Source: a virus
Lineage: Duplodnaviria > Heunggongvirae > Uroviricota > Caudoviricetes
Virus record (IMG/VR): IMGVR_UViG_2778260996_000018
Reading direction: 5' to 3' (one strand)
Length of the DNA stretch: 13,235 bases
Shown in pieces: positions 1-13,235 of this stretch; positions within the stretch are counted from its first letter, which is position 1; every line of letters begins with the position of its first letter. A model generated the notes under the pieces. The model saw nothing but the letters and a program-made list of their open reading frames with translations. It did not search any database and was not told where the DNA came from. The position numbers were made by a program, and so were the translations under genes.

Positions 1-198
1 GTGGCGGCCTCAGTCCGGAACAATTTGAAAACAAGAACCTCGCTTAGGCCTGTGTCCATATTACGTGGGTAGGATCACGCAGGGGTCGGCCCATTTGAGC
101 TTCAGATAGGAACGTTTGAATTCCTTTCACAAAATACATCACATACTGAACGTGAACATTCCCACTTTGATCTTAAGGCCAAAAAGTATGCAGGACTA

Positions 199-1917
199 AT
201 GATTTTTAGGGATAGCTTGAGAGTATTACCTTATGGTCGAGTAGATAATGATTTCTTCCAGATAGAAGAAAGACGTTCATGGAATGCAGGGCGATATTAT
301 TGGTCTAATAGAAGGATTTTTGGTTATATTGGAATTACTCAATCCAGTAATAAAGAGCTGAAAGATAAGTCGGGGAGAGAGGGATTCATAAGAAACCAGG
401 CTGCAAGAGAACTGAAAACTATTATATCTAATTTGTTAACTGAACTTGCTGATAGATTTTTTGGTTCACGTTCTGATGACCGTAAAGAGCTTTTAGAACA
501 AGTTAAGCGTGAAAAAGAGTTAAGAAAATCTGCTCAACAACAAGCTCGAAAATCAACACAAAAAAGTTTTTCAGAAGCTTTGAAGAATCAGACACCAGTT
601 CTTGATGCTTCCTTGGAGGCTGTTAAAAGGCTGAAAACTAAGCTTGATAAAACTGATGGTTCGTTAGATTTAAACTATCTTAAAATTATAGACAGTGATC
701 TTACAAACTTAGATGCGTTGCGCAGTGAAATTAAAACGCCTATCAAACCTCCAAAACTTGGAATGTATGAAGAGAAATATAGAGACTACAGAGATAAATT
801 TAATGAGTTCTCTGCGTATATTCTACAAATGAAGTTAGCAATTAATAAACTTGATTCTGAATTAAATAAACTTGAGCCTTCATTGTCAGCGAAAAATCAC
901 CTTGAAAAAAATCAAGGTATTATTAATTCTAAACTAACTAAGTTTAATAACACGATAGAGGAGAAGATACATTCTCTTTTAAAAAAATGGGCCGATGAAA
1001 TAAAGGTTGATCGAAGTGATTATTATGCTAAAACTATATCAGTTGTTGATTCAATAGATAATGATTCACAAATTGAAAATGTGTTTAATTTGCTCGATAG
1101 TTTATATGTTGAGTCAGTTGATACCCTAACTTTCAAATATCAATCAATAATAAAAGGTCTCGATAGATTATTTGAAGGTATAAACTTAGATTCAGCATTC
1201 TCATTATCTGAAGAAGAACGCTCATATTTTGAAGAAAAAGCTAAAAGTTTAAACGCGCTTGCACAGTTAGGTATTAGTGTTGAGATAATATCTCATGAAC
1301 TTGAAGAAATGGATTCTATGGTAACCAGAGGACTAAACTCTCTTCCTACTTCTGTAAAAGAACACCCTGGTTTTTCATTGGCGTTAAATGCTCACAGATC
1401 GCTTACTCAACAAATACGTTTCTTATCACCTTTGAAAATATCAGGTTATCAATCCAGGCAGAGAATAACTGGAAAAAATATCATGGATTATGTCCTGAAG
1501 TTCTTTGGGGAGCGTTTCGAACGGCAACGAATAACTATTGAATTTAGTGAAGAGTTTAAGCAAATCGCAATAACAGATATACCATCAAGGATCTATCCTG
1601 TTTTTACTAATATTATCAACAATGCAATGTATTGGGTCAGTCTGTCAAATAATAGGCTCATAAAGATTGGTTTTGTGAATTCTTTGGTTATCATAGCAAA
1701 TTCTGGTCCGGCAATTGATACCGATGATATCCCGCGACTATTTGAACTATTTTATAGCAAAAGAGCAAATGGACATGGGGTAGGTCTGTATCTATGTCGA
1801 GAAAACCTTGCTGTTGCACATCATAAAATATGGTATTCAGAACCTGATGAAGGCGATAACTATTTAATAAAAGATGACGCTAATTTTGTGATCCAGTTCA
1901 ATGGAGTGGAGTTCTAA
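199..1917 (+). CDS. Cytoplasmic sensor histidine-kinase-like protein (unknown N-terminal region, long coiled coil, C-terminal HisKA + HATPase_c)
   Basis: 572-aa ORF. Motifs read from the translation in canonical order: H-box-like ISHELEEMDS, N-box FTNIINNAMYW, G1 IANSGPAID, F-box-like FELFYS, G2 GHGVGLYL. Central ~250 aa is K/E/L-rich (coiled-coil-like); no hydrophobic TM segment. AGGA lies 4 nt upstream of ATG 199. The frame is open without a start codon from 73 to 198, so a 5' truncation cannot be excluded. Confidence 0.75.
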   Translation: MIFRDSLRVLPYGRVDNDFFQIEERRSWNAGRYYWSNRRIFGYIGITQSSNKELKDKSGREGFIRNQAARELKTIISNLLTELADRFFGSRSDDRKELLEQVKREKELRKSAQQQARKSTQKSFSEALKNQTPVLDASLEAVKRLKTKLDKTDGSLDLNYLKIIDSDLTNLDALRSEIKTPIKPPKLGMYEEKYRDYRDKFNEFSAYILQMKLAINKLDSELNKLEPSLSAKNHLEKNQGIINSKLTKFNNTIEEKIHSLLKKWADEIKVDRSDYYAKTISVVDSIDNDSQIENVFNLLDSLYVESVDTLTFKYQSIIKGLDRLFEGINLDSAFSLSEEERSYFEEKAKSLNALAQLGISVEIISHELEEMDSMVTRGLNSLPTSVKEHPGFSLALNAHRSLTQQIRFLSPLKISGYQSRQRITGKNIMDYVLKFFGERFERQRITIEFSEEFKQIAITDIPSRIYPVFTNIINNAMYWVSLSNNRLIKIGFVNSLVIIANSGPAIDTDDIPRLFELFYSKRANGHGVGLYLCRENLAVAHHKIWYSEPDEGDNYLIKDDANFVIQFNGVEF

Positions 1918-3667
1918 TATGACAGTGGCAAATTATAATTCTCTTGTCCAGAAAACTTTCTGCGAAAATGCAATTCGTTCCGTTGTCATGATTGATGACG
2001 ATTTTCTGACGTATTCTGAATCAATCAGGGCGTTGAATAACGAAGTTGATTTAGACTACAACAAAATTGACTCATCTAAACGAGCCGCTACTCTTGAGAG
2101 CTTTTTTCAATCTAAAAATATGATTTGTGATGTTGACAATGGTTCTGTTAATTTCGATGTGGATCGGATTAGAAAATCAGATCTTATTATTGTAGATTAT
2201 CATCTTGATAATAATGCACCTGATAAAACACTTAAACTATTACAAGATTTGAAAGACTCCGATCATTTAAATATGATTGTAATATATACTAGAGAGAATT
2301 TAGAAACGGTTTGGATGCAGATATCATCGACTCTCAAAGGTGCTCTGGATATCAACAGCTTGATCATTGACTACGATAATGAAGATGTCCAAAGTTATTG
2401 GGAAGACGTTGTATTACCGAACTTAAATGATAATGGTAATAAAGCTCTCACAAGAGATGAAACAATAGCCTATATTAAAGACAGTAAGCCTTGTAGAAGA
2501 ATTAAAAGATTAATACATGATGATGCTGTGTTGGAGGAACAAAAGGATAAAAACTTCATTGCAAAAATGATTGCAGAATATGCTGTGTCTAGAAATGCAA
2601 TTATTTCTAGCAACACATCTGGCAATGTCATTCGGGGTGATGAAAGCGGAGTAAAATGGATTCAATGTGGTAATATCTTTGTCTCCCTATTTCATAAGGT
2701 TCAAGATGATCATGAAAACGATGGAGATAGGATTTGGCAAACTCTCAATGATTCTCTCATTGAATGGAAACCATCTTATTATCAGTTAATAAAATCTGAA
2801 ATTCAGAATGCAATCGAAGCTGAGGCTTTATCTTTTGTAAATCATTTGGCTAACGATCATTACGGTCAAGCTGCGTGGTTAAATGAGATATTAAAATCAG
2901 ACTCGCCTGATATTAGATGTAGAAATATTGACTTTGTATTTGGTAATTTATCAGAAGAGCTTTATCAAAGACTTAAAAATAATAATACGCTGGATGAATT
3001 TATCAAAAGTGTTTTTGATAGCTATTCAAATGAATACGCTAACAGCGGAGTTGCTGCATTGCTCCAATATTGCTCTTCAAAAATGGATCTGCCATCAAAT
3101 AATGATACTTATCACGAAATGTATCATGCTTTAAATATGAATTTGTCTTCAAAGAATTTTGAAGATGGTCATATTTCTACTGGCACTATTTTCTTTGATA
3201 CAGAGTCGAACAAATGGTATTTATGTGTATCTGCGGCATGTGATTTGGTTCCTACTCAGGGTAACGACCCTCACCATGTAAGATTAAGTCCGCACAGGCT
3301 CATTAAAGTTCTGGAGCTTTTTAACGCCAGTCAGAGTAAAGCATTGCCATTTGCTGAACATTCGAAATATATATATGTAATGCATAAAAATCAAAGAAAA
3401 TATCTCTCTATTTTCGAAGGGGATAAAACGCTTCCTGTTGTTGATTATATGGTGGTGTTGAATCATGGAACAACAGTTGATGGCGAAGAAAAAAATATTA
3501 TTTCTGCCGTGTTTTTAAGTAATATGGATGGCAACGTGCAAAATGTTCCTGTCCGACTCAAACTTAAATCTCAACTGAGAACTGGTTATGCAGAAAGATA
3601 TCAGGCTATAGCGTCTCAGTATAGCTCAAGGATTGGTGTGGATTATGTATCAATGATGCTACCATAA
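1901..3667 (+). CDS. Receiver (REC) domain protein fused to a ~430-aa uncharacterised C-terminal output domain
   Basis: 588-aa ORF. N-terminal receiver signature in order: VVMIDDD (acidic pocket), DLIIVDYHLDNN (phospho-acceptor Asp), NMIVIYTRE (conserved Thr). No HTH or other motif recognisable in the C-terminal part. Overlaps the kinase gene by 17 nt; the alternative start ATG 1919 sits just after the kinase stop and is preceded by GGAGTGGAG, so it may be the true start. Confidence 0.7.
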   Translation: MEWSSNMTVANYNSLVQKTFCENAIRSVVMIDDDFLTYSESIRALNNEVDLDYNKIDSSKRAATLESFFQSKNMICDVDNGSVNFDVDRIRKSDLIIVDYHLDNNAPDKTLKLLQDLKDSDHLNMIVIYTRENLETVWMQISSTLKGALDINSLIIDYDNEDVQSYWEDVVLPNLNDNGNKALTRDETIAYIKDSKPCRRIKRLIHDDAVLEEQKDKNFIAKMIAEYAVSRNAIISSNTSGNVIRGDESGVKWIQCGNIFVSLFHKVQDDHENDGDRIWQTLNDSLIEWKPSYYQLIKSEIQNAIEAEALSFVNHLANDHYGQAAWLNEILKSDSPDIRCRNIDFVFGNLSEELYQRLKNNNTLDEFIKSVFDSYSNEYANSGVAALLQYCSSKMDLPSNNDTYHEMYHALNMNLSSKNFEDGHISTGTIFFDTESNKWYLCVSAACDLVPTQGNDPHHVRLSPHRLIKVLELFNASQSKALPFAEHSKYIYVMHKNQRKYLSIFEGDKTLPVVDYMVVLNHGTTVDGEEKNIISAVFLSNMDGNVQNVPVRLKLKSQLRTGYAERYQAIASQYSSRIGVDYVSMMLP

Positions 3668-3680
3668 TTATTATATTTTA

Positions 3681-3720
3681 GGCGTGGTGATTTTTTTTCG
3701 CCATGCCTATTTTATATTTA
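3681..3720 (+). terminator. Possible weak intrinsic terminator after the receiver-domain gene
   Basis: ggcgtgg (3681-3687) can pair with ccatgcc (3701-3707) including one G-U pair, followed by a T-rich run tattttatattta. The loop is long and U-rich, so this is atypical. Confidence 0.3.
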
Positions 3721-3738
3721 TCATCACAATGATGTTGT

Positions 3739-4155
3739 TTATTTTTGTTTAAGTCTTCTAAGCTTCATGCATTCTAATGAGAATAATAATAGAGTTGTGC
3801 TGTATATAAAGCCAGAGTTAGTTAATAACTTTAAATTTAATGCTTCAGGATTTTCACTGAGAAAGTGAAAGGCATAAACTAAGTATACAGCTAAAGTAGC
3901 CGTTCCAATTGTTGGTCCAATATCGCCTTGATCATGAGGTTCAAGGTTTACATTGAACTTGAAGATTAGCCATTCAAATCCCCAAGTAAAAAAAACAACT
4001 AATATCATGGCTGCGAATAATTTCGCGATGTTATCTGCTGATGGATTCATCAGAACAGATTGTTTCTGAAAAAATTCACAAAGTGAGAGTCCGAAAAAAA
4101 TAAAAAAAAGTGGTCTGGAACTAAATTTTTCAAAAACTTTGAATAGGGTTTCCAT
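3739..4155 (-). CDS. Small polytopic membrane protein (about 4 predicted TM helices), function unknown
   Basis: 138-aa ORF with four hydrophobic stretches (PLFFIFFGLSLCEFF, LFAAMILVVFFTWGFEWLIF, GPTIGTATLAVYLVYAFHFL, GFIYSTTLLLFSL). Starts 38 bp downstream of the integrase stop on the same strand, with a GAAGG-like sequence upstream of the ATG. Confidence 0.5.
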   Translation of the reverse strand: METLFKVFEKFSSRPLFFIFFGLSLCEFFQKQSVLMNPSADNIAKLFAAMILVVFFTWGFEWLIFKFNVNLEPHDQGDIGPTIGTATLAVYLVYAFHFLSENPEALNLKLLTNSGFIYSTTLLLFSLECMKLRRLKQK

Positions 4156-4193
4156 TTTCTTTACCTTCAGGATTATATTAGCTATTCTGATAC

Positions 4194-5465
4194 TTAGGCT
4201 ACCAGAGCATTTGATCTTTGAGCTTGAACGTAATCACTCCACCATTGCATCAAACTCTGTCGCTCTATCAGATATTCTGCACGATTGTATGCTGCGATAA
4301 TTTCATCTTTTTTCGAGTGGGCAAGCGCTGCCTCAAGAACTTCAGCTCTGAATTTACCAGACTCCTCTGCCGCTGTTCGTGCAATAGAACGCATACCGTG
4401 AGCTACAAGCTCGCCTCCGAACCCCATTCGGATGATAGCTGCGTTGGCTGTTTGTTCATGCATATGATTAAGAGGCGCTTTTATGCTGGGGAAAACCCAT
4501 TCTCTATGCCCACTTATTGATTTCATTAATTCAAGGATGCGCAAAGCTTCTTTACTCAAAGGAACTTTGTGAAGCTTTTTCATTTTCATGAAATCAGCAG
4601 GAATGTTCCAAATGCTGTTGGTTGTATCAATATCAGACCACCTTGCGCGAACGGCTTCACCCGGACGAACCCATGTCAACAATTGCCATTCAATTAGCAT
4701 ACGTGTTTCCAACCGGATTGACGCATTCGTCAAAGATTCCATAAACCTTGGCAATTCGCTTGGGGGAAGGGCAGGCATATTTTGCTTTTTTGGTTTACTG
4801 AATCTTTGACCAAGGTTGTCAGCCGGGTTGAACTCAATAAGTTCTTCAGTAGCTGCCCACCGGAAGATTTCATTCAGACGTGAAATGATACGGCGTAGAG
4901 TTTCCAATACGCCTCGTTGCTCAATAGGATCAAGGTGTTGTTTTAAGAGCTTAGGTCGGATCTCATTGATAGGGACATTACCCAGACCGGGAAAGACATT
5001 TCTCTCTAAGCTGCGCCAGATGTCTGCTGCATGGTCTTGTGAGATACCTGATGTCTTTACCTTCTCATCTAACCATTTCCGCGCTACGGCTTGGAGAGTG
5101 TGCTCAGTAGCACTCTTTAATGCCTTCGCCTTATCGTTGTTATGGATTTGGGGATCAACACCATTTGCCAGAAAGGAGAGATATTCATCACGTAAGGCTC
5201 TGGCTCTTGCAAGGGTAAGGTGAGGATATGTCCCAAGGCTCATTTTGGTTCTTTTCTTGCTCACTGGTACTGCATACCTGAAATACCAATTTTTCTTGCC
5301 TCCTTTCGCCAAAGGAGCGATTCGTAGAATCAGACCATCACCGTCAAACAAGTTGATTTCTTTATCGGCTGGCTTGGTGCTTTTGATTTCAGTGTCAGTG
5401 AGCTTCTTAGCGATTTTTGCCATTTTGGGACCCTCGGTTTTTGGACCCTTCTTAGTGGGTCCCAT
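4194..5465 (-). CDS. int: P4-type tyrosine site-specific integrase
   Basis: 423-aa ORF. N-terminal arm-binding-type motif (LTDTEIKS..KP..KEINLFDGDGLILRI..GKKNWYFRY) typical of P4-family integrases; C-terminal catalytic region with VAHGMRSIARTAAE (H-x-x-R) and the terminal tyrosine region IIAAYNRAEYLIERQ. The more likely start is the internal ATG at 5423 (MAKIAKKLTDTEIK), which has a GAGGG Shine-Dalgarno; the first ATG at 5465 has none. The start points at the ssrA remnant, as with intA next to ssrA in E. coli K-12. Confidence 0.9.
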   Translation of the reverse strand: MGPTKKGPKTEGPKMAKIAKKLTDTEIKSTKPADKEINLFDGDGLILRIAPLAKGGKKNWYFRYAVPVSKKRTKMSLGTYPHLTLARARALRDEYLSFLANGVDPQIHNNDKAKALKSATEHTLQAVARKWLDEKVKTSGISQDHAADIWRSLERNVFPGLGNVPINEIRPKLLKQHLDPIEQRGVLETLRRIISRLNEIFRWAATEELIEFNPADNLGQRFSKPKKQNMPALPPSELPRFMESLTNASIRLETRMLIEWQLLTWVRPGEAVRARWSDIDTTNSIWNIPADFMKMKKLHKVPLSKEALRILELMKSISGHREWVFPSIKAPLNHMHEQTANAAIIRMGFGGELVAHGMRSIARTAAEESGKFRAEVLEAALAHSKKDEIIAAYNRAEYLIERQSLMQWWSDYVQAQRSNALVA

Positions 5466-5588
5466 TCAGGGTGCCATAACTCGTAGTTCTCAGCAATTCT
5501 CACTGGACGACAATAGACGTAAAAAAGCCCGCAGAGCTTGTGCTGTGTGGGCTTAGTAGACTTCATTGAACTTCAAACAACTAAAAAG

Positions 5589-5624
5589 TGGTGGAGCTGG
5601 CGGGAGTTGAACCCGTATCCGAAA
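5589..5624 (-). other. Remnant of the 3' end of ssrA (tmRNA): attachment-site repeat, not an intact gene
   Basis: tggtggagctggcgggagttgaacccgtatccgaaa matches the reverse complement of the E. coli tmRNA 3' terminus (T-arm, acceptor 3' strand, CCA) with 2 mismatches, from memory. Sequence beyond 5625 has no resemblance to the rest of ssrA (no tag-peptide region). Confidence 0.8.
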
Positions 5625-5881
5625 AATTCTTAACCAATTGAATATTAATGATTTTTCTAATTTAAAATACCTCACGTGCATTTTACGTGCATATTGTAGT
5701 ACCTCTAACGTCCTGATTCTGTCCAACATTTTGAAGTGTTTAGGCGCCACTGGGGCGGTGATTAGCGCTGTTTTGTGCTGTTCATAGCACTTCAAGACTA
5801 TTCAATTCAGAGCAATCGTTGAAGAATTACCCGTAAGGTAATATCATACTATTTAGGTAACTGCGGTTATCACCATCAAGG

Positions 5882-5918
5882 GCCACTGATGACGCTGTTA
5901 TCATCAGTGGCTTTTTGT
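5882..5918 (+). terminator. Intrinsic (rho-independent) terminator-like hairpin with no obvious upstream plus-strand gene
   Basis: Perfect 11-bp stem gccactgatga / tcatcagtggc with 8-nt loop cgctgtta, followed by ctttttgt. The reverse complement is not followed by a T-tract, so it is plus-strand specific. Confidence 0.6.
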
Positions 5919-5958
5919 ACCTTCACTGCACAGCCAGTGAAGTGTTGAGGAGACTAGC

Positions 5959-6300
5959 ATGAGAACAGTAGCGAGAAGATCGATACAGACGATTGAGCGT
6001 CGGACTCAACTCGTCAGTTCTTTTGTTGACTCAAACACAGCAAACGAGTTCTTCGTGAGAAGACTGAGTGATCGTGTCTCCCCGGCACGTCAGCTGTTTA
6101 TTGTGACATTGAACAATGAGGTTCGTGACGGTGACGTGATCCCGTTCGCTGAGATCGCCATGAACAAAGAAAAATTGCGCTATGTTGTGAAGCCAGCAGA
6201 TCAGTATCCTCAGTATGTAAGCAGTAATCTGCTGAAGAAAATTGAAGCGGCAATTGCTCTATACATGCAGAAGAACTACAGGGAAATTAACTACCATTAA
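5959..6300 (+). CDS. Hypothetical protein, first gene of a two-gene moron operon
   Basis: 113-aa ORF with GAGGAG Shine-Dalgarno 7-13 nt upstream of the ATG; followed 11 nt later by the next ORF. No family recognised. Confidence 0.55.
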   Translation: MRTVARRSIQTIERRTQLVSSFVDSNTANEFFVRRLSDRVSPARQLFIVTLNNEVRDGDVIPFAEIAMNKEKLRYVVKPADQYPQYVSSNLLKKIEAAIALYMQKNYREINYH

Positions 6301-6311
6301 AAGGTTGCTGA

Positions 6312-7079
6312 ATGGCTCCTGCGTTAATACCTTCATATAACAAGGACTTGAACATTACGCCATTTGGCGAAAAACGTCTTATTGAGTCATTCTATTTTTT
6401 CACTGCCGAGGCTGGCTTACTGAGGGCTGATGAGTACATTGTCAGTTCTGGTGAGTTTCAGTACTACTTGGATGTGTATCAACTGGGATGTTCCACCGAC
6501 GACTTTTTTTTAGACTATGGCAGTGACCTTCTTGATTCGAAGGTTCCAATGCAGGATCTGGTCAATACCCTCTTGGGTCTTGATATGGTAGACGATAACA
6601 AAACGATAAGAATAGGTCGTATACAGTTCAACGACTTTAATTTTATCGAAGAGAACGGTCAGATGATGACCGGAAAGCAAGTGAAAAGCGCTGTTATCGC
6701 ACAGGATTTCCAATCAGCAGGTTTGGCGCGTGAGATCTATAAAATGCTTGCGCGAAAGCATGAGTTTCTCATCTGCGATAACATTCAAAGTATTGCCGGT
6801 GGTGCTCTTTGGGCTAGTAGCATCATTCGAATTGCCGAGGTACGGATCTACAATTCACGCACGAAGAAATTTATGGACATACTTGGTCCAGGTGCGCGTG
6901 GCGTTTCAGGTACTTTGCCATGGAGTGCGAATGATCTGTCTGTAGATGAGATTGTTCGCTGGGGTCGTGCGTATGATGATGAAAACTGTTGTCGTCACAT
7001 TGTACATGTTATCTGTAAGGACCGACTCATTGACGATCAATTTCATGATTATGTTTCGATAGGTGGCGCGACAGAATAA
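6312..7079 (+). CDS. Hypothetical protein, second gene of the two-gene moron operon
   Basis: 255-aa ORF, soluble-looking, immediately followed by a strong terminator. No family recognised. Confidence 0.6.
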   Translation: MAPALIPSYNKDLNITPFGEKRLIESFYFFTAEAGLLRADEYIVSSGEFQYYLDVYQLGCSTDDFFLDYGSDLLDSKVPMQDLVNTLLGLDMVDDNKTIRIGRIQFNDFNFIEENGQMMTGKQVKSAVIAQDFQSAGLAREIYKMLARKHEFLICDNIQSIAGGALWASSIIRIAEVRIYNSRTKKFMDILGPGARGVSGTLPWSANDLSVDEIVRWGRAYDDENCCRHIVHVICKDRLIDDQFHDYVSIGGATE

Positions 7080-7084
7080 CCATC

Positions 7085-7115
7085 AAAAAGACCCGGCATT
7101 TGCCGGGTTTTTTCT
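7085..7115. terminator. Bidirectional intrinsic terminator between convergent genes
   Basis: aaaaag-a cccggc attt gccggg tttttt: GC stem with 4-nt loop, flanked by an A-tract upstream and a T-tract downstream. Sits between the stop of the 255-aa gene (7079) and the integrase stop (7121). Confidence 0.75.
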
Positions 7116-7120
7116 TCAAA

Positions 7121-8299
7121 TCACTTCTTCATTCCAGATTCCATTGCGGTTTTCCCGTCGTATTCAGCCAGGTATTTACCGTAATTGCGGAACAGCATTT
7201 CCGGCCCCTTATGCCCCATCTGCCCGGCAAGCCAGAAAAGGTTTACACCCTGGCTAATGTGTCTGGTGGCGAATGTGTGGCGCGTCTGGTACGGGTTACG
7301 GTAGCGCACACCAGCTTTTTTCAGGGTCGGCACCCATGCTTTTTTACGGATAGCGTCGGCGTTCGTCCAGGGATCTCCCGTTTTCGGATCGCTGAATATG
7401 AACTCACTTTTCATAAAGGTGTATTGCTTCTGCGCCTGCAGGGCCGCCAGCGCCTCACTGTTCAGCTCCACCTTACGGGTACCGGCTTTTGTCTTGGTGC
7501 CTTTAAGTACCCCTACGACACTGGCCGCCTGTATGTGCGCTGTATTACCTATAAAGTCGATATCGGTCCAACGTAATGCGCATAGCTCAGAGCTGCGTAG
7601 CCCTGTATTGAAGGCGAAGCGGAACAGATTCTGCCATTCCTGATACTTGCAGTGCTGATATATGGCACTGGTTTCCGCAGGCGCAAACGGATCAACTTCG
7701 TAATCGTCGGCGTTCGGTTTACTGTCGACCACGTGATACCGGCTGGCGCTGACAAGAGTTACCGGGTTAATAGTCAACAGGCCATCAGTTACAGCCTCAT
7801 CAATGGCGCTGCGCAGAAATGACAGGTTATTCCTGATTGTTTTCAGCTTAGTTTTTCGGCTGGCTATCCAATTTTTTAGTACCGCAGGCGTCAATTCTGT
7901 TACATGTAGTTTATGTAGTTCTGATAGTGCTGATAGACATTTTTCGTAACCGCCAATGGTTGACGGCGACAGATTGCGGTTCATGCAAATTTTCAGGTAT
8001 TCATCAAGATAGGACTTAATATTTTTGGTTTTCTTTACTACACCGAATAACTCCAGTTTTTTGGAACTGGGGAAATATTTCGCATATTCAAACGTTCCGC
8101 TGGCGATCTGATTTTGTATCTCCCCTAGCAGGCGCTCAGCATATTTAATACCACGTGTATTTGCCTCAAGCCGAGACAGGGGCTCCCTGCAAAGAACCCC
8201 TTTATATGTGAAAGTGATAACTAGTGTTGAAGCAGTTTTATGCTTACGAATAGTTACTCCTCTTGGCAGAGATAATAATCCTTGTTCTTTCTTGCCCAT
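7121..8299 (-). CDS. int: Lambda-type (phage) tyrosine integrase
   Basis: 392-aa ORF. Catalytic signature near the C-terminus: PYQTRHTFATRHISQGVNLFWLAGQMGHKGPEMLFRNYGKYL (R, H-x-x-R, H, Y). AGAGG Shine-Dalgarno upstream. Its 3' end faces the att remnant, as in lambda where int is transcribed toward attP. Confidence 0.9.
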   Translation of the reverse strand: MGKKEQGLLSLPRGVTIRKHKTASTLVITFTYKGVLCREPLSRLEANTRGIKYAERLLGEIQNQIASGTFEYAKYFPSSKKLELFGVVKKTKNIKSYLDEYLKICMNRNLSPSTIGGYEKCLSALSELHKLHVTELTPAVLKNWIASRKTKLKTIRNNLSFLRSAIDEAVTDGLLTINPVTLVSASRYHVVDSKPNADDYEVDPFAPAETSAIYQHCKYQEWQNLFRFAFNTGLRSSELCALRWTDIDFIGNTAHIQAASVVGVLKGTKTKAGTRKVELNSEALAALQAQKQYTFMKSEFIFSDPKTGDPWTNADAIRKKAWVPTLKKAGVRYRNPYQTRHTFATRHISQGVNLFWLAGQMGHKGPEMLFRNYGKYLAEYDGKTAMESGMKK

Positions 8300-8463
8300 T
8301 TTGAAACCTCTATTAAGTCGACCCAGCGTTCTTTAACTCCGTCGACTTTTAATACATGAACCCCTTCTTTCCATATTCCTCTTTGTATCCGTTTGTTAAC
8401 GGCATCAACCGTTTCTCCCGCGTCGCGGCAGTAGGTTGATATAGGCACGCAATCCAGCCCCAT
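8254..8463 (-). CDS. xis: Probable excisionase / small DNA-binding recombination directionality factor
   Basis: 69-aa ORF directly upstream of int and overlapping it by 46 nt (xis-int arrangement of lambdoid phages). Small basic protein; GAGGTGA Shine-Dalgarno. Assignment is by position and size, not by a recognised motif. Confidence 0.6.
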   Translation of the reverse strand: MGLDCVPISTYCRDAGETVDAVNKRIQRGIWKEGVHVLKVDGVKERWVDLIEVSKWARKNKDYYLCQEE

Positions 8464-8471
8464 ACATCACC

Positions 8472-8618
8472 TCACATAACACTCAGCCCACGGCAGTGGC
8501 ACCACACGTCAAACATTCGCTTCACAACTTCACGACAGTAGAAGCCGTCAACATCTCGCGTCAGGTTATAGCGATTGCCGTAACGCTGGTGGACCCATTG
8601 TTCAAATGCTTTATTCAT
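8472..8618 (-). CDS. Small Cys/His-rich hypothetical protein (48 aa), below the ORF-track size cut-off
   Basis: Translated by hand: MNKAFEQWVHQRYGNRYNLTRDVDGFYCREVVKRMFDVWCHCRGLSVM. GGAAG Shine-Dalgarno 6 nt upstream; start lies 3 nt after the stop of the upstream 92-aa ORF and its stop 8 nt before xis, fitting the coupled operon. Confidence 0.35.
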   Translation of the reverse strand: MNKAFEQWVHQRYGNRYNLTRDVDGFYCREVVKRMFDVWCHCRGLSVM

Positions 8619-8621
8619 TCT

Positions 8622-8900
8622 TTACTTCCTTTTTATGGCTCGTAATTTTTTCAGGTGCTTTTCCTGCTCAGTGTCCGCGAGAATTTTGCGGTACTCCTGG
8701 TGGTCAATATGTTCGAACAGGCAGTTTAACTCACCAATGCGTACCCGCCCGGATCGTCCGTCCATCCGTCGAAAGAACACTGAGTGCTCAGTGATGCGAG
8801 TAATCACCACGGGGTATCCGGCTCTGTCCGTGTATATCTGACCGCGTTGAATCAAAGCGAACATGTGGTTATCCCCATCGACAAATTGAGAACACAACAA
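8622..8900 (-). CDS. Hypothetical prophage early-region protein
   Basis: 92-aa ORF, co-directional and tightly packed in the early-left operon. No family recognised. Confidence 0.5.
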   Translation of the reverse strand: MLCSQFVDGDNHMFALIQRGQIYTDRAGYPVVITRITEHSVFFRRMDGRSGRVRIGELNCLFEHIDHQEYRKILADTEQEKHLKKLRAIKRK

Positions 8901-8987
8901 ACGCTACTGCGAATACCACCCCCAGAGTTACGATTGCATCAGGCCAGCTCATTGATTCACCTCCTGCGGCGTCCTGGTATTCGATTT

Positions 8988-9556
8988 TCATTCCGGATGC
9001 TCCTGAGCCACATTGAAATCGCCATGATCACGACAAGGCATCACAACAAATTCAGGATTGCCATACATTGAGTTGATGATGGAATCAAACTGAATTCTGA
9101 CCGCTTGCCCGTCACCGGAGGAACGTAACTGGACGGGAATAAATTTACGCTCACGACCAAACATCTTCTCTGGATAACTCAGGTAACCCGCCTGGATCAC
9201 CGGGTGTGTACAGAGGTCAAATTTTTTCGGAATGATGCGTTCCAAATCCGGAAAACAACCGTCCACCAATTTAATGCCGGTAATGGACAGCCGGCGCTGA
9301 AACTGGTCGCGATGAACAGGATCGGCTCTTTACTAAAAATCAGCTCTGTCGTTTCGGCTTTGGCCGGGACGCCACCTTCGAACTGGACAATGATGTTTTT
9401 CTTCGTCCGGATGCCGTGAGTCATGCGCAGTGCTACGAAACCATTGGTTGCCTCAATATGTTTTGGCGTGATGTGAAGACCGTTCAGGTAATAACGAACG
9501 TCGTTTTTAGCAGCGCACACCAGAGCGGCGCGAATAAGTTTTGACTGGATGATCAT
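8988..9556 (-). pseudogene. Sliding-clamp (DnaN, DNA polymerase III beta) domain II-III-like gene, split between two reading frames
   Basis: The N-part (ORF 9197-9556) contains DVRYYLNG, an exact 8-mer shared with E. coli DnaN as I recall it. The C-part (ORF 8988-9269 frame) contains KLVDGCFPD (DnaN: KLVDGRFPD) and EFVVMPCR (DnaN: AYVVMPMR) in the right order. The two halves are in different frames, separated by about 56-59 nt near 9287-9345 with in-frame stops. Confidence 0.5.
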
Positions 9557-10302
9557 GCTTTATCCTCCCATCCGATTACCTGAAAAAGCCCCATCTTCGG
9601 GTGATACCAGCGTGTGCCGCGTGGTTCAGCCTCTGACATCATTTGGTGGAACGCCGCCATAAATGTCTCAAGCTCGACGACAGCCCTGCGAGACAACAGA
9701 CCGTCCGGAGTCATAAATTCGTGCGTGTCGGTAGGGATGTGGTAGGCGTTGACCAGATTCCGACACTTGGCGTCACTCATTCCGCTTTTGGCTACCACCT
9801 GGCGGTAACCGACATATCCGGTGCGCATTGTGCCGCGTTTGATGTTCTCCACAGCTTTGGTGACCGTTTCGATCTTCTCTTCAACATGACTCAGGCGCTT
9901 CTGCTGGCGAACGGCATCGGCGGCCATTGCAGCGATCATCTCCATTTCCGTCAGCGGCGCGTGAGTTCGGAAATAGCTGTTAACCAGTTCGCGCTGAACC
10001 TGCCATGCAAGAGCATCGTTAAAAGGCTTCGTCAACATCAGGTAACCAGACTCGAAAAGAATGATCCCTTTGGCAGTTCGCGCGGCAAAGGCATCAGAAA
10101 GTGACTCCGTACGTATTACGTCCGCAGTCATTTCAAGAAAATCCACCCCTTCGATAAAGTGAGAACGGTTGCGGTTAAACGCAGCACGGGCGGTACCTTC
10201 CGGGCGCTGGTGGACGTCATCAATTATTGCAAATGTCACAACACGCTGACCGCGATATTCGATTACCGGAAACTGTTTGTTGTTGATGGTTACAATATTC
10301 AT
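9553..10302 (-). CDS. ORF6N-domain phage antirepressor-like protein
   Basis: N-terminus MNIVTINNKQFPVIEYRGQRVVTFAIIDDVHQRPEGTARAAFNRNRSHFIEGVDF resembles the ORF6N/antirepressor N-terminal domain. Start chosen at ATG 10302 (GGAG 6 nt upstream) rather than the ORF-track ATG at 10377, which would overlap the upstream gene. The stop overlaps the start of the clamp-like gene (ATGA). Confidence 0.6.
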   Translation of the reverse strand: MNIVTINNKQFPVIEYRGQRVVTFAIIDDVHQRPEGTARAAFNRNRSHFIEGVDFLEMTADVIRTESLSDAFAARTAKGIILFESGYLMLTKPFNDALAWQVQRELVNSYFRTHAPLTEMEMIAAMAADAVRQQKRLSHVEEKIETVTKAVENIKRGTMRTGYVGYRQVVAKSGMSDAKCRNLVNAYHIPTDTHEFMTPDGLLSRRAVVELETFMAAFHQMMSEAEPRGTRWYHPKMGLFQVIGWEDKA

Positions 10303-10345
10303 TTTTATCTCCAGACAGCCCGGCGTGTAATACCGGGCATATGTA

Positions 10346-11173
10346 TTACTTAACCTGAATAAATGGTGTGTTGGCACCGCTGGTCATGTATTGCGGCAGT
10401 GTACCGTTCCACTTGTTGATGGCTTCCAGCTCCATAACACCGGGGTTCTGGCGCAGAGCTTCACCGCGTAAACGAATAGCATCGGCTTCGGCCTGGGCTT
10501 TTGTGCGAATCGCATCTGCCTGTCCGGCAGCTTCCGCGCGCAACATGTTGGCTTCCGCTTCGCGCTGTTTTACTTCCTGCTCGCGTTGCAGGGTTTTCTG
10601 GTTCGCCGTGACTTTGGCATTAATGCTGTCGATAACAGTAGGTGGGTACTCCGGCTTACCCACATATGAGAGGCTCATTACCTGAATACCGATGGGCGTC
10701 ATTTCTTCCTGAATGTCTTTAAGAGCTGCATCCAGCAGCTCAGACTTGCCGCCGTCGATAAATTTGTCGGTGGTCATTTTGCTGGCCAGTCGGTTGAGTG
10801 CGTCGGCTATCTTCTGGCGCAGGTCGGTGTCGGTAATGTCGTCCACGCCTTTGCGGTAGGTCTGAAAGACTGTGGTAACTTTGGATGGATCAACTTTGTA
10901 GGCCACGCCGATGTGATAGCCGATGGTTGTACCGTCACTCATCTGGAAACTGAATGGATCATCGTAGGTCTTCATCTGCTTAAAGGTCGGGAAGATGTAA
11001 ACCTCAGTGTTCCATCCCGTCCAGTAGCGCCCAACACCGACCACTTCACCGACGCCTTTATCGTCGCCCAGTTTGTTTACTTTGATGCCCACATTACCAG
11101 GCTCAACGCGATCGCAACCGACAAGGCCAATGGTCGGCAGAACAAGGGCTAAAGCAAAAAGTAATTTTTTCAT
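10346..11173 (-). CDS. SPFH/Band-7 (prohibitin/HflK-like) domain lipoprotein
   Basis: 275-aa ORF. Signal peptide with lipobox (MKKLLFALALVLPTIGLVGC), SPFH-like core, and a C-terminal A/E/Q/R-rich coiled coil (QREQEVKQREAEANMLRAEAAGQADAIR...) as in HflK/HflC-type proteins. Confidence 0.8.
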   Translation of the reverse strand: MKKLLFALALVLPTIGLVGCDRVEPGNVGIKVNKLGDDKGVGEVVGVGRYWTGWNTEVYIFPTFKQMKTYDDPFSFQMSDGTTIGYHIGVAYKVDPSKVTTVFQTYRKGVDDITDTDLRQKIADALNRLASKMTTDKFIDGGKSELLDAALKDIQEEMTPIGIQVMSLSYVGKPEYPPTVIDSINAKVTANQKTLQREQEVKQREAEANMLRAEAAGQADAIRTKAQAEADAIRLRGEALRQNPGVMELEAINKWNGTLPQYMTSGANTPFIQVK

Positions 11174-11358
11174 CTTTTATCCTTAGAAAAAGAAAGACCC
11201 TTATAAATGGCATAAATGCAGGGCGGGGTCAGACACGCCAGAGCAAAGCCAGAAATCACTGCTACCGTATCCTTCATTGATATGAGGGCCGGAACGATTA
11301 ATCCGTAAATACATGTGATAATTGCCAGTGATATAACTATTCTGAAATAAATGTTCAT
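11170..11358 (-). CDS. Small two-TM membrane protein, translationally coupled to the SPFH lipoprotein gene
   Basis: 62-aa ORF with two hydrophobic helices (IVISLAIITCIYGLIVPALI, VAVISGFALACLTPPCIYAIY). Strong AGGAGG Shine-Dalgarno 4 nt upstream; ATGA stop/start overlap with the SPFH gene. Confidence 0.6.
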   Translation of the reverse strand: MNIYFRIVISLAIITCIYGLIVPALISMKDTVAVISGFALACLTPPCIYAIYKGLSFSKDKR

Positions 11359-11418
11359 GGTCCTCCTGATGTATTCGGCTTGCCTTATTTAATTGCGTCA
11401 TGGTTAATTTCGTTTACG

Positions 11419-11811
11419 TCAGAATGGTTTTGTTGCCATCAGTTCGTAATATCCGGCGCTCCATGTGTCATATTTTCTGAACCATTTTTCTGTATACTGT
11501 TTCCTGGCGATGAGTCTGCGCAGTCGTCTGATTGTTCGCTGGTGTGCGCGGGTATACTCTGTGGTTGATTCTCCACGTTTCCATATCTCATTCCTGTTGA
11601 AGATAAAACGCTTGTCAGGATAGCGTTGTCGGAATCCTGAACGTTCAAAAGCGCGGGTGGTCATAAAGAATGCCAGGTAACGAATTGCCGTTTTTCGGGT
11701 GAGGCATTTTTTTGTTCTTCCGTGGCGTGTTACAAAAAATAACGGGCCGACGGGTGTATCATGTTTCTGTAATGCCTGGTCAATGGTGCTGGCGGTGCGG
11801 TTGTCGATCAT
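11419..11811 (-). CDS. Hypothetical basic protein
   Basis: 130-aa ORF, Arg/Lys-rich; ATGA overlap with the upstream 72-aa ORF. No family recognised. Confidence 0.5.
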   Translation of the reverse strand: MIDNRTASTIDQALQKHDTPVGPLFFVTRHGRTKKCLTRKTAIRYLAFFMTTRAFERSGFRQRYPDKRFIFNRNEIWKRGESTTEYTRAHQRTIRRLRRLIARKQYTEKWFRKYDTWSAGYYELMATKPF

Positions 11812-12026
11812 TTCTTTATTTCTCCCGAATAACGTTCATGACTCATTACTTCCCAGTTCCGGCCGTCGTCTTTCGATAACAGCCGCCAGCGACGGTTAAC
11901 CTTCAGACTGAGATATCCGGTGCGCTGTATCCGATGCGGAAATATCCGTCGGCATCGGTACAACAACAGGACCTGCAATGCCTGCCGGTGGATCCGCTCA
12001 GGAATGCGTGTTGCTGTTAATGCCAC
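11808..12026 (-). CDS. Hypothetical small basic protein
   Basis: 72-aa ORF, Arg-rich, overlapping the upstream ORF by 29 nt. Coding status uncertain. Confidence 0.35.
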   Translation of the reverse strand: MALTATRIPERIHRQALQVLLLYRCRRIFPHRIQRTGYLSLKVNRRWRLLSKDDGRNWEVMSHERYSGEIKK

Positions 12027-12213
12027 CGGTTTCCTCCTGAGCAGGTGCTGTTATCTGATACCCCGCTCTTTCTGCCAGCCGTATGAATGTATCCATGCTG
12101 GCAATCAGCTCGCCATCGCGGACTTTGCAGACACCTGTGACTTGGCCATTTTCAATTGTCATAACGATCTGCACTTTTTCGTGCACAACAGATACAGGGG
12201 ATAAATTAGCCAT
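11998..12213 (-). CDS. Hypothetical small protein
   Basis: 71-aa ORF; its start overlaps the stop of the upstream 119-aa ORF by one nucleotide. Confidence 0.4.
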   Translation of the reverse strand: MANLSPVSVVHEKVQIVMTIENGQVTGVCKVRDGELIASMDTFIRLAERAGYQITAPAQEETGGINSNTHS

Positions 12214-12572
12214 CAGTTAATTCCTCCGCTGATATATTTTTCTTTCGCGTAATCAATAATCTCTTGAAAAAGGTTGTCTATAATTAACTTTCCGGTTTCA
12301 GTCAGGTATTCAGTATGTTGATTAATCCCGATAGCATTCTGGTATGCAGTGTGGATTTCGGTTTCACCCTCCACCCGGCCCAATTCACCACGGGTAATAC
12401 CTTCGAAGCGTAACAGCAACTGGTTTATAAACTGTTCAGTTATTTCTATGGTCGTAATGTTCCCATCAGGAAGGTCAACAATAAGCAGATTACCACCTGT
12501 TTTACGTTTTATTCGATGGAGTGCCGCAACAGCTATACGGCGACGATATGTATTAATGGGTTCATGTGTCAT
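12213..12572 (-). CDS. Hypothetical protein
   Basis: 119-aa ORF, first sizeable gene after a ~180-bp intergenic region. A 32-codon ORF ends 3 nt before its start. Confidence 0.5.
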   Translation of the reverse strand: MTHEPINTYRRRIAVAALHRIKRKTGGNLLIVDLPDGNITTIEITEQFINQLLLRFEGITRGELGRVEGETEIHTAYQNAIGINQHTEYLTETGKLIIDNLFQEIIDYAKEKYISGGIN

Positions 12573-12756
12573 TTGTTATTTCCCGTATGCTTTCCTGAGA
12601 AACAGTATTGCAACTGACCAGTATCCTGCATTAGCCATTAATAATGCGGTTTTATAAGCACTTCTGTTTTTCATGCATCACCACCATTTTCAGGTTGTGG
12701 AAATTCCCGACCAGAGACCGTTATGTTTTTATGGGTGATTGTTTATTGAGTTTTCT

Positions 12757-12948
12757 TTATTCGTTGCGCAGTGTGTCGATATACGCGTAAGCCATTTCAC
12801 AGGTTTTATTCATGGAGCGAATGAGGCAACATAAATAATCGTCTGTCTCTCCTGAGTCGGGCGAATTCTTAAATATAAATTCAAGCATTGATGTATTCTC
12901 TTTTATTTGTGCTGCCACTTCCTCAAGAATATTTAATGGAGTTTTCAT
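12757..12948 (-). CDS. Hypothetical small acidic protein
   Basis: 63-aa ORF, acidic, ATGA-coupled to the upstream ORF. Confidence 0.45.
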   Translation of the reverse strand: MKTPLNILEEVAAQIKENTSMLEFIFKNSPDSGETDDYLCCLIRSMNKTCEMAYAYIDTLRNE

Positions 12949-13125
12949 GTTCTTTGCTCCTTAAATGCATCGCATGCGCTTCTGGCGTATTGTTGTGCCA
13001 GTAAAAAGATATCATCCGAAAGTTCATCACATTCTTCATCACCGGAAGCCGAAATGATTAACCCCGCTTCAAGCAGTACGGCAATGTGATGAAAAGTTGT
13101 CTCCGGTTCGTTGGTAAGGCCTTTG
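12945..13125 (-). pseudogene. 5'-truncated gene fragment (small acidic protein) interrupted by IS1
   Basis: The ORF-track start at 13139 is a TTG inside the IS1 terminal repeat (13126-13139), so the first ~5 codons derive from IS1. The native protein has no internal Met, so its 5' end has been replaced by the insertion. Confidence 0.45.
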
Positions 13126-13235
13126 GGTGATGCTGCCAACTTACTGATTTAGTGTATGATGGTGTTTTTGAGGTGCTCCAGTGGCTTCTGTTTCTATCAG
13201 CTGTCCCTCCTGTTCAGCTACTGACGGGGTGGTGC
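13126..13235 (+). mobile_element. IS1 insertion sequence, left end (terminal inverted repeat plus start of insA), truncated by the window edge
   Basis: ggtgatgctgccaacttactgat... through ...cagctactgacggggtggtgc matches the IS1 terminus and insA 5' region as I recall it, including the part of IS1 carried in pACYC184 from Tn9. Confidence 0.85.
13181..13235 (+). CDS. insA: IS1 InsA, N-terminal 18 codons (partial; runs off the window)
   Basis: GTG start followed by codons for ASVSISCPSCSATDGVV, the known InsA N-terminus (zinc-finger region). Confidence 0.8.
   Translation, partial: MASVSISCPSCSATDGVV

Follow-up and report, generated by a model that had tools for sequence, protein, structure and literature searches.

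Displaced tDNA fragments and tandem arrays form the basis on which Islander maps genomic islands automatically, with the strongest enrichment among its targets being that of the tmRNA gene (PMC4383910). In such arrays the target gene is regenerated, displaced 3' fragments remain at the endpoints and the newest element lies beside the intact gene. In E. coli, lambdoid (Stx) prophages occupy the tmRNA gene ssrA in O111 and O121 EHEC (PMC2323221, PMC8767318). At the same gene, K-12 carries CP4-57, whose P4-type integrase gene (intA) follows ssrA directly, with a spacer and a terminator in between, while a short 3' fragment of ssrA (psaA, b4645) marks the other boundary; the annotated start of CP4-57 lies 15 nt before the ssrA end. 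The window analyzed here, a stretch of 13,235 nt from a Caudoviricetes record (IMG/VR IMGVR_UViG_2778260996_000018), resembles this arrangement, since it holds a P4-type integrase gene related to intA (48% protein identity), a homologous spacer with terminator, and a fragment of the ssrA 3' end. However, the K-12 psaA remnant comprises only ~14-16 nt, is degenerate (CTCCGCCAGCCCACCA) and lies at the distal end of a P4-type element, whereas the fragment in the window comprises 36 nt, arrived with a lambdoid phage, as argued below, and is found upstream of the P4-type integrase gene. The island to which this integrase gene belongs differs from CP4-57 as well: its cargo is another one (HATPase and receiver-domain proteins) and it is cut by an IS3 element. 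We conclude with high confidence that the 36-nt piece is the end of ssrA, displaced when a lambdoid phage inserted between this gene and a decayed P4-type island of older date.

The identity of the fragment is clear. Read on the minus strand from 5624 to 5589, it comprises TTTCGGATACGGGTTCAACTCCCGCCAGCTCCACCA, which matches positions 328-363 of E. coli ssrA, its last 36 nt, at 34 of 36 positions (blastn-short, E 6.5e-11). As reference served the intact gene of a related genome, annotated as tmRNA (L002 15917-16279). This confirms what had been claimed from the sequence alone, namely that the last ~36 nt of ssrA are present with two mismatches. The mismatches fall on window positions 5617 and 5616, at which the fragment has TA and ssrA has CG, and the second one breaks the first pair of the T-stem. 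If a 2-nt indel is allowed (GAATTT vs GAATTTTT), the similarity to ssrA reaches ~5 nt further upstream. No second copy of the 36-mer exists in the window, and 200 dinucleotide shuffles yielded zero matches to it at up to three mismatches. ARAGORN called neither a tRNA nor a tmRNA gene in the window, and the Rfam tmRNA model RF00023 reached 18.6 bits on the fragment, compared to a gathering score of 47. Thus we are dealing with a fragment derived from ssrA and not with a gene: of a functional tmRNA gene, 36 of 363 nt are present, and the full tRNA-like domain and tag reading frame are lacking. The sequence-only reading had named membership in a different tRNA-like gene as an outcome that would speak against it; the ARAGORN result and the strength of the ssrA match dispose of that concern.

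To the right, the fragment adjoins the arm of a lambdoid prophage, which from 5589 onward is 99.9% identical to the prophage of EPEC strain E110019. A phage-side non-coding stretch, the P arm (5625-5958), leads from the att core to two cargo ORFs on the plus strand (5959-7079) that encode 113 aa (5959-6300) and 255 aa (6312-7079) and are located between the integrase gene and the att site. Both belong to PHROGs families of unknown function (phrog_2594 and phrog_3307) and gave no Pfam, PADLOC or NCBIfam match. Prophages of the O26:H11 type possess a DUF4760 gene in place of both ORFs, and the interval between int and attR looks like a variable cargo slot. The prophage integrase gene (7121-8299, minus strand) encodes a tyrosine recombinase of 392 aa with an N-terminal arm-binding domain (Pfam Arm-DNA-bind_2, SAM-like and Phage_integrase; phrog_1 integrase) and is transcribed toward the att site. 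It was described from the sequence alone as a lambda-type integrase gene that ends ~1.5 kb from the fragment and points at it, and indeed its end at 7121 is 1497 bp away from 5624. The excisionase gene (8254-8463, minus strand; phrog_2917, E 2.5e-41) overlaps the integrase start, and both int and xis are intact ORFs. From its domains and the adjacent excisionase, the integrase is predicted to be of the lambda type, i.e., heterobivalent and arm-binding. Compared to solved structures it gave weak matches to Tn1549 Int and lambda Int, and to the latter it is only distantly related (E 6e-7, with the match spanning the core-binding region). The rest of the window (8464-13235, minus strand) comprises a lambdoid early-left region, recognized by Pfam and PHROGs matches and again 99.9% identical to the E110019 prophage. 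It contains an ORF6N anti-repressor-like gene (9553-10377, minus strand) and an SPFH/Band_7 gene (10346-11173, minus strand), which are shared with E110019 and partly with the phages phi467 and Fraca.

To the left, a P4-type island begins directly at the fragment. Its integrase gene (4194-5465, minus strand) encodes Arm-DNA-bind_3, Phage_int_M and Phage_integrase domains (Pfam), and with 440.4 bits it exceeds the cut-off of 434 of the NCBIfam model NF007246, which places it among the P4/CP4-57-type integrases. The longest ORF starts at 5465, 124 bp from the fragment, as had been noted before (~125 bp). However, the 48% identity to K-12 IntA extends over 408 aa and begins at residue 15, and the RefSeq annotation of an identical gene gives 409 aa; thus the true start is probably the ATG at 5423, 166 bp from the fragment. 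Directly upstream of this probable start, a tandem repeat (TTTTGGGACCCT and TTTTTGGACCCT) occupies 5423-5449, and K-12 intA carries TAGGCCCA repeats at the equivalent position. Both might represent arm-type or autoregulatory sites of the respective integrases.

Between integrase gene and fragment lies a spacer (5521-5588, minus strand) that directly follows the ssrA end and includes a terminator-like hairpin at 5521-5554, which resembles a rho-independent terminator. This spacer is borne by the island and homologous to that between ssrA and intA in K-12, and in phage-free strains it comes after the intact ssrA. Across spacer and fragment end (5521-5598, minus strand), the Rfam model of the small RNA IsrM (RF02763) produced a match with an E-value of 2e-12, yet at 53 bits compared to a gathering score of 376. 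The alignment covers the terminator end and a short 5' stretch only, its 3' part being the island-borne terminator, while 253 of the 329 model positions are absent. Consequently, an IsrM sRNA at this position was rejected, as the model ends alone match. The alignment suggests that Salmonella IsrM may itself be located at a homologous junction of ssrA remnant and P4-type integrase gene, with an extra insert of ~250 nt; a literature search on IsrM and integrases returned nothing useful.

The remaining island cargo (199-4155), assigned by Pfam and by the annotated context in O103:H2 strain PV16-126 and in strain 503025, comprises a HATPase_c/HEF_HK protein (PF19191; 199-1917, plus strand), a Response_reg_2 protein (PF19192; 1901-3667, plus strand) and a hypothetical protein of 138 aa (3739-4155, minus strand). 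PADLOC gave no credible match for the HATPase and receiver proteins or for the phage cargo ORFs. The HATPase and receiver proteins form an atypical kinase/receiver pair that is conserved in 503025, where the receiver accession is the same and the HATPase accession differs. In both PV16-126 and 503025 the island stops shortly beyond the left end of the stretch that corresponds to the window, at an IS3 element within a truncated ygaQ-like gene, and probably the distal end of the island was deleted there. Since the island is truncated at IS3, it has no distal ssrA repeat: beyond the fragment no second significant ssrA match was found in the window, in the 20 kb leftward in PV16-126 or in 503025, where only chance-level matches of 9-16 nt occur. 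Thus the further copies of the ~36-bp repeat that the sequence-only reading had proposed to use for defining the ends of each element did not turn up for the island. It is degraded, and its mobility is unlikely. Furthermore, its own integration event has no repeat pair that would document it, and the local structure by itself leaves the order of arrival of the two elements ambiguous.

The order of arrival emerges from comparison with complete genomes. The coverage of the window stays below 80% in every complete E. coli genome, and its sequence is a mosaic: positions 1-8979 are 98.2% identical to PV16-126, and positions 5589-13125 are 99.9% identical to E110019. In PV16-126, the order from the ssrA side is smpB-ssrA-DinI-like, espK, espN, nleL, tail, head, lysis, Q, replication and a cI/cro-like region, followed by xis, int, the two ORFs, the fragment, the P4-type integrase gene, the hypothetical gene and the receiver and HATPase genes. 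Beyond the latter, IS3, the truncated ygaQ and glaH are found, and then gabDTP up to nrdHIE. The fragment and the intact ssrA of PV16-126 share their orientation and are ~52 kb apart, with a single lambdoid prophage between them and ssrA at its far end. In E110019, the intact gene is 48 kb away from an identical 36-nt fragment, again in the same orientation, and the prophage has an IS3-family insertion where the window has position ~8818. Thus the claim that the intact ssrA lies outside the window holds for the closest complete genomes, where it is found beyond the corresponding stretch, at the far prophage end; the window stops 7.6 kb into the prophage. Judging from these relatives, ssrA would be located 48-52 kb rightward in the genome of the window itself. 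The similarity of E110019 to the window ends exactly at 5589, which corresponds to the CCA end of ssrA. Past the fragment E110019 continues with ATCATGATTGG..., a native flank of the K-12 type next to ypjA, as is found after psaA at the distal end of CP4-57. Since this flank is native K-12-type sequence, E110019 represents the phage without the island.

The opposite state, the island without the phage, is common. We joined the last 180 nt of ssrA to window positions 5588 to 5420 and compared this phage-free junction of 349 nt with 5426 complete E. coli genomes. At least 80% of it was covered in 983 of them, several of which were 100% identical over all 349 nt. Strain 503025 is one example, with the order smpB-ssrA-int-hypothetical-receiver-HATPase-IS3-truncated ygaQ-glaH. 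For the integrase, the hypothetical and the receiver protein, its accessions equal those of PV16-126, and its island shows the same IS3 truncation. In comparison, the P arm with the fragment (window 5760 to 5589) gave any match in 94 genomes and a coverage of at least 80% in 21, and the exact junction of phage, fragment and island was covered to at least 80% in nine. Thus all intermediate states exist in other genomes. As the phage-free junction is this common, and as phage-free 503025 shares both the proteins and the IS3 truncation, the island is the older and widespread resident and the prophage arrived later. The proposal that the remnant is the junction between an older island on the left and a prophage arm on the right is thereby borne out.

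One might argue for the reverse order, i.e., that the prophage came first and that the P4-type island later used the displaced fragment as a secondary attB. Judged from the att sequences given below, the local junction would be identical in either order, and the fragment retains the terminal ~16 nt that elements of the CP4-57 type leave as repeat in K-12. However, the abundance of the phage-free island, the scarcity of the P arm with fragment and the degraded state of the island all speak against it. In addition, in lysogens of the PhiR12 phages the phage entered an ssrA that already had an integrase remnant downstream. We therefore regard this order as very improbable. It is just as improbable that the array did not arise in place but was imported en bloc, or was reshuffled when the ssrA loci or the resident lambdoid prophages of different strains underwent homologous recombination. 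Such events would fit the mosaic of PV16-126-like (1-8979) and E110019-like (5589-13125) sequence, and lambdoid prophages are known to recombine frequently (PMC8767318). However, the similarity breakpoint of E110019 coincides exactly with the CCA end of ssrA, as site-specific integration predicts, and import concerns only how this strain obtained the array, and the origin of the fragment as att scar of an ancestral site-specific integration would be unaffected. Import en bloc is compatible with later entry of the phage beside a resident island, and both do not exclude each other.

The entry of the phage can be followed at nucleotide level in PhiR12_1 to PhiR12_5 (PV340549-PV340554), for which K-12 MG1655 or E. 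coli C are the recorded hosts. Their att-int-xis region is 99.0-99.3% identical to window positions 5560-8971. The record of PhiR12_5 opens with 1589 nt that match the chromosomal sequence beside ssrA in E. coli C at 99.9% identity and comprise an IS3-family element, part of a P4-type integrase gene and the ssrA end. Hence this GenBank "complete genome" (L003, PV340554.1) includes host flank at positions 1-1589; the remaining PhiR12 records begin at various points inside or beyond the att core. This provides a before/after pair, which rests on the GenBank records of the PhiR12 lysogens; a literature search on PhiR12 gave no relevant paper. In naive E. coli C, attB reads ...TTTCGGACGCGGGTTCAACTCCCGCCAGCTCCACCA followed by AATATTGATG, with the 5' part GGACGCGGG... 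and CCACCA before AATATTG. The int end of the lysogen, attR, reads ...TTTTTCGGATACGGGTTCAACTCCCGCCAGCTCCACCA followed by the same AATATTGATG, with the 5' part GGATACGGG... and again CCACCA before AATATTG. At the other end, attL reads ...CGCGGGTTCAACTCCCGCCAGCTCCACCA followed by CTTTTGATAGG, with CGCGGG...CCACCA. Together with the phage-free junction genomes, this pair supplies the empty sites with which a comparison had been suggested.

These sequences also resolve the origin of the two differences to ssrA. An identical 36-nt fragment adjoins this phage in PV16-126, E110019 and PhiR12_5, and the TA at 5616-5617 is the same in all copies joined to this phage arm, including the lysogen of E. coli C with its canonical ssrA. 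Since TA is present in the lysogen attR and absent from the naive attB, the TA differences and the extra TT are attP sequence carried by the phage and not the product of decay. Consequently, the copy is not an old one in decay, and its two differences are unusable for dating the integration. A block of 27 nt, CGGGTTCAACTCCCGCCAGCTCCACCA (5589-5615, minus strand), is common to attB, attL and attR. As TA and TT derive from attP, strand exchange must, on the evidence of these alignments, fall 3' of both, within this block. A comparison of the window with PV16-126 and 503025 agrees, with the identity being 5 nt longer there (CTTTT). The equivalent of the T-loop (TTCAACT, 5605-5611) lies between the T-stem arms and would be a natural symmetric core, so that the crossover may be placed there, in agreement with the attP sites that the Islander paper groups under 'T-stem region' (PMC4383910).

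Candidate arm-type sites are present as well. About 50 nt upstream of the fragment (5673-5692, minus strand), a tandem 11-nt repeat forms the 20-mer ATGCACGTAAAATGCACGTG. In PV16-126, PhiR12_1 and PhiR12_5, the opposite prophage end carries this 20-mer as well, with unchanged orientation and ~95 nt past the intact ssrA. E110019 carries a diverged version (ATACACGTGAAATGCACGTG). With one copy per prophage arm, the 20-mers are candidates for the P and P' arm-type binding sites of the integrase, a layout as expected for an arm-binding enzyme. The P' arm past the far-end ssrA of the window's prophage would accordingly be predicted to carry ATGCACGT repeats, attP would join window positions 5700 to 5589 to the ssrA-proximal arm, and a restored attB would read ssrA followed by CTTTTTAGTTG. 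As a side aspect, the P' arm past the regenerated ssrA (L002 16280-16480) is ~60% identical to L009 1487-1686 and L004 7801-8000 (z 8-9 compared to shuffles). This partner is the native E. coli flank found after psaA in K-12 and after the fragment in E110019. Either an older, related prophage left this flank behind as a remnant of its arm, or the phage acquired its attP from a host ssrA locus.

Two unrelated elements had been proposed to have used the same attachment site in series. They did use the same gene; however, the island has no repeat of its own, and the phage carries an ssrA-like block of 36 nt, 27 nt of which from the T-stem onward are identical, while CP4-57 leaves ~16 nt. Thus the two integrases probably use different sublocations in ssrA, and the comparison suggests the extreme 3' end for P4-type enzymes and the T-arm for the lambdoid enzyme. 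Williams (2003) reportedly came to the same conclusion.

From these observations the phage insertion can be reconstructed with high confidence. In the host cell, ssrA was already followed by a small, IS3-truncated, CP4-57-like island. A lambdoid phage, which bears in its attP an imperfect ssrA 3' end, then underwent site-specific integration at the intact gene. Recombination in the shared 27-nt block, which runs from T-stem and T-loop to CCA, rebuilt a complete ssrA at the far prophage end (attL). The int-proximal end kept a hybrid copy (attR, named in ssrA orientation), with a phage-derived 5' part that includes the two differences and a host-derived 3' flank, and this copy now abuts the island spacer, the terminator and the integrase gene. 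Its sole likely role is that of the attR core for prophage excision mediated by Int and Xis. Other roles could be imagined: transcription that starts in the phage arm might turn fragment, spacer and terminator into a short RNA with a tRNA-like end, or the fragment might act as secondary attB for joint excision or transduction of phage and island remnant. Nothing in our data supports either, and the probability of such roles appears very low. Finally, chance similarity, another tRNA-like gene or a decayed ssrA duplicate unrelated to integration, for which solely the shortness of the fragment speaks, is refuted by the shuffles, the highly significant ssrA alignment and the att sequences, in line with the absence of a gene call at the fragment and with its position exactly where similarity switches between genomes, and we consider it practically negligible.

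How does this locus compare with the described cases? Under the Islander/Williams definition, a displaced tDNA fragment matches the 3' part of its gene, an integrase gene lies within the interval, the intact gene is expected at the opposite end of the element with the orientation of the fragment, and relatives show an empty site. The fragment matches the 3' part of the tmRNA gene, the interval holds the integrase gene at 7121-8299 with its overlapping excisionase gene, and empty sites are given by the genomes with the phage-free junction and by the E. coli C pair. The cognate ssrA is found at the opposite prophage end in the same orientation in both closest complete genomes. As in Islander tandem arrays, the target gene is regenerated, a displaced 3' fragment lies at an endpoint and the newest element sits beside the intact gene. 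However, the strict definition of a tandem array expects every member to bring its own integrase and its own tDNA fragment, and the island of the window has an integrase gene and no such fragment. By this standard, it is a prophage beside an island remnant.

The ssrA prophages of EHEC and EPEC (Stx prophages in O111 and O121; effector-carrying ones in O103, O26 and E110019) share locus, prophage type and orientation with the one described here. Their T3SS effector cargo is located near ssrA, and int occupies the distal end. In contrast, the window comprises the int-proximal 7.6 kb only, and neither an stx nor an effector gene lies within it. The prophage may correspond to Sp17 of O157 Sakai. 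PhiR12_1 to PhiR12_5 share with the window the fragment with its two differences and the 20-mer of the P' arm, whereas their early region differs beyond window position 8971. The fragment fixes the int-proximal prophage boundary at 5589/5588 and sets the prophage apart from an unrelated, older island remnant. Its value thus lies chiefly in annotation: for pathogenic E. coli it is a further instance of ssrA as integration hotspot, and the picture of tDNA integration is unchanged. Taken together, compared with CP4-57, the Islander arrays and the ssrA prophages of EHEC and EPEC, the scar described here is of an ordinary and already well-documented kind.

Follow-up and report, generated by a model that had tools for sequence, protein, structure and literature searches.

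In the attP site of phage lambda, the P' arm is ordered from the core through the H' IHF site to the arm-type Int sites P'1, P'2 and P'3. Classical phage morons bring their own promoter, gene and terminator, and type III toxin-antitoxin loci follow the order toxI repeats, terminator, toxN.

Early termination behind a promoter is the common trait of two further systems. StxS arises by early termination at tR' and is reported to be processed to a stable 74-nt sRNA (PMC7547250). IsrK of Gifsy-1 illustrates that a single promoter can deliver a short terminated RNA as well as a read-through mRNA, and it acts in both forms (PMC4825925).

The locus presented here shares traits with each of these systems. 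It belongs to a stretch of 13,235 nt of Caudoviricetes DNA, called the window in the following. We assign a probability of roughly 60% to the reading that 5589-5958 is a composite of two unrelated functional units, namely an integrase-binding arm of attP and, side by side with it, the promoter of a mobile two-gene cassette together with its leader, which contains an early terminator and would act as an attenuator. The first unit would comprise 5589-5735, the attL of a lambdoid, ssrA-integrating prophage, and the second 5819-7113, an autonomous moron lodged between the P' arm and int (Table 1).

Table 1. Coordinates of the features at the prophage junction and in the cassette.
Feature	Position	Strand	Basis or remark
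Bacterial ssrA terminator	5525-5539	-	Terminator scan; host side of the junction, not phage DNA
att core/crossover region of attL	5589-5615	-	27 nt identical to the ssrA (tmRNA) 3' end; cmscan tmRNA 3' end
P' arm of phage attP, integrase side	5616-5735		Homology to phages and E. coli genomes
IHF-like site, candidate only	5631-5643	-	ATTCAATTGGTTA, 12/13 positions of WATCAANNNNTTR; between core and arm sites
Two candidate arm-type integrase binding sites	5674-5692	+	ACGTGCAT x2; 11-nt start-to-start spacing; conserved core GTGCAT
Inverted repeat closing a lineage-specific fold	5731-5795	+	TTGAAGTG / CACTTCAA; no conserved function inferred
Lineage-specific filler between the units, including the inverted repeat	5736-5815		Comparison of relatives
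Predicted sigma-70-type promoter	5819-5847	+	-35 TTGAAG 5819-5824, 17-nt spacer, -10 TATCAT 5842-5847
5' stem-loop at the predicted transcript start	5856-5871	+	GGTAAC-TGCG-GTTATC; helix 1 of A8
Intrinsic terminator	5882-5916	+	11-bp stem 5882-5892 / 5901-5911, 8-nt loop, U-tract 5912-5916
Third hairpin	5921-5942	+	CTTCACTG 5921-5928 / CAGTGAAG 5935-5942; ends 4 nt before the Shine-Dalgarno
Shine-Dalgarno and start codon of cassette gene 1	5947-5961	+	GAGGAG 5947-5952, ATG 5959; RefSeq CDS WP_001261060.1 start
Two-gene cassette	5959-7079	+	113 aa (5959-6300) and 255 aa (6312-7079); gene 1 is RefSeq WP_001261060.1
Bidirectional terminator	7085-7113	both	AAAAA-ACCCGGC-ATTT-GCCGGGT-TTTTT; closes cassette (+) and int (-)

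The Attachment Site in ssrA

At 5589-5958 the window holds the attL, or left junction, of a lambdoid prophage in the ssrA 3' end of E. coli. The genome of E. coli O103:H2 PV16-126 matches the window at 99.9% identity and is annotated from 5959 onward with two hypothetical genes, an Arm-DNA-binding integrase and lambdoid early genes. ARAGORN detected no full tmRNA or tRNA gene in the window, which carries the last 27 nt of ssrA only; the complete gene was read at the opposite prophage end in the 99.9%-identical genome. The 27-nt block is the same as the genuine ssrA end in locus L003, with divergence beginning at 5616, and in the phiES15 record the attP annotation covers the same 26 nt. The host terminator, which follows shortly after the ssrA end, gives a match to the terminator at the 3' end of Rfam IsrM. 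On the phage side, the P' arm recurs with 80-95% homology in LMessi, phi467 and phiES15 as well as in 1364 E. coli genomes; the homology to LMessi ends at about 5735, where the stop codon of the LMessi int follows.

Within this arm, the tandem direct repeat described in the sequence-only reading is exact: ACGTGCAT-TTT-ACGTGCAT, or ACGTGCATTTTACGTGCAT, comprises the sole two copies of ACGTGCAT in the window, and the arrangement GTGCAT-N5-GTGCAT has a chance expectation of 0.04 occurrences. The CACGTG palindrome noticed around the first copy is incidental, relatives carrying CAAGTG or CGCGTG instead. The other arm (P), at the far prophage end, carries an identical tandem, which is separated from the ssrA end and core by about 95 nt, as compared with 58 nt between tandem and core in the window; this far-end sequence comes from the 99.9%-identical genome and not from the window itself. 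In LMessi, which has an intact attP, a 29-nt direct repeat with copies 196 nt apart occupies both sides of the core. Alignment A7 displays invariant GTGCA(T/C)...GTGCAT columns between variable flanks, and the integrases of the phages sharing the motif are 89-90% identical. The motif is thus short, located outside the core, repeated on both arms within about 150 bp of the core and kept across phages with orthologous integrases while its flanks drift. The same element encodes a tyrosine integrase (7121-8299, minus strand) with an N-terminal arm DNA-binding domain (PF12167 Arm-DNA-bind_2, E 4e-21) besides PF00589.

The ACGTGCAT tandem is therefore best read, from these comparisons, as a pair of integrase arm-type sites. 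Since the arm-binding domain of the integrase would bind it, we regard the tandem as a predicted protein-binding site in DNA and not as an RNA element. Its earlier inclusion in a structured RNA does not agree with an attP arm architecture that operates at the DNA level, lies upstream of the predicted transcription start and recurs on the other arm. The N-terminal domain of the integrase would bind both ACGTGCAT sites, whereupon the recombination complex would be built.

The arrangement resembles the lambda P' arm in its order, as the core is followed by a candidate IHF-like site and then by tandem short repeats, in the presence of repeats on the other arm, in the position of the arm on the int side and in a tyrosine recombinase with an N-terminal arm-binding domain. 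It differs in the motif, RNGTGCAT, present in two copies as opposed to three in lambda, in a core inside the ssrA 3' end and in cargo genes that sit between arm and int; the arm sites here are predicted. The IHF-like site is a candidate whose TTAA...TTGAA columns are invariant in A7, and the window contains 31 matches of its 12/13 quality where 22.6 are expected, which does not amount to an enrichment.

The Two-Gene Cassette

Both cassette proteins were modelled as GNAT-like. The possibility that gene 1 encodes an N-like arginine-rich antiterminator or a repressor was rejected, as the model is a GNAT-like alpha/beta fold. The gene pair is found among tail genes and baseplate genes, downstream of Q antiterminators and next to integrases, and also on a contig beside psiA, psiB and a parB-like gene; a PADLOC search returned no matches. 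Similar to classical morons, the cassette is autonomous, with its own predicted promoter and the downstream terminator, and occupies variable insertion positions in the direction of late genes. In contrast to them, the family has an additional conserved strong terminator between promoter and genes.

Upstream of gene 1, the claim that no open reading frame exists was borne out, and coding potential in 5625-5958 was rejected: the only candidates, at 5638-5787 (plus) and 5553-5795 (minus), are mechanical reading frames with TTG starts, RefSeq annotates none, and relatives carry a 13-nt indel inside both.

A Predicted Promoter With an Early Terminator

Comparison of the relatives identifies 5819-5958 as the likely control region of the mobile two-gene cassette. 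Its predicted sigma-70 promoter has hexamers 17 nt apart with conserved informative positions; most of the 15 leaders tabulated keep the pattern TTG...17 nt...TAnnnT. In other phage contigs this promoter heads unrelated cargo genes and has no terminator leader behind it, which supports a real promoter and marks the terminator leader as specific to this cassette. The promoter spacer contains an inverted repeat, TTACC-N5-GGTAA (5827-5841). BLAST searches with this palindromic promoter gave no match in E. coli genomes, while among phages only two Klebsiella phages were hit, with genes annotated as hypothetical. The literature search did not recover the palindrome sequences, and a search on 'PhiR12' yielded nothing relevant.

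The strong terminator-like hairpin that had been noted behind the promoter was confirmed as an 11-bp perfect stem followed by TTTTT, with an MFE of -22 kcal/mol and z -5.3. It had been called an orphan; indeed it is preceded by no gene on the plus strand, but about 35 nt before it there is a promoter-like site. A terminator with its own promoter at such a distance predicts an RNA of about 62 nt, with the genes reached via read-through or antitermination. The GC-rich stem-loop with its U-tract is an intrinsic terminator by its features, and its pairing is kept by compensatory and wobble changes on the plus strand. A hairpin that runs straight into 5-7 T occurs in 17 of 17 leaders analysed; its CCAC/GUGG base is almost invariant, its upper stem variable. 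The third hairpin was found as described, together with the Shine-Dalgarno and ATG; its stability alone is no better than that of shuffles (z -1.0), it carries a C-G to U-A compensatory change in L015-L018 and L072, and in distant cassettes its support is weak (z -2.5 to +0.8). The predicted short RNA folds with z -4.8. A 13-nt imperfect repeat occurs in two copies at 5863 and 5894.

Cassette homologues of 60-89% identity, from at least six phage contexts unrelated to one another, are preceded by a leader of the same layout and spacing. The only ones in which promoter, 5' stem-loop, terminator and Shine-Dalgarno do not all persist are the variant next to Q (L031/L032) and L026, the contig with psiA and psiB. 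The distance from the -10 to the U-tract is 66-70 nt in 10 of 14 leaders, and that from the U-tract to the ATG is 39-45 nt in all 14. Variation exists, as L031/L032 are without a canonical terminator and L045/L046 combine a weak terminator with a longer leader.

Covariation was assessed in 10 related sequences, in which most pairs vary little. In A8, 97.6% of cells are paired and 4 pairs are changed on both sides, a result reached by 3 of 500 shuffles, and slid registers give 22-71% pairing. All cells of helix 1, the 5' stem-loop, are paired, G.U and A-U variants included, and distant cassettes place other stems at this position (ATTACCA/TGGTAAT and GATTC/GAATC). Across A8, G.U cells outnumber A.C cells by 16 to 2, and pairing reaches 97.6% on the plus strand vs 89.4% on the minus strand. 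The stem changes are compensatory or G.U and, judged from this alignment, fit a plus-strand RNA only.

Rfam (15) at gathering thresholds gave no match in the window. With a cut-off of E<=10 over 5450-6100, only tmRNA, IsrM and tRNA-like flanks appeared, all ending at or before 5680, so that the covariance-model check proposed earlier brought up no described RNA family overlapping 5819-5958. The leader is conserved yet so far undescribed, and absent from Rfam.

Proposed Mechanism and Alternative Explanations

From the features, conservation, spacing and plus-strand covariation that the sequence work established, we infer promoter activity, transcript ends, termination efficiency and a logic of low expression in the lysogen and high expression in the lytic state. 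Transcription from the sigma-70 promoter would begin at about 5855, and the nascent RNA would form the 5' stem-loop and then, some 35 nt from the start, the strong terminator, at which most transcripts would end as an RNA of about 62 nt (~5855-5917). Only read-through transcripts, or those antiterminated during lytic growth, would reach the Shine-Dalgarno and the two GNAT-like genes. Cassette expression in the lysogen would thereby be kept low by the leader, acting as a promoter-proximal attenuator. A short RNA with its end near 5916-5918, as foreseen in the sequence-only reading, is indeed the product to be expected from the conserved architecture and spacing of promoter, stem-loop, terminator and Shine-Dalgarno and from the plus-strand covariation. 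The accompanying idea of a small RNA or attenuator suits a plus-strand leader upstream of the moron, that is, the terminator and less firmly the third hairpin; the tandem repeat and the inverted repeat have no part in it.

No conserved antiterminator structure was found across the leaders examined, which leaves regulated read-through without a visible mechanism. An antiterminator pairing CAUCA/UGAUG between the linker and the 5' arm of the terminator was a weak candidate, present in the window, L040 and L033 and absent from L027, L037, L042 and L043. Leader-peptide attenuation was rejected, given that the 19-codon frame at 5889-5948 is without counterpart in L025, L027, L035 and L037 and its peptide is not conserved. 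An extended -10 inside the terminator (TGTTATCAT, 5896-5904) was dismissed as the real gene promoter, as distant leaders do not conserve it. Simple constitutive termination does not easily explain why L027 and L045, which are non-lambdoid phages, have a strong terminator inside late operons.

The sequence-only reading had instead proposed that the whole of 5625-5958 forms one riboregulator with mutually exclusive GTGAAG/CTTCAC pairings. The unusually good folding of the region (z -4.0 for 5625-5965, z -3.6 for 5725-5800) and a 13-nt direct repeat, TGAAGTGTT(T/G)AGG at 5732 and 5938, speak for this model, yet the minus strand folds almost equally well (z -3.7). Comparison of relatives splits the region into arm, filler and leader: 5625-5735 is common to phages without the cassette, where it abuts int directly, 5736-5815 is not conserved even in loci that keep both flanks, and distant cassettes share nothing upstream of the -35. 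The alternative pairings involve the inverted repeat, an element upstream of the predicted start and not part of the conserved unit. This repeat is present, albeit with its second arm at 5788-5795 and not at 5789-5796, and is one of 11 inverted repeats of at least 8 nt within 400 nt. The fold that it closes at 5725-5800 is very stable in the lineage of the window (z -3.6 and -4.6 in two runs). In L014, at 98% identity, two A.C mismatches accompany a lower stability (z -2.0), and L015-L018, which keep both arm and cassette, do not have the fold (z +0.1 to +1.3); it was therefore rejected as a conserved element. A single riboregulator, already contradicted by these comparative data, deserves next to no credence. 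We also consider it very unlikely that the terminator is an insulator against transcription from outside, be it from the host or a neighbouring island in the lysogen or from the late region across attP in the circular phage, with an inactive or irrelevant 'promoter' upstream. The terminator does lie close to one end of the prophage, classical morons have terminators on either side, and the circular phage has plus-strand late genes (J, lom, tail fibre, nleL, espN) upstream across attP. Against this, the genes directly upstream across attP (espK, dinI-like) are on the opposite strand, the -35/17/-10 geometry is kept with the terminator at a fixed distance in every context, including deep inside phage operons, and the interval from 5917 to the Shine-Dalgarno at 5947 leaves no space for a further promoter.

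A different question is whether the predicted RNA of 5855-5917 is itself a functional trans- or cis-acting sRNA, so that the terminator serves to make an RNA and not merely to attenuate. It could be an Hfq sRNA of the StxS type, an IsrK-like activator of its own read-through mRNA or an RNA partner or antitoxin of the GNAT-like proteins. We hold this to be unlikely, although the promoter-to-terminator distance keeps within a tight 60-64 nt, a 5' stem-loop combined with a U-tailed terminator is typical of sRNAs, and StxS (PMC7547250) and IsrK (PMC4825925) provide precedents. As in the lambdoid PR'-tR' unit of StxS, an intrinsic terminator comes almost immediately after a promoter, the lysogen is expected to contain a short RNA, and downstream genes depend on read-through or antitermination (PMC7547250). 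Unlike that unit, however, the one in the window is not beside a Q gene but between attL and int, a Q-gene neighbour occurring only in some homologues (L029-L032); its own two genes accompany it into contexts that are not lambdoid, and no Q-binding or pause element was identified in the leader. The predicted RNA has about 62 nt vs 74 nt reported for StxS (PMC7547250), and the two have no sequence or Rfam similarity. With IsrK it shares a prophage origin and a promoter-proximal terminator that gives short and long isoforms upstream of accessory genes (PMC4825925), but sequence and downstream genes are unrelated, and duplex energies of the short RNA with the downstream 80 nt of mRNA in 12 homologues are no better than those of shuffles (z -0.4 to +1.6). 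Evidence against a conserved trans target comes from the single-stranded linker 5872-5881, whose sequence is not kept from one cassette to another, and the RNA finds no match in Rfam. Type III toxin-antitoxin loci show the same succession of promoter, non-coding RNA, intrinsic terminator and protein genes on mobile or phage-related elements. Here, TRF detects no tandem repeats in the RNA upstream of the terminator, and the proteins model as GNAT-like and not as ToxN-type endoribonucleases. A bolder and quite doubtful speculation is a three-part mobile module of the ~62-nt RNA, the terminator and the two GNAT-like proteins, in which the RNA would be regulator or antidote of the proteins; the module would be transcribed from a shared 'moron promoter' with the spacer palindrome as the operator of a repressor, and this repressor would control other cargo cassettes too; its logic would resemble that of type III systems or IsrK, built from different parts.

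Concluding Remarks

None of these results overturns current understanding. They tell apart a recombination site and a gene-control element that the sequence-only reading had merged, and they define an RNA leader that has a promoter-proximal terminator and accompanies an uncharacterised two-gene cassette in its movement through many phage backgrounds. The arm-site motif, RNGTGCAT in two copies on both arms, is a testable one for a widespread family of ssrA-integrating enterobacterial phages. If the leader nearly silences the genes in lysogens and opens in antiterminated lytic transcription, it would illustrate in compact form the insulation of cargo genes, and it could yield another prophage sRNA of the StxS kind.

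A composite region at a prophage junction

The structured stretch that the sequence-only reading had placed upstream of the moron, a cassette of two plus-strand genes, contains all four of the features described there, and three of them (the tandem repeat, the terminator hairpin and the hairpin before the Shine-Dalgarno) lie exactly where they had been placed. They do not form one element; the finding is real but composite and mostly ordinary. Its putative components are the arm of an attP carrying arm-type integrase sites, filler at the junction, and the moron's own promoter with an early-terminator leader.

The window itself is E. coli chromosome: positions 5560-6300 are 99.9% identical to E. 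coli O103:H2 strain PV16-126. Of 5426 complete E. coli genomes only 10 carry that entire segment, as do the PhiR12 phages. ARAGORN found no tmRNA or tRNA genes in the window, and Infernal aligned only the last part of the tmRNA, at 5589-5626 on the minus strand. The complete ssrA adjoins the far prophage end, about 53 kb further on in PV16-126. Identity to this genuine ssrA end covers 27 nt (5589-5615) and is followed by divergence, which defines 5589-5615 as the att core of attL, the left junction, with phage DNA to its right. Infernal also aligned the ssrA terminator region (5521-5598, minus strand) to the two ends only of the Rfam IsrM model (E 9.6e-14; 53 bits against a gathering score of 376), which suggests that the Salmonella IsrM locus shares ssrA-adjacent terminator sequence.

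Before the far end lie J, lom, tail-fibre genes, nleL and espN, followed on the opposite strand by espK and a dinI-like pseudogene. Given the type III effector genes espK, espN and nleL (14456-22535 of L003, the PV16-126 prophage region), the prophage would be a virulence-cargo phage. Upstream of this pseudogene, and adjoining the P arm, are two sequences that resemble a LexA box, CTGTGTTTGTATACAG and CTGTATGGATAAACAG (L003 ~13490-13545, reverse strand); the related phage LMessi is arranged alike. On the other side of the junction, the neighbouring ssrA island (199-4155) has overlapping genes for an 'ATP-binding protein' of 572 aa and a 'response regulator receiver domain' protein of 588 aa, and on the other strand a gene for a 138-aa hypothetical protein. 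It may be defence-type cargo; PADLOC gave no meaningful match on the island.

Features of the junction, the attachment-site arm and the cassette leader (window numbering unless a locus is named)
Feature	Position	Strand	Remark
Integrase of CP4-57-like island	4194-5465	minus	PV16-126 annotation
Phased GT motifs, window arm	5699-5724		GTACC 5699, GTCC 5710, GTCC 5721
Phased GT motifs, other arm	L003 ~13330-13370	reverse	GTCT, three copies
-35 TTGAAG	5819-5824	plus	
-10 TATCAT	5842-5847	plus	
5' stem-loop	5856-5871	plus	
Terminator stem	5882-5892 / 5901-5911	plus	
U-tract	5912-5916	plus	
Second hairpin	5921-5942	plus	
Shine-Dalgarno	5947-5952	plus	
ATG	5959	plus	
Two hypothetical genes	5959-6300 and 6312-7079	plus	PV16-126 annotation
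'Arm DNA-binding domain' integrase	7121-8299	minus	PV16-126 annotation; lambdoid early genes beyond

The tandem repeat as part of the attachment site

The tandem CACGTGCAT-TTT-ACGTGCAT recurs at the other prophage end in the same orientation, at a distance of about 95 nt from the CCA end of ssrA, and would thus flank the core on both arms in the excised phage. LMessi retains an intact attP in mid-genome; one arm has ACGTGCAT-TTC-ACGTGCAT, the other has AAGTGCAT-TTT-AAGTGCAT, and together these tandems make up a direct repeat of 29 nt whose copies, 196 nt apart, bracket the core. Across the P' arms of eight phages and prophages, the invariant columns are the core, a TTAA...TTGAA block and GTGCA(T/C)...GTGCAT, with drift between them; GTGCAT-N5-GTGCAT has a chance expectation of 0.04 in the window. 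The CACGTG palindrome, in which the first repeat copy had been described as embedded, is not conserved and reads CAAGTG in relatives. The integrases of the window phage, LMessi and the related phage phiES15 are 89-90% identical and carry the N-terminal arm-binding domain PF12167 (E 4e-21). In lambda, the P' arm consists of the core, an IHF site and tandem arm-type sites, and the window arm has a matching layout, with the IHF site as a candidate only: a near-consensus match at 5631-5643 (minus strand) lies in conserved columns, such matches not being enriched in the window. The tandem repeat is hence best described as an attachment-site feature of predicted arm-type integrase sites. Motifs of the form GT(A/C)CC or GTCY, phased by 11 nt, adjoin the GTGCAT pair on both att arms and may be further protein-binding sites for Int or Xis.

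An insertion between the arm and the integrase

Homology to LMessi stops at about 5735, exactly where the stop codon of the LMessi int follows, which marks 5736-7120 as sequence inserted between this arm and the int gene. In line with this, the matches in 1364 E. coli genomes cover just ~5589-5735, and 5736-5962 is confined to 10 genomes plus the PhiR12 phages, each with at least 98% identity. The inverted pair noted here exists, its second arm lying one base off the position first given, at 5788-5795. In this lineage the fold that it closes has very high stability (z -3.6 to -4.6); two A.C mismatches degrade it in a 98%-identical relative (z -2.0), and it is absent from the close relatives L015-L018 (z +0.1 to +1.3), which retain both att arm and cassette. 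It lies upstream of the predicted transcription start, and we regard it as filler, specific to this lineage, at the junction of the insertion. Of a direct repeat of 13 nt, TGAAGTGTTTAGG / TGAAGTGTTGAGG, one copy sits at the end of the LMessi homology (5732-5744) and the other just before the Shine-Dalgarno of gene 1 (5938-5950); it is not conserved in L015-L018 and may be a recombination scar, or chance.

A mobile cassette with a conserved leader

Homologues of the 113-aa protein (60-89% identity) were collected from IMG/VR, GTDB genomes, metagenomes and the protein collection, and their contigs fetched. A 238-256-aa gene always follows. In Yersinia the cassette has tail genes on one side and an arc-like repressor on the other. 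Elsewhere it occurs within the tail/baseplate cluster of Pantoea myovirus-like prophages, immediately after Q antiterminator genes (followed at some distance by lysis genes, a lysozyme or holin, in contigs L029 and L031), flanked by a tail-fibre gene and an integrase, beside an integrase of another family, and, in contig L026, beside psiA, psiB and a parB-like gene. The last arrangement is known from plasmid leading regions, the contig itself not being typed as plasmid. The cassette proteins match only PHROGs of unknown function, and Pfam, PADLOC and NCBIfam gave no family at useful scores. Their AlphaFold models have moderate confidence (pLDDT 74 and 77), and the modelled folds may serve as a lead, not an assignment; judged from its model, the small protein is unlikely to be N-like or a repressor.

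The ~140 nt upstream of the ATG share one architecture in all cassette contigs except L026 and the L031/L032 variant: a -35 starting TTG, a 17-nt spacer, a -10 that fits TAnnnT, a small hairpin where transcription is predicted to start, then a strong one directly abutting 5-7 T, and the Shine-Dalgarno and ATG ~40 nt beyond. No conservation was found upstream of the -35 among the cassette leaders. Ten of 14 leaders have 66-70 nt between the -10 and the last base of the T-run, and their RNA is accordingly predicted to be 60-64 nt long; all 14 have 39-45 nt between T-run and ATG. In the window the predicted RNA (5855-5918) folds at -28 kcal/mol (z -4.8). The terminator, which had seemed an orphan, thus appears to belong to the mobile cassette and its own predicted promoter.

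Among the exceptions, L026 (contig 1-3404) differs in the region upstream of the gene, the contig beginning only 65 nt before it. In L031/L032 (2299-2500) the cassette follows a lambda-type Q gene after only ~200 nt. The leader there keeps the -35 region, but its spacer differs, a canonical terminator is missing and the Shine-Dalgarno is poly-G; this promoter may also serve that phage as its PR'. The promoter form (window 5819-5847; loci L050, L052, L053, L057, L058, L060-L062, L064, L065, L069-L071, L073) is TTGAAG-NN-TTACC-N5-GGTAATA-nACT, its spacer often a perfect palindrome, ATTACCTTTAAGGTAAT; 32 contigs of IMG/VR contain it. In at least 10 of the distinct contigs the genes behind it are unrelated cargo cassettes of 2-3 genes without the terminator leader. 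It has the look of a common 'moron promoter', and its operator-like palindrome resembles the ACCT-N3-AGGT site of MqsA.

Evidence for a plus-strand RNA

Both strands of the whole region give folds more stable than their shuffles (z -4.0 plus, -3.7 minus), which by itself does not indicate RNA. The terminator hairpin abuts a T-run in 17 of 17 leaders; its stem base, CCAC/GUGG, is almost invariant and the upper stem is swapped wholesale (GAUGA/UCAUC, GGAGA/UCUUU, GACU/GGUC, GGCU/AGCC). When 10 alignable leaders were scored against a two-helix structure, 97.6% of cells paired as plus-strand RNA, compared with 89.4% as minus-strand RNA, and four pairs changed on both sides. Only 3 of 500 column shuffles reached the observed score, sliding the partner by 1-3 columns lowered pairing to 22-71%, and single-sided changes gave 16 G.U or U.G cells against 2 A.C. 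This pattern is supportive of a plus-strand RNA structure, not conclusive given few and related sequences, and argues against a DNA palindrome or a minus-strand element.

For the hairpin before the Shine-Dalgarno, a C-G to U-A double change keeps the stem in the close relatives L015-L018 and L072, and some distant cassettes have a hairpin at this position too. Overall these segments are no more stable than shuffles (z -2.5 to +0.8; window -1.0), and the predicted fold does not sequester the Shine-Dalgarno. We tentatively consider the hairpin a probable part of the 5' untranslated region.

Probable promoter-proximal attenuation

There is no space for a further promoter between terminator and Shine-Dalgarno, and the cassette is separated from the convergent int by a bidirectional intrinsic terminator (7085-7113; A-run, ACCCGGC/GCCGGGT stem, T-run). 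The cassette thus forms a transcription unit of its own, in which any RNA meets a strong terminator ~35 nt after its start. Promoter-proximal attenuation is the simplest and most likely reading of the leader, as judged from comparative data. The sequence-only reading had also offered a small RNA ending at the terminator. A functional small RNA is possible, and the one point in its favour is the conserved anatomy. Tests of narrower models came out negative: the cassette leaders yielded no conserved antiterminator, no pairing of the short RNA with the downstream mRNA above chance, no tandem repeats and no conserved leader peptide, and the covariance-model search that had been proposed returned no Rfam match to the leader.

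Two prophage systems have the same layout. The stable sRNA StxS arises from termination at tR', just downstream of the constitutive PR' (PMC7547250); the short terminated isoform of IsrK acts on its own read-through mRNA (PMC4825925).

Every functional statement here rests on sequence comparison. Under promoter-proximal attenuation, most transcripts in the lysogen would stop as a ~62-nt RNA, and the cassette proteins would be made by read-through only. During lytic growth, antiterminated late transcription could override the terminator, since the cassette is co-directional with neighbouring late genes in every context fetched. The leader is a conserved RNA element that had not been described before, though its mechanistic kind is known.

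Follow-up and report, generated by a model that had tools for sequence, protein, structure and literature searches.

The 13,235-nt stretch of viral DNA analysed here (the window) contains two adjacent genes at one end of a lambdoid prophage, and the question they raise is whether they form an independent cargo unit or belong to the phage backbone, and what their products might do. The original prediction described them as a two-gene moron between int and the att junction, possibly serving lysogenic conversion or defence, and assigned neither protein to a family.

Prophage end and the int-att slot

Analysis of the window showed two mobile elements adjoining each other at ssrA. The left element (199-5465) contained genes for a HATPase_c/HEF_HK protein and a Response_reg_2 protein, an ORF of 138 aa and a P4-type integrase. 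The right element is the lambdoid prophage, whose integrase gene lies on the minus strand at 7121-8299 (Arm-DNA-bind_2 and Phage_integrase matches), followed by the excisionase gene at 8254-8463 and the early-left genes, all on the minus strand like int. Minus-strand positions 5625 to 5589 read tttcggatacgggttcaactcccgccagctccacca, which is the 3' end of the tmRNA gene ssrA according to the sequence itself and a partial Rfam tmRNA match (E=5e-5), and this fragment forms the att core. No complete tRNA or tmRNA gene was found in the window by ARAGORN or Rfam, and ARAGORN made no tmRNA call because ssrA is represented by its 3' fragment only. In 9 further E. coli genomes that carry the gene pair, homology to the window began exactly at 5589 (query position 124) and ran rightwards, and the DNA to the left of 5589 differed from the window; the pair is therefore prophage DNA and 5589 is the prophage end. 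The pair itself is located between the ssrA fragment and int on the plus strand, opposite to int, xis and the early-left genes. The GC content of this part (0.42-0.46) was slightly under that of the prophage interior.

Both predicted genes were present on the plus strand, opposite in direction to the prophage operon, as first proposed. Gene 1 (5959-6300) encodes a basic protein of 113 aa (pI 9.8) and gene 2 (6312-7079) an acidic protein of 255 aa (pI 4.8), with an intergenic distance of 11 nt. Both begin with ATG behind a Shine-Dalgarno sequence (GAGGAG at 5948-5953 for gene 1, AAGG ahead of 6312 for gene 2). They matched phrog_2594 (9e-26) and phrog_3307 (1e-59), respectively, both of which are PHROGs with no assigned function. 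Homologues of each gene fell into about 30 clusters of 40-100% identity, all from Enterobacterales and both sets from the same contigs, and the alignments of either protein contained numerous invariant residues. The dN/dS ratio against homologues of 86-94% identity was 0.13 for gene 1 and 0.02-0.03 for gene 2, and both genes are, judging by these substitution patterns, under purifying selection. Gene 2 contains a T8 homopolymer at 6505..6512 (plus strand) that is a T7 in some alleles elsewhere, with a resulting frameshift, and a frameshifted gene 2 of this kind is present in the PhiR12 phages, which were propagated on K-12 and C. A reading of these alleles as toxin decay was considered and dropped; they differ only at the T7/T8 homopolymer and are poor evidence for loss of a toxin because the difference may be a sequencing error.

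The interval between int and att varies among related prophages. Of 5426 complete E. coli genomes, 133 had the integrase (80-100% identity) and 10 had the gene pair. O26/O111-type STEC prophages, with an integrase 94.6% identical, contained a single DUF4760 gene in the slot, and strains A8 and MS 115-1 have an empty slot, with int directly next to the att region; the sibling-prophage loci compared were L061, with the DUF4760 gene, and L062 and L063, both empty. Because related prophages at the same ssrA site, with integrases 80-95% identical, have another gene or nothing there, the int-att interval is a variable cargo slot, and at this one position close relatives either have or do not have the pair.

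Promoter, leader and terminators of the cassette

A sigma-70-like promoter (TTGAAG, 17 nt, TATCAT) was predicted on the plus strand at 5819..5847, with a probable transcription start at about 5853-5856, and its position is conserved in homologous leaders. In most leaders of the Enterobacteriaceae/Yersinia clade, to which the window belongs, the pattern TTGAnn-17-TAyyAT was found with 105-111 nt from the -10 element to the ATG, and most Photorhabdus/Xenorhabdus leaders had it at 71-103 nt. Over four different contexts, GTTG in the -35 region was invariant.

The leader of the window, about 100 nt with three hairpins, had a folding energy of -40 kcal/mol (z = -3.4 against shuffles). P1, an inverted repeat (GGTAAC-TGCG-GTTATC) on the plus strand at 5856..5871, sits at the predicted transcript start and follows the pattern GATAAC-N4-GTTATC in the Enterobacteriaceae/Yersinia clade. 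Its helix was 87% paired, with 3 of 5 pairs changed on both sides and with G-U variants. An RNA hairpin and a palindromic operator are about equally likely for P1, the G-U variants leaning slightly towards RNA. A likeness to a DnaA box after P1 (7 of 9 positions) was dismissed as insignificant. P2, between the cassette promoter and gene 1, has the form of an intrinsic terminator (5882..5916, plus strand), with a hairpin at 5882-5911 built on an 11-bp stem (GCCACTGATGA / TCATCAGTGGC) and followed by T5; its T-run ends about 42 nt before the ATG of gene 1 in the window and 38-46 nt before it in all leaders of the clade. The 10 pairs of P2 were 91.9% paired, 4 of them with compensatory changes. 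P3, the hairpin CTTCACTG-CACAGC-CAGTGAAG (5921..5942, plus strand), lies directly 5' of the Shine-Dalgarno sequence of gene 1, and nearly all homologous leaders have a hairpin in this place with differing stem sequences. When P1 and P2 were placed on 20 homologous leaders, 89.6% of cells were paired, against 20-61% with slid partners; 8 pairs showed compensatory changes on both sides, and the observed covariation score was reached by none of 500 shuffles. No Rfam family was found for the leader or terminator regions, where matches were sub-threshold noise only. The structured leader that had been proposed is thus real by folding and by covariation, with the addition that its middle hairpin is itself an intrinsic terminator.

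The covarying terminator would act by attenuation, or it would give rise to a short terminated RNA with some read-through into the genes. An unlikely alternative is that P2 is a mere insulator against read-through from the flanking phage genes and that the true promoter lies downstream of it. In most contexts the cassette is preceded by late genes of the same orientation, and one locus (L009) retained the hairpin with P1 and the -10 region missing, both as an insulator would predict. However, the roughly 42 nt from the T-run to the ATG are filled by P3 and the Shine-Dalgarno sequence, most leaders have the conserved -35 and -10 elements ahead of the hairpin with a fixed spacing, and the Photorhabdus/Xenorhabdus clade has the promoter with no P2-type hairpin. 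With its terminator placed between promoter and genes, the leader is a compact candidate for a new kind of attenuation element, and one with comparatively good support.

The cassette ends in an intrinsic terminator at 7085..7114, common to the cassette on the plus strand and to int on the minus strand. Its hairpin (ACCCGGC-ATTT-GCCGGGT, 7091-7108) has A5 upstream and T6 downstream, and because of these two flanks it can work both ways, in agreement with the bidirectional terminator of the original prediction. Nearly all copies of the cassette in other places likewise finish with a hairpin and T-run of their own, the exception being L054. On these features the cassette has a predicted promoter and a terminator of its own.

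Distribution and strict pairing

Collection from genomes, IMG/VR, GenBank phages and plasmids yielded 59 loci. Gene 1 was directly 5' of gene 2 in 58 of them, with a gap of -16 to +23 nt, and in the remaining one (L040) the contig ends inside gene 2. The contexts were diverse. The cassette was located between int and att in E. coli and Atlantibacter. Siphovirus-type prophages, among them those of Yersinia and Leclercia, had it between the tape-measure gene and the major tail or chaperone genes; in Pantoea it was within an E217-like myovirus baseplate cluster, and in Buttiauxella it was beside the Q antiterminator gene. In Xenorhabdus it was found between the antirepressor and baseplate J genes, and in Photorhabdus between a CAT gene and a tail-fibre gene. 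In phage contexts the cassette was mostly co-oriented with the late genes.

SSU5-like phage-plasmids carried the pair at about 30% identity at a fixed site, with lysis genes on one side and parA on the other. The proposal that the genes are variable insertions therefore stood for the lambdoid prophages at ssrA and did not extend to the SSU5-like phage-plasmids, where the site beside parA is fixed across hundreds of plasmids. Homologues of gene 2 were present on 374 PLSDB plasmids, mostly of about 110 kb and from Klebsiella, Acinetobacter, Escherichia and Enterobacter, and also on Acinetobacter plasmids of 8.8-10 kb such as the OXA-24 plasmid pDA33098-9-2 (8.8 kb); both genes were recognisable on these small plasmids (hhalign probability 97% and 99%).

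Homologues of gene 1 were found on 484 plasmids. The counts for gene 1 and gene 2 were equal in Acinetobacter (112 and 112) and in Enterobacter (44 and 44), and the surplus of gene 1 was mainly in Escherichia, at least partly through a solitary homologue of 116 aa in D6/RCS47-type phage-plasmids, where it lies between hot and humD, near phd/doc. An identification of the gene-1 homologue of P1-like plasmids with lxr of P1 was dropped, P1 itself giving no match. No copy of gene 2 lacking gene 1 was encountered among the 59 loci and the PLSDB plasmids.

The interval 5819-7114 is, on this comparison of sequences, a self-contained accessory unit, transferred horizontally between temperate phages, phage-plasmids and small plasmids in Enterobacterales and Acinetobacter. 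The moron reading holds in that the pair moves as a unit, its promoter and terminator are conserved, and the slot it occupies in the E. coli prophages is variable. The pair moves among unrelated phage backbones and plasmids, and its genes are neither structural nor housekeeping genes, the outcome that would have told against that reading. The carriers amount to hundreds of clinically relevant elements, yet the pair is uncharacterised. They include SSU5-like phage-plasmids of Klebsiella, E. coli, Enterobacter, Salmonella and Acinetobacter, a small plasmid with the OXA-24 carbapenemase, and prophages of pathogenic E. coli, Yersinia, Photorhabdus and Xenorhabdus.

Predicted folds, possible functions and known systems

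Neither protein matched a family in Pfam or NCBIfam, neither was matched in PADLOC-DB 2.0 at E <= 1, and the toxin-antitoxin and defence models of PADLOC, Pfam and NCBIfam gave no match. Sequence searches of the PDB, by single sequence and by profile, returned noise only for both proteins. No similarity to resistance-gene families was found for either, and a search of the literature found no paper on either gene. AF2 models were built on family alignments and were of moderate confidence (pLDDT 75.7 and pTM 0.65 for the 113-aa protein; pLDDT 77.2 and pTM 0.76 for the 255-aa protein).

The gene-1 model showed a five-stranded antiparallel sheet and a long C-terminal helix, an arrangement resembling the N-terminal half of a GNAT domain. 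The protein has no CoA-binding motif, and no RHH, other known antitoxin fold or DNA-binding fold was predicted for it. Its N-terminus is basic and invariant (A5, R7, S8, Q10, T11, I12), and the median pI of the family is 9.3. The gene-2 model showed a divergent GNAT core at about residues 51-191 with N- and C-terminal extensions, and the order of its predicted elements (beta1-alpha1-alpha2-beta2-beta3-beta4-alpha3-beta5-alpha4-beta6) is that of the GNAT fold. After beta4, Q134-S-A-G137-L-A139 fits the Q/R-x-x-G-x-G/A CoA loop, which reads R-G-A-G-L-A in close homologues, and beta5 is followed by the signature D156-N-x-Q159-[ST]-x-x-G-x-x-L-W167. Residues P3, Q123, Y143, D156, Q159, W167 and W204 were invariant in the wider family. 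The motif-A glycine was lost in several distant members, and catalysis is not assured because this glycine is not conserved there.

An exhaustive profile search of 1.84 billion representative proteins found 56 relatives of gene 2 (representatives at 50% identity), a family small enough to be covered by few experiments. The tail of this search matched Acetyltransf_1 regions of multidomain proteins (E 1e-5 to 1e-4). Pfam Acetyltransf_1 was matched by 3 of 32 members of the gene-2 family (best E = 0.007), the protein of the window itself giving no Pfam match, and fold comparison in BFVD gave weak NAT_SF matches. The possibility that gene 1 and gene 2 are duplicates of each other was rejected, hhalign having found no relationship. 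That neither protein could first be assigned to a family was borne out at the level of Pfam, NCBIfam and PADLOC and has to be amended at the level of fold, where structure prediction and the profile tail make both proteins assignable to the GNAT superfamily. The product of gene 2 is most likely an acyl-CoA-dependent acyltransferase, as far as the model indicates, and that of gene 1 appears to be its obligate basic partner with a truncated GNAT-like fold.

The reading preferred for the pair, with a confidence that stays somewhat below even, is a toxin-antitoxin-like addiction, exclusion or defence module with an acyltransferase effector. The acyltransferase encoded by gene 2 would modify a cellular target or one of an invading phage, the small gene-1 protein would bind and restrain it and might repress the promoter through the P1 palindrome, and the leader terminator would hold basal expression low. 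Orphan copies of the small gene and none of the large one are what would be expected from a potentially harmful gene 2 under the control of gene 1. The bicistronic layout with the small gene before the large one, the palindrome at the promoter, the confinement to mobile elements, very small plasmids included, and the site next to the partition genes (parA) of phage-plasmids all point to such a module, as do the covariation-supported terminator between promoter and ATG and the signs of a GNAT fold, namely the profile tail in Acetyltransf_1 regions and the QSAGLA motif after beta4. Several observations fit it poorly. Known GNAT toxins are basic tRNA binders, whereas the gene-2 protein has an acidic pI throughout its family (4.6-5.6) and exceeds them by 80 residues; its partner lacks the RHH or any other known antitoxin fold and is more conserved than the enzyme at intermediate distances (64-71% versus 47-59% identity), which is unusual for an antitoxin. 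The empty toxin-antitoxin and defence searches, the uncertain catalysis that follows from the loss of the motif-A glycine in distant members, and the only moderate AF2 models (pLDDT 76-77) also count against it. It is conceivable, if rather doubtful, that the pair represents a new class of conflict or addiction module made up of two proteins, in which an acidic GNAT effector is checked by a half-GNAT 'decoy' in place of an RHH protein, a cis-acting leader attenuator (P1-terminator-P3) sets the ratio of expression, and the solitary small genes of competing phage-plasmids are anti-addiction factors. If the addiction or defence reading is true, it implies an unusual acyltransferase-based mechanism and a new type of partner protein, and it helps to explain the persistence of the carrier plasmids and phage-plasmids.

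Three other functions were weighed against the addiction or defence module, each with a low probability. The GNAT protein, given specificity or stability by the small subunit, might acetylate a small molecule (such as an antibiotic, a peptide-nucleotide toxin or a polyamine) and so benefit the lysogen or the plasmid-bearing cell. Such lysogenic conversion or detoxification is improbable; detoxifying GNATs, as far as is known, normally act singly, and it would leave unexplained why a basic partner is strictly needed and why the leader is so tightly attenuated. The adjoining resistance genes may be there by coincidence, and neither protein resembles a resistance-gene family. Similarly low is the probability that the acyltransferase is a counter-defence factor that inactivates a host immune protein or alters phage or plasmid components. 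Small phage GNATs have a precedent as anti-CRISPRs, AcrVA5 being a GNAT anti-CRISPR, and the cassette occurs on phages and plasmids only, in many lineages; it is mostly co-oriented with late genes, so it would be read in lytic growth too. The remaining candidate, again improbable, is an accessory for maintenance or regulation with an inactive GNAT domain, for example a basic DNA- or RNA-binding regulator tuned by the GNAT-fold protein. This would suit the solitary gene-1 homologues in the maintenance/SOS region of D6-like phage-plasmids, the basic and invariant N-terminus of gene 1, the palindrome at the predicted transcript start, the degenerate CoA-loop glycine of distant gene-2 homologues and the fixed site beside parA in SSU5-like elements. 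However, no DNA-binding fold was predicted for gene 1, and the pair is not a required regulator of the phages, because most lambdoid relatives lack it and its insertion points within structural operons are unrelated.

Comparison with known systems showed partial likeness to four of them. Phage morons such as lambda bor/lom and HK97 gp15, a concept reportedly defined by Hendrix and colleagues, are likewise extra units with their own promoter and terminator inserted between conserved phage genes, present in some relatives and missing in others. Morons are dispensable for the phage backbone, and the cassette, which most relatives lack, may be so too. Unlike these morons, the cassette has two genes and a conserved leader of 100 nt with an internal terminator, occurs also on plasmids that are not phages, and has predicted cytoplasmic GNAT-fold products in place of envelope proteins. 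With the GNAT/RHH type II toxin-antitoxin systems (TacAT, AtaRT, KacAT, ItaRT) it shares the bicistronic order with the small gene first and the lack of large-gene orphans. It differs from these systems in that its proteins have no Acetyltransf or DUF1778/RHH match in Pfam, its GNAT protein has 255 aa, is acidic and carries extra N- and C-terminal regions, and its basic partner is predicted to have a half-GNAT fold and not RHH; the pair was not filed under this class because the tests for an RHH antitoxin and for Pfam-level membership failed.

The ToxIN-type operons and lambda pR'-tR' also have an intrinsic terminator between promoter and genes, with downstream expression by read-through. The cassette leader, whose role would be comparable judging from its sequence, differs from ToxIN in having no tandem RNA repeats of the toxI kind, and from lambda in having no Q-binding element or signs of antitermination. 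AcrVA5 and other small phage GNATs are phage-borne like the cassette and have a minimal or divergent GNAT fold with no family at the Pfam level; their similarity to the cassette is limited to the general fold, and the cassette has two proteins and occurs on plasmids too. Set beside these systems, the cassette is an uncharacterised GNAT-fold two-protein moron with a distinctive leader, widespread on clinically relevant phage-plasmids and plasmids.

The int-att slot and its flanks

The slot between the prophage integrase and the ssrA 3' fragment (5589-5625, - strand) was filled in about 80 STEC genomes, whose integrase is 94.6% identical, by one DUF4760-domain gene in the same orientation as int, as in E. 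coli O26 RM10386 (L061, 3062-3970). Directly on the 3' side of the ssrA fragment, Rfam gave a partial match to the IsrM sRNA (5521-5598, - strand; E=2.7e-13) at 53 bits, far under the gathering score of 376, and a terminator-like hairpin was located at 5539-5525.

To the left of the prophage, a separate ssrA-linked island of low GC (0.28-0.36) occupied positions 199-5465. The island contained overlapping genes for a 572-aa HATPase_c/HEF_HK protein and a 588-aa Response_reg_2 protein, together with a P4-type integrase and a 138-aa ORF, and it recurred in O26 and other E. coli, adjoining other ssrA prophages. PADLOC produced no convincing match for the island.

Within the prophage, the early-left operon region (9553-11358, - strand) contained three ORFs, namely one for a 274-aa protein with an ORF6N domain, one for a 275-aa SPFH/Band-7 protein with a lipoprotein-like signal at its N-terminus, and an overlapping hydrophobic 62-aa ORF, all of which may be further accessory cargo.

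Homopolymer tract in gene 2

Gene 2, which encodes the predicted GNAT-fold protein, contained a T8 homopolymer at 6505-6512. In the PhiR12 phages, as in contigs L040 and L041 from IMG/VR, the tract was T7 instead, which split gene 2. The difference may reflect slippage, phase variation, or sequencing error.

Homologues in other phages, bacteria and plasmids

In Photorhabdus luminescens (L017), the cassette was flanked immediately upstream by a chloramphenicol acetyltransferase gene (4696-5364) and downstream by tail-fibre genes. Photorhabdus akhurstii (L021) contained the complete two-gene cassette in two tandem copies (3967-5039 and 5633-6711).

Gene 1, encoding the small basic partner, had 116-aa homologues (hhalign probability 97-98%) in two D6/RCS47-type phage-plasmids (L069, 2501-2851; L070, 2492-2842), lying between hot (Pol III theta) and humD with phd/doc nearby. 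Both loci lacked gene 2, and these solitary homologues may serve as orphan regulators or as anti-addiction factors.

A homologous pair was also found at 2097-2417 and 2436-3170 of pDA33098-9-2 (L064; 8771 bp), an Acinetobacter OXA-24-like plasmid, adjoining HTH and Arc-family regulator genes. Since this plasmid carries the pair, the module is not restricted to phages.

Follow-up and report, generated by a model that had tools for sequence, protein, structure and literature searches.

The E. coli beta clamp, DnaN (1MMI, 2POL), is an acidic protein of 366 aa with three domains, and the clamp-binding motif (QL[SD]LF) is used by polymerases, clamp loader delta, Hda, MutS/MutL and others. A shorter form, beta*, is reportedly a UV-inducible, internal-start product of dnaN comprising domains II-III (Skaliter et al. 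and Paz-Elizur et al., J Biol Chem 1996), and is reported to oligomerise, as a trimer, and to stimulate Pol III. Among eukaryotic viruses, HSV UL42 and HCMV UL44 are non-ring processivity factors of the PCNA fold, belonging to a PCNA-like lineage and built of two full domains. Phage manipulation of the beta-clamp interaction network is known from Twort gp168 (PDB 7EVP) and Mu MuC (PMC12867686), both of which bind the host clamp. Short phage homologues of polIII-beta were noted in 2011 and described as covering 'the second and third domains'; Kazlauskas and Venclovas also linked high pI to non-ring clamp homologues without clamp loaders (PMC3201878). The literature found on these short homologues consists of genome announcements and one sentence of a 2011 survey, with no functional study found.

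The locus described here belongs to the same family as the short phage polIII-beta homologues (phrog_3007; Bcep43 gp15, 'DNA Pol III b subunit fragment') and differs from them by a frameshift. It lies on the minus strand at 8988..9556 of the window, by which is meant the whole 13,235-nucleotide stretch that was analysed (IMG/VR record IMGVR_UViG_2778260996_000018). Translations, alignment to an intact homologue and PGAP identify it as a whole pseudogene, the 569 bp frameshifted allele of a 570-bp prophage gene. The reading that is somewhat favoured over all others is that of a pseudogene of an early-left accessory gene whose intact product would be a non-ring, groove-only mini beta-clamp that binds host clamp partners.

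The gene starts with an ATG at 9556 that overlaps, as ATGA, the TGA with which the upstream ORF6N gene (9553-10377) ends, and a GGAGG ribosome-binding site is evident from the local sequence 7 nt 5' of the ATG (9564..9568, minus strand). From this ATG, minus-strand frame 1 starts MIIQSKLIRAALVCAAKNDVRYYLNG... / MIIQSKLIRAALVCAAKNDVRYYLNGLHITPKHIEATNGFVALRM... and stops at 9197-9199 after 119 aa. A second minus-strand frame reads ...KLVDGCFPDLERIIPKK...EFVVMPCRDHG..., i.e. ...AVHRDQFQRRLSITGIKLVDGCFPDLERIIPKKFDL...GNPEFVVMPCRDHGDFNVAQEHPE*, and terminates at 8988. The two halves noticed in the sequence-only reading are indeed in different frames, and, since the translations of both frames carry the DnaN-like motifs, these motifs and their order are real. 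The in-frame 5' part, codons 1-79 (9320..9556, minus strand; from translation and alignments), spans the first of the beta-alpha-beta-beta-beta motifs of clamp domain II and runs into the start of the second, with KNDVRYYLNG corresponding to DnaN 148-157 and ATNGF to DnaN 171-175. The out-of-frame 3' part (8988..9319, minus strand) runs from the second nucleotide of codon 80 through codon 189 to the native stop, and encodes the remaining domain II, the linker KLVDGCFPDLERIIPK (DnaN 235-250) and a half domain III, which ends with FVVMPCR (DnaN 359-365).

The nature of the lesion is evident from pairwise alignment with the intact gene of E. coli JNEC-KY202 (570 bp, 189 aa, WP_000586690.1, 'beta clamp domain-containing protein' in RefSeq). 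The two genes are colinear across 570 columns with one 1-nt gap. This comparison places the indel at 9319/9320: the missing base is the G at gene position 238, i.e. a C absent from the plus strand between 9319 and 9320, and the site (9319..9320, minus strand) reads GATC-G-CTG in the intact gene versus GATC-CTG in the window. Besides the deletion, four substitutions separate the window gene from that of JNEC-KY202, two of them non-synonymous (S40F, P146S). The sequence-only reading had proposed disruption by a frameshift or by an insertion of ~56-59 nt. The frameshift is the 1-nt deletion. The insertion, which would have had mobile or foreign DNA separating the halves and was prompted only by the impression that FIFTSKLVDG is contiguous in DnaN, has no place in the alignment with the intact gene, where a 1-nt loss and no inserted DNA are seen, and is rejected outright. 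The stretch 9287-9345, previously thought to be without a DnaN counterpart, encodes ...SKEPI|AVHRDQFQRRLSITGI..., which is homologous, though divergent, to DnaN ...NNIRAHVGDFIFTS (approximately DnaN 213-234).

The shifted frame gives a product of 79 native and 40 out-of-frame residues. The premature TGA that closes it (9197..9199, minus strand; from translation, gene callers and local sequence) overlaps a GTG at 9198-9200 (GTGA), the start of a 70-aa ORF equal to native residues 120-189, and gene callers predict both ORFs, of 119 aa and 70 aa. By its sequence, this stop-start overlap could permit a 70-aa C-terminal fragment. Neither product contains native residues 80-119, a stretch that takes in the end of domain II, the linker, the P242/R246/V247 equivalents and a groove wall. 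Since these residues are missing even with the 70-aa ORF translated, the window allele is regarded as inactive.

The distribution of alleles in public genomes bears on whether the deletion is real. When the region was searched by megablast against complete E. coli genomes, 60 proved to have the gene, with a 570-bp copy in 55 of them, a 571 bp copy in one and the 569-bp form in E110019 alone. In the finished chromosome of E110019 the gene is 100% identical to that of the window and is marked a 'frameshifted' pseudogene by PGAP. A public collection indexes the identical 119-aa product of the frameshift in 288 blocks, on 203 contigs versus at least 1000 contigs for the commoner intact allele, and the ten places shown for the frameshift product are eight NCBI assemblies and two ENA metagenome scaffolds. 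Its carriers include prophages integrated at different chromosomal sites and equipped with three distinct integrases (392, 428 and 437 aa), and a variant, P0055, has the same deletion plus one further substitution. Neither a homopolymer nor a slippery heptamer is present at the deletion site (local sequence GAGCCGATC|CTGTTC).

A sequencing or assembly error, with the gene intact in the organism, had been offered as the alternative in the sequence-only reading. Such an error would suit the fact that single-base indels are the commonest type of assembly error, as well as the prevalence of the 570-bp form among the complete genomes. It is hardly credible given an identical product on 203 contigs and in at least ten independently assembled records (the finished E110019 chromosome and two metagenomes included), its three prophage integration contexts, the sharing of the deletion by P0055 and the position of the site outside any homopolymer. 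A functional split gene, or a bypass by programmed frameshifting that still gives active protein, could be argued from the overlap of the ORF1 stop with the GTG of the 70-aa ORF and from the wide spread of the allele. This is very unlikely too: neither ORF encodes residues 80-119 with the linker and its P242, R246 and V247 equivalents, no slippery heptamer lies where the base is missing, some 150 diverse family representatives are all single ORFs of about 170-215 aa, and PGAP treats the E110019 copy as a pseudogene. The contig counts, the three integrase contexts, P0055 and the lack of a homopolymer or slippery site therefore effectively rule out sequencing error and programmed frameshifting, the latter also being at odds with the single-frame state of the homologues. 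The intact homologues consist of one 570-bp ORF each, so that two genuine small genes, a further possibility raised before, do not apply. The deletion is thus genuine: a null allele of this dispensable gene circulates among prophages. The spread of the frameshift allele shows dispensability and is silent on function.

Homology of the intact protein to DnaN is weak in single-sequence scans. Pfam DNA_pol3_beta_2 (PF02767) is found at E=0.005 with 17.4 bits against a cut-off of 27, TIGR00663 at E=5e-4 with 19.1 bits against a cut-off of 137.65, and phrog_947 at E=2.5e-4; PF00712 and PF02768 give no match in the Pfam scan. The curated DnaN family cut-offs (TIGR00663, PF02767) are therefore not reached by the intact protein. 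A profile of 30 family members searched against the PDB finds the E. coli beta clamp at E=4e-13, with all 42 of its 42 sequence matches being beta clamps, and hhalign places residues 5-117 on DnaN 136-256 with 98.3% probability. An AlphaFold2 model of an 82%-identical homologue (pLDDT 90.2, pTM 0.86) was compared with the PDB using Foldseek, and all 50 of the fold matches listed are beta clamps (E=1.6e-6, TM approximately 0.6, query-normalised). Many viral models of 180-210 aa in BFVD have the same fold (TM 0.7-0.8). The homology is solid, lies far beyond chance and points to common ancestry, and the similarity to DnaN claimed from the sequence alone is upheld by alignment and profile. The absence of clamp domain I from this true DnaN homologue also holds, the family HMM covering DnaN 136-252 and 312-365 only. 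Sequence and fold are shared with DnaN (1MMI, 2POL) over domain II, the II-III linker and the last domain III motif, the motifs RYYLNG, TxGH, KLVDGxFPD and VVMPxR are common to both proteins, and the groove residues are largely kept. Whereas DnaN is acidic and has 366 aa in three domains, the phage protein is a basic, phage-borne and dispensable one of 189 aa.

The intact homologue is a member of the short phage polIII-beta family, matching phrog_3007 at E=5.8e-65 over residues 1-179 of 189; the window copy is not a single ORF because of the 1-nt deletion. An exhaustive profile search of 1.84 billion representatives gives 1094 clusters at E<=1e-10, and among the best 150 of these 1094 almost all members are about 170-215 aa, with a few shorter fragments. 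The family has at least 150 clusters at 50% identity. By tblastn a homologue is present in 253 phage records, and the carriers include phages of Salmonella, Escherichia, Klebsiella, Vibrio, Acinetobacter, Burkholderia and Shewanella. Many Enterobacterales prophages carry the family, and lytic carriers in the BASEL collection are Bas77-79. The pI of this protein is 9.1 and the family median is 8.4, versus 5.25 for E. coli DnaN and 5.57 for the equivalent DnaN segments; within the family 61% of members are above 7.5 and 26% below 6.5. Annotations of family members vary from 'DNA polymerase III beta subunit' and 'beta clamp domain protein' to 'RusA-like Holliday junction resolvase'. The last, which comes from phrog_3007, is a misnomer, as Pfam at E up to 10 gives DNA_pol3_beta_2 only and every fold match listed and every PDB sequence match is a clamp.

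The domain content of the intact protein was delimited with a family HMM built from 148 sequences (median identity 29% to the intact E. coli protein) and scored on pieces of E. coli DnaN, for which a sequence checked to equal that of 1MMI was used. The second half of domain III (DnaN 306-366), matched to the C-terminal module of the family, scores 21.1 bits, whereas the first half (DnaN 250-311) scores 1.7 bits. A DnaN construct without 253-311 scores 85.6 bits and one without 299-356 scores 71.7 bits. The family motif IGFNxxY is aligned to DnaN 317-323, and the retained part of domain III is approximately DnaN 312-366. An architecture consisting of the first half of domain III plus the last strand, as hinted at by the first PDB profile alignment, was rejected by the fragment scoring. 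Three beta-alpha-beta-beta-beta motifs are predicted, and in the AlphaFold2 model the second of them has no helix; the helix-less position corresponds in the HMM alignment to DnaN ~195-210, a stretch taken to be helix alpha2 of domain II. On the model, this helix is probably absent. Fragment scores, secondary structure and the HMM alignment together indicate that the intact protein is domain II, the II-III linker and the second, domain-II-adjoining half of domain III. The 'domain II-III' assignment of the sequence-only reading is hence right for domain II and too wide for domain III, and the same narrowing to the second half of the third domain applies to the published description of the short homologues. 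Domain I and DnaN 253-311 have no counterpart in the family HMM alignment; the missing segment includes I272/L273, presumably the domain III side of the DnaN dimer interface. Thus domain I, the first half of domain III and, by prediction, helix alpha2 of DnaN are without an equivalent in the phage protein. The reported beta* likewise lacks domain I and keeps the groove, but reportedly has the whole of domain III and is encoded inside dnaN, whereas the phage protein has half of domain III and is encoded by a separate, divergent gene.

The docking groove of the clamp is defined in the literature by contacts of delta with L177, P242, V247 and M362 and, from the same paper, by P363, M364 and L366 (PMC2685083, which mentions that a monomeric clamp was used for the delta complex), and by contacts of RU7, a groove inhibitor, with V247, P242, R152, R246, M362 and T172 (PMC3335792). 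Across the 148 sequences of the family 24 positions are at least 70% conserved, and 11 of the 24 are equivalents of groove residues R152, Y154, L155, T172, G174, H175, P242, Y323, M362, P363 and R365, these 11 being 80-99% conserved. Most of the other conserved positions (D150, G157, D173, D238, G239, D243) flank the groove ones. The equivalents of L177, V344, S346 and M364 are not conserved, and that of H175 in this E. coli lineage is Ser in the intact allele and Phe in the window allele. Relative to the remaining aligned positions, conserved positions are enriched in the groove with Fisher p=0.0046 for the literature-derived list and p=2.7e-5 for the full list, which adds residues of the Pol IV peptide complex. 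Part of this enrichment may stem from constraints of the fold and from bias in the alignment, since groove residues are also the most conserved ones in DnaN and the profile alignment anchors there. Both walls of the putative docking groove are retained, and the ring-closing elements are without a counterpart.

The gene is prophage-encoded, as had been stated from the sequence, and lies in a lambdoid early-left region between the int/xis and repressor genes. ParE-like, SPFH and ORF6N genes precede it and xis/int follow, and the helicase and toprim replication genes lie beyond the repressor genes. Lytic phages typically carry it as a solitary gene within head or tail modules, in many cases on the opposite strand. 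The Snoke copy has its own ribosome-binding site and bidirectional terminators, Bcep43 and Shewanella phage 1/41 have a lone copy in a head/tail-type context, the Cato copy shares the strand of the tail genes on either side, and the Bas77 copy is found among methyltransferase, ParB-like and anti-restriction genes. In the eight contexts examined no polymerase is adjacent, nor is there linkage to replication genes or a clamp loader. By contrast, the 332-aa clamp homologue of phage Loki adjoins its polymerase gene. The 14 ORFs of the prophage part of the window contain no QL[SD]LF and one degenerate match, and PADLOC gives no defence match for the intact protein or eight neighbouring ORFs. A partner encoded by the host is therefore likely. 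A defence-system reading was rejected on the blank PADLOC result for the gene and its neighbours, and an RNA element was rejected as, over the whole window, every Rfam family stays below its gathering score.

Close prophage homologues have been disrupted independently and repeatedly, after residues 53, 77, 79, 85-88 and 126. The disruption after residue 79 in other homologues is a second event, in another frame. The A6 run in the IIPKK codons (residues 111-112) carries frameshifts in both directions in five clusters; in the window copy this run (9222..9227, minus strand) is intact by comparison with the other alleles. One further type of disruption is an in-frame internal deletion, and Fels-1 retains residues 80-187 only. 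This recurrent disruption fits an accessory gene that is dispensable or burdens the host, and a cost to the lysogen could possibly underlie the repeated loss.

Under the favoured reading, the intact protein would not form a ring of the DnaN type. Either in solution or associated with DNA, it would serve as a groove module that engages the clamp-binding motifs of host replication and repair proteins and so competes with the host clamp for its partners. The inclination is toward interference with the host through titration of these partners away from the clamp, competition and titration being preferred because of the moron-like placement of the gene and its recurrent loss in prophages. The earlier suggestion of a replisome hijacker or inhibitor is compatible, at the level of sequence, with the conserved docking groove. 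Counting against a motif-binding role is that the groove positions are partly variable, with Ser or Phe at the H175 equivalent. In addition, the basic pI fits a pure decoy role no better than it fits direct DNA binding or recruitment. Twort gp168 and Mu MuC, which share no homology with this family, bind the host clamp itself, whereas a phage-borne clamp derivative would compete for clamp partners. A bolder version, in which a groove-only mimic of the host clamp, reduced to both walls of the partner-docking cleft, is a new phage host-takeover protein that titrates or redirects all clamp-motif proteins and is inactivated for its cost to the lysogen, is offered only tentatively. Its putative targets would be Pol III alpha, clamp loader delta, Hda, Pol II/IV/V and MutS/MutL.

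The intact protein could instead be a non-ring DNA-binding tether in the manner of UL42/UL44, kept on DNA by a basic surface, whose groove recruits to phage DNA, without a clamp loader, a polymerase bearing a clamp-binding motif; it would then be pro-replicative, and the window copy still a pseudogene. The likeness to UL42/UL44 is one of functional analogy only, and DNA binding by the phage protein is putative. The high pI of this protein and of most of its family suits such a tether, high pI being linked to non-ring clamp homologues without loaders (PMC3201878), as do the conserved groove and the ring interfaces without a counterpart. Yet about a quarter of the family (26%, pI <6.5) is acidic, no linkage to replication genes is seen in the eight contexts, one DNA-facing helix of domain II is apparently missing in the AlphaFold2 model, and recurrent prophage loss implies that the gene is unnecessary for propagation; the tether is possible, at roughly one chance in a handful. 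A closed sliding ring, formed by a new oligomer of four 1.5-domain protomers or by dimers that re-pair half-domains, would make the protein a genuine processivity clamp. Three beta-alpha-beta-beta-beta motifs times four do equal the twelve motifs of a clamp ring, and the reported beta* trimer would imply that clamp domains can re-pair. This ring is nevertheless improbable: domain I and I272/L273 of the dimer interface have no counterpart, each protomer would by prediction be short of an inner helix, the gene has no linked phage polymerase or clamp loader in the contexts examined, and a high pI is atypical of ring clamps (PMC3201878).

The window copy is a routine pseudogene, already 'frameshifted' in RefSeq, and the value of the locus is in the widespread, uncharacterised family to which it leads. 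The domain map sharpens a vague 'clamp fragment' into the hypothesis of mimicry, with competition for the proteins that carry clamp-binding motifs. If true, mimicry would be a means of phage control over both host replication and repair. The family would, in that case, also provide a minimal scaffold of the groove, which is an antibiotic target.

Disruption of the mini-clamp gene at residues 111-112 is found in five other clusters of this gene (P0041, P0049, P0050, P0051 and P0054), at an A6 run within the codons for IIPKK, and shifts in both directions are represented among them. In the window allele this run (9222-9227, minus strand) is unbroken. P0041 comprises 64 member sequences, chiefly from Shigella flexneri and E. 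coli. The mini-clamp gene of E. coli DETEC-S792 (NZ_CP116067.1, 1219765-1220335) is 571 bp, exceeding the intact length by one base, and is thus probably another independent frameshift.

Within the window allele the TGA that ends the frameshifted ORF and a GTG start overlap as GTGA (9197-9200, minus strand); the GTG opens a 70-aa ORF that corresponds to native residues 120-189 and is called by gene callers in public assemblies. Termination-reinitiation at this GTGA is conceivable. With a shift of the P0041 type, a 119-aa product together with the GTG-started 70-aa ORF would be predicted to span nearly the entire protein in two pieces. Salmonella phage Fels-1 (L005, 2696-3330) has only the part equivalent to residues 80-187, as STM0896 and STM0896.2n; the frame of this remnant is that of the second ORF, and it overlaps an unrelated upstream ORF. 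The 81-aa phrog_27198 appears to be a family of such C-terminal remnants.

The window allele also carries two substitutions relative to the common intact allele, S40F (TTC, 9437-9439) and P146S (TCC, 9119-9121, codon 146 in the numbering of the intact gene). Position 40 corresponds to H175 in the DnaN groove; 89% of the family have His here, but the E. coli lineage of the window has Ser or Phe. The same allele is present in draft EPEC assemblies, e.g. E128010. On the finished E110019 chromosome, an IS3-family insertion of ~1.3 kb (7745-8958 of the E110019 record, L002) lies immediately to the left of the position equivalent to about window 8816; this element is missing from the window. The window therefore derives from a related strain or a different assembly rather than from the E110019 record.

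Two genes lie directly upstream of the mini-clamp gene (9553-11173, minus strand for both): an ORF6N (KilA-N-like) gene, which overlaps the mini-clamp gene as ATGA, and a gene of the SPFH/Band 7 type. A ParE-like toxin gene is farther upstream (11808-12026). None of these three genes matched a PADLOC model. Immediately beside the prophage integrase (7121-8299), a HATPase_c/HEF_HK protein (572 aa) and a Response_reg_2 protein (588 aa) adjoin a P4-type integrase with Arm-DNA-bind_3 and Phage_int_M domains, together at 199-3667 (plus strand) and 4194-5465 (minus strand). The window therefore has two integrases, and these three genes are an integrated island separate from the prophage, possibly a conflict system.

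RefSeq and pharokka-style annotation name the mini-clamp family 'RusA-like Holliday junction resolvase', the label of phrog_3007; phage copies of the family include those in L003 (4989-5525) and Bcep43 (L007, 3998-4579). This identity was rejected, since neither a RusA domain nor a RusA fold is detectable in the family, and the resolvase name is therefore a propagated misannotation.

Among unrelated lytic phages the mini-clamp gene is solitary within head or tail gene blocks. It lies on the strand opposite to the block in Snoke (L008, 3965-4486), in Bcep43 (3998-4579), and in Shewanella phage 1/41 (L004, 5001-5549), and on the same strand as the block in Cato (L006, 3977-4534). The Snoke gene comes with an RBS of its own and with bidirectional terminators, a moron-like arrangement.

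What the first reader, a model, noticed from the sequence alone, without database searches (positions are those of the whole stretch)
10346..11358. SPFH/Band-7 lipoprotein with a coupled 62-aa two-TM partner in the prophage accessory operon
SPFH proteins normally pair with an NfeD-type membrane partner; here the partner is a minimal 62-aa two-helix protein with a strong Shine-Dalgarno and an ATGA overlap. A prophage-borne envelope module in the early-left accessory region is a plausible superinfection-exclusion or membrane-defence determinant rather than a housekeeping complex.
Basis: partly seen in the sequence, partly recalled or inferred. Interest (0 to 1): 0.45.

Follow-up and report, generated by a model that had tools for sequence, protein, structure and literature searches.

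The report
Phage P1-type Upl–Plp membrane gene pair
The two genes are real: a tiny two-helix membrane protein coupled to a lipid-anchored SPFH scaffold protein, the same pair as the uncharacterised upl–plp genes of phage P1, carried by many temperate and lytic phages and still without a known function.

Summary
On the minus strand, a 62-aa two-TM ORF (11170-11358) overlaps by ATGA a 275-aa lipoprotein (10346-11173). The lipoprotein carries an SPFH/Band_7 domain (Pfam E=8e-31).

The pair is not new. The lipoprotein is 92% identical to phage P1 Plp. The small protein is in the same PHROG (phrog_1130) as P1 Upl.

The pairing holds across unrelated phage groups: lambdoid, P2-like, P1-like, SSU5-like, N4-like and rV5-like. 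A partner homologue lay directly upstream of the SPFH gene in 80/80 and 70/80 IMG/VR loci and nowhere else. The small ORF is under purifying selection (pN/pS 0.235).

- **Not NfeD:** the partner has no NfeD domain.
- **Not housekeeping:** about 10% of complete E. coli genomes carry it, in prophages or P1-like plasmids.
- **Not a known defence system:** PADLOC gives no hit.
- **Probably not lysogen-expressed:** no own promoter or terminator was found, it lies in early lytic operons, and strictly virulent phages carry it.

Best reading: an HflK/C-like SPFH ring on the periplasmic face of the inner membrane, with the hairpin as its membrane partner. Superinfection exclusion is plausible but untested. 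P1 upl and plp are dispensable for plating.

The parts
11170..11358 (-). Gene for a 62-aa two-TM hairpin membrane protein of the Upl family (phrog_1130). Predicted topology is N-in/C-in.
   Evidence: ORF and translation. phrog_1130 match at E=1.5e-23. Purifying selection (pN/pS 0.235) and intact in 79/79 loci. Homologues of the same PHROG in P1, P88, SSU5, KpCHEMY26 and GAP31.
11263..11292 (-). Codons 23-32 (PALISMKDTV). This is the turn between the two helices, predicted to face the periplasm, and it is the best conserved motif of the partner family.
   Evidence: In the alignments, Pro23 is the only invariant column, and the motif (V/L)P-x-(L/M)(I/V)S-x-(K/D/S)(D/S)(T/S) is shared. The topology is inferred from the charge distribution.
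11362..11367 (-). Shine-Dalgarno sequence AGGAGG for the small ORF, with a 3-nt spacer.
   Evidence: Read directly from the sequence.
11170..11173 (-). ATGA stop/start overlap that couples translation of the two genes.
   Evidence: Sequence. The same 4-nt overlap occurs in 65/80 (window-seeded), 27/29 (Maja-seeded) and 61/70 (GAP31-seeded) of the IMG/VR loci in which a partner was detected.
11180..11185 (-). Shine-Dalgarno sequence TAAGGA for the SPFH gene, inside the 3' end of the small ORF, with a 6-nt spacer.
   Evidence: Read directly from the sequence.
10346..11173 (-). Gene for the 275-aa SPFH/Band-7 lipoprotein, orthologue of P1 Plp (phrog_200).
   Evidence: Pfam Band_7 E=8e-31. phrog_200 E=1e-114. 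92% identity to P1 Plp. pN/pS 0.036.
11114..11173 (-). Signal peptide and lipobox (LVG-C20). It is followed by Asp21 at the +2 position, the inner-membrane retention signal.
   Evidence: Translation. Cys invariant, and Asp (Glu in GAP31) at +2 in the 7-phage alignment. The Lol-avoidance rule is established knowledge and was not tested here.
10550..11110 (-). SPFH (Band_7) domain, residues 22-208.
   Evidence: Pfam. AF2 model with a confident core over residues 64-175. Foldseek hits to Erlin, HflK/C, prohibitin and stomatin.
10448..10642 (-). Long alanine- and glutamate-rich helix, residues 178-242. It corresponds to the coiled-coil wall region of SPFH cages.
   Evidence: AF2 secondary structure shows helix 178-242 with pLDDT 74-90. 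It aligns to HflK residues 102-228.
10349..10414 (-). Conserved C-terminal tail, residues 254-275 (KWNGTLPQYM...PF...K).
   Evidence: Invariant K254, W255, N256, G257, P260, Y262, M263, P270 and F271. The last 11 residues differ between the two partner types.

Best explanation
The locus is a self-contained, translationally coupled two-gene membrane module, the counterpart of upl-plp of phage P1.

Gene 1 makes a 62-aa helical hairpin in the inner membrane. Both ends face the cytoplasm, and only a short conserved turn (P-x-L-I-S-x-K-D-T) faces the periplasm.

Gene 2 makes a lipoprotein that is exported, lipidated at Cys20 and, because of Asp at +2, kept in the outer leaflet of the inner membrane. 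Its periplasmic body is an SPFH domain, a roughly 65-residue helix and a conserved tail. This is the architecture that in HflK/C, prohibitin, erlin and stomatin assembles into a ring or cage sitting on a membrane patch.

The most likely working model is a homo-oligomeric Plp ring on the periplasmic face of the inner membrane. The ring would enclose or be organised by the Upl hairpins, which take the place held by NfeD in cellular SPFH operons (or by FtsH in the HflK/C cage). The module is made early in lytic development, in temperate and virulent phages alike. I infer that it conditions the inner membrane of the infected cell. The favoured role is blocking entry of a second phage's DNA, or otherwise protecting the membrane, in the manner of early-expressed exclusion proteins.

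Shown here: gene structure, domain identity, conserved pairing, purifying selection, phage-only distribution, and absence of an NfeD domain.

Inferred: inner-membrane location, ring formation, contact through the periplasmic turn, early expression, and the biological role.
For: - Gene structure and coupling.
- SPFH domain. HflK is the closest solved relative by sequence (E=2e-4).
- Fold: the AF2 model shows an SPFH core plus a long helix. Its best structural matches are cage-forming SPFH proteins, namely Erlin1/2, HflK/C, prohibitin and stomatin, at E about 1e-8.
- Lipobox Cys is invariant and Asp is at +2 in 6 of 7 diverse phages.
- Orthology to P1 Plp/Upl and membership of phrog_200/phrog_1130.
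- Same gene order in phiP27, Stx2 phages, Fraca, Klebsiella prophages, P88, P1, SSU5, N4-like KpCHEMY26 and rV5-like GAP31/KE22.
- Census: a partner HMM hit lay directly upstream of the SPFH gene in 80/80 and 70/80 IMG/VR loci. In a Burkholderia set it was 29/30, but that seed included Burkholderia sequences. There were no hits elsewhere among 7006 ORF segments.
- Purifying selection acts on both genes.
- Early-operon position: no own promoter or terminator was detected. The cassette lies in the pL-type operon. In P88 it lies between cox and the replication gene. In KpCHEMY26 and GAP31 it lies among RNA polymerase and nucleotide-metabolism genes.
- Accessory nature: P1 plp and upl were scored non-essential by CRISPRi (PMC10695390), and about 10% of complete E. 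coli genomes carry it.
Against: - No experiment links this family to any phenotype. The paper library held only genome descriptions that call its role unclear.
- PADLOC has no model matching either protein.
- The partner does not match Pfam's superinfection-immunity family or any other family convincingly.
- The AF2 model is only moderate (mean pLDDT 65.7). The N-terminal SPFH1 part, residues 13-63, is below pLDDT 50.
- Oligomerisation and the Plp-Upl contact could not be modelled with the available tools.
- The +2 residue is not Asp in some lineages: Glu in GAP31, Ser in DL54, Gly in Kuttervirus and CcrRogue. Inner-membrane retention may therefore not be universal.
- A Pasteurella prophage SPFH protein was reported in outer-membrane vesicles (PMC9872710). 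Its relationship to this family was not tested here.
- Some phage SPFH lipoproteins have no two-TM partner: phiEa21-4 and PhiSH19.
- The promoter scan is a simple consensus scan and cannot exclude a weak or non-sigma70 promoter.
Confidence: 0.5

Rival explanations
1. HflK/C mimic acting on FtsH. The periplasmic SPFH ring would capture or shield the host FtsH protease. This would change turnover of phage regulators (CII/CIII-type) or of host membrane proteins, and so bias the lysis-lysogeny decision or stabilise phage proteins.
For: HflK is the closest solved relative by sequence and among the best by fold. NCBIfam gives only weak HflC/HflK similarity. The predicted periplasmic orientation matches HflK/C. 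The cassette lies in the leftward early operon, where lambda carries the FtsH inhibitor cIII (from memory). Several genome papers suggest this role (PMC4936722; PMC8540360).
Against: The pair is carried by obligately virulent N4-like and rV5-like phages, which make no lysogeny decision. HflC/HflK equivalog scores are 25 and 23 bits against cut-offs of 134 and 159. There is a single SPFH gene rather than a K/C heteropair. The conserved partner is a dedicated phage hairpin, which argues that the client is phage-encoded rather than FtsH.
Confidence: 0.15
2. Caged holin-like hairpin. Upl would be a membrane-permeabilising or depolarising two-TM protein, with the architecture of a class II holin or pinholin. 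The Plp ring would hold it inactive or time its release, serving lysis timing or an abortive or exclusion response to a second infection.
For: The partner is 62-78 aa with two TM helices, N-in/C-in topology and a basic C-terminus (the annotators of KpCHEMY26 say the same). That is the class II holin layout (from memory). One of 9 homologues gives a weak Pfam holin hit at E=0.058. In Staphylococcus Kayvirus the analogous mbpV-mbpS pair lies between lysK and tgl, and MbpV is said to resemble holins (PMC7150955; locus).
Against: In lambdoid, P2-like, N4-like and rV5-like phages the pair is in early regions, far from lysis genes. There is no significant homology to any holin family. MbpV belongs to a different PHROG and has a single TM helix. 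Knock-down of P1 upl or plp gives no plating defect.
Confidence: 0.12
3. Lysogenic-conversion surface or immunomodulatory lipoprotein. The lipoprotein would be made by the lysogen and act on the animal host, for example as a TLR2 agonist released in vesicles. It would then be a virulence factor rather than a phage-phage function.
For: A prophage-encoded SPFH HflK/C-like protein of Pasteurella multocida (PM0222) was reported in OMVs, activating TLR1/2, and described as a virulence factor (PMC9872710). The cassette is frequent in Stx2-converting phages and in clinical E. coli and Klebsiella prophages.
Against: No own promoter or terminator was detected. The same pair occurs in virulent environmental phages. 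Asp at +2 predicts inner-membrane retention rather than surface exposure. This role does not explain the strictly conserved inner-membrane partner.
Confidence: 0.05
4. Ordinary cellular SPFH-NfeD housekeeping operon, or a serine protease as many GenBank records label it.
For: SPFH genes are commonly paired with a membrane partner gene (NfeD). phiP27, Stx2 and Klebsiella phage records call the protein 'serine protease'.
Against: It is present in only 535 of 5426 complete E. coli genomes, and the contexts examined were all phage or phage-plasmid. The partner has no NfeD domain. The 275-aa protein has no protease domain. Its only Pfam hit is Band_7, and the sole 'protease' PHROG hit is weak (E=9e-4) and lies over the coiled-coil region.
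Confidence: 0.01

Closest known systems
Phage P1 upl-plp (P1_gp073/gp072; PHROGs phrog_1130 and phrog_200)
   Same: Same two families in the same order and orientation. Plp is 92% identical over the full length. Upl and the window's small protein both match phrog_1130 (E=6e-16 and 1.5e-23). Both small proteins are two-TM with a basic C-terminus.
   Different: The small proteins are only about 23% identical. P1 Upl is 78 aa and overlaps plp by 20 nt instead of 4. The signal peptide and the last 11 residues of the lipoprotein also differ, and in the loci examined they track the partner type. P1 carries the pair on a plasmid prophage next to tciA-C and ban, not in a pL-type operon. No function is known for the P1 pair either.
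Cellular SPFH-NfeD operons (for example E. coli QmcA-YbbJ, a cage of 26 heterodimers; Tan et al. 2024 as cited in PMC13086221)
   Same: An SPFH scaffold gene is coupled to a gene for a small membrane protein, and the likely logic is a ring or cage with a membrane-embedded partner.
   Different: The partner has no NfeD OB-fold domain and no ClpP-type domain. The SPFH protein is lipid-anchored and periplasmic, not TM-anchored and cytoplasmic as QmcA is. The module is phage-borne and accessory.
E. coli HflK/HflC-FtsH complex
   Same: Closest solved relative by sequence and fold. The SPFH body faces the periplasm above the inner membrane. There is a historical link to phage biology through lambda CII turnover.
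   Different: There is one SPFH gene rather than a K/C pair. It has a lipid anchor instead of an N-terminal TM helix. Equivalog scores are far below the cut-offs. The dedicated partner is a 62-aa hairpin, not a protease.
Staphylococcus Kayvirus mbpV-mbpS (PMC7150955)
   Same: A phage-encoded SPFH protein is immediately preceded by a small membrane protein gene, with a start/stop overlap.
   Different: MbpS is TM-anchored rather than a lipoprotein and is only about 25% identical. MbpV has one TM helix, is 102 aa and belongs to a different PHROG. The pair lies in the lysis-gene region.
Early-expressed phage superinfection-exclusion membrane proteins (T4 Imm and Sp; from memory, not tested)
   Same: Small inner-membrane or periplasm-facing proteins, made early by the infecting phage and dispensable for growth. 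This is the functional analogy favoured here.
   Different: No sequence similarity was detected, including no Pfam hit to the superinfection-immunity family at E<=10. Those systems have no SPFH component. The function of the present pair is untested.

Membership tests
SPFH / Band 7 superfamily | Band_7 domain (PF01145) above the curated threshold | tested here: met
   E=8e-31, 107.9 bits against a cut-off of 23.6, covering profile positions 2-176 of 176.
SPFH / Band 7 superfamily | SPFH alpha/beta core followed by a long coiled-coil helix | tested here: met
   AF2 gives strands at 64-94 and 163-175, helices at 110-161 and a helix at 178-242. Foldseek top hits are Erlin1/2, HflK/C, prohibitin and stomatin at E about 1e-8. 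The N-terminal part of the model is low-confidence.
SPFH / Band 7 superfamily | Assembly into a large ring or cage on a membrane | not testable with these tools
   Only monomer prediction is available. This needs AF-Multimer/AF3, BN-PAGE or cryo-EM.
Bacterial lipoprotein retained in the inner membrane | Signal peptide with lipobox [LVI][ASTVI][GAS]C | tested here: met
   The N-terminus is MKKLLFALALVLPTIGLVG-C20. The Cys is invariant across 7 phage lineages.
Bacterial lipoprotein retained in the inner membrane | Asp at position +2 (Lol-avoidance signal in E. coli; established rule) | tested here: met
   C20 is followed by D21. Asp is conserved in 6 of 7 aligned phages and in the Burkholderia set. 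Actual localisation was not tested.
SPFH-NfeD operon | The partner carries the NfeD C-terminal OB-fold domain (PF01957), with or without a ClpP-type domain | tested here: not met
   No NfeD hit for the window protein, nor for any of 9 partner homologues at E<=10. At 62 aa with two TM helices there is no room for the domain.
SPFH-NfeD operon | A co-directional, adjacent membrane-protein gene coupled to the SPFH gene | tested here: met
   ATGA overlap. The adjacency is conserved across loci.
HflK/HflC | Score above the NCBIfam equivalog cut-offs, and two paralogous SPFH genes | tested here: not met
   25.4 and 23.4 bits against cut-offs of 134.4 and 159.4. The cassette has a single SPFH gene.
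Phage P1 Upl/Plp pair (phrog_1130 + phrog_200) | Both proteins match the respective PHROG, and the small gene lies directly upstream of the lipoprotein gene | tested here: met
   phrog_200 E=1e-114 and phrog_1130 E=1.5e-23. P1, P88, SSU5, KpCHEMY26 and GAP31 partners all match phrog_1130. Gene order.
Known anti-phage defence systems (PADLOC-DB 2.0) | Match to any defence-system protein model | tested here: not met
   No hit at E<=1 for either protein or for the two flanking genes.
Class II holin / pinholin | Small protein with two TM helices, N-in/C-in topology and a charged C-terminus | tested here: met
   Hydropathy and charge distribution. This is an architectural resemblance only.
Class II holin / pinholin | Homology to a holin family and a position in a lysis cassette | tested here: not met
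   Only 1 of 9 homologues gives a weak Phage_holin_10 hit, E=0.058. The gene lies in the early-left operon next to anti-repressor-like and other early genes.
Superinfection-exclusion determinant | Reduces infection by a second phage at adsorption or DNA entry | not testable with these tools
   This requires expression in a naive host with plating, adsorption and DNA-entry assays.

The most novel reading that the evidence does not exclude
Upl-Plp would be a previously unrecognised class of phage membrane device. It would consist of a minimal, NfeD-independent SPFH cage on the periplasmic face of the inner membrane, with a dedicated client in the form of a 62-aa hairpin. Phages of at least six unrelated lineages would deploy it early in infection, either to close the inner membrane to incoming DNA of competing phages or to neutralise membrane-targeting host abortive-infection effectors. 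If so, it would also be the simplest known SPFH cage-client pair, and a tractable model for what SPFH cages do.
Probability: 0.25. Interest if true: 0.7.

Novelty: new member of a known kind. Interest (0 to 1): 0.42.

Why it matters
SPFH proteins occur in all domains of life, yet what their membrane cages do remains unclear in most cases. Phage-encoded SPFH proteins are noticed repeatedly in genome papers and left unexplained.

This analysis shows that one large group of them, found in enterobacterial lambdoid, P2-like, P1-like, SSU5-like, N4-like and rV5-like phages, always travels with a specific 60-80-aa two-helix partner. It also shows that the P1 genes upl and plp are the prototype.

That yields a compact two-gene system that can be tested directly for phage exclusion, membrane protection, FtsH modulation or lysis control, and that is suitable for structural work.

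For this particular window the practical result is modest. The pair is an ordinary member of a widespread but uncharacterised phage gene pair. The 'serine protease' label attached to it in many database records is unsupported.

Tried and rejected
- **PADLOC:** scans of both proteins and their neighbours found nothing.
- **NfeD:** no hit by Pfam for the window partner or for 9 partner homologues at E<=10.
- **NCBIfam:** only sub-threshold HflK/HflC similarity.
- **Literature:** eight searches found no functional study of phage SPFH lipoproteins. One search was badly designed and returned only general defence papers. The 2004 P1 genome paper is not held.
- **Reverse census:** seeding search for related loci with the partner alignment failed because the alignment has no sufficiently conserved stretch.
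- **Burkholderia loci:** my first automatic parse failed because GC-rich sequence gives long spurious ORFs. I redid it by anchoring on the lipobox motif. The partner HMM was seeded with two Burkholderia sequences, so its hits there are partly circular. PHROGs places those partners in different families, phrog_32105 and phrog_34880. I therefore treat them as positional and architectural analogues whose homology is unproven.
- **Structure:** the AF2 model was limited by a shallow alignment of 22 sequences at 76% identity or more, because only proteins from the homology search may be submitted. The N-terminal 63 residues are unreliable. No complex or oligomer prediction was possible.
- **'Superinfection exclusion protein' next to the SPFH gene of Kuttervirus PhiSH19:** it is a soluble acidic protein, and that lineage lacks the two-TM partner. 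It gives no support to the exclusion hypothesis.
- **Own-promoter moron hypothesis:** no sigma70-like promoter or intrinsic terminator was found on the coding strand around the cassette.
Full report

On the minus strand, ORF 11170-11358 encodes 62 aa (MNIYFRIVISLAIITCIYGLIVPALISMKDTVAVISGFALACLTPPCIYAIYKGLSFSKDKR). ORF 10346-11173 encodes 275 aa. The plus strand reads tcat at 11170-11173. On the coding strand this is ATGA, so the stop of the first gene overlaps the start of the second.

AGGAGG lies 3 nt upstream of the first ATG, which is a short spacer. TAAGGA lies 6 nt upstream of the second ATG.

The larger protein has a full-length Band_7/SPFH domain (Pfam E=8e-31, residues 22-208). Its N-terminus has the form of a lipoprotein signal peptide, with lipobox LVG-C20 followed by Asp21.

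The small protein has two hydrophobic segments. One positive charge precedes the first, a neutral SMKDT turn separates them, and a basic tail follows the second. By the positive-inside rule this gives N-in/C-in topology.

The small ORF is a real gene. In related IMG/VR loci it was intact in 79 of 79 testable cases. Its pN/pS is 0.235 in the annotated frame, against 1.4-1.75 in four of the other five frames and 0.54 in one antisense frame. The SPFH gene has pN/pS 0.036.

**2. What surrounds it?**

The window carries a tyrosine integrase (7121-8299), a likely excisionase (8254-8463), a DUF4222 gene and an ORF6N/anti-repressor-like gene (9553-10302). The two genes of interest follow, and then a run of tightly packed small genes. 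All are on the minus strand.

The same right-hand gene series occurs in the E. coli VR50 prophage, where it continues to HTH regulators and replication genes.

A consensus scan found no sigma70-type promoter and no intrinsic terminator on the coding strand around the cassette. It does not look like a moron with its own signals.

**3. Identity.**

The lipoprotein matches phrog_200 ('lipoprotein', E=1e-114). The small protein matches phrog_1130 ('membrane protein', E=1.5e-23).

DNA and protein searches of GenBank phages found the SPFH gene in these groups:
- phiP27, Stx2-converting phages, Klebsiella prophages and phage Fraca;
- P2-like P88 and P1-like phages;
- more distantly, 780 phage records in all. 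These include N4-like, rV5-like, Bruynoghevirus, Ounavirinae, Kayvirus, Caulobacter, crAss-like and haloarchaeal viruses.

The P1 protein is Plp. It is 92% identical, and the mature parts are almost the same.

The ORF just upstream of P1 plp is the 78-aa two-TM protein Upl. Upl also matches phrog_1130 (E=6e-16). So do the small proteins upstream of the SPFH gene in P88, SSU5, N4-like KpCHEMY26 and rV5-like GAP31 (loci).

An alignment shows a gapless core with an invariant proline. The shared motif, (V/L)P-x-(L/M)(I/V)S-x-(K/D/S)(D/S)(T/S), sits at the predicted periplasmic turn.

The window therefore holds the upl-plp pair of phage P1. A genome-wide CRISPRi study scored both P1 genes as non-essential and listed plp only as 'putative lipoprotein' (PMC10695390).

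**4. How tight is the pairing?**

I built an HMM of the partner and one of the SPFH protein, then scanned every forward-strand ORF segment of the fetched loci (7006 segments).

| Locus set | Partner hit directly upstream of SPFH gene | Overlap |
|---|---|---|
| Window-seeded IMG/VR (L011-L090) | 80/80 | 65 with 4 nt, 15 with 20 nt |
| GAP31-seeded (L128-L207) | 70/80 | 61 with 4 nt |
| Burkholderia, Maja-seeded (L097-L127) | 29/30 | 27 with 4 nt |

In the GAP31-seeded set, nine of the ten misses carry a 64-aa two-TM ORF with the same 4-nt overlap that is too divergent for the HMM. No hit occurred anywhere else.

One caveat applies. The HMM seed contained two Burkholderia sequences, and PHROGs files those partners in other families. 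I count them as positional analogues only.

The pairing is not universal among phage SPFH proteins:
- phiEa21-4 and Kuttervirus PhiSH19 have no two-TM gene upstream.
- DL54 and Staphylococcus Kayvirus have a different, single-TM small protein.
- CcrRogue has a larger multi-TM one.

**5. Mosaic structure.**

Nucleotide similarity between the window and P1 or P88 covers only query positions 35-775. That is the mature SPFH body.

The signal peptide plus partner on one side, and the last 11 codons on the other, are replaced. In 79 IMG/VR loci the partner type tracks the C-terminal tail variant perfectly: GANTPFIQ(V/I)K with the window type and N(T/A)AVPFVPVK with the Upl type. This rests on only two or three independent lineages. 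It may reflect linkage rather than function, so I record it as an observation.

**6. What kind of SPFH protein is it?**

By sequence, the nearest solved structure is E. coli HflK, and the match is weak (E=2e-4). NCBIfam HflC/HflK equivalog scores are far below their cut-offs.

An AlphaFold2 model from a shallow alignment has mean pLDDT 65.7. It is confident over residues 64-245 and shows the SPFH core and one long helix at 178-242. Its best Foldseek matches are subunits of the Erlin1/2, HflK/C, prohibitin and stomatin cages (E about 1e-8).

The lipid anchor and Asp at +2 predict an inner-membrane lipoprotein with its whole body in the periplasm. This follows the established Lol-avoidance rule and was not tested here. 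The orientation is that of HflK/C. It is opposite to the cytoplasmic QmcA-YbbJ cage (Tan et al. 2024, as cited in PMC13086221).

**7. Is the partner NfeD-like?**

No. Neither the window protein nor any of nine homologues matches Pfam NfeD, even at E<=10. A 62-aa hairpin cannot hold the NfeD OB-fold. It works like an NfeD only in the loose sense of being the operon-encoded membrane partner of an SPFH protein.

**8. Housekeeping or phage-borne?**

- Only 535 of 5426 complete E. coli genomes have a match, and 218 have the full-length pair.
- Of 193 plasmid records with a match, 188 are non-mobilizable. The listed examples of these are about 87-102 kb and show the P1-type match pattern.
- Every chromosomal or phage context I inspected was a prophage or a phage.

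**9. What does it do?**

Nothing in the paper library tests this. Genome papers call the role unclear or guess at several functions:
- phage adsorption or DNA entry (PMC13239085);
- HflK/C-like control of lysogeny (PMC4936722; PMC8540360);
- help with Sec-dependent export (PMC7150955).

One Pasteurella prophage SPFH protein was described as a TLR1/2-activating virulence factor in vesicles (PMC9872710). PADLOC has no matching model.

The comparative data constrain the options in four ways:
- The pair is a mobile, self-contained unit, found with different neighbours in six unrelated phage groups.
- It lies in early regions. These are the pL-type operon here, the stretch between cox and the replication gene in P88, and regions among RNA polymerase and nucleotide-metabolism genes in N4-like and rV5-like phages.
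- Obligately virulent phages carry it, so it is not primarily a lysogen-expressed conversion function and is not tied to the lysogeny decision.
- It is dispensable for plating in P1.

My best reading is a periplasm-facing SPFH ring on the inner membrane that encloses or is organised by the hairpins. The most conserved part of the hairpin is the one stretch that a periplasmic protein could touch.

The role I favour is early conditioning of the infected cell's inner membrane, with exclusion of a second phage's DNA as the leading candidate. This is by analogy with early-expressed exclusion proteins such as T4 Imm and Sp (from memory). It is inference, not demonstration.

The rivals are an HflK/C-like action on FtsH, a caged holin-like hairpin, and a host-directed lipoprotein. 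Their evidence is listed separately.

**10. Verdict.**

It is wrong to treat the pairing as unusual or prophage-specific, and it is unproven on function. The pair is another member of a widespread, catalogued but uncharacterised phage gene pair (P1 upl-plp).

The added value here is threefold:
- the pairing is shown to be conserved across phage lineages;
- the model system is identified;
- the 'serine protease' annotation is shown to be unfounded. Band_7 is the only domain, and the one 'protease' PHROG hit is weak and lies on the coiled-coil.

Noticed in passing
window 199-3667 (+): Two overlapping large genes. One encodes 572 aa with HATPase_c and HEF_HK domains. The other encodes 588 aa with a Response_reg_2 domain (PF19192). 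This is an atypical histidine-kinase/receiver-like pair with no PADLOC match. It lies on an island next to a second integrase.
   Followed up: partly
window 4194-5465 (-) and 7121-8299 (-): Two different tyrosine integrases lie within 3 kb. One is P4-type (Arm-DNA-bind_3, Phage_int_M) and the other is lambda-type (Arm-DNA-bind_2). This suggests an integrative island and the prophage inserted in tandem. No tRNA gene is present in the window.
   Followed up: partly
window 11808-12026 (-) and 11998-12213 (-): A 72-aa protein with a ParE-like toxin domain (PF24732, E=3e-17) is preceded by an overlapping 71-aa gene (phrog_340). This may be a toxin-antitoxin pair in the same early-left operon, two genes upstream of the Upl-Plp cassette.
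   Followed up: partly
window 8988-9556 (-): The 119-aa ORF 9197-9556 matches only the first 72 positions of a 190-position PHROG (phrog_3007), and a second ORF (8988-9269) overlaps its end. This may be a frameshifted or truncated gene.
   Followed up: no
window 10346-11173 versus L002 (P1) and L003 (P88): Mosaic breakpoints lie inside the SPFH gene. The mature body is 86-91% identical at the DNA level to P1 and P88. The signal peptide plus partner gene, and the last 11 codons, are replaced. The tail variant tracks the partner type in 79 of 79 loci.
   Followed up: partly
GenBank records AJ298298, LC5678xx, MK416019 and others: The SPFH lipoprotein is widely annotated as 'serine protease', and in some Bruynoghevirus records as 'transposase fusion protein' (PMC8540360). 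No protease domain is detectable. This is probably an inherited annotation error.
   Followed up: yes
L008 2667-2831 and L093 1032-1196: In rV5-like phages (GAP31, KE22) a conserved 54-aa soluble, charged protein is inserted between the two-TM partner gene and the SPFH gene. This makes a three-gene version of the cassette.
   Followed up: no
L208 (Salmonella phage PhiSH19) 641-1958: The Kuttervirus SPFH lipoprotein has Gly at +2 and no two-TM partner. The upstream gene labelled 'superinfection exclusion protein' is a soluble acidic 106-aa protein separated from it by a 205-nt gap.
   Followed up: partly
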